Source: Anaerolineae bacterium
GTDB taxonomy: Bacteria > Chloroflexota > Anaerolineae > UBA1429
Assembly (NCBI GenBank): GCA_963675785.1
Contig: OY776562.1
Location: 832,001 to 896,000 of the forward strand
Direction: 5' to 3'
Length of the DNA stretch: 64,000 nt
In this document: positions 1-64,000 of the stretch, in pieces
Layout: each line of letters begins with the position of its first letter
Numbering within the stretch: position 1 is the stretch's first letter
Program-made: the position numbers and the translations under genes
Notes under the pieces: model-generated
Told to the model about the DNA's origin: nothing
Databases searched by the model: none
The model's input: only the letters and a program-made list of their open reading frames with translations

Positions 1-594
1 TGGGTGAAAGAAAAATTGTTGCGTGTTCTGATCGATCCCTAACGAAATCACATCCAGCACGCGTGACTCGGCGATCTCGCGCACGCCGCTCAGCGTGTTC
101 TCGAAAGAAGGCAGCCCAAAGTGGTGTCGCAAGAGGGGATAGGGCCGCTTTTGCGCAATGCGCCCCACGAGGTCTTGCGCGTTGTTCTCGGCATTCGCTT
201 CGCCATAGCGCGAACCGCTGCGCAAAAAAGCGATACAGTCGTCAATGTCTTCCGTCCCGTCAAAGATAGTGTCAAAAAAGTCCGTCTCGCGCACTTGATC
301 TGCCACCGGCCGCGTTCCCCCAAACACCCAGGTGGGGGCATAATCCAATCCTCGGCTCTTTTGCTCTAATTCGCGGATGATGGGGAGCACGTTGCTGGGC
401 GTCAGCCGGTATCCCAGCGCCACCATCACCGGCTTGTGCTCTTGCACACTGGCGATAATGCTATCCACGCTGATCGCCGGCCCCAGGAATATCGTGCTGT
501 AGCCCTCGTCCTCTGCCAGGTTCAAAAAGTGAATCACGCCTGCCACATGGACGCAGTTGCCCATCGAGGCGCCAATGATGAGGCCTTTTTTCAT
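1..594 (-). CDS. Cobalamin (B12)-binding domain protein, 5' part (runs off the window's left edge)
   Basis: Not in ORF track. Manual translation from ATG at 594: MKKGLIIGASMGNCVHVAGVIHFLNLAEDEGYSTIFLGP...VALGY...WVFGGT...RHHFGLP; open to position 1. CxHxxG variant of the DxHxxG B12 motif plus LG and GG Rossmann motifs; AAGGAAG RBS upstream. Confidence 0.85.
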   Translation of the reverse strand, partial: MKKGLIIGASMGNCVHVAGVIHFLNLAEDEGYSTIFLGPAISVDSIIASVQEHKPVMVALGYRLTPSNVLPIIRELEQKSRGLDYAPTWVFGGTRPVADQVRETDFFDTIFDGTEDIDDCIAFLRSGSRYGEANAENNAQDLVGRIAQKRPYPLLRHHFGLPSFENTLSGVREIAESRVLDVISLGIDQNTQQFFFHP

Positions 595-692
595 AAAAGC
601 ACTTCCTTAATCATGTTGGTACGAGGTTGTACTTGTTCCGAGAAGGCGTTACTTTCGATAGAACAATGGGGTGTGGGGCATTGCTGGCTAAC

Positions 693-854
693 AAAAAAAA
701 GCCGCACAAACCAACCAATCCTGCTGCAGCAAAGCACGTACATCTGCCCGGAATCGGAGGGTCATGCGACCATTCGAGATCATAATGACATTTGTTAAGG
801 CACTCTAGTTGCTTGCGCCTGCTCCGTCCGGTGAAAAACATACGAGTATCACCG
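693..854 (-). promoter_or_regulatory. Structured 5' leader with intrinsic terminator upstream of the B12-binding protein gene
   Basis: Minus-strand GCTGCA...TGCGGC stem followed by T8 (693-730), preceded by nested complementary segments (748-831) and a TGnTAGACT extended -10-like element. Confidence 0.5.
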
Positions 855-970
855 AGAGTCTAGCATCATCTGTGTATAATCGTATCACAAGGTGCACCAA
901 CTGGCAAGAGAGATCGGGCAAAAAGGCAAAAGAGTACTGAATATGGCAAGGGATACATCTTTAGGCATAG

Positions 971-1001
971 AAAAAGGGTCGAAGCATTTCGCTCCGACCC
1001 T
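971..1001 (-). terminator. Rho-independent terminator of mrp
   Basis: AGGGTCGGAGC-GAAAT-GCTTCGACCC-TTTTT just after the stop codon. Confidence 0.85.
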
Positions 1002-1007
1002 CTAGTC

Positions 1008-2081
1008 TTACTCTTGCATCGCCGGTTTATCCGGTGGGCACTCGGGCACCAGCTTGAGCAGTTCTCTGGCTACTGGCATGAACTCTTCTGCTGCGTATTC
1101 CTCCAACCGCCCAGCGTCGGCCAGCTCAGCAATTTCGGGGTTGATGGGCAACTGGCCCAGTAGCGGCACGCCCATTTCCTCAGCTACTCGCCCAGCGTTG
1201 CTCGGTCCAAACAGATTGACCTCTCTGCCGCAATCCGGGCACTTGTAGTAACTCATATTCTCAACCAGTCCCAAAATGGGGATGTTGAGCTGGTCGGCCA
1301 TCGAAGAGGCCTTGCGCACCACCATGCCGGCCAAGGCCTGTGGGGTGGTCACCATCACAATGCCGTTCAGCGGCATAGACTGCATCACCGTCAGCGAGGC
1401 GTCCGAAGTTCCCGGCGGCAAATCCACCACCAGATAATCGAGTTCACCCCAGGCTACATCGCCCCAGAACTGCTTGATGGCCCCACTGATCAGCGGCCCG
1501 CGCCAGATCACGGCCTGGTTGGGGTCGGCCAGCAACAGATTGATGGACATCACCTTAATGCCGCCCTCAGTCTGCACCGGCATAATGCCCAATGGGCCGC
1601 CCACTGGGTGCTGAATCTCTTTGAGCAGCATCTTGGGGATACTCGGCCCGGTAATGTCGGCATCCAGCACGCCTACTTTGAACCCTTCGCGGCGCAGGGC
1701 CACGGCCAGCAGGGCCGCCACAGAGCTCTTGCCCACGCCGCCCTTGCCGCTCACCACGGCAATCACGTGCTTGATCTTGTTGTAACGTTCCGCCTGGCCT
1801 TCCTTGGGCTCGCCAAAGATGGCCTTTTTCTCGGCGTCAGTCATCTCACGTAGGTTGATCTCCACGTTCTCCACGCCATCCAGCGCCAGCAGCGCTTCCT
1901 TGGCGTCGTTTTGCATCTCGCCTTTTAACGGGCAAGATATTGTGGTCAGCGCAAACGTAAACGACACCGTATCACCATTCACCACGATGTCGTGTACCAT
2001 GTCCAGTTCGACGATGCTCTTGTGGAGCTCGGGATCCATGACGGCGTTGAGCGCCTGTCTTACACTACTCTCGTCAACCAC
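1008..2081 (-). CDS. mrp: Mrp/NBP35 family Fe-S cluster carrier ATPase (ApbC)
   Basis: N-terminal DUF59-like DPEL..SIVEL domain, deviant Walker A SGKGGVGKS, DADITGPS, WRGP, DLPPGTSD, ENMS..CPDC. Confidence 0.95.
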   Translation of the reverse strand: MVDESSVRQALNAVMDPELHKSIVELDMVHDIVVNGDTVSFTFALTTISCPLKGEMQNDAKEALLALDGVENVEINLREMTDAEKKAIFGEPKEGQAERYNKIKHVIAVVSGKGGVGKSSVAALLAVALRREGFKVGVLDADITGPSIPKMLLKEIQHPVGGPLGIMPVQTEGGIKVMSINLLLADPNQAVIWRGPLISGAIKQFWGDVAWGELDYLVVDLPPGTSDASLTVMQSMPLNGIVMVTTPQALAGMVVRKASSMADQLNIPILGLVENMSYYKCPDCGREVNLFGPSNAGRVAEEMGVPLLGQLPINPEIAELADAGRLEEYAAEEFMPVARELLKLVPECPPDKPAMQE

Positions 2082-2200
2082 GAGCGGCTCCTCTCTTCTT
2101 ATCCCCGTGCCGTCCTCAACAACGGCGCTCCCTATTATACACCCGGCTCAAAACCCGACAATTGTTGCTCTTGACCACCATCTGTTATAACCGCATAATG

Positions 2201-2247
2201 CCGCCGGATGCACTCTATCCGCCGGATGCACTTTATCCGCCGGATGC
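2201..2247. repeat. 18-bp tandem repeat, about 2.6 copies (CCGCCGGATGCACTYTAT)
   Basis: Directly visible at 2201-2218, 2219-2236 and 2237-2247 in the divergent intergenic region. Confidence 0.9.
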
Positions 2248-2310
2248 TTTCTGTTCCATGTCACAACAGGCTGTTTGGCATGGACGCAAGTCTTGAGACA
2301 GGAGACGACG

Positions 2311-3228
2311 ATGGGTGGCGAACTGCGCATTGGCATCATCGGCATGGATACCTCCCACATACCGGCTTTTACCCGGCTGCTTAATGACCCTCACGATCCC
2401 TATCACGTTCCAGGTGGGCGGGTTGTGGCGGCGTTGCCCACCTTTAGCGCCGATCTGCCCAAGAGTTGTTCACGTGTAGAGGGCTTTAAGACCGATGTGG
2501 CCCCTTATGACGTGCGCCTTGTCAATACGATGGCTGAACTGCTCGACCATGTAGACGCCGTACTGCTGGAGAGCGTTGACGGACGTCGCCATCTACCCGA
2601 GGCCCAGCCTGTCATCGAAGCGGGTTTGCCGCTTTTTATCGATAAACCCCTGGCACATAACTATGCTGATGCTTGTGAGATTGCTCGCTTGGCTGAGCAA
2701 CACAATGTGCGCATCATGTCTTCCTCGTCCCTGCGCTTTGCTGCCGGTATTGCCGACGTCGTAGCCGCGGCTGTCTATGGTCAACCGCTGGCCTGTGATG
2801 CCTATTCCCCCGCTGAATTGGAGCCCACCAACCCCGGCTTGTTCTGGTATGGCGTGCATGCCTGTGAGATTCTCTACACCGTCATGGGCTCTGGCTGTCG
2901 CTCAGTGCATTGCCAGCAGACGCCCCAGTACACCCTGGTGACGGCAGATTGGGGAGATGATCGCCTTTGCACTTTGCGCGGCTCGCGTTGCGGCACCCAT
3001 TCTTATGGCGCCACCATTCATGGCACCGAGGGCGTGGCCCATGTGCAGCCTGCGAGCGAACCGCCCATGTACGCCCAGCTTCTCAAAAAGGTTATCCCCT
3101 TTCTCGCTGGCGCCCCTTCACCTGTGCCAATGAGCGAAACACTAGAGATGATGGCTTTTATGCAGGCTGCCTTGCTCTCTTTAAATGAGCAGCGGCCTGT
3201 CGAATTGACTGAAATCAAGGAGCAGTAA
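2311..3228 (+). CDS. Gfo/Idh/MocA family oxidoreductase
   Basis: IGIIGMDTSH Rossmann start, FIDKPLA, SSSLRF, WYGVH; start moved to ATG 2311 behind AGGAG. Confidence 0.9.
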   Translation: MGGELRIGIIGMDTSHIPAFTRLLNDPHDPYHVPGGRVVAALPTFSADLPKSCSRVEGFKTDVAPYDVRLVNTMAELLDHVDAVLLESVDGRRHLPEAQPVIEAGLPLFIDKPLAHNYADACEIARLAEQHNVRIMSSSSLRFAAGIADVVAAAVYGQPLACDAYSPAELEPTNPGLFWYGVHACEILYTVMGSGCRSVHCQQTPQYTLVTADWGDDRLCTLRGSRCGTHSYGATIHGTEGVAHVQPASEPPMYAQLLKKVIPFLAGAPSPVPMSETLEMMAFMQAALLSLNEQRPVELTEIKEQ

Positions 3229-3230
3229 GC

Positions 3231-5615
3231 ATGACTCAATGTATACGCATCACCATCGACCGCGATATCTTTCCAGAATCTATCGATCATGCCAACTACA
3301 GCGCTCATCGTGAAACCGCTCAGTGGATTTGGGCGCCCAAGCCTCATTTGGATGAGCCTTCGGTGGTCTTTTTCCGTTGCGTGTTCACAGTTGCGGATGC
3401 CCAAAGCCTGATCTTCCATGTCAGCGCCGATAACCGCTTTGAGCTTTTCCTCGATGGCCAGCGCATTGGCCGCGGTCCCAGCCGTGGAGATCGTTTCCAT
3501 TGGTGTTTTGAGACCTATGAGGCCTCTCTTGAAGCGGGGGATCATGTGCTCGCTGCCCGCGCTTGGTACTTGCCCGACCAGGGTTCGCCCATGGCCCAGT
3601 TTTTGGTGCGTCCCGGTTTTGTGGTGTTGGCTGAAGGGCCACTTCACGAGAGTCTTACCACAGGCCACGGCCCTTGGCGCTGCCTGCCCACCTCGGCCTA
3701 CACCGATAATGGTGCCGTACCTGGGGAGTGCTACTTTACAGGCTGGTCCTTTATTCTCGATGGTAACCAGTATCCCTGGAATTGGAAAGAGGGTCAGGGC
3801 GATTGGCTGGAGCCAGTTGTTACTGAACGTGCCACCGGTCTGGAGCGCAGCCCATATTCTGGTGAGGAGGCTGCTAGCCGATGGGGCCTGCATCATCTCA
3901 TTGCGGATACCCTTCCCCCCATGATGGAAGTAGAACGGCGTGTGGGGTGTGTACGTTTTGCTTCTACTACTGTCGATGTGAACATGCCCGTGGTTGAGGC
4001 CCAGCACGATCCTACATTGGCTGCTGGTTTGCAGGCCATGTTGGATGGCCAGGCTCCCTTTGTCGTGCCGGCACATACGGCCTATCGCGCGATTATAGAT
4101 CTTGACGAGTACTATTGCGCCTTCCCCGAATTGCACGTATCTGGCGGGCAGGGCGGTGTGCTGGACTTGGCCTGGGCCGAGAGCCTTTTCGAGGATGCAG
4201 CGCCCCATTCTTGGGTCAAAGGTGATCGCTCCGCCATCTGGAACAAGTGGTTCAGGGGTCACAACCCCGATCGCTTTGTGCTAGAGGGTGGCAACCGTAT
4301 GTACGATACGCTCTGGTGGCGCGACGGGCGTTATCTTCAGCTCGTGGTCTGTGCCAGCGATGAGCCTTTGACCATCGATGCGCTGTTGCTGCGCGAGACG
4401 CGTTATCCGCTAGAGCGAGAATCCACCTTTGTCGCGGATGACGCTCGTTTGGCCCTCATCGAGCCCATCATGTTGCGCGCCCTGCAGATGTGTTCTCACG
4501 AGACGTTCATGGATTGCCCCTATTATGAGCAGCTCATGTACGTCGGTGATACCCGCCTTGAAGTGTTGACGACCTACGTCACCACGTTTGATACGCGCCT
4601 TCCCAAGAGAGCTATTCAGCTCTTTGACTGGTCTCGCGCTGTGGATGGCCTGACCAAGAGCCGCTACCCCTCGCAAGTCTTGCAGGTCATCCCGCCTTTT
4701 TCACTTTGGTGGGTAGCCATGGTTCACGATTATTTCATGTGGCGCGATGCCGATGTCTCGACCTCTCTGCCTGCTATCAATACCATCCTGGGGGCTTTTG
4801 AGGGGTATCTGAACGATGCTGGCCTGGTCGATGATCCCAAAGGCTGGAACTTTTGTGACTGGGTGCCCGCTTGGGCTGGCGGCGTGCCGCCCAACGGCCA
4901 CGGCGGTGTCTCTTGCTTGCTAAACCTGCAATTCTTGTACTCACTTGATCGCGGCGCCGAGATGCTGGCCTATAACGGCAAAACCCATCAGGCTGCTCAT
5001 TGGTCAGCCGTTGCCGATGCACTGCGCCCAGCCATTCTTTCTGCCTTTTGGGATGAGGAACGCGGTATGTTGGCCGATGACCTCGGCAAGACGCTCTATT
5101 CTGAGCATTGCCAGGTGTTGGCTATCCTTTGCGATTTGATAGAGGGCAAGCAAAAAGAGCGCTTGATCAATGGGTTGCTCCATGCCCCCGATTTGGCACG
5201 TTGTACCATCTATTTCTCGCATTATTTGTTCGAGGCTTGCGCCAAAATCGACAGTATGGATGCCCTTTGGGATAGACTGGGCACCTGGTTCGAGCTGCAC
5301 GAGCTGGGCTTTAAAACCACGCGCGAGATGCCCGAACCCTCTCGTTCGGATTGCCACGCCTGGGGCGCTTATCCCCTTTATCACTATTACGCTACCATGG
5401 CAGGTATTCGTCCTGCTGCACCAGGCTTTTCGGCGGTCAACGTCGAGCCTCATTTCGGACCGCTTGCGCATATTCAGGGCACATTGCCTCACCCATCTGG
5501 CGAATTCATCACTTTTGACCTTAACGCCAATGCTGACGCCAGTGATCAGCGCATCAGCCTTCCTCGGGGTGTTACGGGTTCTTTGCTTTGGCAAGGCAAG
5601 CACATCGACCTCTGA
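3231..5615 (+). CDS. Alpha-L-rhamnosidase (GH78 family)
   Basis: HVSADNRF N-terminal domain, DCPYYEQLMYVGD catalytic region, FCDW, RSDCHAW, GIRP..PGF. No signal peptide evident. Confidence 0.9.
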   Translation: MTQCIRITIDRDIFPESIDHANYSAHRETAQWIWAPKPHLDEPSVVFFRCVFTVADAQSLIFHVSADNRFELFLDGQRIGRGPSRGDRFHWCFETYEASLEAGDHVLAARAWYLPDQGSPMAQFLVRPGFVVLAEGPLHESLTTGHGPWRCLPTSAYTDNGAVPGECYFTGWSFILDGNQYPWNWKEGQGDWLEPVVTERATGLERSPYSGEEAASRWGLHHLIADTLPPMMEVERRVGCVRFASTTVDVNMPVVEAQHDPTLAAGLQAMLDGQAPFVVPAHTAYRAIIDLDEYYCAFPELHVSGGQGGVLDLAWAESLFEDAAPHSWVKGDRSAIWNKWFRGHNPDRFVLEGGNRMYDTLWWRDGRYLQLVVCASDEPLTIDALLLRETRYPLERESTFVADDARLALIEPIMLRALQMCSHETFMDCPYYEQLMYVGDTRLEVLTTYVTTFDTRLPKRAIQLFDWSRAVDGLTKSRYPSQVLQVIPPFSLWWVAMVHDYFMWRDADVSTSLPAINTILGAFEGYLNDAGLVDDPKGWNFCDWVPAWAGGVPPNGHGGVSCLLNLQFLYSLDRGAEMLAYNGKTHQAAHWSAVADALRPAILSAFWDEERGMLADDLGKTLYSEHCQVLAILCDLIEGKQKERLINGLLHAPDLARCTIYFSHYLFEACAKIDSMDALWDRLGTWFELHELGFKTTREMPEPSRSDCHAWGAYPLYHYYATMAGIRPAAPGFSAVNVEPHFGPLAHIQGTLPHPSGEFITFDLNANADASDQRISLPRGVTGSLLWQGKHIDL

Positions 5616-5644
5616 ACGTACGATTACAAGAACTAAAAGTACTA

Positions 5645-5684
5645 CAAGAACTGGGGGCGGTCTGGAACTCGCCCCCAGTTCTTG
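5645..5684 (+). terminator. Hairpin, probable terminator after the GH78 gene
   Basis: Perfect 15-bp inverted repeat CAAGAACTGGGGGCG / CGCCCCCAGTTCTTG. Confidence 0.7.
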
Positions 5685-5710
5685 ATAATGATACTCCAAT
5701 CTGGTATAAT
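5682..5710 (+). promoter_or_regulatory. Sigma70-type promoter
   Basis: TTGATA-N17-TATAAT with TG extension; points into a leader of about 420 nt before carD. Confidence 0.7.
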
Positions 5711-5828
5711 AATAATGTAAAATGGTTGAGCTGTGGGGCATACGCACCATGGTCGAGACTGTGATAATAATTTCCGACATTGTTTTCCCCTGCTCACGAT
5801 TCTTGCCACGGGCGGTCTTTCACTCAGA

Positions 5829-6048
5829 TTTCTTGCGGGTCGTTCTCGTTTTGTTCTCCTCGTGATTGTGTATGCGGCAGACTGGCCTCCGAAAGGAGCA
5901 CTCCGCGCAGCAATCTATCGCCGCAACAATGAATCAGTCGTCTGCATGGCAGATACTTGGAAGAGCGCAGGAGGATGTAATCCTCAGGATTACATCCTCT
6001 CAATAACACGCAGGAGCACAAGCTAGTCCATCCGAGCTGCGCAAGAAA
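5829..6048 (+). ncRNA. Candidate structured RNA or long 5' UTR upstream of carD
   Basis: Terminal pairing TTTCTTGCG (5829-5837) / CGCAAGAAA (6040-6048), CTCCT-CGTG / CACG-C-AGGAG, a CTCC-GAAA-GGAG GNRA hairpin and a perfect 14-bp inverted repeat at 5971-5999. Family not recognised. Confidence 0.45.
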
Positions 6049-6135
6049 AACGTAATACAAAAACTGGCTAAAAGCCGCAAAATCACGCACAAGTTTAGCT
6101 AGTCCCTTTGATTCGCGCTTATGGAAGGAGCGAAA

Positions 6136-6639
6136 ATGACGGCAGAGTTTGCAGTGGGTGCCAAAGTAGTTCATCCTCATCATGGTGCTGGGACTGTGAT
6201 CTGTATCTCGCAAAAGGGACTGGGAGAAAGGCGCCGAACCTACTATGTCATCGAAACCCTGGTGCCCGAGATGACTCTCATGGTTCCCGTGGGGCGTGCC
6301 GACGATTGTGGATTGCGCCTTGCAGAATCGACCGGCATGCTTTTGGACATGTTAACTACTTGTGCAGACAGTGACGTAAAATTGCAGCACGATTTTCGCA
6401 AGCGCCGTGATGCAATCGGCATCCAAATTTGTTCCGGAGAGTTTGAAACTGTGGCTGAGGCCGTTCACCATCTTCGTTGCCTGCGTGAGGAACGTCGGCT
6501 CTCGGAGACGGATCGCCGCATGTTGGATCGTGGTACGGATCTTCTTGTTTCCGAATTTGCTATTTCGTCGGGGATAGGGATTTCAGCTGCTGAAAAACGT
6601 GTTGATGATGTGTTGAGTGGTGGGGCTGTTGCCGCCTAA
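6136..6639 (+). CDS. carD: CarD family transcriptional regulator
   Basis: F.VG.KVVHPHHGAGTV, YYVI, MVPV....CGLR, LS..DRRML; start at ATG 6136 after AAGGAG. Confidence 0.9.
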   Translation: MTAEFAVGAKVVHPHHGAGTVICISQKGLGERRRTYYVIETLVPEMTLMVPVGRADDCGLRLAESTGMLLDMLTTCADSDVKLQHDFRKRRDAIGIQICSGEFETVAEAVHHLRCLREERRLSETDRRMLDRGTDLLVSEFAISSGIGISAAEKRVDDVLSGGAVAA

Positions 6640-6742
6640 TATGATCTTGATAAATTTGCGCTCGATGCTGAAATAGCTATACTATAGAAGGTTTGTCTCG
6701 GAGGCTAGAGTATCGAGCGCAAGCGGTAGAATTGTTTCCACT

Positions 6743-6797
6743 AAAGGGCAGCTCCCAGTGCAAGGATTGCCAGGCGCCAGTGGGGATGTCCTTTTTT
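6743..6797 (+). promoter_or_regulatory. Terminator-like hairpin in the fusA leader (putative attenuator)
   Basis: AAGGGCA..TCCCA / TGGGG..TGTCCTT stem plus T-run, lying between a TTGCGC-N16-TATACT promoter-like element (6656-6683) and the fusA start. Could instead terminate carD. Confidence 0.5.
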
Positions 6798-6852
6798 GTT
6801 GTGTCTCGAACATAGTGTCCGGGATCAGGTATAAAAGGTTTCAGGTGTAAAC

Positions 6853-8925
6853 ATGAGCACATTCGACCTATCTAAAATTCGCAATATCGGAATCATTGCC
6901 CACATTGATGCGGGTAAAACCACAACAACTGAGCGGATTCTATTCCATACAGGTCTTACACATCGCTTGGGGAATGTCGATGACGGCAATACGACGACTG
7001 ACTTTATGGACCAGGAGCGTGAGCGCGGCATTACCATTCAGTCTGCGGCGATAACCTGCACCTGGGACGGACATCAGATCAACATTATTGATACCCCAGG
7101 CCATATCGACTTTACTGCTGAGGTTCAGCGTGCGCTTCGTGTGCTGGATGGCGGTGTAGTCGCTTTTGACGGTGTTTCTGGCGTCGAACCTCAATCCGAG
7201 ACGGTGTGGCATCAGGCGGATCGTTATAACGTTCCCCGCATGTGCTTTGTAAACAAAATGGACCGCATAGGCGCCGATATGGACAAGACGGTCAAGATGA
7301 TCAAGGATCGCCTGGGCGCGCATCCCGTCGTTCTACAGATGCCTATTGGCACCGAGAATGACCTGAATGGCGTGGTCGATTTTATTGATATGGTGGCCTA
7401 TTATTATGATCCCGAGGATCCCTCGGTGGAAAAAAAGGCCGAGATTCCTGCCAATCTGCTCGATGAGGCGCATGCCCGCCGAGACAAGATGCTCGAAGCC
7501 ATTGCCGACGTGGATGATGAAATCGCCATGGCATACCTCGATGGCGAAGAGATTGACCGTGACACCATTATCTCCGCATTGCGGGCAGTTACCATCGCCA
7601 ACAAGGCCGTTCCTGTGTTGTGCGGCACGGCGCTACGCAATGTGGGCATTCAACCTTTGCTTCGTGCTGTGGTCGATTTGCTGCCTTCACCGTTGGACTT
7701 GGAACCCATGAAGGGTGAATCCGTACTGACGGGTGAAGAGGTCGAGTGTTTGCCAGATGTGAACGAGCCTTTTGCCGGCCTCGTCTTTAAAATCATGAGC
7801 GATCCCTTTGTGGGCAAGCTCGCCTTTGTGCGCGTCTATTCCGGCGTGCTGCGTCGCGGTGAAACCATCGTTGATGCGAACACGGGCAAAAAGGAACGCA
7901 TTGGGCGCTTGGTGCGCATGCACGCCGATCACCGTGAAGAGGTTGAAGAGATTTTTGCCGGCGATATCGGTGCTGTTCTTGGCCTCAAGAACGCCGTAAC
8001 TGGTCATAGCATCACTGATGAATCGTTGCCCGTAGTGATGGAGAACATCACCTTCCCCAATCCGGTCATCGAGGTTTCGATTGCTCCGCGCAAGCGTGAG
8101 GATCAGGACAGGCTTGGTATCGCTTTGCAGCGCCTTTCTGAGGAAGACCCCACTTTGCAGGTACATACGGATGAGCGTACCGATGAGACGGTCATTGCTG
8201 GCATGGGTGAACTTCACCTGGATGTGGTTGTTGACCGCATCCGCCGCGAATTCAAAGTAGAAGTCGACTGCGGCGCTCCCAAGGTAGCTTATTTCGAGAC
8301 GATCACTCGCGCTGTAAGTGTTGAAGGGCGTTTGGTCAAGCAGACCGGCGGCCACGGACAATTTGCAGTGGTTCAAATTGAGTTTGAGCCTGGAGAACCG
8401 GGAACAGGTCTCGTGTATGAGAGCAAGATCTTTGGTGGCGCGATTCCCAAGGAATATATCCCCGCGGTCGAAAAGGGCCTGCGTAGTGCGCTGGCTGAAG
8501 GTCCCCTGGCTGGCCAGCCTATTACTGACATCAAAGCGACTCTTGTTGATGGCAAGTTCCACGAAGTGGACTCGTCAGAGCGGGCCTTTGAGGGTGCTGG
8601 CGCTATCGCCTTGCGTAATGCCATGGGGCGCGGTGCAGCCGTGCTGCTAGAGCCCATTATGTCTGTTGATGTCGTGGCTCCTGCTGACTTTACCGGTGAT
8701 GTCATTGGTGAACTCAGTGGGCGAGCCGGTACCATATCGGGCATCGAACCGCGGAGCACGGGCGTACAGACCGTTCGAGCCGAAGTGCCTTTGGCGCGTA
8801 TGTTTGGCTTTGCTACCAGCCTTCGTTCTGCAACGCAAGGGCGCGGCACATTTACCATGGAGTTCACTCGCTACCAGCAGGTCAGTGAGGAAACTCGCAA
8901 GGAAATGGCCAAGAACGTCGCCTGA
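6853..8925 (+). CDS. fusA: Elongation factor G (stand-alone copy, outside the str operon)
   Basis: [58 protein letters not shown]; 690 aa. Confidence 0.95.
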
Positions 8926-8948
8926 TTCAATTTTGCCAATATCCTCTT

Positions 8949-8981
8949 CGGGACAGACAAAGATGTCTGTCCCGTTTTTTT
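8949..8981 (+). terminator. Rho-independent terminator of fusA
   Basis: CGGGACAGACA-AAGA-TGTCTGTCCCG followed by T7. Confidence 0.9.
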
Positions 8982-9043
8982 ATCCCATTGACCCCAATGG
9001 CAGGGGCATCTAGAATCATGGGAGAAAGATACAGGAGGGTGGT

Positions 9044-9883
9044 ATGTCGCGGTTTGCAGTGCTCCAGCTATCGGGCTGTGCCGGATGCGAGGTCTCTTTG
9101 CTCAATGCCGAAGCCTGGGTGGGCCGTAGAGAGCTGACCTATATGCCTTTGGTGATGACCGAAGAGTCTTTGCCTGACGTGGATACGTTGCTGGTGAGTG
9201 GGGCGGTGCGTACCGATGAGGACCATTACCGCCTTTTGGAGGCCGTTGAACATGCTGGCGAAGTAATCGCTGTGGGCACATGCGCTATATCCGGCGGTGT
9301 TGCCAACCTGGGTGATCGCGATGAGGTGCGTAATCGCTTTTTCGCTCAAACAGAGCGCCGCCATGTTCCCCGATTGCTGCCATGTCCTCATCCGGTGGAT
9401 TCTACGGTCGCAGTGGATCGCTACTTGCCGGGCTGCCCGCCAACACCACGCCTGTTTATGGCCGCATTGTTCGAATCTGAGGCCTTTGTCCCCGCCAAGA
9501 CCGTTTGCATCGATTGTGGCCGCACCAAGACCCGCGACCGTCCCAGTAAACTCGTGCCTTTTCAGGCGGGTACCGTCATCGATCCCGATGTTTGCCTCAT
9601 CAATCAGGGCTTTCTTTGCATAGGTTCTTCGACGCGAGGTGGTTGCGGCGCGCCTTGTACCCGGGCTGGCCATCCTTGCGTCGGTTGCCGGGGCCCCTCA
9701 GATGGTTTTATCTCACGTTCTTCTGAAGAGTGGTTCCAGGCTATTCAGCGCGTGTTTGCCAAGATGACTGACATCGACGCCTTTGTCATCGACAGGGCTT
9801 TGCGCTCGCCGCAGTTGGCACTGTTTGTGTTCCAGTTTGCGGACTACACCGGCACCCTAAGAGACAAGGAGAAGGTACTCTAA
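9044..9883 (+). CDS. [NiFe]-hydrogenase small subunit, group 3 (MvhG-like)
   Basis: CAGC, GTCAISGG and PGCPP proximal cluster ligands; C-terminal CIDC..CL..QG..CIG..TRGGCGAPC..PCVGCRGP; no Tat signal. Confidence 0.85.
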   Translation: MSRFAVLQLSGCAGCEVSLLNAEAWVGRRELTYMPLVMTEESLPDVDTLLVSGAVRTDEDHYRLLEAVEHAGEVIAVGTCAISGGVANLGDRDEVRNRFFAQTERRHVPRLLPCPHPVDSTVAVDRYLPGCPPTPRLFMAALFESEAFVPAKTVCIDCGRTKTRDRPSKLVPFQAGTVIDPDVCLINQGFLCIGSSTRGGCGAPCTRAGHPCVGCRGPSDGFISRSSEEWFQAIQRVFAKMTDIDAFVIDRALRSPQLALFVFQFADYTGTLRDKEKVL

Positions 9884-11184
9884 TGCCATCTATCACTTTC
9901 CCCTTGAGTCGAATCGAAGGCCATGCGCAGGTGCGAGTAACCTATACTGGCGGTGTGGTGCATTCCGCGCATTTTCAATCAACCGAGTTGCGCGGGTTCG
10001 AATTTTTCTGTCAGGGTGCCCCGGCTGAGCAAATGCCGGTGATCGTACCGCGCATTTGCGGGGTTTGCTCTACGGCACACCATGTGGCTTCTGTCAAGGC
10101 CCTGGAGAGCGTCTATGGCGTCATTCCGCCAGAAAAGGCCATCCGCATTCGCGAGCTAATGATGCTGGGCCAGCTCATCCAGAATCAGGCCACTTCGTTG
10201 TTTCTGTTCACCATGCCTGATCTGGGTGGTGACGTGGGCATTCCCAGCATGTTCCACTTTGGTGCCGAAGACGCCGAGTTGGCCCCCAAAGCGCTGACTG
10301 TGCGCAAAGCGGGCACCGATCTGATTACCCTGGCTGGCGGGCAGTTTATCCATCCTGTGCGTGCAGTGATAGGTGGCGTTACCAGCGGTATTCCCCATGT
10401 CGCCGCCGATGCTTTGCGTCAGCAATTGCTGGCCGCGCTGCCCATGGCTCAGGAACTCGTGGAGCGTTACTGGGAGCTTTTTATCAAGCTCAAAGACCGC
10501 ATCCACACGTTGGGCGATGATACGCCCACCAGCTATTTGGCGGCGGTGAACCCCGGCCACGGCTTTTACGGTGACACGATTTACGTCTTTGATCGCGATG
10601 GCTCCCAGAGTGTGGCCTTTGCCCCCTGTGAATATCAGAAACACTTGGACATTGTGCCCATCTCGATGAGCTATGCCGACGGCACGCTCTATCACGGCGA
10701 GATGCTTCGGGCCAACTCGCTGGCGCGCATGAACATTCTGCCGTACCCCGGCACGCCTTTGGCCGATGCCTACACGAAACGCTTTTTGGAGGAATGGGGG
10801 TACCCGGCACACGCCATACTGCTGTTCGACCTGGCCCGCTGCATTGAGCTGGTGTACAGCCTGGAAAAGGCCTGCGAGCTGCTGGAGCTCGATCTCGAAA
10901 GGGGTGACCTCAAGGCGCCGTACACTCCGGTTGATGGACAGGGCTGCGGCTGCGTAGAAGCCCCGCGCGGCCCACTCATCCACCATTACGAGGTGCAAGA
11001 TGGGCTCATCACCAAGTCCAAGTTCCTCATCCCCACGCAGCACAACATTTTTGCCATCGAGCACGCACTCAAGATAGCGGCCCAGCGCTACATCTCGGAG
11101 GAGGGCATCAGCCCCGAGCTGGAACGGGCTGTGGGCAGGGTGGTACGCGCCTTTGACCCCTGCATTGCCTGCGCTACTCATTAG
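9883..11184 (+). CDS. [NiFe]-hydrogenase large subunit, group 3 (MvhA-like)
   Basis: RIEGH, RGFE, L1 PRICGVC...H, EAPRG..IHHY, L2 RAFDPCIACATH-stop; coupled to the small subunit by a TAATG overlap. Confidence 0.93.
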   Translation: MPSITFPLSRIEGHAQVRVTYTGGVVHSAHFQSTELRGFEFFCQGAPAEQMPVIVPRICGVCSTAHHVASVKALESVYGVIPPEKAIRIRELMMLGQLIQNQATSLFLFTMPDLGGDVGIPSMFHFGAEDAELAPKALTVRKAGTDLITLAGGQFIHPVRAVIGGVTSGIPHVAADALRQQLLAALPMAQELVERYWELFIKLKDRIHTLGDDTPTSYLAAVNPGHGFYGDTIYVFDRDGSQSVAFAPCEYQKHLDIVPISMSYADGTLYHGEMLRANSLARMNILPYPGTPLADAYTKRFLEEWGYPAHAILLFDLARCIELVYSLEKACELLELDLERGDLKAPYTPVDGQGCGCVEAPRGPLIHHYEVQDGLITKSKFLIPTQHNIFAIEHALKIAAQRYISEEGISPELERAVGRVVRAFDPCIACATH

Positions 11185-11216
11185 AGAGTATAGACTTGTT
11201 ATAGAGTATATTGATT

Positions 11217-11252
11217 AGGGGATAGTGAGGATACTCGCTATCCCCTGTTTTT
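11217..11252 (+). terminator. Terminator of the hydrogenase operon
   Basis: AGGGGATAGTGAG-GATA-CTCGCTATCCCCT-GTTTTT. Confidence 0.8.
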
Positions 11253-11296
11253 ATGGGCCTATTTTGTCCCCACCGATGTTATAGTGGATATACTCA

Positions 11297-13609
11297 CTAT
11301 AACAAGTTACGCTTGAGCAGGAGGCCAACAGTCTCGGCGCTGCCGTACATGTCGTGGGAGAACTCTTTGCCATGGCCGGGTCCGGGTTCGGGGGCCTGCA
11401 GCAGCCTCTCGAATTTGGCGCGCCAACCGATGTTGAGAATGCGCAAGTGTTCCTCATCCTGGGCGATGGTAGCGCCGTTGACTTCGGCCATGAGCAGAAC
11501 GCCCAGTTGACGGATGGCCTGAGATGCCGGACAGGATGTGTAACGCCAGTCTTGCCATTCTTCTCGCCAGGTGTCGTTGTTGAGGAAGGTAACAGCCTTG
11601 CCGATGGCCTCGGGCAGACGCTTGTCGCCAGTGATGCGGTAGTACTGGGCGATGCCATTGATCATGATGGAAGTGATGAACCCTGCCATGCCGGTGTGTT
11701 TGACATGCTTGCAGGTGCAATGATCGGGGGCCATGGGCTGACGCAGCCAACCACCGCAGACGGGATCCTGGTCGTCGAGAGCATCTTGGACGAGCACACC
11801 AGCGGCAGCCAAATAGGAGGGATTCTGATCGAGTTCATAGGCGCAGACCAGCGCCAACAAGGGCCAGCCCACAATACGACCGGCGTGGGTGCCGCCGATG
11901 AAACTGTACTTGCGATCCATGACCAACTCGGTGAGGTTATCGGCGATTTGCTGCACGGTTTCCTTGACATAAGGATCACCAGTCAAAAAGTAGTGCTGCA
12001 CCATACCGCGGGTAAAGACGTGGCCGAGATCAAAAGGGCCAAGGCAGAGATAAGGATGGGGGTTTGCGCCAGCATCTTCAACGCGCTTGGAAATGAACAA
12101 ATCCTCGATCGTCTTGTAAGAGTAAAAGCTGCCCACGTGGCCCACTGAGTGTTCCTGCACCATGCCGGGGCGCGAGACATAGCCCTTGGGGCGGAACTGT
12201 TCGAACCAGTCATCCAGCTCTTGAGTCAGGCTGTGCACGGTATCGACCTGGGCTGAGTGGTGGGCGGCAGCATTCGCCGTGTAGAAATACTTGGGGTCGC
12301 CTGTGCGAGCGTACATGACCAATAGCTCGTAGGTGGTGTCGTATTCGTGGTTGCCCCAGTTGACGATGCGCTCGCCGAACCAGTCTCCCCAGTTCATGGC
12401 ACCGTAATCGCGCTGGATTTCGATGGAACGCATATAGCCCTTGTATTGGGTCTCGGCCCAGGCATCATAAGGCTCAGCACCGGGGGTTCCAGCAGGAACG
12501 ATCTCTCCCCAAACGCCAGTGGCCACCGCCTCGGCAGGGTCGGCAATGACTATCAAGGGGGCATCGGCGTGTTTAGCCAGATCCTGACCATTGCCTTTCA
12601 GGTTCAGCCACACTTCCCATCCGCGAGCCTGGCCTGCGCGCAAACGATAGCAATTTTCTTTGATAAGGTACAGGTATTTGTACCAGGGTTCCATGTGATC
12701 ATAATCGCCCTTGGTAAAGGCGGGGAACAAGCCCAGGGCAACGCCATTGGCACGGGTTTCGATGCTCTTGGGCCACTGCTGCCACATTTCTTGCAGGGCG
12801 ATGCCCAGTGTGCCGCTGGAAGAAGCCAACTCGACCCACCCGGGTGCTTTGGCACCCTTGCCCTCGGCGCCCTCAAAGCGATAGCTCTCATCATCGACCT
12901 GGAAGAGGCGTACTTTGTCCTCAGTGGTGCCGCTCCAGGCGGGGTCTCCACCGATGGTTATCTTCGCGCCGTCACTGAGTGAGGTGAGCACCAGGGCAAG
13001 CTGCCTGATGTTGCACATCATGCCCTCCTCTATATCTACCACGACGAGGGGCTCTACTTTTAACAGGGGGCTGTTGGCGTAGGCGGATACGCGGAGACGA
13101 AAGCCGAATACACGCTTGCGGTCGGGCCGGTAGAAATTGCCCTGCAGGACAATGGTGGTGCGCTGACTACCAGCCGTCTCGACGCGCGTCCACTCGGCAG
13201 AGGCCAAGCAGGGCGTGCCATCGTCCAGGATGAGGGTCAGCATGACGTCGTAGCGATCATCGATGCGCAGCAGGGCATTTTGGTGAGGGGCGATGGATAG
13301 GCGATCGGCCAGGACGGGGATATCCTGGTCATTTTCCTTTTGCCCAGCATTGAGCTGTACCAGCTTGAACTCGGTGGTGGTATTTGCGGCGGGTGCGGCC
13401 TCAAAATCCAGCAAAACCCATTTGCTGCTGCCATCGGGCCACTGACCGAGGACGGTGGTTTGCAGCTCTACAGGCTTGCCTTGGGCATCCTGCAAGCCAA
13501 AGATAGCATCTGCGCGTGCTTCTCCCTGTGAAAAAGGGATACCGCCGGATACGGGGCGGGCCATAGAGAGGCCGGCGGCCTCAACGATCCGTACAGTGCG
13601 TGAATTCAT
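11297..13609 (-). CDS. PcRGLX/YetA-like protein (exo-rhamnogalacturonan lyase-like fold)
   Basis: N-terminal PVSGGIPF...WPDGSSKW signature; C-terminal YG..NWGDW..WGNHEYD alpha/alpha-toroid motifs; GGAGG RBS. Activity uncertain. Confidence 0.65.
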   Translation of the reverse strand: MNSRTVRIVEAAGLSMARPVSGGIPFSQGEARADAIFGLQDAQGKPVELQTTVLGQWPDGSSKWVLLDFEAAPAANTTTEFKLVQLNAGQKENDQDIPVLADRLSIAPHQNALLRIDDRYDVMLTLILDDGTPCLASAEWTRVETAGSQRTTIVLQGNFYRPDRKRVFGFRLRVSAYANSPLLKVEPLVVVDIEEGMMCNIRQLALVLTSLSDGAKITIGGDPAWSGTTEDKVRLFQVDDESYRFEGAEGKGAKAPGWVELASSSGTLGIALQEMWQQWPKSIETRANGVALGLFPAFTKGDYDHMEPWYKYLYLIKENCYRLRAGQARGWEVWLNLKGNGQDLAKHADAPLIVIADPAEAVATGVWGEIVPAGTPGAEPYDAWAETQYKGYMRSIEIQRDYGAMNWGDWFGERIVNWGNHEYDTTYELLVMYARTGDPKYFYTANAAAHHSAQVDTVHSLTQELDDWFEQFRPKGYVSRPGMVQEHSVGHVGSFYSYKTIEDLFISKRVEDAGANPHPYLCLGPFDLGHVFTRGMVQHYFLTGDPYVKETVQQIADNLTELVMDRKYSFIGGTHAGRIVGWPLLALVCAYELDQNPSYLAAAGVLVQDALDDQDPVCGGWLRQPMAPDHCTCKHVKHTGMAGFITSIMINGIAQYYRITGDKRLPEAIGKAVTFLNNDTWREEWQDWRYTSCPASQAIRQLGVLLMAEVNGATIAQDEEHLRILNIGWRAKFERLLQAPEPGPGHGKEFSHDMYGSAETVGLLLKRNLL

Positions 13610-13636
13610 GATACCTCCATCAATGCCATAAGATAG

Positions 13637-14161
13637 TTAGGAGCCGTGAATATAGGTGGCTATAACGCGCGCCAAATAAATGGTGTGCTGTTCTTCAAGG
13701 GGCCAGGAGTTAAAAGGTTCGGCCAAAAAGCCGTGGGGTGGGCGAATACGGTTATAGATGGTGCATTCGATATTGACCGGACATTCGAGGATGGCCGGTG
13801 CAGCGCAGTGTATGCCTGGAACAGGCGTCAAATTGGCACTCTGGAATTTGTCTTCATTGCGGCCCGAGTGTGTTCCGCAAATGCGCAGCGCCTCGCCCAT
13901 CAACTCGGTGGGAATGGCGATACAAAAATCGTTGGTTTCTTCCAAGAGCTGCCAGGAAAATCGGCGCGGCGATACGGCGATGGCGATAATGGGGTCGGTG
14001 CCGTAATGTGGGCCGAGCAGGCACCAACCGAGGGTTAGGGCGTTGGGGCGACCGTGGGTATCCTCGTTGCCATCCATGGTGCAGAGTATACCGCCGTGGC
14101 GTGCTCGATCGAGCAGATCGGGAACGTGGTCCCAAAAATCAGACAATATCATTTCACTCAA
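13637..14161 (-). CDS. Flavin reductase-like FMN-binding protein
   Basis: PNALTLGW, AVSPRRFS, CGTHSGRNEDKF, PAILECPVNIEC. Confidence 0.88.
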   Translation of the reverse strand: MSEMILSDFWDHVPDLLDRARHGGILCTMDGNEDTHGRPNALTLGWCLLGPHYGTDPIIAIAVSPRRFSWQLLEETNDFCIAIPTELMGEALRICGTHSGRNEDKFQSANLTPVPGIHCAAPAILECPVNIECTIYNRIRPPHGFLAEPFNSWPLEEQHTIYLARVIATYIHGS

Positions 14162-14231
14162 GGCCTATCTCCTTACGAACGCCGCTCGGGGACGCGTTCG
14201 GGCAGAGTATAGTGCCATGCAAAAAGGTTGT

Positions 14232-15458
14232 CTATGCTGTCAAGGCAGCGGATTCTCCGGCAAGGGCGCCAGAGGCAAAGCAGAATTGGAGGTTGTAGCC
14301 GCCACAGGGGCCGATGACATCGAGAATTTCACCAGCGAGATAGAGATGAGTGACCCGCTGGGAGGTATAGGTGGCCGGATCCATCTCGGATAAGGGCACG
14401 CCGCCAGAGGAGAGCTGGGCCTGTTTGAAGGAACCGACACCGGTGATGGGCAGGGTGAGATTGTGCAGGCGACGGAGGGTGCGACGCAACTGTCTAGGGG
14501 TGAGGGCGCTCATCGGCACGGTCTCATCCAGACCTTCGAGCTGGAGGATGAGGGGCGGCACGCGCGGGGGCAGCGCGGTGAGCAGCATGGTGGCCAGCGG
14601 CAGGGGCGTGTGGGCGCGCGACAGAACATAGTTCTCGAATTCGTCGGACTGGTCGGGCAGCAGGTCAATGACGGCGCGCAGATTGGCGCCCTGGTTAGCG
14701 GTGACATGATGGGAGAGGTTCATGGCGGCGGGGCCGTTGAGGCCATAGCGCGAAAAGATCATGTTGCCGTATTCAGCGGCGAGCTGCTGGTCATCCCGCC
14801 AGATGGAGAGGTTGACATCGAGGCGCACGCCCAGCAGGGCTTTGACAATACCATAGTCAACCTGAATGGGGGCCAGGGCCGGGCGAACCTCGTGGATGGT
14901 GTGCCCCAAGCGGGCCAGCTCACTGAGCAGGCTGCCCCGCGAGCCCAGAGCAGGGTAGGCTTTGCCGCCGGGGCAAAGGATGACGCGGTCGAAGGCATAC
15001 TGGGCGTTTCGATCTGGCGTGAACAGGGTAAATCCCTCAGATTGGGGTTGCAGCCCCATAACCTGCGTGTTGGGACAAAAGATAACGCCCGCTTCGTCCA
15101 GGGCGGCTTCCAAGAGACTCACCACCGATGCCGCCGAATCGGAGAGCGGGTAGCACCAACCATCGGCGGTGGCGTGGGTGAGGATGCCCCATTGAGCCAT
15201 CTTTTCCAGGAGCCAGGCGGGGCCGTGTTCGGCAAAAAGGGGCTCCAAAAGGGCCTGATCCTCACAGGTGTAGGCAGCGGGACTGGCGTTGGTGTTGGAG
15301 AGGTTGCAGCGCCCATTGCCGGTAACGAGCAGTTTACGGCCGATGCGTTCGTTGGTATCGAATAAGGTAACACGAGCACCGCGTTCGGCAGCCGCAAGGG
15401 CGGCAGCAATACCGGCCGGGCCAGCGCCGACTATGCCGATGGTTGGCGTAGGGCTCAC
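14232..15458 (-). CDS. HI0933/BaiN/YhiN family NAD(P)/FAD-dependent oxidoreductase
   Basis: GAGPAG, GRKLLVTGNGRCNLSN, GGKAYPALGS.G, GE.LDV.GPCGGYNLQ. Confidence 0.93.
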   Translation of the reverse strand: MSPTPTIGIVGAGPAGIAAALAAAERGARVTLFDTNERIGRKLLVTGNGRCNLSNTNASPAAYTCEDQALLEPLFAEHGPAWLLEKMAQWGILTHATADGWCYPLSDSAASVVSLLEAALDEAGVIFCPNTQVMGLQPQSEGFTLFTPDRNAQYAFDRVILCPGGKAYPALGSRGSLLSELARLGHTIHEVRPALAPIQVDYGIVKALLGVRLDVNLSIWRDDQQLAAEYGNMIFSRYGLNGPAAMNLSHHVTANQGANLRAVIDLLPDQSDEFENYVLSRAHTPLPLATMLLTALPPRVPPLILQLEGLDETVPMSALTPRQLRRTLRRLHNLTLPITGVGSFKQAQLSSGGVPLSEMDPATYTSQRVTHLYLAGEILDVIGPCGGYNLQFCFASGALAGESAALTA

Positions 15459-17017
15459 GAGGCGTCTCCTTCCAGCGGGTGCACCAACTGTACAAAACGG
15501 CAGGCATCGCGGGCGCAGGTCATGATGCCGCCGGCGTAACCGGCACCTTCGCCCAGCACATACAAACCGGACAGCGATTCGGCGCAGCAGGTTTCATCGC
15601 GGGGGATGCGCAAAGGGCTACTGGTGCGGCTTTCCAGGCCAATGAGCAGGCCCTCCCTGGCAAAGCCGGGTATGGCTCGATCCCATTGAGCCAGGGCCCC
15701 TTGCAACACGGCGGCAATACGTTCGGGCAAGAGCTGATCCAACCGAGCAGAAGCGATGCCGGGCCGATAGGTAGCTACTGGCAGGTCTCGAGAGGCCCTG
15801 CTGCCAAAATCGACGGCCCGTTGAGCGGGAGCCACATAACCACCGCCACCGGCCCGATAGAAAAGACGTTCCAGATCGCGTTGGGCCTCGACGGCGGCAT
15901 CGGCATCATGACCGAGAACCTGAGGATCGATGCCAACGACGAGGGCGGCGTTAGAATAGGCGCCATCACGCTGGTGGTAGCTCATACCATTGCTCACCTG
16001 ACCCTCGGGTTCGCTGGAGGCGCAGACCACCTGACCGCCGGGACACATGCAAAAGCTAAAGGCCGAACCCAGCTCGCTATGGTAGGTCAGTTTATAATCA
16101 GCGGCGGGCAACACGTCGGCATCGGCGCCAAATTGAGCCCGATCGATGAGCTCGGCAGGATGTTCGATGCGGGTACCGAGAGCGTAAGGCTTGGGCTCCA
16201 TGACGACGCCAGCCTGCCGCAGCATACGCACCGTATCGCGGGCGCTATGACCGATGGCCAGAATGAGGGAAGTGGCCTCGTAGCGGGTACCATTGACGAC
16301 GATGGCGCGCAGGGCGCCGGAGGTGGTTTCGATACCCTCCAGACGTTGGCCAAAGAGCACCTGACCGCCGAGACGTTCGATTTCCTGACGGAGGTTGACG
16401 ACTACCTGGCGCAGTTTATCGGTGCCGATGTGGGGTTTGTTACGGTAGAGCGTCTCGGGCGGGGCGCCAAACTCGACAAAGGTCTCCAGAATGCGGTGAT
16501 CCAGGGGGTGGGCCTTGCCGGTGGTGAGCTTGCCATCGGAAAAAGTGCCAGCGCCGCCTTCACCAAACTGCATGTTGGCTTCGGGATCGAGCGTGCCTTT
16601 GGACCAGAGGTCTTCAATGGCCTCCAGACGTTGGCGTACCATTGGTCCGCGCTCGAAAACGATGGGGCGGTAGCCCTTGCGGGCCAGTTCCAGGGCGGCG
16701 AACATGCCAGCAGGGCCAAAGCCAACGATGAGGGGCTGGGCATCGAGGTGAATGACAGGTTCGACGAACAGCTCTGGCTTGAGGCGGTATTCGGTGATCT
16801 TGCCGCTGCGGAGCAGCTTTTTCAGGGCAGGGTTGTTGGGTTCGGATTCAAAGATAAGATGGTAGACATAACGTATGGCCGATTTACGACGCGCATCAAT
16901 GGCCTGACGCTCGATATATACGCGATGGGTGGCGATACCCAGCTCGTCGTAGATGAGCTGTTCAAAGGGCCGCTCGTCGTGCACTGAGACGGCCAGATTC
17001 TTGATGAGGTATTTCAT
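15455..17017 (-). CDS. FAD-dependent dehydrogenase (COG2509-type)
   Basis: GFGPAG, FGEGGAGTFSDGKL, PHIGTD, FCMCPGG, ESRTSSP, GEGAGYAGGI. Confidence 0.9.
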   Translation of the reverse strand: MKYLIKNLAVSVHDERPFEQLIYDELGIATHRVYIERQAIDARRKSAIRYVYHLIFESEPNNPALKKLLRSGKITEYRLKPELFVEPVIHLDAQPLIVGFGPAGMFAALELARKGYRPIVFERGPMVRQRLEAIEDLWSKGTLDPEANMQFGEGGAGTFSDGKLTTGKAHPLDHRILETFVEFGAPPETLYRNKPHIGTDKLRQVVVNLRQEIERLGGQVLFGQRLEGIETTSGALRAIVVNGTRYEATSLILAIGHSARDTVRMLRQAGVVMEPKPYALGTRIEHPAELIDRAQFGADADVLPAADYKLTYHSELGSAFSFCMCPGGQVVCASSEPEGQVSNGMSYHQRDGAYSNAALVVGIDPQVLGHDADAAVEAQRDLERLFYRAGGGGYVAPAQRAVDFGSRASRDLPVATYRPGIASARLDQLLPERIAAVLQGALAQWDRAIPGFAREGLLIGLESRTSSPLRIPRDETCCAESLSGLYVLGEGAGYAGGIMTCARDACRFVQLVHPLEGDAS

Positions 17018-17023
17018 CGTCGG

Positions 17024-17833
17024 TCAGCTCCCCGTCGAATGATAATGGCGTTCGCCGTAGCGCCAGATGCGCAGCGATACGAGCATGAACACTACGCCGA
17101 TGAGCGGCGAGACCCACTGAAACCAGGCTGGCATACCCAGCGGATCAGCTTTGCTCAGGATGGCCAACCCCGGAAAATAGTTGACTGCTGCCAGAGGGAT
17201 GACAAAGATGAAAATGGCCCGGAACCAGGGGCGGTAAACGGAAAGAGGGTACTGGGCCGTCTCGACGCCGCCATAGGTGACGGCGTTCACGACCTCTAGC
17301 GTGCCAGCGGTGATCCACCAAAAGGAGAGGGTGGCCTGCAGCACAAACACGCCGCAAAACAGGCAGGCGCCGCAGCACACTGCTCCGATGAGGAGCAAGA
17401 CTTTGGGGATCGTCCATATCACGTCCAGGGCAAAGGCAGCCCAAAGCAGGATAAAGAGGCCCTGGGCAAAGCGGCCCACGCGGCGAATTTGAAATTCGCT
17501 GCCGGCCACCTGCAAGGCGGTGCCCTGGGGACGCAGCATCATGCGGTCGAATTCACCGTGGCGCACCATGCTATCGAAATTATCAAAGCCTCGGGCGGCA
17601 GCTTCCGAGATGGCAAAGGACATGTTGATCATGCCGTAATAGAGGGCGATTTCGGGCAGCGTCCAGCCGATGATGGTGCCAAAGCGGTCGAAGAGAGCCC
17701 AAACGCCCACGAATTCCAGGCCGATGCGAAAAATCATGCCGATGGTATCCATGATGAACGAGGCGCGGTACTGCATTTGCGCCCGAATAGAGGCCGCCAC
17801 ATAGTGGCCGTAGAGGCTGAGCGTTTGACGCAT
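17024..17833 (-). CDS. ABC-2 type transporter permease (DUF990-like), second permease
   Basis: QMQYRASF, GWT..E, VRHGEFDRMMLRP, YPLSVY, FVIPLA...YFP and C-terminal YHSTGS. Confidence 0.9.
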   Translation of the reverse strand: MRQTLSLYGHYVAASIRAQMQYRASFIMDTIGMIFRIGLEFVGVWALFDRFGTIIGWTLPEIALYYGMINMSFAISEAAARGFDNFDSMVRHGEFDRMMLRPQGTALQVAGSEFQIRRVGRFAQGLFILLWAAFALDVIWTIPKVLLLIGAVCCGACLFCGVFVLQATLSFWWITAGTLEVVNAVTYGGVETAQYPLSVYRPWFRAIFIFVIPLAAVNYFPGLAILSKADPLGMPAWFQWVSPLIGVVFMLVSLRIWRYGERHYHSTGS

Positions 17834-18045
17834 GAGAGACTCCTCTGGTTTGGACCGGAAATAGAGTTTAGCACAAAATAGTGTCAGTATGTAACCCCTA
17901 GTGACCTATGAGCCCCGTCGGCGGTATATGGCGTATGCTACGGCTTGACAGATAGGCCGAATCTGACAGAATCAGTATGCTAGATTTTAGCTTGCCAGGC
18001 CCTGGTATTACAGGCCATGTGCGAATAGCCCAAATGGAGGTGGAC

Positions 18046-18714
18046 GTGCTCGAACCTTCCAAGCAGAAGAACGCAGTGACGATCCCCGCGTACCTGAATT
18101 ATTGGCTTGGTTTGCCCAAGGATTACAGCGAGGCATGCAAGTGGCCGCTCATCCTATTTTTGCACGGCGCGGGTGAGCGAGGCGACGATTTGGAAAAGGT
18201 CAAGGTGCACGGCGTACCCCACGAGGTGGCGGCCGGACGCGATCTGCCCTTTATCACGGTTTCGCCACAGTGCCCGAAGAACACCTGGTGGCCCGATCAT
18301 GGGCGGATGTTGATGGCGATATTGGATGAGGTATCGGCAAAATATGCTGTGGACCCGGACCGCATCTATTTGACTGGCCTGAGCATGGGGGGATTTGGCA
18401 GCTGGTATTTGGGCTGTTGCTATCCCGAGCGTTTTGCGGCAGTCGCACCGATTTGTGGTGGCGGCATGTGGGGGCACGGATTCCCCGATCGTGTGGTGGA
18501 TTTGGCTGGTGTGCCGGTATGGGCTTTTCATGGGGCCCGCGACCCGGTAGTGCCGATTACGATGACGGTGGAACTGGTTGACCGGCTCAAGGCAGTCGGT
18601 GGTGACGTACGTCTTTCGGTATTCCCCGATGCAGAACACGACGCCTGGACGCGCGTGTATGCAGGTGATGCACTTTACGAATGGTTTCTCTCAAACAGTC
18701 GCTCCAACGAGTGA
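18046..18714 (+). CDS. Alpha/beta hydrolase (predicted peptidase/phospholipase-carboxylesterase)
   Basis: PLILFLHGAGERG, GLSMGG nucleophile elbow, FHGARD.VVP, HDAW; GTG 18046 follows GGAGG. Confidence 0.88.
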   Translation: MLEPSKQKNAVTIPAYLNYWLGLPKDYSEACKWPLILFLHGAGERGDDLEKVKVHGVPHEVAAGRDLPFITVSPQCPKNTWWPDHGRMLMAILDEVSAKYAVDPDRIYLTGLSMGGFGSWYLGCCYPERFAAVAPICGGGMWGHGFPDRVVDLAGVPVWAFHGARDPVVPITMTVELVDRLKAVGGDVRLSVFPDAEHDAWTRVYAGDALYEWFLSNSRSNE

Positions 18715-18737
18715 CCTTACTGGCAAAGGAGCAAGTC

Positions 18738-19622
18738 ATGAAGTTTGGTATTTTTACTGTTAGCATGCCCGATTATGAGCCGGTCGACTGCCTGGCCAAG
18801 GCTGGTGAACTGGGTTATGACGGCGTAGAGTGGCGTGTGACCGTGGACAAGGGCGACAAGGCGCATCCGTCGTTCTGGTTTGGTAACCGTACGTCGATGA
18901 GCGCCGAAGAAGTCATCGCTCAGGCGGATGTGCTCAAGGCCAAGGCGGCCGAGGTGGGCGTAACGATGCCCTCATTGGCGACGTACATCGATTGCTTTGG
19001 GCTGAACTCTTGGTCTACCGAGGCTGTGGACGCCGAAAAGGGCCTGGATGTCGTGCGTCAGCATATGGAAGCGGCGGTGGCCGTGGGCGCCAAGAGCCTG
19101 CGCATCGGCTCGGGCAAGTACGAGCCTTCTGTGCCTTATCTGGAGCAGGTGGCCAAGGCCAACGCGCAGTACGCCAAGGTGGCTGAGATGGCCGCCGAGT
19201 ACGGCGTGCGCGCGCTGATTGAGACGCACATGGGCCTGCTAACGCCGACTGTCACCAAGACGCTGGCGGTGCTCAAAGGGCTCGACCCCAAGTACGTGGG
19301 CATTATGTGGGATCCAGGCAACCAGGTGCTGGAAGGCGCCGAGGTTGCAGAGATGGCCCTTTCAGAGGCTGGTGCGTATTTGGGTGAGGTGCATGCCAAG
19401 AACATGCAGTTTGAGCCCATTACCACCCAGCGCGGGCAGATCATTTGGCGTTCCAAGTGGTGCGGGCTGGAGGCTGGTATCGTCAATTGGCCGGCCGTTA
19501 TGGATGTACTCAAGGCGATTGGCTATGATGGTTGGGTGATGTTTGAGGATTTTTCGACGGCATTGCCGCTTGATGAGCGTCTGGCGTCCAACCTGGCCTG
19601 GTTCAAGAGCCTGGCTGAGTAA
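18738..19622 (+). CDS. Sugar phosphate isomerase/epimerase (xylose isomerase-like TIM barrel)
   Basis: GYDGVEW, IETH, WDPGN, VHAKN, GYDGW..FED metal ligands. Confidence 0.88.
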   Translation: MKFGIFTVSMPDYEPVDCLAKAGELGYDGVEWRVTVDKGDKAHPSFWFGNRTSMSAEEVIAQADVLKAKAAEVGVTMPSLATYIDCFGLNSWSTEAVDAEKGLDVVRQHMEAAVAVGAKSLRIGSGKYEPSVPYLEQVAKANAQYAKVAEMAAEYGVRALIETHMGLLTPTVTKTLAVLKGLDPKYVGIMWDPGNQVLEGAEVAEMALSEAGAYLGEVHAKNMQFEPITTQRGQIIWRSKWCGLEAGIVNWPAVMDVLKAIGYDGWVMFEDFSTALPLDERLASNLAWFKSLAE

Positions 19623-19673
19623 CGGGCTTTGCCCGGCTATCGGTTGCCATTGAAGCGCAAATTTGGTGATGTG

Positions 19674-19783
19674 TCTCCGAATCATTGTACCTAAAGCGTG
19701 AGCCAAGGTGCTTTGATCGCGCCCCTGGATGGGGCAAACGGTGTGGCTGGAAACGGCCACGCCCCCCGTGTTTGGAAAGGAGA
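19674..19783 (+). ncRNA. Molybdenum cofactor (Moco) riboswitch-like RNA
   Basis: Ordered hallmarks CTCCGA...CCTAA...GCCAAGG...GCCCC/GGGGC hairpin...GGT-GTGGCT-GGAAAC-GGCCAC-GCC-CCCCG...TGGAAAGGAG; TCTCC/GGAGA closes P1. Lies upstream of a molybdopterin-oxidoreductase-like gene. Confidence 0.85.
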
Positions 19784-19822
19784 GCGGCACATTTGTGCCG
19801 TGTATATCATCGGAGGCTTTGT

Positions 19823-20233
19823 ATGGCAAGAAAAGTATCTACCCTGTCCCTTGTGATGTTGTGTCTGGTTGTGGTGCTGGCGGGCTGCGGCAGTGACGAG
19901 GTTGAAAAGACCGGCACTGTGCTGACCATCAATGGCACGGAATACTACCAGAGTGAAATCGAAGCGATGGACCAGGTGACAATTACTGCAACTCATCCCA
20001 AATCGGGCGAGGTCGCTGACTATACGGGCGTGAGCCTGTTGAACCTACTCGACGACGCCGGGCTTGCAGCGGATACCATCACCGCGGTGGCATCGGATGG
20101 CTATGAGGTAGAGATTGTGATGGCAGATATCCCTGACACGGCGTTGTTGGTGATCGAGGATGGCACCTACCGTCTGATCATGCCTGATATGTCTAGTTCG
20201 GCCTGGGCTAAAGAGGTCGTCGAGATTCGTTAG
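19823..20233 (+). CDS. Lipoprotein with molybdopterin-oxidoreductase (SUOX-fold)-like domain, copy 1
   Basis: LAGC lipobox; YTGVSL..LL..AG, ASDGY, RLIMP...WAK.V..I motifs; GGAGG RBS before ATG 19823 (an in-frame TTG at 19793 is also possible). Confidence 0.8.
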   Translation: MARKVSTLSLVMLCLVVVLAGCGSDEVEKTGTVLTINGTEYYQSEIEAMDQVTITATHPKSGEVADYTGVSLLNLLDDAGLAADTITAVASDGYEVEIVMADIPDTALLVIEDGTYRLIMPDMSSSAWAKEVVEIR

Positions 20234-20405
20234 TGAATTTGCAGTGGCAACCGAAGAGCAAATGCATACCGGGGAGCCTGGCTCCCCGGCTTGCTATTTG
20301 TGGGCAAGTGACTAGGATGCACTGTAAAACAGCGTGAAAGAGTTCAAGCTTCTGGCTGTTGCGGGTTTGCGGCGTGTTGCATCGTTTCTGTTGGCGGAGG
20401 TTTGC

Positions 20406-20888
20406 ATGGCGAGAAAAGCGGCTGCTCTGTCTTTTGTGATTTTGGGCCTGATGGTGATGCTGGCGGGTTGTGGTGGTGACGCGGTTGAAAAGACGGGTTC
20501 TGTGTTGACCGTTAATGGCCGCGGATTCTATGAGAGCGAGCTCGAAGCGATGGAGCAGGTGACGGTGACGGCGACACACCCCAGATCGGGGGAGACGGCC
20601 GAGTATATGGGCGTGAGCTTGTTGGCACTGCTGGACGATGCCGATTTTGTAGGGGACACCATCACGGTGGTGGCGGCGGATGGCTATGAGACGGAGATCG
20701 TAGTGGCGGAGATTCCGGATACGGCGCTGGTGGTGATTGAGAAGGGGGACTATAGCGTGCTGGGCTATACGCCAGAGCCGGACAAGCCGGCAAGTGTGGT
20801 GGTAGGCGTTGAAGAGGACACGTTCCGCTTGATTATGCCGGATATGGGCAGTTCGGCCTGGGTGAAAGACGTGTTCGAGATTCGCTAA
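20406..20888 (+). CDS. Lipoprotein with molybdopterin-oxidoreductase-like domain, copy 2 (tandem paralogue)
   Basis: LAGC lipobox; colinear with copy 1 plus a 24-aa insertion; GGAGG RBS. Confidence 0.8.
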   Translation: MARKAAALSFVILGLMVMLAGCGGDAVEKTGSVLTVNGRGFYESELEAMEQVTVTATHPRSGETAEYMGVSLLALLDDADFVGDTITVVAADGYETEIVVAEIPDTALVVIEKGDYSVLGYTPEPDKPASVVVGVEEDTFRLIMPDMGSSAWVKDVFEIR

Positions 20889-20986
20889 GGCGCGAATAGG
20901 GCACAGAGGCTGGGGGGCTTGGCTCCCCAGCTTGCCATTTGGCGGTAAAGCGATTAGGATGCGCCGCAGCAGGACTGGAGGGTTTG

Positions 20987-22294
20987 ATGAGCAGGGAGCC
21001 GCTGACGGCGATTGTGGTAGGAGCGGGACATCGGGCGCAGTTGTATGCATCTTATGCGCAAGAGCACCCGGAGGAGTTGCGCATTGTGGGCGTGGCCGAT
21101 CCCTCGGATTTGCGGCGCGAGCTGATGCAGCAGACCTATGGGTTTGATGCGGTGCATTGTTGGGAATCGGCGGGGGAGCTGGCGCAACTAGAGCAACAGG
21201 CCGATGTGATCATCAATGGCACAATGGACGATCAGCATGTGCCGACGACGGTTCCGCTGCTGAAACGGGGCTATGATGTGCTGCTGGAAAAGCCCTTTGC
21301 CACCGGAGAAGAAGAGATGTGGGAACTGGTGGAGACGGCAGAGGCGCATGATTCTCATGTGGTGATTTGCCATGTGCTGCGCTATGCGCCCTTTTATGCG
21401 GCGGTTCGGCAGCATGTGGCGGCGGGCGAGATTGGTGAGCTGCTGAACGTGCAGACGACGGAGCATGTATCGTATCACCACATGGCGGTGGCCTTTGTGC
21501 GGGGCAAGTGGGCCCGCAGGGATTGCGGCTCTCCCATGTTGATGGCCAAGTGCTGCCACGACCTGGACTTGATGGTTTGGATGAAGAGCGGCATTGCGCC
21601 GGCGTATGTGAGTAGTTTTGGCGCCTTGAGCTATTTCCGCCCGGAAAAGGCACCGCAGGGCGCTGGCGAGCGCTGCCTGGTGGATTGCCCCATTGAGGCG
21701 GATTGCCCCTATTCGGCGCGCAAACATTATCTCGATCACCCCGAGCGCTGGGCCTTTTACGTTTGGGCCGGGCTGGAGGGAATCGAGAACCCCACCGACG
21801 CCGACAGATTGGCGCACTTGCGCACCAGCCCTTTTGGGCGCTGTGTGTGGCATTCGGATAACGACGTGGTGGATCACCAGTCGGTGATGGTAGAGTTCAG
21901 TGACGGGGCCACGGCCACGCATAACATGATCGGCGGGGCGTCGCGGCCTTCACGTTCCATCCATTTGCTGGGCACAGAGGGCGAGATTCAGGGCTGCTTT
22001 GAGGAGCAATCGTTTGTGATTCGGCATCCCGACCCACGACCGGGCCATGAATACAGTGAGCGCAAAGTGGATTTGAGCGTGGGCGGCGATATGCACGGCG
22101 CCTTTGGCGGACATGGCGGCGGCGATATGCGCCTGGTGGGCGATTTTCTGAGGGTAGTACGCGGCAAAGAACCGTCACTATCGACAACGACACTGACGGA
22201 TTCGGTTGCAGGGCATTTGGTTGGTTTTCGAGCCGATGTGGCGATGAGAGAGAGGCGTGTGGTGAGCCTCGAGCGAGGGAAAGAACGTGTTTAG
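20987..22294 (+). CDS. Gfo/Idh/MocA family oxidoreductase
   Basis: VGAGHR, LLEKPF, CHVLRY, FVRGKW, KCCHDLD, GHGGGD. Confidence 0.92.
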   Translation: MSREPLTAIVVGAGHRAQLYASYAQEHPEELRIVGVADPSDLRRELMQQTYGFDAVHCWESAGELAQLEQQADVIINGTMDDQHVPTTVPLLKRGYDVLLEKPFATGEEEMWELVETAEAHDSHVVICHVLRYAPFYAAVRQHVAAGEIGELLNVQTTEHVSYHHMAVAFVRGKWARRDCGSPMLMAKCCHDLDLMVWMKSGIAPAYVSSFGALSYFRPEKAPQGAGERCLVDCPIEADCPYSARKHYLDHPERWAFYVWAGLEGIENPTDADRLAHLRTSPFGRCVWHSDNDVVDHQSVMVEFSDGATATHNMIGGASRPSRSIHLLGTEGEIQGCFEEQSFVIRHPDPRPGHEYSERKVDLSVGGDMHGAFGGHGGGDMRLVGDFLRVVRGKEPSLSTTTLTDSVAGHLVGFRADVAMRERRVVSLERGKERV

Positions 22295-23261
22295 GGGAAT
22301 TGTAATCAATGCGGATCAAGAAGTGGTGGATGGTTCGCCAGAAAAGCTCAAGCAGCTCTTGCAGGGATGGGAGCCGCTTGGTTTTGATGCGGTCGAGCTT
22401 TCGACGGGGTGTTTCAACATCATTCGCAACGGCCGCGTGGACCAGCGGGAGTTGGACGAGGCCAAGCAGTTGCTGACACCCTATCCCTTTAGCTGGACAA
22501 TGCACGGGCCCTGCGGATTATCGCTCATTCGGGAGCCCAAGCAGGCGGAAAAGGTGATGAAGGCTTGCCTGCAGGTGACGGCAGAGCTGGGCGCCGAGGT
22601 ATTTGTCTATCACAGCGCGCAGATTGCTTTGCATGAGGTACACAAGGGTTTGGAACCGCTGCCCGATGATGCGGCTCTGGCAACTATGTGGGAACAAGAG
22701 ACAGAAGCGCTACGGACCATTGCTCCCTTTGCCGAGAGCCTGGGCGTGACGGTTGTGGTGGAGAATCGCGATCCCCATCAGTGGGAGTTTGCTACCATCA
22801 AGGCGGCTGGCGGAAATCCGGCAGAGATCACCAAGTACCATCAGGGAATGCGGCTCGATCTATTGACCCAGCAGTTGGATGCGGTGAATTCGCCCAATGT
22901 GGGCATGTGCCTGGATGTGGGCCACGCTTTTTTGGCGGCGCCGTATTGGGATGTGAGCTTTGAAGAGGGTGTTCGCGCGGCGGCACCTTTTGTGCGCCAT
23001 CTGCACCTACATGATAACTTTGGGCGTTTGGATGACCGTGTGGACAGCCTGGCTGACCGACTGATATTTGGCGAGGCCGATAACCACATGCCGCCCGGTT
23101 GGGGAGCTATTCCGCTGGTGCAGGTATTGAAAGATTTTTATGAGGTCGATTACAAAGGCTGGATTCTGGCCGAGGTTCGGCCTCGGTATCGCCGCTATGA
23201 TCATAGAACGCTTCAGAATTTGCGTACGATCATTGCAGCGGCGACTGCCGAAAGAATGTAA
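22287..23261 (+). CDS. Sugar phosphate isomerase/epimerase (TIM barrel)
   Basis: VVENR, CLDVGHA, HLHLHDNFG, HMPPGWG.IP. Confidence 0.88.
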   Translation: MFRGIVINADQEVVDGSPEKLKQLLQGWEPLGFDAVELSTGCFNIIRNGRVDQRELDEAKQLLTPYPFSWTMHGPCGLSLIREPKQAEKVMKACLQVTAELGAEVFVYHSAQIALHEVHKGLEPLPDDAALATMWEQETEALRTIAPFAESLGVTVVVENRDPHQWEFATIKAAGGNPAEITKYHQGMRLDLLTQQLDAVNSPNVGMCLDVGHAFLAAPYWDVSFEEGVRAAAPFVRHLHLHDNFGRLDDRVDSLADRLIFGEADNHMPPGWGAIPLVQVLKDFYEVDYKGWILAEVRPRYRRYDHRTLQNLRTIIAAATAERM

Positions 23262-23272
23262 AGAAAGTGGAA

Positions 23273-23308
23273 CAAATGAGAGAGACAGCACACTGTCTCT
23301 CTCATTTG
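23273..23308. terminator. Hairpin between convergent genes (probable bidirectional terminator)
   Basis: Perfect 16-bp stem CAAATGAGAGAGACAG-CACA-CTGTCTCTCTCATTTG. Confidence 0.75.
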
Positions 23309-23311
23309 CTC

Positions 23312-24406
23312 CTATACGTCGTAACGATCGAGCACAAAGATGGTCGCACTCAAACCGAGGAGGGTCATGGATTGTTCTCGCTGGATGTACAGGCCGGGCA
23401 CATCCTTGATGACCTGACGGAACAGTTTGAAGGCGGCGGTGAGCAGTACAGCTCGCCCGCCCGGACGCAGCACGCGTGAAAACTCGTTGAGCGCTTGCGT
23501 GTATAGTGCTTCGAGATCGGTGCCGGCCGCTACCTTGCGCCCAAAGGGCAAGTTGGTGACGATGCGGTCTGCGCTGGCGGTTTCCAGGGGCAGTTGGCGA
23601 GCATCCCACAGCAGGATCTCGCGCGGCTTGTGCTTGCGGCCGATGTTTTCGCGGGTAGCGCTGATCGATTCGGGCGACGAATCCCCAGCGATGAGTAGCG
23701 TGTGGCGCTCTATGAGAGCGCGTTCCAAGATGATGGTGCCAGCGCCGCACATGGGATCGACGAAAACATCATCCGGCTTGGGTTGGGAGAGAAAAACCAT
23801 GGCCGCTGCCACCGAAGGACGTAACGAGGCCTCGATTTGCTGCTGCTTGTAATCGCGCTGGCGCATACTGGCATCTGACAAACGGATACCCAGCAAAAAG
23901 TCCATGCCGATCAAGTTGGCCCACACTTCAACGCGGCCGCCATCTTCTACGGATTGCCAGCTCTTGCCCAGGTTACGCTTGAGGGCTTTATCCAGTGAGC
24001 GCTGCATGTCTACACGTCGGTAAGGCTGGTTTTTGCCCGCGATGCGTACGATGATGCGAAAGGTTTTGAAGGTATCTTTGCGGTCTTTGCGCTGTTCACC
24101 TATCTGGTTCATCACTTGCTTGTAGGTTTTGTCCATCAACACTTGTTTGAAGATTTGATCAAGACCTTCATAACCCCAGGCTACGTGGGGGATTCGGTTG
24201 ATGATTAAAAAGACATCCTCCACAGTACGCAATTCAAGCAGAGGCTCTACGGGGCCGGCATAGTTGAACAACACAAGCCCGTTTTTGCCCGGAATGGTTT
24301 TGTAGGTTTCTAGCTCGGCGTCTGGCGCAAGGCGGTGTATCTCTTGCCAGGCGATGCGCTCCAGGCCGGGCATGGTATGCGCGCTATATAGTTTCGTCTG
24401 TTTCAT
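23312..24406 (-). CDS. THUMP-type class I RNA methyltransferase (UPF0020/TrmN-like)
   Basis: T.PGLE..A..E start, ASLRPSVAAAM, DPMCGAGTI..E, TNLPFG amino-methyltransferase motif. Confidence 0.85.
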   Translation of the reverse strand: MKQTKLYSAHTMPGLERIAWQEIHRLAPDAELETYKTIPGKNGLVLFNYAGPVEPLLELRTVEDVFLIINRIPHVAWGYEGLDQIFKQVLMDKTYKQVMNQIGEQRKDRKDTFKTFRIIVRIAGKNQPYRRVDMQRSLDKALKRNLGKSWQSVEDGGRVEVWANLIGMDFLLGIRLSDASMRQRDYKQQQIEASLRPSVAAAMVFLSQPKPDDVFVDPMCGAGTIILERALIERHTLLIAGDSSPESISATRENIGRKHKPREILLWDARQLPLETASADRIVTNLPFGRKVAAGTDLEALYTQALNEFSRVLRPGGRAVLLTAAFKLFRQVIKDVPGLYIQREQSMTLLGLSATIFVLDRYDV

Positions 24407-24421
24407 ATTATCCCCTCGGGC

Positions 24422-25213
24422 TTAGCCGCCCTGTATCACCATGCGTTTCAGGCCGTGTTTCAATATCAATTGGCTGATGAATGCAATTGCCAGCGTCCAG
24501 ATGAGCTGCTGCCCCAGTAGTGCGAACACCTCAGAGGCAGCCAGGTCCCCAATCCAGAGCCGAAAAGGCACATCGGCAATGCCCCGGAAGGGCAAAAAGT
24601 TGAGGATACCCTGGGCCCAATCGGGCATTAGCGGCAGCGGTACAAGGCTGCCGGAAAACAAGGCTACGCTGCCCAGCAGCAGCATGGATATGCCATTGCC
24701 CGAAATCGTCCAGACGCTGACAGTCGAAGCCAGTGTGGTTAGTGCGGCCGAGAGCAGGGCGGCACCGACAATGGAGAGCATAAAGGCACCGAACGCCGCC
24801 CACGAAACTGGCAGTTCCAGGCCAAAGAATGGAATCGTAATGAGGAACATGGGCAGGGCTCGCAATAGCGTGGGGGCTGTGCGCAAGGCCAACCCTCGGG
24901 CGAACCAGCTCCAATAGACGCTGACGGGCCGAAGCATCTGATAGACGACATCGCCGCTGCGTATGCTCTGCACCAGTTCGTTATCCAGGCGATAGGGCGT
25001 CAGGTGAAAGAGAGCCTGCCCCAACCACACATAGCTTACTGTTTGTTCAAAGGTCAAAGGCTGCGCGGCGGTGGTGGTGCGATAAAAGGCATCAAAGATC
25101 ATGATGCGGATAACACCCCAAAAGAACTGGGTGGCCAGGCCAGCCAGAGCCGCCTCCCGATATTGCAAGAGCATACGAAACTGGGCGCTGAATCGGGCAA
25201 GGTAGGGTCTCAT
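24422..25213 (-). CDS. ABC-2 type transporter permease (DUF990-like), first permease
   Basis: LQYR, YVWLGQ, IRSGDV.YQMLRP, FSG.LVPL, LPF and C-terminal VIQGG. Confidence 0.9.
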   Translation of the reverse strand: MRPYLARFSAQFRMLLQYREAALAGLATQFFWGVIRIMIFDAFYRTTTAAQPLTFEQTVSYVWLGQALFHLTPYRLDNELVQSIRSGDVVYQMLRPVSVYWSWFARGLALRTAPTLLRALPMFLITIPFFGLELPVSWAAFGAFMLSIVGAALLSAALTTLASTVSVWTISGNGISMLLLGSVALFSGSLVPLPLMPDWAQGILNFLPFRGIADVPFRLWIGDLAASEVFALLGQQLIWTLAIAFISQLILKHGLKRMVIQGG

Positions 25214-26193
25214 TGCCCTTCACCCTCGTAGAATCGCGCAATGATCTCTTCGATGGGTGGGTTTTCGACGTATAGATCACTTACGGCGTGTTCTGAGGTT
25301 ACACGGGCGATCATTTCAGCGGTGGGCACATGCGTCGGATCAAAAGCCAGGATGACCTGTCCGTCGTCCTGGCGCACCACGCGCAAGTCGGGATCAGCGA
25401 AAATCTCTTCCGAATGGGTCAGCGTTAATCTCAGATGGCGTTCTGAGGAGACCTGCTTGCGCAGACCATCTAGCTTGCCATCGAACAAGAGCTGCCCGTT
25501 GTTAATGAGCATGATTCGCCTGCAGAGCGCCTCAATATCATCCATGTCGTGTGTGGTGAGGATGACGGTTACGTTGCGGCGTTCGTTCAATTCGCGAATA
25601 AAATCACGCACGGCGAGCTTGGACACGGCATCTAGGCCGATGGTGGGCTCGTCCAGAAAAAGAATGCTCGGTTTGTGCAAAAGCGAAGCGGCCAGATCAC
25701 AGCGCATACGTTGACCCAGCGAGAGCTGCCGGACTGGCGTATCGAGAAGGCTTTGCAGCGAGAGCAGCTCGACTAATTCGTCGAGGCTGTCGCGATAAGT
25801 AGTCTCGGATACGCGATAGATCTCTTTGAGCAGTTGAAAGGACTCGACGACTGGCAGGTCCCACCAGAGCTGGGTACGCTGACCAAACACCACACCAATC
25901 CTGGAGACATGGCTCCTTCTGGATTCCCAGGGCACCAGATCATCGACAATGCAAGCGCCAGAAGTTGGCACGAGAATCCCCGAGAGGATCTTGATGGTGG
26001 TAGATTTGCCGGCGCCGTTGGGGCCAATATAGCCAACGAGCTCGCCGCGCTCGATGTCAAAAGAGAGGTTCCGCAAGGCCTGAATATCTTTGTATTCGCG
26101 CTTGAATACGCCGCGGACTGCTCCCCAGGCGCCCGAGTCGCGCTTGGCAATGCGGTAGGTTTTGCAGAGGTCAGAGACGTGAACAAAGGCCAT
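25210..26193 (-). CDS. ABC transporter ATP-binding protein (ABC-2 exporter)
   Basis: GPNGAGKST, FGQRTQLWWDLP, LSLGQRMR, LDEPTIGLD, TTH; start placed at ATG 26193. Confidence 0.93.
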   Translation of the reverse strand: MAFVHVSDLCKTYRIAKRDSGAWGAVRGVFKREYKDIQALRNLSFDIERGELVGYIGPNGAGKSTTIKILSGILVPTSGACIVDDLVPWESRRSHVSRIGVVFGQRTQLWWDLPVVESFQLLKEIYRVSETTYRDSLDELVELLSLQSLLDTPVRQLSLGQRMRCDLAASLLHKPSILFLDEPTIGLDAVSKLAVRDFIRELNERRNVTVILTTHDMDDIEALCRRIMLINNGQLLFDGKLDGLRKQVSSERHLRLTLTHSEEIFADPDLRVVRQDDGQVILAFDPTHVPTAEMIARVTSEHAVSDLYVENPPIEEIIARFYEGEGQ

Positions 26194-26294
26194 CGAGTTT
26201 CTCACAGGGTAAACGGTTGTTTGCAGGCTGTTGATATTACTCGATGAAGTCACAAGAGGCAAGCCCGCGCTAGAATCGCGCGGGCTTGATTTGA

Positions 26295-28808
26295 TTAGTC
26301 ACCTGGGAGGGCCCTTTTTAGGGCCACAGAGAGATCGCTGATGGAAAAAGGCTTGCTCAGCAGGGCGTTAGCTCCCAGTTCTTTCAATTGTGCCGGGGTG
26401 ATGGAATCTCCCCAGCCGGTAGACAGGATGATGGGGATGCCCGGTTGCAATTCGCGAGCTACTTGAACGACGCGCCGGCCAGAGACGTCAGGCATACCCA
26501 GGTCGGTGATGACGAGATCAAACGTCTCTTTGGCCAGGGTTTCGAGCGCCTGGCGCCCATCGCCGGCATGAACGACATGGTGTCCTCGCGTTAGTAGAAA
26601 GCGCGTCATGATGGTGCGAATAGAAGGGTCGTCATCAACGACGAGGACCCGAAGCTGTGATGTTGTAACTGCCATATCCGGCTCGATCAAAACGCTCGGT
26701 AGAGCGCTACGGCTCGCATCAGTAGGCAGCGTGATCGTAAACGTTGTGCCCTGTCCCGGTATCCCATCGACAGCGATTTTGCCGCCGTGCCGCTCGATGA
26801 TTCGCTTGGACATGGTTAGGCCCAAGCCACTACCTGCAAGGCCCTTGGTGGTGTAAAAAGGCTCAAAAACGTGTTCAAGCTGCTCTTTTGTCATACCGCA
26901 GCCCGTATCTGCAAAGATGACGAAGCACTGGTCGTCCTTGGCCTCTGCTTTGACGAGGATACTGCCGCCCTCGGGCATGGCGTCAATGGCGTTGATGATC
27001 AGGTTGCCAAAGACACGACGCAGCTCGCTACCATTACCCCTCATGGGGGGTATCTCACCGATTTCCGTGCTGATATGGATTGTCTTGCCCTGTTGTTGGT
27101 ATTCGTCTTTCCAACGCGGCGAGTTGAGATCAATGGCATCGGAGATAATCTCGGTCAGATCAATCGGTCCAAAGTCACTTTGGTCATCGGCTTTGCGGTA
27201 GAGCGATTGAAGACGGCGTACAGCTTCGGCAGCATCATCACTGGCCTTGAGCACGCGCTCTAGATCGGCCAGAGCTGATTGGGGATCCTCGGTGAGTTCT
27301 GAGGTTGCCAGGCTGGTAAAGCCCTGAATGACGTGCAGCAGGTTGTTAAAGTCATGGGCTACGCCACCGGCCATCTGGCCCAGTGCGCGAAGCTTTTCCG
27401 AGTGCATGAGCGCCTTTTCGGATTCGATGCGCTCGGTGATATCTCGAATTGTAAGCAGCAACCCAGGTCGATCTTGAACAAAGAACAGCGTACCATCGAT
27501 TTCTACTTCGAGGGTTTTGCCGATTCTTTGGATTATACGCGACTGGACCTTGAAAGGTTCGGGCATTGGCTGGTCAAGGGCCTGTGAGATAGCGGCCACA
27601 GCTTTTTCATCAAAGAAATCGAGGGCATCCAGCCGAATTAACTCGTTCTGCCCATAACCAAAGAGCAGGCAGGCAGCGTGGTTTGCGCTGGAGATGCGAC
27701 CCCGACTATCGATTAGCACGAGGCCTTCGGTTACGGCCTCGAAAATTCTACGATAGCGTTGTTCGCTATCGGCCAGCTGCGAGATGAGTTCGGCATTCTC
27801 CAGAGCTATAGCCGTCTGGTTTGCAAATGCAGCAATAGCCGGAGCAGAACGGCTGTTGAGGTGGTTACTCAACACACAGAGGATGCCGTGAACGATGTCT
27901 CCAGTGACCATGGGCGCGCAGATGGCGTGCTTTTCGGTCAACATGCCAGACAAAGCGCCAGCCCAGCGCCTCTTTTCGGGGTTCAGGATGGCGCGAACAA
28001 CATCAATGGTTACCTCAAAGTATTGGGCTTTGCGGGTGCGTATCGCATCCTGGATTGGCCGCAGTTGTGAGAGATTAACAGTCCGCGAGAGCTGCCCCAA
28101 AAGGCTTTGAACAGCCGTGACGTAGCTCGTCGACATGGAAAAGGCTTCGACTTGGAACAGGCCTTCGGGTTTGATAAAAGCTACAACCGAGTTCATCTCA
28201 ATGGCGCGCAGCTCGTCGGTAACGATATGCAGGACGCCCTCTTGCGACAAGCCTGGTTGGCGAATTCGGCTGGCCGCTTTGTTGAGTGTATCCATCAGTT
28301 GAGCGTACTGATGATTCTCGGTAATATCACGCGCTACGCCCGAATAGAGGGGAGTCGATGCTGTGGCATCGGTGCGGTGCAGTGAGATTTCCAACCAACG
28401 GTATTCGTCAGCCTGGTCGCGAACGCGGACTCTCAGGGGCTGGTTGTTTTTGTGAAAGGCGGGCAAGTCGGCGATGGCTTGCTTTAAAACAGCGCGGTCG
28501 TCGATGGCGAAATAGGCTAGCCACTGTTCGGGGGAGACAGGGCGATGGATCTGCGGCACTGTGCCCAGAATACCAATGACATTGCCAGCTATGCGGCAAA
28601 GGTTCCCCTTGCCATCGAGGAAGAACACGATGTCAAGCAGATTTTCTGTAAGCGCATCCAGCTCGTCGTTCGCCAGCGCCATCTGACTTTTGAGCAAGGT
28701 ATTCTCTTGCTCAATCTTGATGAGGCGTTTCTCAAGTTCTGCTAAGCGTTCTCTATCGGGACCGCTCTCATTAGCCGAAGGTGTAGCTTCTGGATTCAAT
28801 GCCAGCAT
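26295..28808 (-). CDS. Hybrid sensor histidine kinase (PAS-GAF-PAS-HisKA-HATPase-REC)
   Basis: GVAHDFNNLL H-box, NLIINA.DAM, DTGCGM, PFYTTK, GSGLGL; receiver VVDDD...ITDLGMP...KPF. Confidence 0.93.
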   Translation of the reverse strand: MLALNPEATPSANESGPDRERLAELEKRLIKIEQENTLLKSQMALANDELDALTENLLDIVFFLDGKGNLCRIAGNVIGILGTVPQIHRPVSPEQWLAYFAIDDRAVLKQAIADLPAFHKNNQPLRVRVRDQADEYRWLEISLHRTDATASTPLYSGVARDITENHQYAQLMDTLNKAASRIRQPGLSQEGVLHIVTDELRAIEMNSVVAFIKPEGLFQVEAFSMSTSYVTAVQSLLGQLSRTVNLSQLRPIQDAIRTRKAQYFEVTIDVVRAILNPEKRRWAGALSGMLTEKHAICAPMVTGDIVHGILCVLSNHLNSRSAPAIAAFANQTAIALENAELISQLADSEQRYRRIFEAVTEGLVLIDSRGRISSANHAACLLFGYGQNELIRLDALDFFDEKAVAAISQALDQPMPEPFKVQSRIIQRIGKTLEVEIDGTLFFVQDRPGLLLTIRDITERIESEKALMHSEKLRALGQMAGGVAHDFNNLLHVIQGFTSLATSELTEDPQSALADLERVLKASDDAAEAVRRLQSLYRKADDQSDFGPIDLTEIISDAIDLNSPRWKDEYQQQGKTIHISTEIGEIPPMRGNGSELRRVFGNLIINAIDAMPEGGSILVKAEAKDDQCFVIFADTGCGMTKEQLEHVFEPFYTTKGLAGSGLGLTMSKRIIERHGGKIAVDGIPGQGTTFTITLPTDASRSALPSVLIEPDMAVTTSQLRVLVVDDDPSIRTIMTRFLLTRGHHVVHAGDGRQALETLAKETFDLVITDLGMPDVSGRRVVQVARELQPGIPIILSTGWGDSITPAQLKELGANALLSKPFSISDLSVALKRALPGD

Positions 28809-28832
28809 GATGCCTCCGCAAACTGCACGCTC

Positions 28833-29348
28833 TTATAGCATGTCGGCGGCAACTGTTGATGCTGCCGCCTGGTGGCGATTTGTGATCTGGACGAGTTCTC
28901 CCGTGCCTTCACGGATGTCTCTCCAATCAGAAACCTGAAAATCTATATGTGCGATACAGCTGGTAGTCATGGCGACAACGTTTCCGGTTAGCATAATGAT
29001 CAACTGTTCGAGATCTGGATTATGCCCAACAACCAAAGCGCACTCGGCATCGTCAGCAATTTCTTGAACGACTTGCATATAGCCGAGTACGCTGTGTCCG
29101 TAAAGCTCTTCCGCGATAGAAACTGGACAGTCTCCGAGCTGTTTGCGTACACGTTTAACCGTGGCACGGGCTCGTTTGGCCGGCGAAACCGAAATAATCT
29201 GCGGTTTGTGATCCTGCGCCGCCAACCATTTTCCCACGGCCTTGGCATCCTCTTTGCCCTGCTTGGAAAGCGGGCGGTTGAGGTCCTCGACAATGGAATC
29301 GGGCCAAGCTGATTTTGCGTGACGCATAATCCACAAATGCTTTGCCAT
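28833..29348 (-). CDS. sixA: SixA-type phosphohistidine phosphatase
   Basis: MRHAKS, RPLS..G, SPA.RA..T, VGHNP; sits directly upstream of the kinase. Confidence 0.88.
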   Translation of the reverse strand: MAKHLWIMRHAKSAWPDSIVEDLNRPLSKQGKEDAKAVGKWLAAQDHKPQIISVSPAKRARATVKRVRKQLGDCPVSIAEELYGHSVLGYMQVVQEIADDAECALVVGHNPDLEQLIIMLTGNVVAMTTSCIAHIDFQVSDWRDIREGTGELVQITNRHQAAASTVAADML

Positions 29349-29368
29349 GGAATTGTCCAACGATGATG

Positions 29369-31093
29369 TTACAGTATCTTAATCTTTTTAGCAATTTTTA
29401 ATAAATCTGCAGTGAGATCACCTGTCATGCCAATGCGCATAACCCGGCGTCCTACTGATTCGAGCGCCTGCCAGTCGCCAATGGCCTGTGCTTCTTTGAG
29501 CACCCCAAAGCTATAGCCCAGCCCGGGGATTTCGAGGTCTGGTTGGTTCAACTGGGTGAGCTGTACAAACAGGCCGTGGTTTCCATCACCCTTGTGGAGC
29601 TGACCGGTGCTGTGCAAGAATCTGGGCCCAAAGCCGATGGTTACGGGGATGCCATAGCGTTCTGTTAGGGCAGTGGCCTGCTGGGCCAACAGGTCGGCAT
29701 TCTCATCATTGCGTTCGACGTAGGCCATGATGGCGCCATAGTCGCCGGGCTGGGATTGGGCAAAGAATTCGGCCAGGTAAGCCTCTAGGCTTTGCGCAGC
29801 CAAGTGGGGGCCATAGATGGTGAGTGTTTCGTCTACAAGTACTGGCGTGAGCACGGGCAGCGTTTGGGTTTGCTCGTAGGCTTGTAGGGCCTGCCGGGCC
29901 GAATTCTTGGCCGATTCGACGTTGGGTTGGTCAAAGGGGTTTAGCTCCATGATGACCCCGGCGACGGCGGTGGCATATTCCCAGACAAAGAACTGGCTGC
30001 CAAGATCGAGGCGATTACGCAGGGTGAGCGCTACCAGCGGCTGACCGGCATCGATAAGGGCCTGAGCCTGAGCATCGAGGGCGGCGTTGTCGTCGTCCAG
30101 GCGAAGATAGACAAAGAGCCTATCGCTGCCATAAAGGGATACTTCTAACAAGGGCTCATCGACGACGGGCAGGATGCCTTTGCCTTCTTTGCCGGTGCTT
30201 TCGGCGATGAGCTGTTCTACCCAAGCGCCAACGGAGCGCAATGCCGGCGAGGTCAAGAGGGTTAGCTTGTCACGGCCGACGCGGGTGGCGGCGCCAAGCA
30301 GCGTACCCAGCGTGGAGCCGGGATTGGTTTTGCTGTTGTGCAGGGCGCCGCATTGAACGGCCATTTGCCGGGCGCCTTCCAGCAGTTTTTCGAGATCGGC
30401 ACCAATGAGCGCCGCAGGAAGAAGGCCAAAGAGCGACAGGGCGGAAAAACGTCCGCCGATATCGGGTGGGTTTTGGTAGATGGCGCGGAAGCCCGCTTTC
30501 TCGGCGAGTTCGATGAGGGGCGTGCCGGGGTCGGTGATGGCGACAAAGTGTTCGGGCCACTCGTCGCCCAGGTCGTTCTGACAACGTGCCTGAAAATACT
30601 GGTAGAGGGACAACATTTCGGCGGTGGTGCCCGATTTGCTGGCGGTGATGAACAAGGTTTCGGCCAAGGGGAGCTGGCTCGTTTGCGTGAGAATTTGCGC
30701 CGAATCGGTGGTATCAAGGACGCGTAGATCGGGATAGCCGGGGGCGTTGCCCAACACACGGGCAATGACCTCGGGGGCGAGACTGCTGCCGCCCATGCCG
30801 AGCAGGACAATATGCTTGTAGCCGGAGGCGACGATCTCATCACGAAGGGCCTCTAAGCGGGCGATTTCAATGGGCATGACAGCGGGCATATCCAGCCAGC
30901 CCAGGCGGTGCTGAATATCGCGGACCTGCGCGGGGTCTTGTTTCCAGAGGCGGCCGTCTCGGGCCCAGATGGAGGCATCGACGTTACGGCTATCAATCTC
31001 GGCCAGCGTCGCGGTATAGACATCTTCTAGCGAGCCCAACCACAGGGCAGGCATTGGGAAAGCCTCTTGAGTTCGAGATGCGATACTATCCAT
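29369..31093 (-). CDS. pgi: Glucose-6-phosphate isomerase (type resembling the Pgi half of Tal-Pgi fusions)
   Basis: LGWL, GMGGSSL, SKSGTT.E, TDPG, IGGRFS, EQLIAESTGK, PFDQPNVE, GPRFLHSTGQ. Confidence 0.88.
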   Translation of the reverse strand: MDSIASRTQEAFPMPALWLGSLEDVYTATLAEIDSRNVDASIWARDGRLWKQDPAQVRDIQHRLGWLDMPAVMPIEIARLEALRDEIVASGYKHIVLLGMGGSSLAPEVIARVLGNAPGYPDLRVLDTTDSAQILTQTSQLPLAETLFITASKSGTTAEMLSLYQYFQARCQNDLGDEWPEHFVAITDPGTPLIELAEKAGFRAIYQNPPDIGGRFSALSLFGLLPAALIGADLEKLLEGARQMAVQCGALHNSKTNPGSTLGTLLGAATRVGRDKLTLLTSPALRSVGAWVEQLIAESTGKEGKGILPVVDEPLLEVSLYGSDRLFVYLRLDDDNAALDAQAQALIDAGQPLVALTLRNRLDLGSQFFVWEYATAVAGVIMELNPFDQPNVESAKNSARQALQAYEQTQTLPVLTPVLVDETLTIYGPHLAAQSLEAYLAEFFAQSQPGDYGAIMAYVERNDENADLLAQQATALTERYGIPVTIGFGPRFLHSTGQLHKGDGNHGLFVQLTQLNQPDLEIPGLGYSFGVLKEAQAIGDWQALESVGRRVMRIGMTGDLTADLLKIAKKIKIL

Positions 31094-31285
31094 ACCAACG
31101 CTCCATTCATGTGCCGATTTTTACGTGTCGCTGACGTAACGAATATAGATGGAGCATGATGGCGTGTCAACAATCTGGCGTTGACCACAAGGTTCTGGTG
31201 CATTAATCTGGGATGTAAATTGCGGCTTTGAAGAAAACCGAGGGTTGCATGACGTGTGGTGGGTGTAACCCAGACTAGAGGGAAC

Positions 31286-32401
31286 ATGACGCAAAGTGTC
31301 AGGCTTTTTGAACCTGTTACCATTGGTGGACTAGAACTGCGGAACCGTTTGATGCGTTCGGCGACGGCGGAACGGGCGGCGGGCCCAGAGAAGGGCGAGC
31401 CGACGGAGCTGATGACGCGGATGTACGAAGAATTGGCGCTGGGGGGCGTGGGCCTGATTGTGACGGGGCACGCCTATGTGCGGCGCGACGGCAAGGCGCA
31501 TTATCGGCAGGCGGCGATAGACGATGACGGGTTGGTGGAAGCATGGCGACGGGTGGTGGAACCTGCTCAGGCAGCGGGGGCGCGGGTGATGATGCAGATT
31601 AACCACTGCGGGGCTGGCACCACGGCTGAAGTGACGCCAGAGCCGGTATCGCCAGGGGGTGTGGCAGCGCCTGGGGGGATGGCATCGCGGGCATTGAGAG
31701 CCGAGGAGATCCCAGAGCTGGCGGCGGCTTTCGGTCGAGCGGCGGGAAGGGCCAAGGCTGCGGGTTTGGATGGCGTGCAGATTCACGGCGCACACGGCTA
31801 TTTGGTATCGCAATTCTTGACGCCGTTCACGAATACGCGCATCGACTGCTGGGGCGGTACGGAAGAAAAGCGTTTGGCTTTTTTGCGGGCGGTGAACGAG
31901 GCGATCCGGGCGGAGGTGGGGCCAGAGTACCCGGTGTGGATCAAGCTGGGCACGGCCGGGGCGGCGTTTTCTGGCTTGACGGCGGAGATGGGGGCGCGGT
32001 ACGCCGCGGCCTGCGCTGAGATGGGCATGGGCTGTGTGGAGATCAGCCACGCGGTGGGGGAGATGGAAGGTTTGCCCGCGGGCGAAGGGGCGTTCATGCC
32101 GATGGCGCGGGTGGTGCGCCGGGCGATGCCGGCGAATACTGAACTGGCGCTGGTGAAGGGCTTTGCTACGCTAGAAGGGATGGAGGCGGCGCTGAGCGAG
32201 GGCGTGGTGCAGATGATCAGCATGTGCCAACCGCTGATTGCCGAGCCGGACCTGCCGAACAAGCTGATGCGGGGCGAGACGACCAAGGCGGCCTGCGTGC
32301 GCTGTAAACAGTGCTGGCCCAAGGACCCGTTGGGGACGGTGGGGTGCCGGAATGCGGGCGTGCGGCGCAAGCTGGGATTGGCGCCTTTGAAAGAAACGTA
32401 A
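31286..32401 (+). CDS. NADH:flavin oxidoreductase (Old Yellow Enzyme-like)
   Basis: LRNRLMRSAT, QINHCG, DGVQIHGAHGYL.SQFL, C-terminal CxxCxxC. Confidence 0.92.
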   Translation: MTQSVRLFEPVTIGGLELRNRLMRSATAERAAGPEKGEPTELMTRMYEELALGGVGLIVTGHAYVRRDGKAHYRQAAIDDDGLVEAWRRVVEPAQAAGARVMMQINHCGAGTTAEVTPEPVSPGGVAAPGGMASRALRAEEIPELAAAFGRAAGRAKAAGLDGVQIHGAHGYLVSQFLTPFTNTRIDCWGGTEEKRLAFLRAVNEAIRAEVGPEYPVWIKLGTAGAAFSGLTAEMGARYAAACAEMGMGCVEISHAVGEMEGLPAGEGAFMPMARVVRRAMPANTELALVKGFATLEGMEAALSEGVVQMISMCQPLIAEPDLPNKLMRGETTKAACVRCKQCWPKDPLGTVGCRNAGVRRKLGLAPLKET

Positions 32402-32528
32402 GCATCTGGCTGGAGGGGCTTGTGTGAGCGAACAGTATACTGAGAATACTTGTTGCTATAAAGTTAGTATATCAAGTATTTTGCTCATTGGAATTGACAA
32501 GGGATATGTTGAGTAGGGTGGGACGACT

Positions 32529-32879
32529 TTGAAGCACACCATGAGCTTGTACGCCGAGCCTTTTGAGCGGGTGAAGCGCGGCGAGAAGACAAGGGAATAC
32601 CGGCTGTATGACGAAAAGCGGCAGAAAGTCAGGGTTGGCGATACGATCACGTTTTATAGGCTGCCGGACAAGGCGGAGAGCGTGACGGTGGTGGTAAAGG
32701 GGCTGCGGCGTTATGCGGACTGGCACAGTTGCTATGCCGAGTTCTTTGAGGCGGATTTGAGCGAGTGCTATGGAAGCATCGAGGAGGCGGTGCAGGCCAC
32801 TTACGACCATTGGTGGCCCAAGGAGAAGGAAGAAGAGTACGGCTGCCTGGTGATGGAGATCGAGAGGGTGGGGGCGTGA
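32529..32879 (+). CDS. ASCH domain protein
   Basis: GxKxxExR motif (GEKTREYRLYDEKR), VGD.I.F, E..YG...EI. Confidence 0.88.
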   Translation: MKHTMSLYAEPFERVKRGEKTREYRLYDEKRQKVRVGDTITFYRLPDKAESVTVVVKGLRRYADWHSCYAEFFEADLSECYGSIEEAVQATYDHWWPKEKEEEYGCLVMEIERVGA

Positions 32880-32971
32880 GGCAAGAGGGGAAGGTCATCG
32901 CTGTGTTGGACAAGCGCGGCGAAAGGAATCGTACAAGGGCCTGCTGAGGGGCGCGGTGGGCGTGTAAGGAA

Positions 32972-33058
32972 AGCATCGGGCTGGACCCGCGCCAGTAGAC
33001 TGGCGTTGGCTATGGCTGCAAACCTTATCCTACGGGCAAGCTCGGTAGGTGTAGGTGG
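32972..33058. repeat. 87-bp structured repeat, copy 1
   Basis: AGCATCGGGCTGGACCCGCGCCAGTAGACTGGCGTTGGCTATGG...GGGCAAGCTCGGTAGGTGTAGGTGG; 6 mismatches to copy 2. Confidence 0.95.
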
Positions 33059-33141
33059 GTTGCGTTTGTGGTTTAGGTGCTGTTGTGCGCCTGGAGTTCA
33101 GAGCGGGCTTCCGGCATACGCTGTGGAACGTAGCGCCATAG

Positions 33142-33228
33142 AGCATCAGGCTGGACCCGCGCCAGCAGACTGGCGTTGGCTATGGTTGCAAACCTTGCCC
33201 TGCGGGCAAGCTCGGTAGGTGTAGGTGG
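33142..33228. repeat. 87-bp structured repeat, copy 2
   Basis: Direct repeat 170 bp after copy 1; internal hairpins CGCCAG-CAGA-CTGGCG and CTTGCCC-TGC-GGGCAAG. Confidence 0.95.
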
Positions 33229-33382
33229 ACGCTTTAGGTGGCATAGTTTGCGCGGTGTGGCGACGGTTAGATTTGAACTAGTGATCAAGGGTGTAAGGCT
33301 TGCTTTGGTTTGCAGATGAGTAGAGAAAATAGCAACGTCTCTGACCAAGCTGATAATGCTTAAACTGACACTAGTGCTGTTT

Positions 33383-34222
33383 CTACCTAAGCTCTAGTCG
33401 GAATCCAGGGATGGCACTTGATCTATCCTTGTGTACAGTTTGATCATTTGGAATATGGAGTTCAAAGTCTTTTTCGTACGTTCTCCCAAGAGTCACGATT
33501 ATTATTTTGCCACTGTGCTTAGAATGTTTGAGCTCTAAATCATAGTGATACTCATCCATATACGGCTGATCACCTAAATATACAGACATCCTATCATTCC
33601 AGAGATAGTATTCATCCTTCTTTTTATCTTGTTTATCATTGTCTGATTCGTTCTTGTCGTAGGGCTGTACAGCCACGTATACAGTGCGAGTAACCCCTTG
33701 TGGAATATCTATCTCGTGCTGAATGAAACTAAAACGAAAGTCATGGCGTTCCCCCGGAATCCTGTCAGGGTCGTTAATTTGTGGTGCTACAGCCCCATTC
33801 CATCGTCCGGGAATCCCCTCCTTATCAGAATAGTCCTGATAGGATTTAACGCCGTCTTTTTTCTTAGGGCCAGTGTCGTTGCGTTTTTCAGAAAGAGTGT
33901 CATCAAACTGAAAATACACGCGACAAGACATGGCTGGCTCACGATCAAAGAATAGGGCCAGAAAATCACCCATCTTGGGATTACTTACTTGAAAACCGAC
34001 GTAGATGGAACCTGATTCTTGATCAAGATACTGCCGAAGTTCCTTTGGCTCTAGTGCTCCTGATAGCTCCAGTGGCTCGATCTTTAGTTTTGCTTTCCGT
34101 TTTCTTTCTACAAGCCAAAGCACGATAAAACTGCCAACGAGACCGCCACCTACCTGCATAATCACATCGTATATTACGCTATCATACAACTGTATAAGGT
34201 GCATAAGCCATATTATTGCCAT
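33383..34222 (-). CDS. Hypothetical protein with N-terminal membrane anchor, AT-rich
   Basis: 279-aa ORF with AAGGAGG RBS, hydrophobic helix followed by RKRK, visibly lower GC than the flanks; no family recognised. Confidence 0.7.
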   Translation of the reverse strand: MAIIWLMHLIQLYDSVIYDVIMQVGGGLVGSFIVLWLVERKRKAKLKIEPLELSGALEPKELRQYLDQESGSIYVGFQVSNPKMGDFLALFFDREPAMSCRVYFQFDDTLSEKRNDTGPKKKDGVKSYQDYSDKEGIPGRWNGAVAPQINDPDRIPGERHDFRFSFIQHEIDIPQGVTRTVYVAVQPYDKNESDNDKQDKKKDEYYLWNDRMSVYLGDQPYMDEYHYDLELKHSKHSGKIIIVTLGRTYEKDFELHIPNDQTVHKDRSSAIPGFRLELR

Positions 34223-34497
34223 TTGCAGCCTCCTTTTAGACGGTCTAGGGTGATATTTTTGGTAATGGTTACATATCTCCTACTCATTGAGCTTGTTGAG
34301 ATCATAACGACTATAGCTCAATCGCACCTTATTCGAACTGCTCAAAAAACAACATCTATAGGTAGTATTATCTGTTTACAATAATACTAGAATCTTGGTC
34401 GTTCATCAATGAAAAACAAGATAAAAGCTCTGCCGAACTGATAACAAGAAGGGATCAGACGCAGGTTAAAGCTTGCGTTGAAGTTGGCCTTTTCAAG

Positions 34498-34579
34498 GCA
34501 TCAGGCTGAACCCGCGCCAGCAGACGGCGTTGGCTACGGTGCAAAACTTGTCCTATGGGCAAACTTGGAGGGCTAGGTG
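34498..34579. repeat. Structured repeat, copy 3 (more diverged)
   Basis: GCATCAGGCTGAACCCGCGCCAGCAGAC-GGCGTTGGCTACGGTGCAAAACTTGTCCTATGGGCAA; same orientation as copies 1 and 2. Confidence 0.9.
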
Positions 34580-34598
34580 TGAGTTAATGTGGTTTGAT

Positions 34599-35498
34599 CT
34601 AGTCCGCCAACTCGCGGTCGAGGGCAGAGATGCTGGTCGTTAGTTCCTGCGACCACCAATCGCCGCCCTCGATGGTGTCGGCAATGGCGAGAGCTTGCTG
34701 ATAGGCCTCTCTGGCTTGCTTGTAGCTGTACTGGGCGCTGTACACATAGCCCATACCGCTGAGCGCAATCATCTCGCCCTCCTGATAGCCCACCTCGCGG
34801 GCGATTTCCAGCGCCTGCTGGTAGGTTTCCAGGGCATCGGTGTATTTGCTAGAACTGCTGAATGCTCCGGCGGTGCTGTTGAGGATTATCGCCTCGCCAA
34901 CCCTGTCATCCTCTTGGCGGGCAATGGCGAGGGCCTGGTCGTAGGCTTCGAGGGCCCTGCGATACTGGCTCTGGCGTTGATAAGTAATGCCGATGGCGGT
35001 GAGAATGCGCCCCTCGGTCGCTGGAGGGTAAACCTCGCGGACGATAGTGAGGATCTGTTTGTAGCTTTCCAGGGCCTCGTCAAGCTTGTCTTGCATCTCG
35101 TACACAGAGGCAGTGTTCAAAAGCGCTGTTGCCTCGTCCATCTGGTTTTCTGACTCGCGAGCAAGGGTTAGGGCACTTTGGTAGTAGGCTAGGGCTAGGC
35201 GGTAGTGTTCTTGTTCATAGGCGTCATAGCCCTGGATCATGATATCCGCAAAGGTGTCGTTTGTTGTGGTGATGGAGATGGTGAAGGTGATGAGTTGGTC
35301 GAGCCTATCGCTTATCCAGTCCAAAGGGTGGAGGTGGAGATCTGCGGCCATCAATCCCAGGAACATAAGTGCGCAAATGGCACCGTTAATGATGATTCTT
35401 TTAAGAATCTCTGACTTGTGGCTCCAGCAGAATCTCCCTAACAGGGCTCGTTTTTGGCATCTATCGCCATTGCTGGTTACGTGCTGGCATTGAGCCAT
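34599..35498 (-). CDS. TPR protein with N-terminal CCCH-type motif and one transmembrane helix
   Basis: CQHVTSNGDRCQKRALLGRFCWSH, hydrophobic segment, then repeated AL..YQQAL.IARE TPR units. Confidence 0.85.
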   Translation of the reverse strand: MAQCQHVTSNGDRCQKRALLGRFCWSHKSEILKRIIINGAICALMFLGLMAADLHLHPLDWISDRLDQLITFTISITTTNDTFADIMIQGYDAYEQEHYRLALAYYQSALTLARESENQMDEATALLNTASVYEMQDKLDEALESYKQILTIVREVYPPATEGRILTAIGITYQRQSQYRRALEAYDQALAIARQEDDRVGEAIILNSTAGAFSSSSKYTDALETYQQALEIAREVGYQEGEMIALSGMGYVYSAQYSYKQAREAYQQALAIADTIEGGDWWSQELTTSISALDRELAD

Positions 35499-35683
35499 TA
35501 TCTACCTCTGGGTGTATTGCCGTTGAGGTTCGGGCAATCTTTGTACTATGCGGCCATAATACCAGAGGTCTGTTCATTCATCAACAAAAAACGAGAAAAA
35601 GATATGCTGGCTTGTAGGGGGCTCGAAGAGAGCCCCTTTCTAGTAAGAAAGGGGCTTGGGGGTGAATTAGGATTTGGCTCTCA

Positions 35684-36988
35684 TCAAACTCGGGCTTTGT
35701 CGTCCTCCAATTGGCGGATGTGACGGTTGCGGTACCAAAAGATGCCTGCCGTGGACCCCAGAATGCTGGTGCAGAGGAACATGACGGCCATGCCGCTGCC
35801 GGATCCGGTGCCGACTAGTTTATGCAAAAAGGCGACAATGGGCGAGGCACTGTTGGCCATGAGGGGCTCAAAGACGTAATCGGCGAGGGCGCCGCCGAGC
35901 AGGATGCCGAGGGGAATGGTGAAATACTGCAGGGCGTTGCGCACGGCAAAGACGCGGCCCTGCATTTCTTGGGGGATGGTGTTATACATCAACACATTTA
36001 GACCTGCGCTGATAAAGGGGATGGGGATACTCGCCGCCAGCGCGGCCACGATCCACACGAAAGTGCTTTGCCCCAGGCCCATGAGCAGGTCGCCAAACAG
36101 AAAGGAAATGGCCGCCGAGGCATAGATGAGCTTGACCTTGCTGCGAGGCAGGCGTCCCGTGGAGACGATGAGGCCGCCGAGGACGCCGCCCAAGCCGAGA
36201 ACGCCGCTGACGATGCCCAGCACGGTATCCTGCCCGCCGCTACGAGCGAGGATCATGGCGGGGAGGATGTTCTCGTAGGTGAGACGAGAAAAGAAATTCA
36301 GCATGGCCATGCTGAGCATGAGATAAAGCAAGCCCTTGTGCTGGCCGAGAAAGGCAAAGCCCTCTTTGCAACCACGCAGAACGCCCGAAGGCTTGCTCTC
36401 ACGAGGCTTGCGAGACTCGGGAATCTTGATGAGCAAAAGCAGGGCGGTAAAGGCAAAGACAAAGGTGGCCATATCGATGAAAAGAACGCCCCTGAGCCCC
36501 CAAAAGGAACTGACAAAAGCTGCCAGCATGGGTGTGACGACTGCAATCAGCGAGCTGGAAAAGGAGTTCAAGCCGCTTACCCGGGCGTATTTTTCTTTGG
36601 GCACCATCATGCCGACGGATACGGCGGCGGCAGGGGATTGAAAGGCGTTCATCAAGCCGGTGATGGTGTTGACGATATAGATGTGCCAGATCTCTAGCCT
36701 GCCAGAGGCGAGTAGAATGAGAACTGCGATGGAACAAACAGCGGCAATGGAATCTGCCCAGAGCATGATGGGCTTTTTGCGGTGGGCATCGACAAATGAT
36801 CCGGCAAAGAGGCTGACCAGAATGAACGGCAGGTAGGAGAAGAAGGTAAGCAGCGATACCGCCATAGCGGAATTTGTCTGCTTGTAGGCCCAGATGATCA
36901 AAGCAAAGCTGGTCATGGAGCTGCCGAGCTGCGAGACGGACTGGCTGAGCCAAAAGAGGATATAGTTTTTGTTGTTAACCATTCTCAT
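35684..36988 (-). CDS. MFS efflux transporter, DHA3/MefA-like
   Basis: W.SQSVSQLGS.MT.FAL, AGSFVD...KK.IM..AD, NAFQ.PA, IP.EMQGRVF; about 12 hydrophobic segments. Confidence 0.9.
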   Translation of the reverse strand: MRMVNNKNYILFWLSQSVSQLGSSMTSFALIIWAYKQTNSAMAVSLLTFFSYLPFILVSLFAGSFVDAHRKKPIMLWADSIAAVCSIAVLILLASGRLEIWHIYIVNTITGLMNAFQSPAAAVSVGMMVPKEKYARVSGLNSFSSSLIAVVTPMLAAFVSSFWGLRGVLFIDMATFVFAFTALLLLIKIPESRKPRESKPSGVLRGCKEGFAFLGQHKGLLYLMLSMAMLNFFSRLTYENILPAMILARSGGQDTVLGIVSGVLGLGGVLGGLIVSTGRLPRSKVKLIYASAAISFLFGDLLMGLGQSTFVWIVAALAASIPIPFISAGLNVLMYNTIPQEMQGRVFAVRNALQYFTIPLGILLGGALADYVFEPLMANSASPIVAFLHKLVGTGSGSGMAVMFLCTSILGSTAGIFWYRNRHIRQLEDDKARV

Positions 36989-37091
36989 AGGTTTCTCCCT
37001 TGATAGTTTCGTTTAGCGAGGGGACTATCAAGTACAAAACCTAATGCGGACGATGGTGTGGTTTACTCTCTGTAAGGGCATCGCCCAGGCA

Positions 37092-37148
37092 TTAGGCCCT
37101 GTACAGAGAATGATTGGCGTAGATGCGGATAAGAACTGGTGCTGGCAT
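37092..37148 (-). CDS. Putative leader peptide MPAPVLIRIYANHSLYRA (18 aa)
   Basis: Perfect AAGGAGGT Shine-Dalgarno 7 nt before ATG 37148; TAA at 37092-37094; embedded in alternative hairpins about 100 nt upstream of the MFS start. Below the ORF-track size cutoff. Confidence 0.75.
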   Translation of the reverse strand: MPAPVLIRIYANHSLYRA

Positions 37149-37225
37149 GGTGATTACCTCCTTTCGTTGACTGGTGCGTACAGTATGGCAACAAAGGCGA
37201 CATCTGCCAAAATGGGGAGATAACG

Positions 37226-37255
37226 ACGGGGCCGATCTGTATAGATCGGCCCCGT
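37226..37255 (-). terminator. Hairpin after the DUF4038 gene
   Basis: Perfect 13-bp stem ACGGGGCCGATCT / AGATCGGCCCCGT. Confidence 0.7.
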
Positions 37256-37277
37256 GAAGGTGTTGACGATGAGTGTA

Positions 37278-38510
37278 CTAATCCACCTGACCGATGACCA
37301 AGAGCCAATCCTCACCCGTGGGTGCGGAGAGGGTGTCTTGGGTGATCCACTCGCCGGTGCGGGGATCGACGCGGTGAATGCGAGCACCAGCCGGGGCGGC
37401 GGTTGCGACGAGTTCCAGCTGGCCGCCGAGGGGCAGATAGGCGACGAGCAAGCCAGCAGGCGTACGGGCCAGGGATACCCAGGTTTCCAAAGCACTCTCA
37501 CCTGGTTGGAGGGCGAGCAGCTCTGGCGCGGGGCGCAACTGCGGCCAGGGCAGCTTGTCCATGATGTCTACCATGACCGACATGGAGGCGATGCCGGGCG
37601 TTTCTAGGCCTTGGCGCCATTGGGGTGCCACCCAAAAGTCGCTGTGGCCCTCGGCGTGTTCGCCTTCGGTCGCGGCCCACACCCAGATGGCGTTGTTGCC
37701 ATAGGTGATGCCGGCGGTGGGTGCTTGCAGCAGCGACCAATAGGAAGCGCGACGGACTGCATAATCTGTGAACTGGCGACCACCACCATAGCCATAGGCG
37801 AACTCGTAGTTGGGTTCCAGGTTGATAAAGGGTTTGGCGATGCGGCGCCAGGCCGAGCTGTAATCGCCCTGCAACAGGAACTCGAGGTCTTGGGGACGGC
37901 TGCCGTGGCCGCTCTGGATGCCCACAAAGGAATACCAGGGCTCGGCGGCGAAACTATCGCCCACCCAACTGAGGCCGCAGGGGTGCATGGTGACGATCTG
38001 CTCGGGGGCATCGGCAAAGATGCCGCGGCCGATGGCCGACCAGCGCTCGACTGCCTCGGGGGATTCGTAATTGCCATCGCCTGCGAGAATCCAAACGATC
38101 TCGCCATCGCCCCAGCGCTGGAGCATGTGGCGGCCCAGGGTGATGCAGTGTTCCTCAGAGAGGGTCTGGCCCGGGCAGGTTGGCGTGTTGGCCCAGAGCA
38201 TGACCGGCGCCGGGACCATGCCGTATTCACGGATCAGCGCTATCCAGCGATCGAGATGGGCCAGCGCAGCCTCATTGATGATCAGTTCGCCATCTTTGAT
38301 GCTGTAGGTGACCCCAGCGAGCGGTGCACTACAACCCCGCCATTGGGTGGCCACGAACTGGATGACGGTAAAGCCCTGACGGGCGCGCAGAGACAGGTAA
38401 TCGTGCCAGGCGGGTTCATCAGCGCGAAGGGCGGTGTTCCAGGCGGTATCGGCCAACCAGAAGAGAGGCTTGCCGTCGTCTCGCGTGAAAAAGGTGTCGG
38501 CTATGCGCAT
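37278..38510 (-). CDS. DUF4038 / GH140 apiosidase-like glycoside hydrolase
   Basis: DGKP.FWLADTAW, R..QGFTVIQ, WILAGD, QSGH, KP..N.EPNYE, YWSLL...G.TYG; C-terminal DPRTG...DW.L domain. Confidence 0.85.
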   Translation of the reverse strand: MRIADTFFTRDDGKPLFWLADTAWNTALRADEPAWHDYLSLRARQGFTVIQFVATQWRGCSAPLAGVTYSIKDGELIINEAALAHLDRWIALIREYGMVPAPVMLWANTPTCPGQTLSEEHCITLGRHMLQRWGDGEIVWILAGDGNYESPEAVERWSAIGRGIFADAPEQIVTMHPCGLSWVGDSFAAEPWYSFVGIQSGHGSRPQDLEFLLQGDYSSAWRRIAKPFINLEPNYEFAYGYGGGRQFTDYAVRRASYWSLLQAPTAGITYGNNAIWVWAATEGEHAEGHSDFWVAPQWRQGLETPGIASMSVMVDIMDKLPWPQLRPAPELLALQPGESALETWVSLARTPAGLLVAYLPLGGQLELVATAAPAGARIHRVDPRTGEWITQDTLSAPTGEDWLLVIGQVD

Positions 38511-38513
38511 GGC

Positions 38514-39239
38514 TTATTCGGCCCCGTAGCGTTCAAAGAAGGAAGCCACCGATTTAACGATCTTGTCCATGTACATGAGCGGTGTATGGGGAGCGCCCTC
38601 CAGGGTGAGCAGCTCGCAAGGCACGCCGAGTTGTTCCAGACGGGCTAACAAGCGGGTGCTGTTGGCATAATCGACCAGTTGATCGGCGGTGCCGTGCACG
38701 GTAAAGGTGGGCGGATAGGACGAGGTGATTTCGCCTACCATAAAGCCAGGTGCCGGGCTGCCCCACAAGTTGGCTATGGCAGCGATATCTTGCTCAAGGG
38801 CGCCAAGGCTGACGGCGGTCATACCACCGGCCGAGCCACCGCCGACATAGATGCGCTGGGGATCGACGTGCAGGCGCTCGGCGTTCTTGCGCAGCCAGGC
38901 CAAGGCCGCACGGCAATCGGTTACGGCGTCTTTGAGGGCCTCGAAACGCACAATGTCGGTCTGTTCACGCACGCGGTAATCGGGGGCGACGCAGACATAG
39001 CCCAGCTTGGCAAAATCGCCGCAGAGCCAGGGGACATAGATTTGATGGCGGTCGTTGCCATAAGCAAAGCCACCACCGTGAATCCACATGACGGCGGGGC
39101 GCAGGGCGTCGGTCTCTTTTTCGGGCAGATAGACATCGAGATGCAGCGTCTCTTGTTCACCTTTAAAGTTGGTGACAGTGCTAAAAGGAATGGCTGCCTC
39201 GGAGGGTTCATGGTGCGGCGGTTGGATTCGTGGGTCCAT
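38514..39239 (-). CDS. Alpha/beta hydrolase (HSL/BD-FAE-like esterase)
   Basis: LDVYLP, WIHGGGF, DYR, GGSAGG, HGTAD.LV. Confidence 0.88.
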   Translation of the reverse strand: MDPRIQPPHHEPSEAAIPFSTVTNFKGEQETLHLDVYLPEKETDALRPAVMWIHGGGFAYGNDRHQIYVPWLCGDFAKLGYVCVAPDYRVREQTDIVRFEALKDAVTDCRAALAWLRKNAERLHVDPQRIYVGGGSAGGMTAVSLGALEQDIAAIANLWGSPAPGFMVGEITSSYPPTFTVHGTADQLVDYANSTRLLARLEQLGVPCELLTLEGAPHTPLMYMDKIVKSVASFFERYGAE

Positions 39240-39253
39240 AGCAGATGCTCCTT

Positions 39254-40372
39254 TCAGGCCATGCGCTGCCAGCCCATACGTCCCGGTTCTCGGGGAGGCA
39301 GGCCCAGCAGTTCACGTCCCAAGTCTACATAATACCGATAGTTTTCAATGGGTACGCCATTGGGAATGCGATGATCGAGGCCAAAGACCATGCCGCCATG
39401 CTGCATGAGCGGCTGTGTTTTGTATTCCAGCTCACGGCGGATGTCTTCGCGCGTGCCGCGCAGGGCCATCTTGTCGAGGCCCCCTTTGAAGGCGATGGTT
39501 TGGCCGTAACGCTGGCGAAGCTGTACCACGTCCATACCGGCGGCGGGCTCGCAGGGGTAAAAGACGGTGACACCACCAGCGATAAAGGCATCGATGACGG
39601 GAGCCATATTGCCGTCGGAATCCTGTTGAAAGATGCGCGTGCCTCGGCTGGAGAGCAGATCCCAAATGGCCCGGTAATAGGGGACGATCCAACGGTTGAC
39701 CTGCCTGGGGCCCACGAGCGGCCCGGACTTGCCGGCCATATCCTCGTGCACGGCCAGTTGATCGATGGTGACGACCTCTGATATCTGCTCGAGCACGCGC
39801 AACGAAGTTTCGGTCAGGGTTTGCATGATGTCGGCCATGAGTTCGGGCTGTTCGTAATAAGAAAGGCAGGCGACCACTTCGCCCATCAGCTCTCGGGGGA
39901 TATCAAAGCCACCGGGGATATCGGCTGTGACCATGACCCCGTGCTTTTGAGCCTCGCGCGCCTTTTCCACCCGCTCCCAATCGATGCGCTCATCACGATA
40001 CGTAAAATAGGGCTTGATCTCGAGCCAGCTATCCATGTCTGTGACAGGAAAATCTTGCGGAAGCGCAATGGTGGCGCGGCCTTTGGGCAGTTTTGTGGTT
40101 CGACCCAGGTGGTCACGGATGAGTTGGTATTCGGCGGTATCCTCCAAGGTAACGGGATCGGGTGTGCCAAAGGGGCCGGTATCGCCACCACAAGCGATGC
40201 GCGGCACGTAATCCCAATCAAAGGCGATCATGTCGATCTCGTCTTGCGAGGCACCCTGAGCGCGCCATTCTTCGGGCAAGCCGATTAGAGGGCCAAAGAG
40301 TTCGACAAACATCTGCCGCTCGCTGCCGCCAAAGGTCATCAGGCTGATATATTCTTCGCGCGTCCAACGCAC
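39254..40372 (-). CDS. Uroporphyrinogen decarboxylase/MtaA-CmuA superfamily protein
   Basis: R.LMG, EDMAGKSGPL..P, DSDGN, P.EPAAGMD, GGLDK, DH.IP..VP.ENY; GTG start with AGGAG. Confidence 0.85.
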   Translation of the reverse strand: MRWTREEYISLMTFGGSERQMFVELFGPLIGLPEEWRAQGASQDEIDMIAFDWDYVPRIACGGDTGPFGTPDPVTLEDTAEYQLIRDHLGRTTKLPKGRATIALPQDFPVTDMDSWLEIKPYFTYRDERIDWERVEKAREAQKHGVMVTADIPGGFDIPRELMGEVVACLSYYEQPELMADIMQTLTETSLRVLEQISEVVTIDQLAVHEDMAGKSGPLVGPRQVNRWIVPYYRAIWDLLSSRGTRIFQQDSDGNMAPVIDAFIAGGVTVFYPCEPAAGMDVVQLRQRYGQTIAFKGGLDKMALRGTREDIRRELEYKTQPLMQHGGMVFGLDHRIPNGVPIENYRYYVDLGRELLGLPPREPGRMGWQRMA

Positions 40373-40517
40373 GTCAGGTCTCCTTGTTCATTGACACTGC
40401 CAGTATACGCATTCCTACGGATGAATGCGAGAGCATATGCATCGTGCTCTTCCATTGACAGTAAGGGGGGCGGCAATCTATTATAGGAGTAGCATCATCG
40501 AGAGATGGAGGTCAATC

Positions 40518-41105
40518 ATGGTCGGTCGTGTTATCAAGCCGGATAGCAAGTACGGCACCAAGATGATTATCAACACCCTGTTGATTTTCGTCTTTTTCGT
40601 GTTCCCCTGGGCATTGATGGGGCTGATCCCAGATCTCGGCTGGATCTTTTTCATCATCTATGCCATTTGCTCTTTTGTTGTGATGCTCATGTGCTTTGCG
40701 CTCATCTATTTTTACGTGCCGACGATCTCGTACGAGATTGGCGACCAGGATGTCATCGTGCGCAAAGGGTTGATCACACGCACAGAGCAGGTGGTGCCCT
40801 ATCGCACCATCACTAATGTGGACGTCAAGCGGGGGCTCATCGAACGCTGGATGGGACTAGGGTCGATTGTGCTGCATACGGCGGGCTACAGCCAGACGGC
40901 GGAAGCCGAAGGACGCCTGGCGGGCCTGGCCAACTATGAAGAAGTTCGCGCCGGCGTGCTGGAAGCCCTGCGTCAGTACCGGGGTGGTGTTGAGGGGGCT
41001 ATTTCGCCCACTGTGGGAATGTCTGCCTCGGGCGGTGCCACGCTGGACGACGTGGTGGCCGAGTTGCAGGCGCTACGTGCGTTGTTGGAAAAACAAAGTA
41101 AGTGA
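40518..41105 (+). CDS. Membrane protein with bacterial PH (bPH_2/YdbS-like) domain
   Basis: Two hydrophobic helices then Y.I....V.VRKG.I...E..VPY..I..V....G..ER..GLG.I...TAG. Confidence 0.85.
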   Translation: MVGRVIKPDSKYGTKMIINTLLIFVFFVFPWALMGLIPDLGWIFFIIYAICSFVVMLMCFALIYFYVPTISYEIGDQDVIVRKGLITRTEQVVPYRTITNVDVKRGLIERWMGLGSIVLHTAGYSQTAEAEGRLAGLANYEEVRAGVLEALRQYRGGVEGAISPTVGMSASGGATLDDVVAELQALRALLEKQSK

Positions 41106-41130
41106 AGCACACGAATGATACGGAGCATCT

Positions 41131-42237
41131 GTGGATATAGAACGCACTAGACTCGATCTACCAAACGGGCAGCTCAGGCTGCCCGCTTTTCTTCCCGATG
41201 CAACCCATGGGGTGGTGCGAGCGACCGACGCCGCCGACATGCGCGCCTGCGGGATTCAGGCGCTGGTGATGAACGTCTTTCACCTGATGCAGAAGCCAGG
41301 GTCTACCACCATCAAGGCGTTGGGGGGGCTGCACGCCATGAGCGGCTGGGATGGCCCCATCATGACGGATTCGGGCGGTTTTCAGGCCTATTCGATGATT
41401 CGTGAGAATGCCAAGTATGGCAGCCTGACCGACAAGGGGCTCATTTTTCGGCCAGACGGCGCCCGAGACAGAATCCTGTTGACTCCTGAAAAGAGTATCC
41501 AACTGCAAATGCAGTTTGGGGCCGATATCGTGGTTTGTTTGGATGATTGTACCCATGCGGATGACCCTTATGAGGTTCAGCGCAAGTCTGTCGACCGCAC
41601 GGTGGCTTGGGCCAAACGCTGTAAGGACGAATTCGAGCGGCGCCTGGACAAGCATCAGGAGGGCTTGCGCCCACTGCTGTTTGGGGTAGTGCAAGGCGGT
41701 GGCGATTTAGCCTTGCGCCAAGAGTGCGCCGAAAAGTTGCTGGAAATCGGTTTTGACGGCTATGGCCTGGGCGGTTGGCCCCTCGATGGCGAGGGCAAAC
41801 TGCTGACGGAGGTGATCGCCTTTTTGCGGCGCATCATCCCCGCGGAGTACCCCATGCACGCCCTGGGGGTGGGGCATCCGAATCACATCGTCTCGCTTTG
41901 TCGCATGGGCTATGAACTTTTTGACTGCACCCTGCCGACGCGAGATGCCCGCCAGGGGCGGCTATACACCTATAACAGCGCTTTGGAGGGCATTGACCCC
42001 GATGCCGAGCGTTGGTTCTCTTTTATCTATATCAAGGACGACGTTCACAAACGCGATGGTCGTCCCCTCGATCCGAGCTGCGATTGCCCCGTATGCCAGC
42101 GTTATTCTCGCGGTTTTTTGCACCATCTCCATGATATCGGTGATGTGGCTTACCAGCGATTGGCGACTATCCACAACCTGCGCTTTATGACCCGCCTGAC
42201 CGAGTACATGCGGACAGAGGGGCGTGCTGGTGGCTGA
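41131..42237 (+). CDS. tgt: tRNA-guanine transglycosylase (atypical)
   Basis: TDSGGFQ, Q...GADI...LD.C, VQGG, H.LGVG, FDC..PTR.AR.G, zinc site CDCPVC...HN. Confidence 0.9.
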   Translation: MDIERTRLDLPNGQLRLPAFLPDATHGVVRATDAADMRACGIQALVMNVFHLMQKPGSTTIKALGGLHAMSGWDGPIMTDSGGFQAYSMIRENAKYGSLTDKGLIFRPDGARDRILLTPEKSIQLQMQFGADIVVCLDDCTHADDPYEVQRKSVDRTVAWAKRCKDEFERRLDKHQEGLRPLLFGVVQGGGDLALRQECAEKLLEIGFDGYGLGGWPLDGEGKLLTEVIAFLRRIIPAEYPMHALGVGHPNHIVSLCRMGYELFDCTLPTRDARQGRLYTYNSALEGIDPDAERWFSFIYIKDDVHKRDGRPLDPSCDCPVCQRYSRGFLHHLHDIGDVAYQRLATIHNLRFMTRLTEYMRTEGRAGG

Positions 42238-43039
42238 GGCCGAGGCTAGAATCCAAGGCCTGACTGAGCAAGTGCGGCAGGGCAGAAACTATGCCGATAT
42301 CGCCGAGGATGTGGCGCGCCATGCGGTGGAGCGTGAGCTGCCCCGACGCAAGAACGATCGCGAGGTGGTACGTGCGGCCCGTTCGCGGTTGCACCAGATT
42401 GCCGGTGCGTATATCGCTGGTGTGGATTGGCAGGAACGTACGGCTCAACTGGTGCAGGCGGCGGCAGAGGGCGAGGAACCATTACGTGCGGCCTGTCTGC
42501 GCCTCATGGCCGAACACGCCTCGACCCGCGAGCGGCTGGGCGAGCTAGAAGCCTATTATGCGGCGGTGTTCGCCGGGTTGGGGCCGGTGCAGAGCGTGCT
42601 GGATGTGGGCTGCGGCCTGAATCCGTTGGCTATTCCCTGGATGGCGCTGGCCGCGAATGCGCGCTATATGGCCTGGGATGTTTACGAGGGCCTGGCGGAG
42701 ATGCTCAACACCTACTTTCCGCTGGTGGGCGTGGCGGGACAGGCCCTGGCCTGCGACATGACGACAGCATCCGCCGGAGATAGCTTTGACCTGGTGCTGA
42801 TGCTCAAGGTACTCAACAATGCCGAGCAATTGCAGAGCGGCAGCGCGAAGGATATGCTGACCCGCATCAATGCGCGCCATGTGGTGGTTTCTTTTCCGCG
42901 CAAGAGCCTGGGCGGCAGGGACGTAGGGATGAGCGAAAATTATCGCCGCCAGCTCGATGAATTGGCCGACGGCGATGATTGGATTGTAAAAGAACTGCCC
43001 TTGAAGTGTGAGTTGGTCTTTCGATTGAGCCGCAGTTAG
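42224..43039 (+). CDS. 16S rRNA m7G1405-type methyltransferase, ArmA/Rmt/Sgm (FmrO) family
   Basis: LHQI.GAY, HASTRERL, VLDVGCGLNPL, D..L.LK, VVVSFP.KSLGGR..GM..NY, EL.F: family hallmark motifs in the expected order. Confidence 0.88.
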   Translation: MLVAEAEARIQGLTEQVRQGRNYADIAEDVARHAVERELPRRKNDREVVRAARSRLHQIAGAYIAGVDWQERTAQLVQAAAEGEEPLRAACLRLMAEHASTRERLGELEAYYAAVFAGLGPVQSVLDVGCGLNPLAIPWMALAANARYMAWDVYEGLAEMLNTYFPLVGVAGQALACDMTTASAGDSFDLVLMLKVLNNAEQLQSGSAKDMLTRINARHVVVSFPRKSLGGRDVGMSENYRRQLDELADGDDWIVKELPLKCELVFRLSRS

Positions 43040-43815
43040 ACGTCGAACTCGGCTACCACAAAAGTGTGATCCGAGGGGCGTTCGGCACGACGGGCGTCTT
43101 TGTCGATCCAGGCCCTGGTGCAGGCTTTGGCCATTGGGTCGGTCGCCAGTATCAGGTCGATGCGCCAGCCAACACCCCGGTCGATGGGGTTACGCGCCCG
43201 ATAATCCCAGTAGGAATAATGCCCCGGTTCGTCAGGGTACTGCTGGCGGTAGACATCCGTCAGCCCCCAGGATAGTGTCTCCTGAAGCGCCTCACGCACG
43301 CGCGGGTGAAAGTCTACGTGTTCGGCCAATGCCTTGGGGTCATAGATGTCGATGGGTTGAGGGGCGACGTTGATATCGCCAGTCCAGATGAGCTTGTCGC
43401 TGGGTTCGAAATGCCTCTCCATGTAGCTACGCAGACGCTTGAACCACTCGAGCTTGTATTCGAACATCTCGTGTTCGATATCGCGGCCCTGGGGCACGTA
43501 GGTGTTCAGAATCCAAGTATCGCCGACGCGCAGGCGAATGAGACGGGGCTCGTCGGGTTCACCGCCGTCATCCAGGCCAAAGGCCACATCCTGCGGCTCT
43601 GCTTTGGTAAGGGTGGCGACACCGGCATGTGATTTCTGCCCCTTGAAGGTAACGTGATAGCCGCTATCGGCAAAGGCGTCGAGGGGGAAATCCTGATCCT
43701 GCACTTTGGTTTCTTGCACACAGAGCACATCCGGCTGATTCTCCGCCAGCCAGCCAACGATCTGATCCAGCCTGGCGCGAATCGAGTTGGCGTTAAACGT
43801 GGCCAATTTGAACAT
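43036..43815 (-). CDS. xth: Exodeoxyribonuclease III
   Basis: ATFNANSIRAR, QETK, YVPQG, GDINVAP, SYWDYR, GWRID, PSDH. Confidence 0.95.
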   Translation of the reverse strand: MFKLATFNANSIRARLDQIVGWLAENQPDVLCVQETKVQDQDFPLDAFADSGYHVTFKGQKSHAGVATLTKAEPQDVAFGLDDGGEPDEPRLIRLRVGDTWILNTYVPQGRDIEHEMFEYKLEWFKRLRSYMERHFEPSDKLIWTGDINVAPQPIDIYDPKALAEHVDFHPRVREALQETLSWGLTDVYRQQYPDEPGHYSYWDYRARNPIDRGVGWRIDLILATDPMAKACTRAWIDKDARRAERPSDHTFVVAEFDV

Positions 43816-43924
43816 ATAGGGGCTCCTTTTAGGTTTTGTTGGCAGTATTGAACCCAGTTTAGCGGGCTAGAGACGAGGCGTCAATGGTCTTGCTTGTGGG
43901 CTGGGGCAGGTCTACAATGCGTTT

Positions 43925-44725
43925 ATGCTGCCCTTTGCGATGATAGACCATGACAAAAGAAACGAACTGGCACAGGAGATTGTCACCCGAATCGCCGACC
44001 GGCTGGGAACGGCGCTGCTGTTAGGCGGCGTGTATGGTTCCACAGCGCGCGGCAGTGACACGCCCTGGTCGGATTTGGAGTTGCTGTTCATCACTCGCCC
44101 CGAAGCGCCGCTGAAGAAGCGGTGTTTTATGGAGGCGGGCGTTTGTGTGGGCACCACGGTGATGGCGGAGCCCGAACTATTGACCTTGCTCTCTCAACCC
44201 TCGGACGATTGGGCCTTTTGGATGGGTGTACTGGAGGCGACGCGAGTTTTACACGGCGAGGCGGGGCAGATCGACCGCTGGATGACGATAGGCAAAACAG
44301 TGCCTATCGCGGCCTTTGCGGATTATGTTCAGGCCCACTGGCCGGGGTATGTGGTGGAATCCTACGGACGCATCCATTCCTGCTTGCACCGGGGAAACAC
44401 CGACGACCTTTATTGTGCCGTCATTGAGGTGTTGATGGAGATGCAGCAGGTGATCTGCCTGCTGAACCAACGCTGGGTGACCCACGATTACGCGCAGGGT
44501 TTGGCCGATACCTTTGATTACGAAAGCTTGCCCGAGCTGTGGCGCGAACTGGCGCTGTCGCTGTGGCGTGAGCGGGATCCCCAGGTTGCCGCCCCGAACG
44601 CCGACAAGCTGGTAACGGCCTATTGGCACTGGCTGGGCGAGCGGGGTATCGATATGAGCGCATCTGCGGCGTCTGACATCTACGATGTTGGACGTTCTGA
44701 CCAACCACAGATATGGAGAAGTTGA
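43925..44725 (+). CDS. Aminoglycoside nucleotidyltransferase-like protein, ANT(4')-I/KNTase family
   Basis: GVYGSTARGSDTPWSDLE Pol-beta NTase motif closely matching the KNTase pattern; helical C-domain with E..G and LLN..W; 266 aa. Confidence 0.72.
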   Translation: MLPFAMIDHDKRNELAQEIVTRIADRLGTALLLGGVYGSTARGSDTPWSDLELLFITRPEAPLKKRCFMEAGVCVGTTVMAEPELLTLLSQPSDDWAFWMGVLEATRVLHGEAGQIDRWMTIGKTVPIAAFADYVQAHWPGYVVESYGRIHSCLHRGNTDDLYCAVIEVLMEMQQVICLLNQRWVTHDYAQGLADTFDYESLPELWRELALSLWRERDPQVAAPNADKLVTAYWHWLGERGIDMSASAASDIYDVGRSDQPQIWRS

Positions 44726-44726
44726 T

Positions 44727-46043
44727 ATGAAAGAACGAATCGAGATCAGCGCGCAGTATCCGGCATACTGGGCCTATGATTGTCAGCCGCTCATGTTGTT
44801 GGGCGGCAGTGTGGAAGACAACCTCTTTCAGATTCCCAATTTGGAAGAGCAGCTCGATTTGCTGCAAAAGTGCGGCGGCAATTACGTGCGTTGCACGATG
44901 TCTAGCCGAGATGATGGCAACGTGTGGCCCTTTGAACGACTCGACAGTGACCTGTACGATTTACGCGTGCCCTCGCAGCAATTCTGGGGGCGGTTTGACC
45001 GGTTTATGCAGCTCACTGCCGAGCGCGATATCATCGTGCAGTTCGAGGTGTGGGCTACGTTCGACTTTTACCGCGACAACTGGGATGTGAACCCCTTTAA
45101 CCCCAAGAACAATGTGAACTATGACGAGGTTGAATCGGGGCTGCCGTTGGAAGTGACTACGCATCCCACCAAGACGGAGAATCCCTTTTTCTGGTCGGTG
45201 CCGAACGAGGCCAACAACACGGTGGTGCTCCAGTATCAGCAGGCCTTTGTGGATGAACTCATGGCACATTCACTGGAATGCCCCAACGCGCTGTATTGCA
45301 TGGATAACGAAACTTCGGTGACACCGGAATGGGGCTGGTATTGGGCCAGGTACATTCGCGAGGCAGCCGAAGCCCGAGGCCTGAAGGTACAGACCACAGA
45401 GATGTGGGATGCCCATGACCTGGCTGGTGTGCAGCATACCTATACCTTTGACCATCCCGAGGTCTATACGTTTGTGGATATTAGCCAGAACAATCACCAG
45501 GTGGGCCAGGTACACTGGGATAACGCGCAAAAGCAACGGGCGCGCATCAGCGGGCAGGTGCGGCCGCTGAACAATGTCAAAATCTATGGCTCGGATGCCT
45601 ACAGCTATGGCACCGATGTGGACGGACAAGAGCGTTTTTGGCGCAATGTGATGGGCGGCATGGCTTCGGCGCGTTTCCACCGACCGCCGGCGGGGTTGGG
45701 TATCTCGGAAAAAGCGCAGGCCAACATTCGCAGCGCGCGCATGTTGTGCGAGGCGATGAGCTATTTTTACGAGGCTGAGCCGCACAATGAGCTGTTGAGC
45801 GGTAACCAGGAAAACCTGGCTTACTGCAAGGCCTGTCCCGGCCAGGAGGTGGCAGTGTACTTTGCCAGATCAGGCAGCATCCAGCTCGATGCCAGCTCGA
45901 TGGCGGGCGATTTGTTGGTACGCTGGCTGGATATCACGCAAGCCAATTGGCATCAGGCCGAGTTGGTAGAAGGCTGTCCCAGGATCGAACTGGTTACCCC
46001 CGCCGAGGGCCCACAGGTGGCCCTGGTTCAAAGGAGCTCGTGA
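44727..46043 (+). CDS. Uncharacterised glycoside hydrolase-like TIM-barrel protein
   Basis: LLGGS.EDNLFQ, GGNYVR.TMSSRD, NPFNP.NN.N, MDNE, FWRN..GG.ASARFHRP; C-terminal beta domain. Confidence 0.6.
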   Translation: MKERIEISAQYPAYWAYDCQPLMLLGGSVEDNLFQIPNLEEQLDLLQKCGGNYVRCTMSSRDDGNVWPFERLDSDLYDLRVPSQQFWGRFDRFMQLTAERDIIVQFEVWATFDFYRDNWDVNPFNPKNNVNYDEVESGLPLEVTTHPTKTENPFFWSVPNEANNTVVLQYQQAFVDELMAHSLECPNALYCMDNETSVTPEWGWYWARYIREAAEARGLKVQTTEMWDAHDLAGVQHTYTFDHPEVYTFVDISQNNHQVGQVHWDNAQKQRARISGQVRPLNNVKIYGSDAYSYGTDVDGQERFWRNVMGGMASARFHRPPAGLGISEKAQANIRSARMLCEAMSYFYEAEPHNELLSGNQENLAYCKACPGQEVAVYFARSGSIQLDASSMAGDLLVRWLDITQANWHQAELVEGCPRIELVTPAEGPQVALVQRSS

Positions 46044-46050
46044 TAGCCGT

Positions 46051-46830
46051 ATGGAAAACGAAGGTCGTATTGTGCGCATCGGTCTCATCAAGGCGATGCC
46101 GAAAAAGTGGGATTTGACCTACAATTGGACGCTGTTCGCCGAGTTGTTCGATCGTGCTGTAGAACGCGGCGCGCAACTCGTTTGTACCCCCGAGTGTTTC
46201 CTGGATGGCTATGTGAGTACGGATGAAGCGGGTTGGCCCGAGCCGGGGTTCCGCGATGTGGCCCAGACGCTGGATGCGGGTTATGTGGCCAAAGCGCGGG
46301 AGCGAGCGGCAAAGGCTGGGGTGCATCTGGTGTTTGGCTTTACCGAGCGGGCGGAGGCGGGCTGCTATAACGCTGCGGCGCTCATCGGGCCAAGCGGCGA
46401 GGTGATCGGTTGTTACCACAAGACGCACCTGTTGGACCACGATACACGCTATTTGCCGGGGGACAACCTAGGGGTCTATGATACTGCGCTGGGGCGCATT
46501 GGCATGATGATCTGTGCCGACCGGCGCTGGCCGGAGACGGCGCGCACGTTGCGGGTTCGCGGGGCTGAGCTAATCATGAATCCCACCTATGGGATGTGTC
46601 ATCTCGAAAACGAATGGTGGATGCGCACGCGCAGTTATGAGAACGAGACGTGGATTTGCTTTGACCATCCGCAGGTGGCTTTTATGACCGATCCGCGCGG
46701 CGGGATACCGGCCAAGCTCGAATCCAATATCCCCGACGTGCTGGTGCACGATGTGGATCTGGGCCAGACGCGCGAGGTGATGTTCTCACATCGTCGGCCC
46801 GAACTGTATGATTTGGGGATGCCCCAATAA
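46051..46830 (+). CDS. Carbon-nitrogen hydrolase (nitrilase superfamily)
   Basis: E-K-C triad: TPECFL, YHKTHL, ICADR..PE. Confidence 0.92.
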   Translation: MENEGRIVRIGLIKAMPKKWDLTYNWTLFAELFDRAVERGAQLVCTPECFLDGYVSTDEAGWPEPGFRDVAQTLDAGYVAKARERAAKAGVHLVFGFTERAEAGCYNAAALIGPSGEVIGCYHKTHLLDHDTRYLPGDNLGVYDTALGRIGMMICADRRWPETARTLRVRGAELIMNPTYGMCHLENEWWMRTRSYENETWICFDHPQVAFMTDPRGGIPAKLESNIPDVLVHDVDLGQTREVMFSHRRPELYDLGMPQ

Positions 46831-46914
46831 TCGACGCCTCAACGGCGTTTTTGCCGCATGACTCGTTTTGTACACAATAGTCCGGTGTGTCCAACGCAAT
46901 CAGGAGGGTGGAAC

Positions 46915-47307
46915 ATGAGCTACAAGATTAGTGAGCGTTGCCTCTATGCCGATTCCCACGAGTGGGTTCGGGCAGAAGGGAACACTGCGGTTGTAGGTAT
47001 CAGCGATTATGCACAAAATGAGCTGAGCGATGTGGTTTTTGTGGACTTGCCCGATGAAGGCGACACCTTCAAGGCGGGTGAGGCTTTTGGCGTGCTCGAA
47101 TCGGTCAAGGCTGCTTCGGACGTCTATCTGCCCATTAGCGGCACCATTATTGCGGTCAATAGCGCATTGGAAGATTCGCCAGAGCTGGTCAACGAGGACT
47201 GCTACGGCAAGGGCTGGCTGGTCAAGATCGAGATCAAAAAGCAGGCCGAGCTGGACGAACTGATGGATTCTAGCGAGTACGAAGAGAGCCTTGAAGAAGA
47301 GGACTAG
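46915..47307 (+). CDS. gcvH: Glycine cleavage system H protein
   Basis: SHEW, GISDYAQ..L.DVVFV, ESVKAASD lipoyl-Lys, N.D.YG.GW. Confidence 0.96.
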   Translation: MSYKISERCLYADSHEWVRAEGNTAVVGISDYAQNELSDVVFVDLPDEGDTFKAGEAFGVLESVKAASDVYLPISGTIIAVNSALEDSPELVNEDCYGKGWLVKIEIKKQAELDELMDSSEYEESLEEED

Positions 47308-47322
47308 ATTGGAGCGGTCATT

Positions 47323-48642
47323 ATGACCTTTGTGCCGCATACGCGGGCGCAGGTCGACGAGATGCTCGAAACAGTGGGCGTCGAAAGCGTCGAGGCGCTC
47401 TTTGAGGCTGTGCCTGCGGCCGTGCGCTTTCCTGCGCTGGACCTGCCGCCGGCTCTATCCGAGCTGGAGCTGCGCAACGAGCTGAACGCTCTCAGCAAGG
47501 CTAATGAGAATCTGGACGATACGCCGAGCTTTTTGGGGGCAGGCAGCTATAACCATTTTGTGCCCAGTCTGGTCGATGCCATTATCAGCCGCTCCGAGTT
47601 CTATACGGCCTATACGCCCTATCAACCCGAGATCAGCCAGGGCACATTGCAGGCCATGTTCGAGTACCAATCGATGATTGCGGCGTTGACGGGCATGGAG
47701 GTGAGCAATGCCTCTATGTACGACGGGGCCACGTCTCTGGCCGAGGCGGTGCTGATGGCCTGGCGCATGGCTAAGGGCAAGCGTTCTCAGGTGGTGCTGG
47801 CTGGGGCTATTCATCCCGAATACGTCGAGGTGGTGCGCACCTATATTCAGGGGATGCCGCTCGAACTGGTATCGGCGGAGATGGACGCGTTGACTGTGGA
47901 CACCCACACGGCTGCGGTGGTAGTGCAATACCCAGATTTTCGCGGCGAGATACAAGATATTGCTACGCTGGCTGAGGCTGCCCATGCGGCGGGGGCCAGT
48001 TTGATTGTGGTGGCCTATCCCATTGCTCTGGGGATGCTCAAATCGCCGGGCGAATTGGGCGCTGACATTGTGGTGGGAGAGGGGCAGCCGCTGGGCAATG
48101 CCCTCGCTTATGGCGGGCCCTATTTGGGCTTTTTCGCTTGCCGTAAAAAAGATGTGCGCCGGATGGCCGGGCGTGTGGTGGGACAAACCACGGACGTGCA
48201 CGATGAGCGCGGTTTTGTGCTGACCCTCTCGACGCGAGAGCAGCACATTCGTCGGGAAAAGGCCACCAGCAACATTTGCAGCAACGAAGGCCTCAACGCG
48301 CTGGCGGCGGCGGTGTACCTGTCGGCTATGGGCGAGTGCGGCCTGCGACAGGTGGCTCAATTGTGTTATCACAAGGCGCACTATGCGGCACAGGAAGTTG
48401 CCAAGATTCCGGGGCTCTCGGTGGTGAACGAGCGGCCCTTTTTCAACGAGTTCGTGGTGCATTCGACGCGGCCAGCGGCAGAGATGCTGGAGGCGGTGCG
48501 AGCGCGTTCGGGCATTCTGGCGGGCTGCGATATGGCCCGTTGGGGCATGGATGCACACGAACTGTTGGTATGTGTGACCGAGATGAACACCCGTGAGCAG
48601 ATCGACCGCCTTGTGGATGTGCTCGGGGAGGTGTTGGCGTGA
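47323..48642 (+). CDS. gcvPA: Glycine dehydrogenase subunit 1
   Basis: FLGAG.Y.H, YTAYTPYQPEISQG.LQ, NASMYDG, REQHIRREKATSNIC. Confidence 0.96.
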   Translation: MTFVPHTRAQVDEMLETVGVESVEALFEAVPAAVRFPALDLPPALSELELRNELNALSKANENLDDTPSFLGAGSYNHFVPSLVDAIISRSEFYTAYTPYQPEISQGTLQAMFEYQSMIAALTGMEVSNASMYDGATSLAEAVLMAWRMAKGKRSQVVLAGAIHPEYVEVVRTYIQGMPLELVSAEMDALTVDTHTAAVVVQYPDFRGEIQDIATLAEAAHAAGASLIVVAYPIALGMLKSPGELGADIVVGEGQPLGNALAYGGPYLGFFACRKKDVRRMAGRVVGQTTDVHDERGFVLTLSTREQHIRREKATSNICSNEGLNALAAAVYLSAMGECGLRQVAQLCYHKAHYAAQEVAKIPGLSVVNERPFFNEFVVHSTRPAAEMLEAVRARSGILAGCDMARWGMDAHELLVCVTEMNTREQIDRLVDVLGEVLA

Positions 48643-50090
48643 TAGAACCGCTCATTTATGCATTCTCAGCGCCAGGACGCTGTGGCGCCTCGCTACCGGC
48701 CCTGGATGTGCCCACGGCGGAGACGCTTGATCCGGCGCTGTGCAGGGAAGAGATTGGCCTGCCGCAGGTGAGCGAAGTGGACGTGATGCGCCATTTCGTG
48801 CGCCTCTCGCAGATGAATTACGGCGTGGATACGGGTATGTACCCCTTGGGGTCGTGTACGATGAAGTACAATCCCAAGGTGAACGAGGCGGCAGCACGGC
48901 TGCCGGGCATGAGCAGGGTGCATCCCTATCAGCCGCTAGACACGGTGCAGGGCTGTTTGCAGGTGATGTACGAGACCCAGCGCATGTTGGCAGAGATCGC
49001 TGGTATGGCGGCGGTGAGCTTGCAGCCTTCGGCGGGAGCCCACGGTGAACTGAGCGGCGTGTTGATGATCCGCGCCTACCACTTGGCCCAAGGGGACACC
49101 AAGCGCAAGGTGATACTCATCCCCGATTCGGCCCACGGCACCAACCCGGCTTCAACGGCTATGGCGGGGTACGAGGTCAAGCAGGTGGCCACCGATACCC
49201 GCGGCAACGTGGACTTGGATGACCTGCGACGGTTCATGAACGATGAATTGGCCGGCATGATGCTCACCAACCCCAATACCCTGGGGTTGTTCGATGAGCA
49301 GGTGATGCAAGTAGCGCGATTGGTGCACGCGGCCGGCGGTTTGATGTACGGCGATGGCGCCAACATGAACGCCCTGTTGGGCATTGCCAAGCCGGGCGAA
49401 CTCGGCTTTGACGTAATGCACTATAACCTGCACAAGACTTTTTCCACGCCTCACGGCGGTGGCGGGCCCGGCTCGGGGCCGGTGGCCTGCACGGCGCAGT
49501 TGGCGGATTTTCTGCCCGGCCCGCTGGTGGTATGTGACGAGAAGGTGAAGGATTGCGCGTACCGCTTTGAGATGCCGGTGCGATCGATTGGTCGGGTCAA
49601 GGCCTTTTACGGCAATTTCGGCGTCATTGTGCGGGCGTATGCTTATCTGCGCATGATTGGCGCCGACGGCCTGCGCGAGGTCAGCGAGATCGCTGTGCTT
49701 AATGCCAACTATGTGGCGGCACGCCTCAAGGAGACCTACAGACTGGCTTTTGAGCGCACCTGTATGCACGAGTGCGTGCTAGAGGGCCTTGTCGAGGGGG
49801 CAGAGGGTGTGCACGCGCTGGATATTGCCAAGCGCCTCATCGATTACGGCGTGCATCCGCCGACCAACTATTTCCCGCTCATTGTGCCCGAGGCACTGAT
49901 GATCGAGCCGACGGAGACGGAGAGCAAGGAAAGCGTGGATTATTTCTGCGAGGTGATGCTGACTATTGCCCAGGAGGCGCGGGAGAACCCCGAACTGCTG
50001 CATGGCGCGCCGCACAAAGCGCCGTTGGGCAGGCTGGACGAGGTTAAGGCAGCCCGCGACTTGATCCTGACCTATCAAGACAACGCCTGA
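48639..50090 (+). CDS. gcvPB: Glycine dehydrogenase subunit 2
   Basis: [40 protein letters not shown]-Lys, EPTETE. Confidence 0.96.
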
Positions 50091-50113
50091 TTCATCACCA
50101 TAGCAAAACAACA

Positions 50114-50135
50114 CGGCTCGCCAATCGGCGAGCCG
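50114..50135 (+). terminator. Hairpin after gcvPB
   Basis: CGGCTCGCC-AATC-GGCGAGCCG; no U-tract. Confidence 0.5.
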
Positions 50136-50152
50136 CCTGTAAGGGGGCATTC

Positions 50153-50836
50153 TTGCTTTATCTTGTGGCCACACCTATTGGTAACCTCGGCGACATGACC
50201 CTGCGCGCCATTGAGGTGCTCAAGGCGGTGAATATCATCGCCAGTGAGGACACGCGCAACACCGGCAGGCTGCTCAAACACTATGGCATCGAGACATCGC
50301 AGACGCCCTTTCATGAGCACAACAAGGATGCTGCCGCGCCGCGATTGGTGGCGCGTATGCTGCAAGGCCAAGATGTGGCCCTGGTGACCGATGCGGGCAC
50401 ACCGGGCATCTCGGACCCGGCGTTTTCGCTGGTACGTGCTGCTTTGGATGCGGGCATTGAAGTAACGGCCATACCGGGGGCTACTGCCTTTGTGGCAGCT
50501 CTGGTTATCTCGGGGCTGCCGGTGCACAGTTTTTGCTTTCGCGGATTTCCGCCGCGCAAGTCCGGCAAGCGGCGTCACTTTATCGAAGCGGATATGGCTA
50601 TTCCCTATACCCTCATCTATTATGAGAGCCCCCATCGCCTGGCGGCCTTTTTGCAGGACCTGTACGCGGTGCTGGGCGACCGGCGGGTGGTGCTGGCCAA
50701 CGACCTGACCAAGATGTACGAGCAGGTGGAACGGGGCACGTTAGCTGAGATATCGGCCTCGGTGGGTGAGCGAGACAAGCTATTGGGCGAGTATGTGGTG
50801 CTAGTTGAAGGGGCAGAAGCAGCAGAAAAGGATTGA
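50153..50836 (+). CDS. rsmI: 16S rRNA C1402 2'-O-methyltransferase
   Basis: [40 protein letters not shown]. Confidence 0.95.
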
Positions 50837-50893
50837 CCCACAGCCCACAGCGGGTAAAATGGCTGTAGCGGATTTGTGTGAGGAGGATGGCGT

Positions 50894-53059
50894 ATGCCAG
50901 AGCAGCCGGATTACGAGCTGGTCTTGCAGCTAGTAGAGGGTGACGAGCCCCGCTTTATTGAGGCAATGAAGGCTTTGGGCGTTCTGTCTCAGGTTCGGGT
51001 GAATGAACTTGCCTTTGCCGCCCTGTTGACTGCGCCCCTCGATCGCCATCCCCATTTGTATGCCGTATTGAACGGCGCTACCAGTGATGGCTTGATCGAG
51101 CGCCTGCGTGAGGGCATGCGCAGCGAGGACCAGGACGTGCGCTTTGAAGCTGCGCTGGCTGCGGCGCGTATGGCCGTTTATTCCGATTCTACGCAGCGCC
51201 TCAAGCTGTTGACGCTTCTCTCTGTGCTTCCTCTGGACGATATTTCCGCGCTGCTGACCCTGGGCCTCTCTCGTTTGGAAATGGTGGCCTATACCCTGTT
51301 TTGGGATGCCCTCTTTGTGACGGCTCCGGTGCAGGCGGCGCGCAGTCTAGCCGACGCCATGGACACCCATCGCGATGCCGGGGCGGCGGCCTATGTGTTG
51401 TACCGCGAGACCAGCATGGAGCTGATGATCTCGGCGTTGGCCGAATCCCAAGCTATTTCCCTTGCGCCCATCTTGGGCCTGGTGGCACGCTACTTGTTCG
51501 ATGAGGGTACGATTGCGATTGGCCCGGCGGCTGGCCTGTGGGAGCGCAGCATCGAGGCTTTTATCCAGGCATATATTGTCAGCAGCACTGCTGAGGAACG
51601 CGCTTTGCTGGTTAGTGGGTTGGAGATCATGGGCCAGGAGGCCCTGGATTATCTAGCGGTGCAGTTGGAGTTGGCCGATGATGAACGTGCCAACTGGCTC
51701 TCGCAGATATTGGCTGACCTGCATTGGGAACCGGAAGCCAATTTGGCAGGCATCCGTTACTGGATTCATCAGGATGACTTTGATGCCTGTGTGGCCGCGG
51801 GATCGCTAGCCATCGAGCCGTTGCGCCAGGTTTTTGCAGGCACCGATCTCAAACGGCGTGATGCTGCTGCCCGGACGTTGGATCATCTCGGTTGGGCACC
51901 CTCGGATGAGGAGCAAGTGCTGCCCTTTCTCGCTGCTCTTGGTCGTTGGGATCAACTCTCACTGGTGACCAGCCGTGCGGGGCAGGTTTTTGAAGAGATG
52001 ATGACCACTGAGCGCCGGGCTGCCCTCGAGCGCAACCCCGCTTACCGGCAGGGTATCCGTCGGGAGATGATCGCTCGTTCCCAGACCTTGCTTTCCAAAG
52101 CAGCACGCCTGCGCTTGTTGCGCGATGCCCTGCTGGCCGATCCTTCGCCGTTGGTGCGTACAGATGCGCTGGATGCGATTGGCGAGGAGGGCTTGACGGT
52201 CGAGTTGGTACGGCAGAGTCTTTCCCATGAGCTATGGTTGGCCGTGAACGGCGCAGAAGCGCTGGCCGACGTGGATATTCGCGCTCGATTGGTTGACTGG
52301 CTCATTGAACAAGTCAAAGCCCTGCAGGATGTGGCCAGTCTGGAGGCTTTGCTGCAGGTTGCCGTGGATGATCCTGAGGAAAGCTTGCGCGAAAGGGTGA
52401 CCGATTCGCTGCTTTCCATGTACAGCGCCAATACAGAGACCCTGTGGCCCGCCATACGGCGGGTGCTCTCTCGCAAAGAATGGCGCAACGCAGGCTATTT
52501 GCTGATGGCCATCGGTGACGAGGCCCGCGAACGCCTGATCAAAGATATTACCGACGAAGCGGCAGAAGCCAACCGCACAGCCCTGGGGTTGGCGGCGGGC
52601 ATATTGGCCGGCTGTGATTGGCTGCTCTCGGTAGACAAGTTGTGGTTCTCGGATCACCCCCTGCGCTGGGAAGTGGCGGCACGGGTCTATGATCTATGTG
52701 AGCGCTACCCGCTGGAGCCAGAGATGCTGGCGGCTTATTGGATTACGCGGGGCGACCTGGACGAGTGTAAGCGTATCGGTTCGGCTGCCGTGCCTGCGCT
52801 GCTGCGGGCTCTGGCGATGGCGGAGCCCCTCGATCGTGGGCGCATCGCTGCAGTGATGGTGGAGATGGGCAAGGCACCGGGGCGCAAGGTGTTGGATGAC
52901 ATTTGCACCGATCTTCAAGTTCTGGCCGAGATGCCGGATGAATCGGTTGAACAGGTTGTGGATGCGGCACCCGAACATCACGTGACGCTGACGGTGAGCC
53001 GCGAGCAAGATCGTTTGCAGGCGCGTAAACTGTTGGCGCGTTTAAGGCACGAGGAGTAG
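50894..53059 (+). CDS. Large alpha-helical HEAT-repeat-like hypothetical protein
   Basis: 721 aa with GGAGG RBS; repeated D...VR..A..A and W/L..C...G..A...L helical units. Confidence 0.65.
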   Translation: MPEQPDYELVLQLVEGDEPRFIEAMKALGVLSQVRVNELAFAALLTAPLDRHPHLYAVLNGATSDGLIERLREGMRSEDQDVRFEAALAAARMAVYSDSTQRLKLLTLLSVLPLDDISALLTLGLSRLEMVAYTLFWDALFVTAPVQAARSLADAMDTHRDAGAAAYVLYRETSMELMISALAESQAISLAPILGLVARYLFDEGTIAIGPAAGLWERSIEAFIQAYIVSSTAEERALLVSGLEIMGQEALDYLAVQLELADDERANWLSQILADLHWEPEANLAGIRYWIHQDDFDACVAAGSLAIEPLRQVFAGTDLKRRDAAARTLDHLGWAPSDEEQVLPFLAALGRWDQLSLVTSRAGQVFEEMMTTERRAALERNPAYRQGIRREMIARSQTLLSKAARLRLLRDALLADPSPLVRTDALDAIGEEGLTVELVRQSLSHELWLAVNGAEALADVDIRARLVDWLIEQVKALQDVASLEALLQVAVDDPEESLRERVTDSLLSMYSANTETLWPAIRRVLSRKEWRNAGYLLMAIGDEARERLIKDITDEAAEANRTALGLAAGILAGCDWLLSVDKLWFSDHPLRWEVAARVYDLCERYPLEPEMLAAYWITRGDLDECKRIGSAAVPALLRALAMAEPLDRGRIAAVMVEMGKAPGRKVLDDICTDLQVLAEMPDESVEQVVDAAPEHHVTLTVSREQDRLQARKLLARLRHEE

Positions 53060-53062
53060 AAC

Positions 53063-53881
53063 ATGCCCGAGCTTCCCGAAGCCTGTACCATTGCCAGCCA
53101 GCTCAATGAAGCTGTCGTGGGGGCGCGCATCGTCTCGGTGGAGCTGGGTCAGCCCAAATGCCTGAACCTGGAACCGCAAGTGTGGGAAGAGCGCATCGTG
53201 GGCCAGCGCATTACGGGTGTAGTTTCACACGGCAAGTGGATTCGGTTCACGCTGGAGCGCGATTACTGGTACGTGAGCCTGGGCATGGGTGGCGAATTGC
53301 TGCTGCTCGATGAAGGAGACGAACTGCCGGAAAAGCGGCAGGCGGTGGTGCGATTGGACGATGGGCGTAAGCTCTGCATCCATTTCTGGTGGTTTGGCTA
53401 TTTGCATCTGGTGGACATGGCCGATCCCGAAGCACATGCCATGACGGCGACGCTGGGGCCGGATGTGATGTCTGACGCGTTCGATCTGGATTTTTTGACC
53501 CAGTTATTGCAGGGCAGCCGGGCAGGCGTGAAGAACATTTTGCTGGACCAAAAGCGATTGGCGGGGATCGGCAACATGTACTCGCACGACATCCTGTGGA
53601 CGGCGGGCATTCATCCGTTGCGGGCGGCGAATACGCTCAGCGAGGAAGAGATCAAGGCGCTATACGCGAGCATTCGCGACCGCTTTGAAAAGGCTATTGC
53701 CTTGGGCGGGAGCTATTGGGAGGTCGATATTCACGGGCAGCATGGCGGCTATGACAAATCGCACATGCAGATTGGCTACCGCAGTGAACACCCCTGTCCG
53801 CGGTGCGGCGGGCCGATTGAGGAGATTCGCACGGGGAGTAGGTCGGCATTTGTGTGCCCGATATGCCAGCCGCTGGAATGA
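53063..53881 (+). CDS. mutM: Fpg/Nei family DNA glycosylase
   Basis: N-terminal PELPE, GKW, LGM.G, LGPD, LLDQ..LAGIGN H2TH, CPRC...CPICQ zinc finger. Confidence 0.9.
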   Translation: MPELPEACTIASQLNEAVVGARIVSVELGQPKCLNLEPQVWEERIVGQRITGVVSHGKWIRFTLERDYWYVSLGMGGELLLLDEGDELPEKRQAVVRLDDGRKLCIHFWWFGYLHLVDMADPEAHAMTATLGPDVMSDAFDLDFLTQLLQGSRAGVKNILLDQKRLAGIGNMYSHDILWTAGIHPLRAANTLSEEEIKALYASIRDRFEKAIALGGSYWEVDIHGQHGGYDKSHMQIGYRSEHPCPRCGGPIEEIRTGSRSAFVCPICQPLE

Positions 53882-53904
53882 CCAGCGACTGGCTTTTTTT
53901 GTTA

Positions 53905-54819
53905 TTACAGACGTGAACGGGCTTGTTCCCAGGTGGGTTGACCGTTGAAACCGCCCAATTGTTCGGTCGTGGCCCCGCCGCAGATGGTCCCCAGACGCAG
54001 GCACTGTTCCAGCGGTAGCTCGCGCAGCCAGCCAGAAATGAACCCCGCATCAAAGGTATCCCCAGCACCAGTGGTATCGACTACCTTGGCCGGGCAGGCT
54101 GGCACCTGAACGGTGCGACCAGCGGCCACGCCAGTGGCCCCTTTTGCACCACGCTTGACGACCAGTACGGAAACCCGTCTGGACATGGCGGCAATGGCTG
54201 TATCCAAATCCTTTTCACCGCTGATGGCCAACAACTCGTTCTCGTTGGGCAGCAAGATGTCAGTTTCGGCTATGAGGTCATCCACCTGCCAGGCCTCATC
54301 GGGGTCCCAGTTGGTATCCAACGAGACGGTCATGCCGTGGGCGCGGGCCTTGTGCATCAGTTCGGGCAGCGCCGGGCGCAGCCTGGTCAGCAAAAAGGGG
54401 CTGGCGACGTGAAGGTGCTGGCACTGGTCGAACCAGGCCTCGTCGATGATCTCGGGGCCGATTTCGGCCATGGAGCCCAGATAGGTGAGGCCAGCACGAT
54501 CCTGGCCGCGAGAGAGCATGACGGTAACGCCGGTTTTGATGGCGGGATCCACGATGATGTGCTCGATCGAGCCGCCGACGTCCTCCAGGCGTTGCAGCAG
54601 GAAACGGCCATAGAGGTCATCGCCGACAATACTGGCGAAGAGGGGATTCAACCCTTGCCGACTGCAACCCGCCGCGAAAATGCCACAGGAGCCGCCGGCC
54701 AGCAGGGCAATGTCGTCGATGATTTTTTCCACCTGGCCGAACTCGGGCGTTACGTCACCGGTCAGGATGATGTCGACGTTGTATTCGCCAATGATCAGCA
54801 CGCCATGGGGCCGCTTCAT
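53905..54819 (-). CDS. PfkB family carbohydrate kinase
   Basis: VGDD..G, SLDTN.DP, PNENE, VKRG..G, DTTGAGDTF. Confidence 0.93.
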   Translation of the reverse strand: MKRPHGVLIIGEYNVDIILTGDVTPEFGQVEKIIDDIALLAGGSCGIFAAGCSRQGLNPLFASIVGDDLYGRFLLQRLEDVGGSIEHIIVDPAIKTGVTVMLSRGQDRAGLTYLGSMAEIGPEIIDEAWFDQCQHLHVASPFLLTRLRPALPELMHKARAHGMTVSLDTNWDPDEAWQVDDLIAETDILLPNENELLAISGEKDLDTAIAAMSRRVSVLVVKRGAKGATGVAAGRTVQVPACPAKVVDTTGAGDTFDAGFISGWLRELPLEQCLRLGTICGGATTEQLGGFNGQPTWEQARSRL

Positions 54820-55883
54820 GAGGTCATCTCCGTCCCGTTCAGCTTGATGGCCATGACCACGTTGCGCGGGCGATCGGGGTTGAGGCCCTTGGCCAGGGAG
54901 CGGTAATAGGCCATGAGTTGCACAAAGGGCAGATAAAGCACCGGGAGAGCGTCCTCGCTGACGGGGGCTTGCAGGTCAAAGCTATCGTAGGCCCCGACGC
55001 CGGTTGTGTCGTTGGCGATGACGGCAATGGCAGCCTGACGCTGGGTCAGGTCGTCAAGGACGGCCAGCTCGTAATCGCGGGTACGCTCAGAGAGCAGGCC
55101 CACCACCAGATGTTGCGGATCTACCAGTGACATGGGGCCGTGCCTGAACTCCATGAAACGGTAGGGTTCGGCAAGTGTAAGCGACATCTCTTTCATCTTG
55201 ACGGTGGATTCGGCGGCTAGGCCATAGTTGACGCCGGAACCGAGATAGGTGATGCGCTGGTAGTCCAGATTGCTGCCCAGCTTTTTGGCCAATGGTTCGG
55301 CGCGAGCGATGAGGTCGCCGGCCATATCTGGCAGAGACTCTAGCTCGGCAAGCAACTGCTCGTTGCCAGCCAGATGGGCGGCCATGGCCTGTACAGCTAT
55401 GAGCATACCGGCGAAGGAGCGCGTTTGGGCAAAGCTCTCTTCGCGGCCTTGCACGATCTCGACGGTGATATCCGAAGCATCGGAAAGGCCGGTTTCGCTA
55501 TAGCAACTGACGGTGATGACCCGAGCGCCGCGTTCTTGAAGGTGCTTGACGGCCAAGATGGTCTCGGTGGTATCACCCGAGCGAGACAGGGCAATGACGA
55601 GAGGTTTTTCATCGGCAGTGAGCAGGGTGTCGGTTTGCAGCAACAGTTCGGACGAGGCGACGCCACGGCAACTGCGTCCGGTGATGCGCTGAAAATAGGG
55701 CGCCGCAAATTGGGCTAGATAATGGGTCGAGCCACAGCCGCAAAAGATGTGCGGGGCGCCCTCGAATTCGGCGAACAGCCTGGCCAGCTTGGGCCACTGC
55801 TCTTCCACGTTTGCCAGGGCGCAGCGCCAGCTGGCAGCCTGTGTGGTGATCTCACGATAGGAAAACACACCTGCTTGTGTCAC
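54816..55883 (-). CDS. Double SIS-domain protein (GlmS/AgaS/FrlB-like isomerase, deaminase or deglycase)
   Basis: EI..Q, GCGST, SRSG.T.E, E.S.AQT.SF, K.KEMS, EFRHGP, GLNPD.PRN. Confidence 0.9.
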   Translation of the reverse strand: MTQAGVFSYREITTQAASWRCALANVEEQWPKLARLFAEFEGAPHIFCGCGSTHYLAQFAAPYFQRITGRSCRGVASSELLLQTDTLLTADEKPLVIALSRSGDTTETILAVKHLQERGARVITVSCYSETGLSDASDITVEIVQGREESFAQTRSFAGMLIAVQAMAAHLAGNEQLLAELESLPDMAGDLIARAEPLAKKLGSNLDYQRITYLGSGVNYGLAAESTVKMKEMSLTLAEPYRFMEFRHGPMSLVDPQHLVVGLLSERTRDYELAVLDDLTQRQAAIAVIANDTTGVGAYDSFDLQAPVSEDALPVLYLPFVQLMAYYRSLAKGLNPDRPRNVVMAIKLNGTEMTS

Positions 55884-55917
55884 GAATGCCTCCTCAATGC
55901 CTATTTACTACAACCCG

Positions 55918-55947
55918 CTTATCGGGCCTTATCGGGCCTTATCGGGC
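55918..55947. repeat. 10-bp tandem repeat x3 (CTTATCGGGC) spanning a stop codon
   Basis: Directly visible; the rightmost unit contains the TAA of the hydrolase gene. Confidence 0.9.
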
Positions 55948-56673
55948 GTCTTGCCAACTCTCCAAAGGAGAGAGGATTTCCACATGGGCCTGTGGGCAGC
56001 GCACGCCCACTTGTCTGGTCAGATCGTCGGTATCAGCCTCTTGCCCGGGGAAGGTGTTATAGTGGCCGGGGATCAACACCTCGGCGCCGAGCAACTCCAT
56101 GGCATAGGCAGCCTCGCGCACGCCCATGGTGTACTTGCCGCCGATGGGCAGCACAGCCACCATCGGCTTGTATAGCTTACCAATGAGGGCCATATCGCCA
56201 AATACGCCGGTATCACCCGCAAAATAGATGGTGGGGCCGGCCTCCTGCTCAATGACCATACCGCAGGTGCCGGAGCCTGGTGTTACCTGGCCGCTCTCGG
56301 CGTATTCACGCCCCATGATATCCGAGCTATGCAGGGCAAAGACGGCATTGATGCGCACATCCAACTGTTTGATGCTGCCACCGGTGTGCAGGGTGCCGCC
56401 ATTGTGGTCATAAGGGATGCCGTGGCGCTCGCAGTAGGTGGCAATCTCGGGCAGGGTGACCAGTGTGGCGCCGGTTTGGGCCACAATCTCGATGGCGTTG
56501 CCCAGGTGGTCGTTATGGCCATGGGTGACGCAAACGAGGTCGGCGTCATCGATTTCTTCAAGAGTGATGGGGCAAGCCGGGTTGTCGGTGATCCAGGGAT
56601 CGAGGTAGATGATGGTGCCCTTGCCGGTGATCATTTTCCAGGAGCCGTGGCCGAGCCAGGTGATGGTGGTCAT
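55939..56673 (-). CDS. Metal-dependent hydrolase, metallo-beta-lactamase fold (UPF0173/UlaG-like)
   Basis: ITWLGH, DPW...NP, THGHNDH, HSS, AGDT, LPIGG..TM, P.HYNTF; start at ATG 56673 after AGGAGG. Confidence 0.9.
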   Translation of the reverse strand: MTTITWLGHGSWKMITGKGTIIYLDPWITDNPACPITLEEIDDADLVCVTHGHNDHLGNAIEIVAQTGATLVTLPEIATYCERHGIPYDHNGGTLHTGGSIKQLDVRINAVFALHSSDIMGREYAESGQVTPGSGTCGMVIEQEAGPTIYFAGDTGVFGDMALIGKLYKPMVAVLPIGGKYTMGVREAAYAMELLGAEVLIPGHYNTFPGQEADTDDLTRQVGVRCPQAHVEILSPLESWQDAR

Positions 56674-56677
56674 ATTA

Positions 56678-57622
56678 TCAGGCCTCCTTGTGCGGCGCTG
56701 ATTGCGGCGTGGAATGCGGCGCCAGGCCGCGGCGATAGTCTTTTTCCGTCCAGATGCCCAAACCGCTATTGACATAATCTTTACAGGCGGTTACTGAATC
56801 CAGCGGGCGATACCCCGTGAAATCGAGATCGTCGACGATCCAACCATCATAGCCGGCCTCACGCAGGATGGCGGTTACGGCGGGGAAATCGACACAACCG
56901 CGACCGAGTTCCACCCAACGCCCGCGCGAATCGACGCCGTAGGCGCCCTCGTCGCTGGGCACGGCTGGACCGTTGGCCCATAGCGGCGCCGTGGGGCGCC
57001 CGGCAAAGGTGACATCCTTGTAATGTACATAGGCAATGCGCGGCGCGTATTTGCGAATGGTGGCGTTCACGTCGAAATCGCCCAGCACGAGTTGGCCGAT
57101 ATCGGGACAGAACTTTAGCAGGGCCGGGTCGGTGCGGGCCATGAGCTGGTCAAAGGTGGCGGAGATCTCGAAAATGCTGCCCCAATGCTGATGCCAGGCC
57201 GTGGTCAGGCCCAGTTTGGCAGCATAGTCAGCCAGTTCGTTGGCGGTATCGGCTACGCGCCCAATGTGAGCGTCGAGGGTATCGGGCGGCAATTCGGGGT
57301 GCTTGCGGCCGCCGTCCAGTAGCATGACCTGCATACCCAGCTCGGCGCAAAAGCGGCAGCGCTCACGAAAATGCTGCATCCCGGCCAGGCGGGGTTCGTC
57401 GTACCAGTAATCCATGGAGGTGTAATAGGTGGAAAGCTCCAGATCGTGCATGCGCAGCAGGGTGGCGAGTTCGCCCACCCGATTGCTGTAGGCATCATAT
57501 AAAAAGGCAAAACACATCTCGAATCCGTCAAGGCCAGCGAGGGACATCTCGTCTAGCATACGATGCCAGTTCTCAAGGTGGTTATCTCTGAGCCACAGTT
57601 GCGTGCCGAATCCAAACTTCAC
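56678..57622 (-). CDS. Sugar phosphate isomerase/epimerase (IolE/FrlC-like TIM barrel)
   Basis: G.DG.E, H.HWGS, CPD.G, YVHYKD, ELG.G.VDF, GYDGW. Confidence 0.85.
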   Translation of the reverse strand: MKFGFGTQLWLRDNHLENWHRMLDEMSLAGLDGFEMCFAFLYDAYSNRVGELATLLRMHDLELSTYYTSMDYWYDEPRLAGMQHFRERCRFCAELGMQVMLLDGGRKHPELPPDTLDAHIGRVADTANELADYAAKLGLTTAWHQHWGSIFEISATFDQLMARTDPALLKFCPDIGQLVLGDFDVNATIRKYAPRIAYVHYKDVTFAGRPTAPLWANGPAVPSDEGAYGVDSRGRWVELGRGCVDFPAVTAILREAGYDGWIVDDLDFTGYRPLDSVTACKDYVNSGLGIWTEKDYRRGLAPHSTPQSAPHKEA

Positions 57623-57692
57623 TTGTTACCCCCTCTCATTATGATGATGGCATGGTGCCACGCTCTATTGGGCATGTCAAACAAAAGTTGTA

Positions 57693-57721
57693 TTGACAAG
57701 AGGCCCTCAGACTAGTATATT
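57693..57721 (+). promoter_or_regulatory. Sigma70-type promoter of the Re-citrate synthase gene
   Basis: TTGACA-N17-TATATT. Confidence 0.8.
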
Positions 57722-57732
57722 TACACAAAATA

Positions 57733-57773
57733 CAGGCGAAGACGCCAATGGCGGCGTGTTCGCCTGCTTTTTT
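57733..57773 (+). promoter_or_regulatory. Leader terminator-like hairpin (putative attenuator)
   Basis: CAGGCGAA-G-ACGCC-AATGGC-GGCGT-G-TTCGCCTG followed by CT6, immediately after the promoter. Confidence 0.7.
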
Positions 57774-57867
57774 ATACCCGTGAACAAGGCCGAAGTTTGA
57801 TCTACTTTGATAAAGACATGTGGTGCGGTTGGGCAGATGTCACTTTGGTGACAGGAGTGTGGGTCGT

Positions 57868-59253
57868 ATGTTAGAGTTCAACAAGAGAAGTAATACGCTG
57901 GAAGAGAACGAGTACGAGTTTGAGCTGCAAGATGTTGAGAATCCCCATCTTTACAGGCTCTTGTACACCTATGACCAAGTGCCCAAGATCCCCTTCAACC
58001 ATCGCCATGTGCCCATGCGTACTCCTGATGAACTCTGGATCACGGATACGACCTTTCGCGATGGCCAGCAGGCTCGCGAACCTTATTCCACCGGGCAGAT
58101 CGTGCAGTTGTTCGAGTATTTGCATGCTCTCAGCGGCCCCAAAGGCATCATCCGCCAGAGCGAGTTCTTTTTGTACAGCAAGCGCGACCGCGACGCCGTA
58201 GAGGCTTGCCGCGCCTTGGGTTACGAGTTCCCCGAGATTACCGCCTGGATTCGGGCGCGTAAAGAGGATTTCGAGCTAGTCAAGAGCATGGGCATTGCCG
58301 AGACGGGCATTTTGGCAAGCTGTTCGGACTATCACATTTTCAAGAAATTGCACATGACTCGCCGCCAGGCCATGGATCAGTTCCTGGGGGTGATCAAGGA
58401 TGCGCTTTCGGTGGGGGTGCGGCCGCGCGTCCATTTCGAGGATATCACTCGCGCCGATTACTATGGCTTTGTACTGCCCTTTGCCAGTGCCATCCGTAAA
58501 CTAGGCGAAGAGGCGGGCGTACCCATCAAGATTCGCGCCTGTGACACGCTGGGCTACGGTGTCAGTTATCCGGGTGCGGCGCTGCCACGCAGTGTGCCGG
58601 GTATTGCCTACGGGTTGTGGCACCATGCCCGCATTCCCAGCGAGCAGCTCGAATGGCACGGCCACAACGATTTTTTCAAGTCGGTTACCAACTCGGGTAC
58701 AGCCTGGCTGTATGGCATGTCGGCTGTGAACTGCACTCTGTTGGGCATCGGCGAACGCACGGGCAACACGCCCACTGAGGCGATGGTGTTCGAGTATGCG
58801 GCACTGCGTGGCACCACGGACGGCATGGATACGACGGTGATTACCGACATTGCTGATTATTACCGCAAAGAGCTGCATTACGAGGTACCGCCGATGTCGC
58901 CATTGGTTGGTGAGGATTTTAACACCACGCGCGCGGGCATTCACGCCGACGGCCTGGCCAAGGATGAAGAAATTTACAATATCTTTGATACGACGGCACT
59001 GCTCAAGCGCCCAGTGCGCGTGCTGGTCAATCAGTCTTCGGGCGCTGCCGGCGTATCTCACTGGATCAACACCTACTTTGGATTGCTCGAAGCCGAGCGC
59101 ATCGACAAACGGGATAATCGGCTGGCGCCGTTGATTGATTGGGTGGCCCAGGCCTATGAAGAAGGGCGTGAGACGGCTTTTAACGATCACGAGATGACTC
59201 TGGCGCTGCAAATGATTTGCCCGGATGTGTATGCTGAGGTAGCAGTAGAGTAG
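57868..59253 (+). CDS. Re-citrate synthase (DRE-TIM/LeuA superfamily)
   Basis: WITDTTFRDGQQ, GPKGIIRQSEFFLY, PEITAWIRA, SCSDYHIF.K, EDITRAD, EWHGHNDF, GERTGN, TRAGIHADG. Confidence 0.85.
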   Translation: MLEFNKRSNTLEENEYEFELQDVENPHLYRLLYTYDQVPKIPFNHRHVPMRTPDELWITDTTFRDGQQAREPYSTGQIVQLFEYLHALSGPKGIIRQSEFFLYSKRDRDAVEACRALGYEFPEITAWIRARKEDFELVKSMGIAETGILASCSDYHIFKKLHMTRRQAMDQFLGVIKDALSVGVRPRVHFEDITRADYYGFVLPFASAIRKLGEEAGVPIKIRACDTLGYGVSYPGAALPRSVPGIAYGLWHHARIPSEQLEWHGHNDFFKSVTNSGTAWLYGMSAVNCTLLGIGERTGNTPTEAMVFEYAALRGTTDGMDTTVITDIADYYRKELHYEVPPMSPLVGEDFNTTRAGIHADGLAKDEEIYNIFDTTALLKRPVRVLVNQSSGAAGVSHWINTYFGLLEAERIDKRDNRLAPLIDWVAQAYEEGRETAFNDHEMTLALQMICPDVYAEVAVE

Positions 59254-59313
59254 TAGGCGGATAGTTCCGCGAATACATGGCTGCATGGCGATGTGTCAAG
59301 ATAATCAATATGC

Positions 59314-59357
59314 TTTACAATTACACTGATATGGAGTATGATATCAGTGTAATTGTA
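59314..59357 (+). promoter_or_regulatory. abiE promoter with overlapping 17-bp inverted-repeat operator
   Basis: TACAATTACACTGATAT-N8-ATATCAGTGTAATTGTA (59316-59357) overlaps TTTACA-N17-TATGAT. Confidence 0.85.
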
Positions 59358-59376
59358 TTATTGGGAGAATGTGGCC

Positions 59377-59964
59377 ATGAATATGACAACGGAACTGAGC
59401 CAATTAATAAAAGACAATAATGGCATTCTGCTTGCTTCTGATGCAGAACAGGCTGGGGTGTCGAGAACTCGTCTCTCCAAGTTAGTAGAACAGGGCTTAC
59501 TTGAACGTACATCCTGGGGGGTCTATGTGCTCGCTGGTGCCATGGATGATGAACTATTTTCTATGCAACAACGGGCTCCAAAGGTTGTCTATTCGCATGA
59601 GACAGCACTATTTTTGCATGGATTGAGTGATCGGACCCCGTTTCATCATTCCATTACGGTGCCCAGTGCGTACAAACCCTCTCAATTGCTGCGAGAGAGG
59701 TGCAAGGTCTATTACATCAAACGTGGCTTGATTGATTTGGGCAAGACCATTGCCAAGACTAACTTGGGCAACACAGTCACTGTGTACGATATAGAACGGA
59801 CCATTTGCGATGTTGTCAGGAGTCGCAATAGGATGGATGCGCAAATTGTTAGTGAGGCGCTAAGGCGGAGCGCCGACTCTCTTGATCTGAACAGGCTCTA
59901 TAGCTACTCGAAAGAGTTTGGTGTAACGGACATGCTTCGCTGCTACTTGGGGGTGCTGTTGTGA
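59377..59964 (+). CDS. abiEi: Type IV toxin-antitoxin antitoxin, AbiEi family
   Basis: N-terminal wHTH (G.L.R...GVY), SHETAL.LHGLSD..P, ERTICD..R. Confidence 0.92.
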   Translation: MNMTTELSQLIKDNNGILLASDAEQAGVSRTRLSKLVEQGLLERTSWGVYVLAGAMDDELFSMQQRAPKVVYSHETALFLHGLSDRTPFHHSITVPSAYKPSQLLRERCKVYYIKRGLIDLGKTIAKTNLGNTVTVYDIERTICDVVRSRNRMDAQIVSEALRRSADSLDLNRLYSYSKEFGVTDMLRCYLGVLL

Positions 59965-60794
59965 GCTCCAAGGCGATGAGCTTGAAAGCAAAGATCCGCA
60001 ACTTGGCTGCCAAGCAGCATATCACTGCTCAAGTCGTTTTGCAGAACTATATGTTCGAACGCTTGCTAGAGCGTATTTCTGTTTCGCCATATAAGGATAA
60101 CTTTATTCTCAAGGGTGGCATACTGATTGCAGCAATGGTTGGCCTAGATACTCGATCTACTATGGATATGGATGTGACGATCAAGGCCTACCCTTTGGAT
60201 GAAGAACGGATTCGAGGCTTGTTGGAAAGAGTCTGCGCAATTCGATTGAATGATGACGTGAGTTTTCGTGTGCTCAGCCTTGAATCCACCCGAAAAGACG
60301 ATGAATACGGTGGATTTCGCGCTAGCCTGGAGGCAAGGTACGATACCTTGATCACGCCGCTATCACTAGATATCTCGACAGGCGATATCATTACACCTCG
60401 AGAAATTTTGTACCCATTCAAAGCGATTTTTGATGAGGGGAAGCAAGTCGAATTGTGGGCCTATAATGTCGAAACGATTTTGGCGGAGAAAATAGAGACT
60501 ATACTTCGCCGAGGCGTGTTTAACACTCGTCTCAGAGATTTTTATGATGTTTATATTCTGTCCGAAACCCAGCAGTTCGATATGGAATTGTTTGTTCAAG
60601 CGTTTGCAGCAACAGCAGCGCACCGGGGAACTAGCGAGCAAATTGCCGATGTCTCGATGATTTTAGAAATGATTGAGAACAGCGCTGACTTGCAAGTGAT
60701 GTGGGCAAGATATCAACAGGAATACGAATATGCATATGGTATCACCTATGGAGATACTGTGGCGGCAGTTTTGGGATTGGTGAGTATAAAATAG
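59961..60794 (+). CDS. abiEii: Type IV toxin-antitoxin toxin, AbiEii nucleotidyltransferase
   Basis: ER.L.R.S.S.Y..NFILKGG, R.T.D.D, D.STGD.ITP, E.ILAEK, NTR.RDFYD; GTGA overlap with abiEi. Confidence 0.93.
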   Translation: MSSKAMSLKAKIRNLAAKQHITAQVVLQNYMFERLLERISVSPYKDNFILKGGILIAAMVGLDTRSTMDMDVTIKAYPLDEERIRGLLERVCAIRLNDDVSFRVLSLESTRKDDEYGGFRASLEARYDTLITPLSLDISTGDIITPREILYPFKAIFDEGKQVELWAYNVETILAEKIETILRRGVFNTRLRDFYDVYILSETQQFDMELFVQAFAATAAHRGTSEQIADVSMILEMIENSADLQVMWARYQQEYEYAYGITYGDTVAAVLGLVSIK

Positions 60795-60850
60795 TTCGTA
60801 CAGGGTTGCCTTTACAAGAAGGCAGTTTATGGGTTGCTGAAAGCCCGATA

Positions 60851-60878
60851 AGGGGAAGGGTCAACCGACCTTTCCCCC
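60851..60878 (+). terminator. Hairpin after abiEii
   Basis: GGGGAAGGGTC-AACC-GACCTTTCCCC. Confidence 0.6.
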
Positions 60879-60962
60879 TGTCGTTTTGTGCCGATTATGC
60901 ATGTGGCACAGTGCTGGCTGATGTGGTATCTTACGGCTAATGGCAGATTACTTGGAGAGATC

Positions 60963-62873
60963 ATGAAAATGTTTCCCGCATTTCTCGATAGTCCTGTTTC
61001 ACCCGCATTTGTTGCAGCAGGCAAGCGTTTGGGGTGTGTAACCTGGTCGCCAGATGGTCGGCATCTTGGCTGGCTGGAGACGCGTTCCGGGAAGGGTATC
61101 GTCGTGGTGGGGGACGGCAGTGCCGATGCGCCGCGCGATTTGAACTCGGACATTTCTGTGCGGGCTCGCGTGGGTTACGGCGGGGGTGATTTGACGTTGA
61201 CCAACGAGGCCGCCATTTACGCGGCTGATGGGCAGCTTTGGGTACAGCCGCTGGAGTATGGTTGCCGTTCACTGCTCTGTGCCGAATCAGGCAACGGGGC
61301 CTCGGTTGCTGTTTCTCCTGATGGCCGCTATGCCATCTATGTGCAATCCGATGGTGTTGTGGACCGTCTGATGAGCCTTAGCCTCACAAAGGGCGCTTCA
61401 GCCACTCCTCGTGTTCTCGCAAAGGGCGCCGATTTCTATATGCAGCCGGTTTGGCATCCTACGGGCAATCGCATTGCCTGGGTACAGTGGAATCACCCCA
61501 ACATGCCCTGGGATGGTGCCGAGTTGCATCTTGCTGATGTTTCTGTACGTGACGACGGTCTGCACATCGATAAGGATCGCGTTGTTGCCGGTGGCGCGCA
61601 TGTAATGACTCTACAGCCCGAGTTCTCACCCGATGGGCGTATGATAAGCTATATCAGTGACGAAACCGGTTGGAGCGGCCTGTATGTGATGGACCCGGAT
61701 AACGGCCTGAGCCAACCCCTTTTGGTGGGTGAGTTTGAGGTGGGCGTGCCGGCTTGGAGTCAGGGTGTTCGTACTACCGGTTGGAGCCCCGACAGCAAGG
61801 GACTTTATGCCATCATCAACGATAAAGGCGTCATGCGCATCGTCTATGCCGATCTTCCCTCGGGAGAGACGCATCCTGTAGAATCGCTAGCGCAATATAC
61901 GTTTGCTTCGGGCTTGACAGTCTCGTCTCGCGGAGAGCTGGCTTTTGTGGGCGGCAGCGAGACTATTCCTAACCGCGTCGTTACGTATGCCCCGGCTACT
62001 GGCAAAGTAAGGATTCGCGCCCGGTCCGAGGGCGAAACACTGCCACCAGAAATCCTCTCTCGTGCCGAACCCATTACCTGGCAAACTGCGGATGGCAGTG
62101 ATGTCTATGGCCTCTTGTACAGACCTGCACGCCTTCCGAGCGGCATTTTGCCGCCACTGCTGGTGCATGTGCATGGAGGGCCCACGGGCCAGGCTTTGGC
62201 ATCCTACAGCGCGGGCAATCAGTTCTTTACGACGCGGGGTTTTGTGGTGCTGGAGGTCAACTATCGCGGCAGCTCTGGCTATGGACGCGAATACCTACAA
62301 AAGCTGCGCGGCCAGTGGGGAGTGGCAGATGCCCAGGATGCCATGACAGGGGCGCGTTATGTGGTAGAGCGCGGCTGGGCGAATAAAGATCAGGTGATGA
62401 TTATGGGCGGCAGCGCTGGCGGCCTGACGGTGCTGCAGTCGCTCATTCTCTATCCGGGGTTCTATGCTGCAGGGCTTTGCCTCTATGGCGTTACTGACCT
62501 GGAATCCCTCACTCGCGATACCCACAAATTCGAGCTGCATTACACAAATTCGCTGGTTGGTGTGCTACCTGGCGCTCAACAAGTCTATCGCGATCGTTCA
62601 CCGCGGTACCACGCCGACCAGATTCATGACCCGGTGGCCATCTTCCAGGGTGCGGACGATGTGGTTGTTCCCCCCTCGCAGGCTGAGGCGATTGTGCAAG
62701 CACTGCAAGAGAACGATGTGCCCCACATCTACCACGTGTATGAAGGCGAAGGGCACGGTTGGCGCAAGTTCGAGACCATTGTGGCCTTTTACGAGACGGC
62801 ACTGGACTTTATCGCCGAATACGCTATGGATAACTATGCGGAGCCTGATCCGGCGGCAGAAGGGGTGGATTAG
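60963..62873 (+). CDS. S9 family peptidase (prolyl oligopeptidase/acylaminoacyl peptidase-like)
   Basis: Beta-propeller SPDG repeats, WNHPNMPWD, HGGPT, NYRGSSGYGR, GGSAGG, QG.DD.VVP, GEGHG. Confidence 0.93.
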   Translation: MKMFPAFLDSPVSPAFVAAGKRLGCVTWSPDGRHLGWLETRSGKGIVVVGDGSADAPRDLNSDISVRARVGYGGGDLTLTNEAAIYAADGQLWVQPLEYGCRSLLCAESGNGASVAVSPDGRYAIYVQSDGVVDRLMSLSLTKGASATPRVLAKGADFYMQPVWHPTGNRIAWVQWNHPNMPWDGAELHLADVSVRDDGLHIDKDRVVAGGAHVMTLQPEFSPDGRMISYISDETGWSGLYVMDPDNGLSQPLLVGEFEVGVPAWSQGVRTTGWSPDSKGLYAIINDKGVMRIVYADLPSGETHPVESLAQYTFASGLTVSSRGELAFVGGSETIPNRVVTYAPATGKVRIRARSEGETLPPEILSRAEPITWQTADGSDVYGLLYRPARLPSGILPPLLVHVHGGPTGQALASYSAGNQFFTTRGFVVLEVNYRGSSGYGREYLQKLRGQWGVADAQDAMTGARYVVERGWANKDQVMIMGGSAGGLTVLQSLILYPGFYAAGLCLYGVTDLESLTRDTHKFELHYTNSLVGVLPGAQQVYRDRSPRYHADQIHDPVAIFQGADDVVVPPSQAEAIVQALQENDVPHIYHVYEGEGHGWRKFETIVAFYETALDFIAEYAMDNYAEPDPAAEGVD

Positions 62874-62879
62874 CCAGAT

Positions 62880-64000
62880 ATGCTGCACAGGCGACTAGAG
62901 GAGATTGGCCCGGATGATTTAGCGCTTTACGGGGGCAGGGCTTACCATCTTGCTGAAGCACGGCGGCTGGGTTGTCCTGTTCCCGATGCGATGGTGCTCT
63001 CGACACAATTGTACACTCGGTTTCTGGAGCAGGGCGGACTGGATGGAGAGATACTCTCCATTCTCTCGACCATGCAACCCAGCGCCATGCACCAGTTTCG
63101 TGCAGTAGAATGGGCTATCAACTCTGCCTTTGCCGTGCGCAGGCTTCCCAAGAGTGTACGCGAAGCGATTTTGGATCTGGCGCCTTTGTTGGATGATGGC
63201 CCAGTGGTGGTGCGTTCTTCGGCTACCACCGAAAGCGGATCAGCGCACAGCTTTGTGGGTCAGCATAGCAGTTATACGGATATCCACACGCCGGAGGAGC
63301 TTGTTCAGGCCGTTGTGGACTGCTGGCAATCGATGTACAGCGCTCGTGCCCTGCATTACGCACACCATTTTGGGGTAAATCTCTCACGTTCGGCTATGGC
63401 AGTTATGGTTCAGCGCCAAGTTGAGATTGTGAACAAGGGAGCACTCTTTACAGTCAACCCGATCTCGGGCAATCCTGATGAATTCGTGATGCAATCGTTA
63501 GAGGATGGAGCATCTACTGTTCGTACATTGAATCCATATGATCCCAGCTCTTGCGAAAGCTTTCTCGAACGCCAGATGTTGCGTTACGGCCTCTTGTTGG
63601 ACGAACATTTGAAGCAGTATCAAGTGGTCGAGTGGACAGTGGATGCATCTCAGATTTGGATATTGGGGGTGCGGCCGATTACCGGGGTGCCGCCTTATCT
63701 GCCAGCCCGGCCGGATGCACATGAGGCGGTTGCCCAGTGGAACTTGGTCAACCCCCACGGCTGGGATGGGCGTGAGCTTCCGCCTTATTCGTGGTATCAT
63801 CGCAGCCGGGCGCGCGATATTCGCTATGCTTTGGAAGAGGGACTATCGCGGCAGCAGGTGCGAGCTGCCGATGACAGATTTTTGAGGGGATATCGTTATT
63901 TGCCTGCGAATGCTGCAAAGCGGGCGCAGGGAAGCAGCAGGATTTCACGCTCGGTACCAGCGGTGGTTCGACAACTGGCGATGACCACGCGCACAGAACG
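62880..64000 (+). CDS. PEP/pyruvate-binding (PPDK_N ATP-grasp) domain protein, divergent, truncated by the window's right edge
   Basis: Not in ORF track. Manual translation: MLHRRLEEIGPDDLALYGGRAYHL..G.PVP...VVVRSSATTES...SFVGQH..CWQS..MAVMVQ..LFTVNPISG..VEW..WILGVRPIT; open to the window end. Confidence 0.82.
   Translation, partial: MLHRRLEEIGPDDLALYGGRAYHLAEARRLGCPVPDAMVLSTQLYTRFLEQGGLDGEILSILSTMQPSAMHQFRAVEWAINSAFAVRRLPKSVREAILDLAPLLDDGPVVVRSSATTESGSAHSFVGQHSSYTDIHTPEELVQAVVDCWQSMYSARALHYAHHFGVNLSRSAMAVMVQRQVEIVNKGALFTVNPISGNPDEFVMQSLEDGASTVRTLNPYDPSSCESFLERQMLRYGLLLDEHLKQYQVVEWTVDASQIWILGVRPITGVPPYLPARPDAHEAVAQWNLVNPHGWDGRELPPYSWYHRSRARDIRYALEEGLSRQQVRAADDRFLRGYRYLPANAAKRAQGSSRISRSVPAVVRQLAMTTRTE

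Follow-up and report, generated by a model that had tools for sequence, protein, structure and literature searches.

A Moco riboswitch and two Cys-less lipoproteins of predicted sulfite-oxidase-type fold: a candidate cofactor-salvage locus in an Anaerolineae bacterium

The riboswitch locus

The window, by which we mean the whole 64-kb stretch of DNA that was analysed (contig OY776562.1 of an Anaerolineae bacterium, assembly GCA_963675785.1), contains a Moco riboswitch followed by two paralogous lipoprotein genes, here called A and B, each with a terminator-like hairpin at its end. The features are:

19663..19798, + strand: Moco riboswitch aptamer, P3-containing (RF01055, 73.9 bits, E 5.6e-16, model positions 1-135)
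19779..19822, + strand: predicted expression platform, with the extended P1 3' strand, an inserted hairpin (19785-19800) and a GGAGG ribosome-binding site (19812-19816)
19823..20233, + strand: gene A, encoding a lipoprotein of 136 aa (Sec-type signal, LAGC) that has a single truncated SUOX-fold domain resembling PruR (fold predicted)
20269..20299, + strand: terminator-like hairpin (20269-20289; 9-bp stem, 8 G-C pairs) and T-rich tail after gene A
20406..20888, + strand: gene B (160 aa), paralogous to A but 24 residues longer through an insertion, and lacking its own aptamer
20910..20940, + strand: hairpin and tail again, alignable to those after gene A and marking where the duplicated unit ends

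The aptamer covers the whole of the RF01055 model, scores 73.9 bits (gathering score 36) and is the sole Rfam match at gathering score within the window. A sequence-only reading of this stretch had claimed a complete Moco-RNA-like element with a P3-like hairpin (GCCCC-TGGAT-GGGGC), and the covariance model bears out both claims. In the scheme of Regulski 2008 (PMC2408646), elements without P3 are of the 'tungsten cofactor' type and those with it of the 'Moco' type; the GCCCC/GGGGC hairpin fills the P3 columns, placing the window's switch in the latter. The P4 loop is GAAA. The minimum-free-energy fold of 19655-19845 (-78.1 kcal/mol, z -3.76) was equalled by none of 200 shuffles, and in it 19657-19678 pair with 19779-19783 and 19803-19822, covering G19812-A19814 and the five bases preceding the AUG at 19823; this pairing is a prediction only. 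Because an extended P1 is predicted to hide the ribosome-binding site upon cofactor binding, we infer from the modelled structure that this would be an OFF switch. A promoter scan found no sigma-70-like site upstream of the aptamer, and other promoter types are possible in this organism.

Genes A and B are 60% identical at the protein level (96/160), apart from the 24-residue insertion in B, and the duplicated unit comprises ribosome-binding site, gene and hairpin. Both proteins start with MARK; a hydrophobic stretch then leads to the lipobox, LAGC, which occupies residues 19-22. Neither signal peptide (MARKVSTL... and MARKAAAL...) has a twin arginine. By the N-terminal criteria of charge, hydrophobic stretch and lipobox both are lipoproteins, lipidation itself being inferred from sequence. 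Each mature protein has one His, a pI of 4.05 and no Cys past the lipid-anchor Cys, and Asp plus Glu outnumber Lys plus Arg by 22 to 5 in A and 27 to 8 in B. The sequence-only reading was right in describing a duplicated pair of small acidic LAGC lipoproteins without further Cys, and its motifs (YTGV.L..LL, ASDGY and RL.MP...W.K) hold apart from minor changes, as YTGVSLLNLL, ASDGY and RLIMPDMSSSAWAK in A and as YMGV, AADGY and ...AWVK in B.

The placement of the switch ahead of both genes needs qualification. No aptamer was found ahead of gene B in 20200-20450 (Rfam, up to E 10) and a hairpin stands between A and B, and so it is possible that gene B escapes the Moco switch. The hairpin is weak proof alone, as a scan of the region returned two terminator-like sites where chance alone would give 1.5. 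A 385-nt contig from one metatranscriptome library aligns over 19838-20202 (365 bases, of which 7 differ and 3 are gap positions), only a weak hint of gene A expression; DNA contamination is possible, and neither transcript ends nor level are shown. No RNA cover of gene B or the leader was found except the 33-nt conserved aptamer core of other organisms, and these data are silent on co-transcription. The adjacent genes are of sugar type, namely xylose-isomerase-like TIM barrels, a Gfo/Idh/MocA oxidoreductase and an alpha/beta hydrolase. As had been claimed, no Mo or W gene and no MsrQ-like gene is among the genes adjoining A and B; nor is a DcpA-like partner.

Predicted fold and ligand-site residues

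The family is invisible to word-indexed protein search, which returned only the query itself and a 74-aa adapter-truncated fragment, and a full HMM search was needed. A structure model of protein A (pLDDT 92.6) has as its closest solved structures the PruR pterin-binding proteins (Foldseek E 3.2e-5; VIA Z 14.1, rmsd 2.0 Å over 105 aligned residues), and a profile alignment of the A family to PruR gives E 2.2e-6. VIA also aligns the model to SoxC (Z 13.4), SorA (13.3) and chicken sulfite oxidase (13.2) over 108-109 residues, and to YedY with Z 10.4. Both proteins score under the PF00174 cut-off of 24 bits (A 16.9, B 11.5). The fold of A, as predicted by model, is that of the SUOX Moco-binding domain in the small, Cys-less, non-catalytic form of PruR.

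The DGY motif aligns by profile to the N-D-Y of PruR, with Asp in place of Asn; in Agrobacterium tumefaciens PruR this Tyr (Y104, with Asn102 two residues earlier) stacks on the pterin (PMC11194511). Among 262 domain copies the motif is strongly kept (Asp 256/258, Gly 243/258, Tyr/Phe 249/258). Trp106, which aligns to the Trp of the SorA WVK, is kept in 145/190 copies; the alignment to PruR does not extend to the region of its second stacking residue, Trp160. The Cys-bearing hairpin of the SUOX fold is short in A, as in PruR. At the position of the Mo-ligating Cys (PruR Trp70) stands the Lys of HPK, with the His two residues before it, which corrects the earlier suggestion that the His of TATHP sits about there. 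A loose pattern search among 148 homologues found a lipobox in 84 and a Tat-like motif in 4. Because they have little beyond a Cys-less truncated SUOX fold of PruR type, about 100 residues long, we regard A and B as ligand binders rather than enzymes.

PruR (A. tumefaciens Atu3496; PDB 7kos/7kou, 7kom, 7kp2, 7rkb) is thus similar in being a small, exported, truncated SUOX fold without the Mo-ligating Cys, and in its pterin-stacking Tyr aligned to that of DGY. A and B differ from it in having His-Pro-Lys rather than Pro-Trp, in being about 25 residues shorter and of a different clade, and in their setting: they lie under a Moco riboswitch beside TIM-barrel and Gfo/Idh/MocA genes without a DcpA-type cyclase/phosphodiesterase partner, and have relatives fused to transporter subunits. 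With the wider SUOX family (PF00174: sulfite oxidase, SorA, SoxC, YedY/MsrP) they share the fold and the G-V-x-L, DGY and P-x(6)-W-V-K motifs, but they fall under the Pfam cut-off, lack the Cys ligand and catalytic partners, have a truncated hairpin, and carry a Sec rather than a Tat signal.

Cofactor genes and riboswitches of the host genome

Three Moco riboswitches occur in the genome, all preceding genes of this domain: the A/B pair, a third lipoprotein and an ECF transporter operon that lies outside the window. A domain profile run over the six-frame ORFs of the genome detects five ORFs only, four of them riboswitch-controlled. In the ECF operon an S component of family PF09819 (59.7 bits) is encoded together with a CbiQ-type T component and a fused double ATPase. 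This S component has, by prediction, one additional membrane helix, and the SUOX-like domain occurs in it twice, on the external side. Hydropathy alone leaves the topology undecided, although it supports the additional helix (around residues 195-215). The ECF-operon switches of two genomes in our set, G000 and G002, lack the P3 columns. Thiamine-precursor ECF systems of the YkoEDC type are riboswitch-controlled. The operon resembles these group I systems in its PF09819 S component, double ATPase, CbiQ-type T component and riboswitch control, and differs from them in the extra helix and external domains of the S component and in having a Moco rather than a TPP switch.

In this single-contig genome (94.84% complete), searches for MoaC, MoeA_N, the MoaA C-domain and MoaE gave no match to any of the four, and controls for these profile searches matched in 11 of 14 reference genomes. 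The sole PF00994 match is CinA. With relatives' proteins as queries, no TupA, ModA, ModB, MoaA or MoaB homologue was found in the genome; a 304-aa lipoprotein has a weak PBP_like_2 match (33 bits). Mo/W-pterin enzymes are kept, in the form of three aldehyde-ferredoxin oxidoreductase (AOR) genes and a 706-aa protein of the DmsA family, and a 213-aa MobA-like protein is also encoded. The Moco regulon of Regulski et al. 2008 (moaABCDE, modABC, tup and Moco enzymes; PMC2408646) involves the same RNA family in both P3 types, whereas here the RNA stands before an ECF transporter and non-catalytic lipoproteins, and the genome has no cofactor-synthesis genes left for it to regulate.

Distribution among relatives

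The domain was matched 94 times across 61 related genomes, and 60 of these matches have a Moco riboswitch no more than 3.5 kb upstream on the same strand. MoaC and MoeA_N are both missing in 7 of the 61, each of which has 2-4 Moco riboswitches. In five of these seven (G002, G021, G024, G030 and G035) the inspected riboswitches drive the ECF operon plus one or two domain lipoproteins; AOR genes are kept in all five, no TupA part was found in any, and a ModA-like query, run without a positive control, had no match in them. In a sixth, G010, one riboswitch drives a larger domain-bearing protein, and the S-component fusion was not found. This fusion is present in 6 of the 7 MoaC/MoeA_N-less genomes versus 5 of the 54 others, and all 11 copies in the 61-genome set have a riboswitch 62-301 nt upstream. 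The MobA-like gene is convincing in the source genome only; in five other MoaC-less genomes scores did not exceed 26.7 bits, and since the control matched all 14 reference genomes at this threshold, the outcome there carries no information.

The same association appears in 401 genomes of the class, where the ECF fusion is carried by 33; MoaC is missing in 16 of these and in 27 of the 368 others (odds ratio 11.9; the p-value is overstated, as the genomes are related). MoaC is present in the remaining 17 of the 33 carriers, indicating that the system is not limited to auxotrophs.

In relatives, the Moco switch also precedes moa/moe and tup/mod-like genes. The operon of G020 consists of a riboswitch, an ABC ATPase, a TupA-like fusion, a multi-domain lipoprotein and a ModA-like protein; here the domain is at the C-terminus of the TupA-like protein (PF12849, 169.5 bits), which contains a TTTS stretch, known as the tungstate motif of TupA. 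The best homologue of A (147 bits), in G038, heads an operon with ModA-like, ModB, MoaA and MoaC genes. Twelve of 13 non-self matches of at least 100 bits sit 0.7-2.9 kb downstream of a riboswitch, distances that fit the G020 and G038 operon types, although only two of these twelve operons were annotated. Calls of the first ORF after a riboswitch (29 loci) were mostly spurious high-GC frames; they served to show a few recognisable N-termini and yielded no counts.

The sequence-only reading would have been refuted by the lack of a significant covariance-model hit, by a predicted fold unrelated to SUOX, or by homologues with neither an association with Mo/W genes nor ligand binding. None of these was met: the predicted fold is the SUOX Moco-binding domain, and the homologues are tied to Moco RNAs and to ECF S-component and TupA-like fusions. 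Its inference that A and B are non-catalytic surface proteins of a possible salvage route is supported; the ligand bound, repression by Moco and control of gene B by the switch remain inferred.

A proposed model for cofactor salvage

The riboswitch, export signal type, gene content and genomic associations are shown, and the fold is shown by model. On this basis we hypothesize that A and B are surface capture proteins of a cofactor-salvage route, a reading that we consider as likely to be wrong as right; ligand, hand-over and direction of regulation are inferred, and there are no binding, transport or reporter data. In this model the Moco riboswitch would govern at least gene A, and gene B too if the hairpin between them is read through. 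Both proteins would cross the membrane unfolded by the Sec/lipoprotein pathway and stay anchored on its outer side. There they would capture a pterin cofactor in finished form, be it Moco, the tungsten equivalent or something closely derived from them. They would then pass it to the riboswitch-controlled ECF transporter encoded elsewhere in the genome, the S subunit of which has two outer copies of the domain. The salvage idea gains support because no MoaA, MoaC, MoaE or MoeA match was found and yet Mo/W-pterin enzymes are kept; it is specifically the absence of detected molybdopterin-synthesis, metal-insertion and Tup/Mod genes, alongside retained AOR, DmsA and MobA-like genes, that suggests the cofactor as the thing captured.

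Several observations weigh against salvage. In PruR the cofactor cleft is cut short and accommodates small pterins (PMC11194511); since A and B are even smaller, there may be no room for the whole of Moco. The window's switch is of the P3 type and that of the ECF operon lacks P3, and it may be that the two respond to different ligands. Also to be counted against the model are the 17 fusion carriers that have MoaC, the finding of a convincing MobA-like gene in the source genome only, the 304-aa lipoprotein with its weak PBP_like_2 match and the possible escape of gene B from the switch. Finally, the closest relatives of the A domain are fused to a TupA-like protein or lie in ModA/ModB-like operons, in relatives that make the cofactor, which points to an oxyanion.

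This last point underlies the main rival, a possible one, in which the domain is a surface antenna for an oxyanion (tungstate, molybdate, or forms that TupA and ModA cannot take) and A and B feed metal uptake. In its favour are the G020 fusion, in a riboswitch operon with an ABC ATPase and a ModA-like protein, with its TTTS stretch; the G038 operon, headed by the best homologue of A; and the distances of the 12 of 13 strongest matches, which fit these two operon types. Against it, the lipoproteins and intact riboswitches persist where free metal would be useless, in the 7 of 61 genomes in which MoaC and MoeA_N were not found; in the source genome the MoaA C-domain and MoaE went undetected too. 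The source genome has no detected TupA, ModA or ModB homologue and in five further such genomes no TupA part was found; in addition, conservation is highest at the residues with which PruR grips the pterin ring, and the strong acidity of the proteins (pI 4.05) is unfavourable to anion binding.

A role as PruR-like sensors or carriers of small non-Moco pterins, in signalling or another non-transport function, seems unlikely. PruR is the best solved match both by fold and by sequence profile, and is itself a secreted, possibly lipidated, Cys-less SUOX-fold binder of monapterin and neopterin (PMC11194511). However, there is no DcpA-like gene beside A and B, the Pro-Trp motif of PruR is replaced by His-Pro-Lys, the control element is a Moco riboswitch, and the family is repeatedly fused to transporter parts (the ECF S subunit and TupA-like proteins). 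Even less likely, and in our view very improbable, is that A and B are small Moco-dependent oxidoreductases of MsrP or sulfite-oxidase type, the synthesis of which is tuned to cofactor supply. This reading can draw on the weak PF00174 similarity (16.9 and 11.5 bits) and on Syntrophomonas wolfei, in which Moco RNAs have been listed ahead of putative sulfite-oxidase genes (Regulski et al. 2008, PMC2408646). It is opposed by scores that both fall under the cut-off of 24, by the lack of a mature Cys, with Lys at its position and a hairpin as short as that of PruR, and by a domain of only about 100 residues with no partner domain and no MsrQ-like gene. Exported Moco enzymes fold with their cofactor and use the Tat route, and the signal peptides here have no twin arginine.

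Implications

Moco is widely held to be too unstable for use as a nutrient. Its uptake has been described as impossible in most organisms (PMC9026282), and the only reports of Moco uptake in the literature we searched concern nematodes. Peng et al. 2018 reported that several hundred genomes encode 'orphan' molybdoenzymes while lacking the synthesis pathway (PMC6147048); uptake is not proposed for them in the sections of that paper bearing on the question. Nor did we find a description of the ECF-domain system in the literature searched, although such genes or lineages may be listed in the supplements to Regulski 2008 and Peng 2018, outside the scope of that search. It is tempting to speculate that the lipoproteins and the ECF transporter are together the first bacterial system for uptake of ready-made Mo/W cofactor, one that allows auxotrophy across a lineage and explains 'orphan molybdoenzyme' genomes, but this bolder version of the salvage model is one against which we judge the balance to tip slightly.

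The locus and its partners nonetheless offer a testable candidate for cofactor salvage in bacteria, in which a sensor RNA, surface proteins of a pterin-binding fold and a vitamin-type importer occur together with cofactor-using enzymes that are kept where synthesis has been lost, in several families. If the salvage model is true, ready-made cofactor would be a new currency of cross-feeding in anaerobic communities and a new class of substrate for ECF transporters, and the domain would be a natural Moco-binding module that may aid in stabilising the cofactor.

Riboswitch and tandem lipoprotein genes

Genes A and B lie in tandem, 172 bases apart, behind a leader that the covariance model identifies as a Moco riboswitch, the sole Rfam match at gathering score across the 64 kb window.

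Features of the lipoprotein locus (window coordinates)
19663-19798, plus strand: Moco riboswitch (Rfam RF01055, full model length, 73.9 bits against a curated cut-off of 36, E 5.6e-16)
19823-20233, plus strand: gene A, 136 aa, starting MARK..., LAGC lipobox
20269-20289, plus strand: terminator-like hairpin between A and B (terminator scan)
20406-20888, plus strand: gene B, 160 aa, starting MARK..., LAGC lipobox

The riboswitch and its P3 hairpin, both claimed in the sequence-only reading, are thus upheld, the hairpin being visible in the RF01055 alignment along with a GAAA loop on P4. The aptamer ends 24 bases from gene A. The minimum free energy fold of 19655-19845 (-78.1 kcal/mol, z -3.76, equalled by 0 of 200 shuffles) retains the aptamer and lengthens P1, with 19657-19678 predicted to pair with 19779-19783 and 19803-19822; the extended P1 would mask part of the GGAGG ribosome-binding site at 19812-19816 (three bases) together with the last five bases ahead of the start codon. 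This model prediction is compatible with a translational OFF switch, though no more than that, and resembles E. coli moaA (PMC2408646).

Both proteins have, after the N-terminal MARK, a hydrophobic stretch that leads into LAGC at residues 19-22. They are 60% identical, B carrying a 24-residue insertion, and beyond the lipid-anchor Cys have no Cys, a single His and a pI of 4.05. The duplicated DNA unit consists of ribosome-binding site, gene and a G+C-rich hairpin with a T-rich tail. No second aptamer was found ahead of B (Rfam, 20200-20450, up to E 10), and control of B by the switch therefore hinges on read-through of the hairpin between the genes; terminator-like sites are not enriched in the region (2 found, 1.5 expected from shuffles). 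The flanking genes encode xylose-isomerase-like TIM barrels, a Gfo/Idh/MocA oxidoreductase and an alpha/beta hydrolase, none of them Mo- or W-related, in agreement with the earlier claim that no such gene is adjacent. At 17024-17833 and 24422-26262 (minus strand), bordering this sugar-enzyme cluster, are ORFs that from their translations alone look like multi-pass membrane proteins and an ABC ATPase, with no sign of a Mo/W link.

Protein family and fold

Similarity to the SUOX Moco-binding family PF00174 is sub-threshold (A 16.9 and B 11.5 bits, cut-off 24), NCBIfam gives only a partial match, far below threshold, and a word-indexed protein search returned nothing besides the query protein itself and one fragment. 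A profile of A and B run against 1.84 billion representative sequences recovered 197 relatives at E <=0.001 (36 at <=1e-10); the 148 listed relatives were analysed, the query protein and its fragment being left out. A lipobox is present in 84 of the 148, many carry 2-6 domain copies behind Pro/Thr-rich linkers, and a loose Tat-like pattern matches only four. Most have an A-C-x-D-C stretch, with P-D-T-A-L instead in A and B, so that 'Cys-less', as the pair had been described, holds for mature A and B and a few others and not for the family at large.

The AlphaFold model of mature A is confident (pLDDT 92.6, pTM 0.81, 55 aligned sequences) and supports the proposed SUOX fold. Among solved structures it comes closest to PruR pterin-binding proteins, by Foldseek (7kom, E 3.2e-5) and by VIA (Z 14.1, rmsd 2.0 A over 105 of 114 residues). 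These matches are not statistically separable from those to the Moco domains of SoxC (Z 13.4), SorA (Z 13.3) and chicken sulfite oxidase (Z 13.2); YedY stands at Z 10.4. PruR is also the first match of the sequence profile (E 2.2e-6). PruR is secreted and has a truncated SUOX fold without Cys, in which Tyr104 and Trp160 sandwich the pterin ring, Asn102 hydrogen-bonds, and Trp70 occupies the position of the Mo-ligating Cys of SUOX enzymes (PMC11194511). In the profile alignment the D-G-Y of the A/B family falls on PruR's N-D-Y and its H-P-K on T-P-W, which places Lys at the Cys position, and not the His that had been proposed there.

Conservation was tallied over 262 domain copies, with denominators that differ by position: in DGY, Asp is kept in 256/258, Gly in 243/258 and Tyr or Phe in 249/258; the C-terminal Trp in 145/190 and the Lys after it in 141/188; in HPK, His in 81/184, Pro in 92/195 and Lys in 100/201. 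From sequence and model we infer that A and B are non-catalytic SUOX-fold members of PruR size that retain the ring-stacking residues, and from sequence that their export follows the Sec/lipoprotein route. Tat is the route of known exported Moco enzymes; proteins leaving by the Sec/lipoprotein route cannot carry cofactor loaded in the cytoplasm.

Regulon and cofactor genes of the genome

The genome (a single contig of 3.22 Mb, 94.84% complete, 1.29% contamination) contains three Moco riboswitches. The second precedes an ECF operon whose first gene encodes a 452-aa S-component fusion, the N-terminal half an ECF S component (PF09819, 59.7 bits) and the C-terminal half two copies of the small domain; the further genes encode a double ABC ATPase, a CbiQ-type T component, a 640-aa CCG/4Fe-4S protein, a 282-aa protein without Pfam match and a PF01663 phosphodiesterase. 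The third, convergent with the ECF operon, precedes another Cys-less lipoprotein, which passes PF00174 (53.6 bits). By domain profile over all six-frame ORFs, the small domain occurs in only five ORFs genome-wide, four of them behind riboswitches.

MoaC, MoeA_N, the MoaA C-domain and MoaE have no match in this genome (each control matched 11 of 14 reference genomes), and relatives' proteins used as queries revealed no homologues of TupA, ModA-like, ModB, MoaA or MoaB-like proteins. The sole PF00994 match is CinA, and the strong PF12849/PF13531 matches belong to a double PstS phosphate-binding protein. The only remaining oxyanion-binding candidate is a 304-aa lipoprotein with a weak PBP_like_2 match (33 bits; G000:C1:2302389-2303300, minus strand). 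The genome keeps three AOR-family genes, a 706-aa DmsA-family protein (TIGR02166, 512 bits, under the cut-off of 777.7) and a 213-aa MobA-like protein (TIGR02665, 102 bits, under the cut-off of 152).

The 640-aa (4Fe-4S and CCG, HdrD-like) and 282-aa genes of the ECF operon (locus L004, 9923-11845 and 11842-12690; G000:C1:3127922-3130689) keep their order in the relative G021 (L046). Why a redox partner should belong to a cofactor importer is unexplained; conceivably, the 640-aa protein keeps pterin or dithiolene reduced. The last gene (L004 12521-13825), a type I phosphodiesterase/nucleotide pyrophosphatase (PF01663, 66 bits), might shorten dinucleotide versions of the cofactor; no counterpart turned up in the G021 ECF operon. 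Elsewhere, a 213-aa lipoprotein without a riboswitch (L005 1264-1905; G000:C1:1011750-1012391) has a full PF00174 match (110 bits), a Cys (VCPG) close to where the ligand would be expected and a Sec-type, not Tat-type, signal; it is possibly an exported SUOX-like protein needing cofactor from outside the cell.

Distribution across the class

In a sample of 61 genomes (the family plus one genome per family of the class), Moco riboswitches occur in 50 (136 copies), MoaC in 54 and MoeA_N in 53. Both MoaC and MoeA_N are missing from seven genomes, which span four genera and all retain 2-4 riboswitches. Besides the genome described here, these include five (G002, G021, G024, G030, G035) in which the inspected riboswitches drive an S-fusion/ATPase/T operon and one or two tandem A/B-family lipoproteins; all five keep AOR genes, and only the small-domain part of a TupA-fusion query matches there. 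The sixth, G010 (82% complete), has one riboswitch driving a 553-aa domain protein and another driving a MobA-like gene, and no S-component fusion was found. The MobA-like nucleotidyl transferase (L030 from 1688; G010:C441) is identified from the N-terminal sequence of a first-ORF call only. The fusion is present in 11 of the 61, namely six of the seven without synthesis versus five of the 54 others, always with a riboswitch 62-301 nt upstream (11/11).

A domain-only profile gave 94 matches in 32 of the 61 genomes. At least 60 of these lie <=3.5 kb downstream of a riboswitch on the same strand, at least 42 within 1 kb, and at least 47 of the 136 riboswitches have the domain downstream, these being lower bounds because many contigs are short. 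Homologues are closely associated with Moco RNAs and, through fusions and shared operons, with Mo/W transport. Among 401 genomes of the class at completeness >=85%, 33, in 25 of 217 genera, carry the fusion. A MoaC match is missing in 16/33 carriers and 27/368 non-carriers (odds ratio 11.9), an association whose p-value overstates the case, the genomes being related. The 16 are spread over eight families. One flagged unpublished genome (G351) contributes a single count to the class-wide tallies. In two further carriers the only MoaC is one split over two frames or a 40-residue remnant (G278:C14:81114-81540, G256:C3:14597-14716), and it is possible that these are pseudogenes caught during pathway loss.

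Oxyanion transporters and riboswitch types

In cofactor-making relatives the closest homologues of A's domain sit beside oxyanion transporters, which keeps a metal-capture role in play. The best match to A (147 bits) is a 518-aa multi-domain lipoprotein in an operon of G038, following a riboswitch and preceding ModA-like, ModB, MoaA and MoaC genes. In G020, a riboswitch is followed by a 313-aa protein, an ABC ATPase, a TupA-like/domain fusion (PF12849, 169.5 bits, small domain at its C-terminus), a multi-domain lipoprotein and a ModA-like protein. Overall, 12 of 13 non-self matches at >=100 bits sit 0.7-2.9 kb behind a riboswitch. The G020 fusion (L048 2235-3605) and protein P0068 are both TupA-like tungstate-binding proteins (PF12849) with a C-terminal SUOX-like domain, in riboswitch-controlled ABC operons.

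The switches fall into two types. By alignment, those of the ECF operons in this genome and G002 lack P3; all 11 ECF-linked switches in the 61 genomes are short (113-130 nt), length being a mere proxy for P3 absence outside those two. The lipoprotein switches, the window's included, have P3.

Switches by type (L002, L003 and L037 are extracted loci in local coordinates)
P3-less, ahead of ECF operon: L002 1501-1628; L037 8839-8957
P3-containing, ahead of free lipoproteins: window 19663-19798; L003 1501-1649; L037 3788-3927

Regulski et al. associated the RNAs without P3 with the tungsten cofactor and those containing it with Moco (PMC2408646), and the lipoproteins and the transporter may therefore answer to different cofactors.

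Possible roles of A and B

Our leading reading, which could as readily prove wrong as right in the absence of binding data, is that A and B capture cofactor or pterin for salvage; the salvage route proposed earlier is supported to that extent, its ligand being inferred. We favour it because it explains the persistence of lipoproteins and switches where synthesis, MoeA and Tup/Mod genes were not found but AOR remains, and it also accounts for the pterin-type fold, Sec export and fusion to a vitamin-type S component. It would require the TupA fusions to be a second use of the small domain, and against it stands the PruR cleft, which is too short for Moco, A being smaller still (PMC11194511). Capture of the oxyanion (metal) is possible, and draws support from the TupA fusions and ModA/ModB-type operons of cofactor-making relatives, but it leaves unexplained why lipoproteins and switches are retained by lineages that keep AOR although searches turned up no molybdopterin-synthesis, MoeA or Tup/Mod-type genes. 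We regard PruR-like signalling as unlikely, despite the shared fold, and catalysis, for proteins inferred to be non-catalytic, as very unlikely.

In the literature searched, no paper was found on the Moco riboswitch together with ECF transporters; work on Moco uptake, transport, import or salvage was limited to nematodes and general reviews, and work on related topics, judged from titles and abstract openings apart from PMC3766115, gave no description of such a system. Peng et al. (2018) described 'orphan molybdoprotein' genomes and suggested synthesis components yet to be identified, or enzyme forms that do without Mo (PMC6147048). New here are the free-standing lipoprotein pair, the PruR match, the riboswitch-type split and the TupA fusions, as well as the absence of synthesis-gene matches while users are retained, in this genome and in other lineages. 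Such a gene content, synthesis and metal uptake not found but users and the last tailoring step kept, is the usual signature of a cofactor salvager.
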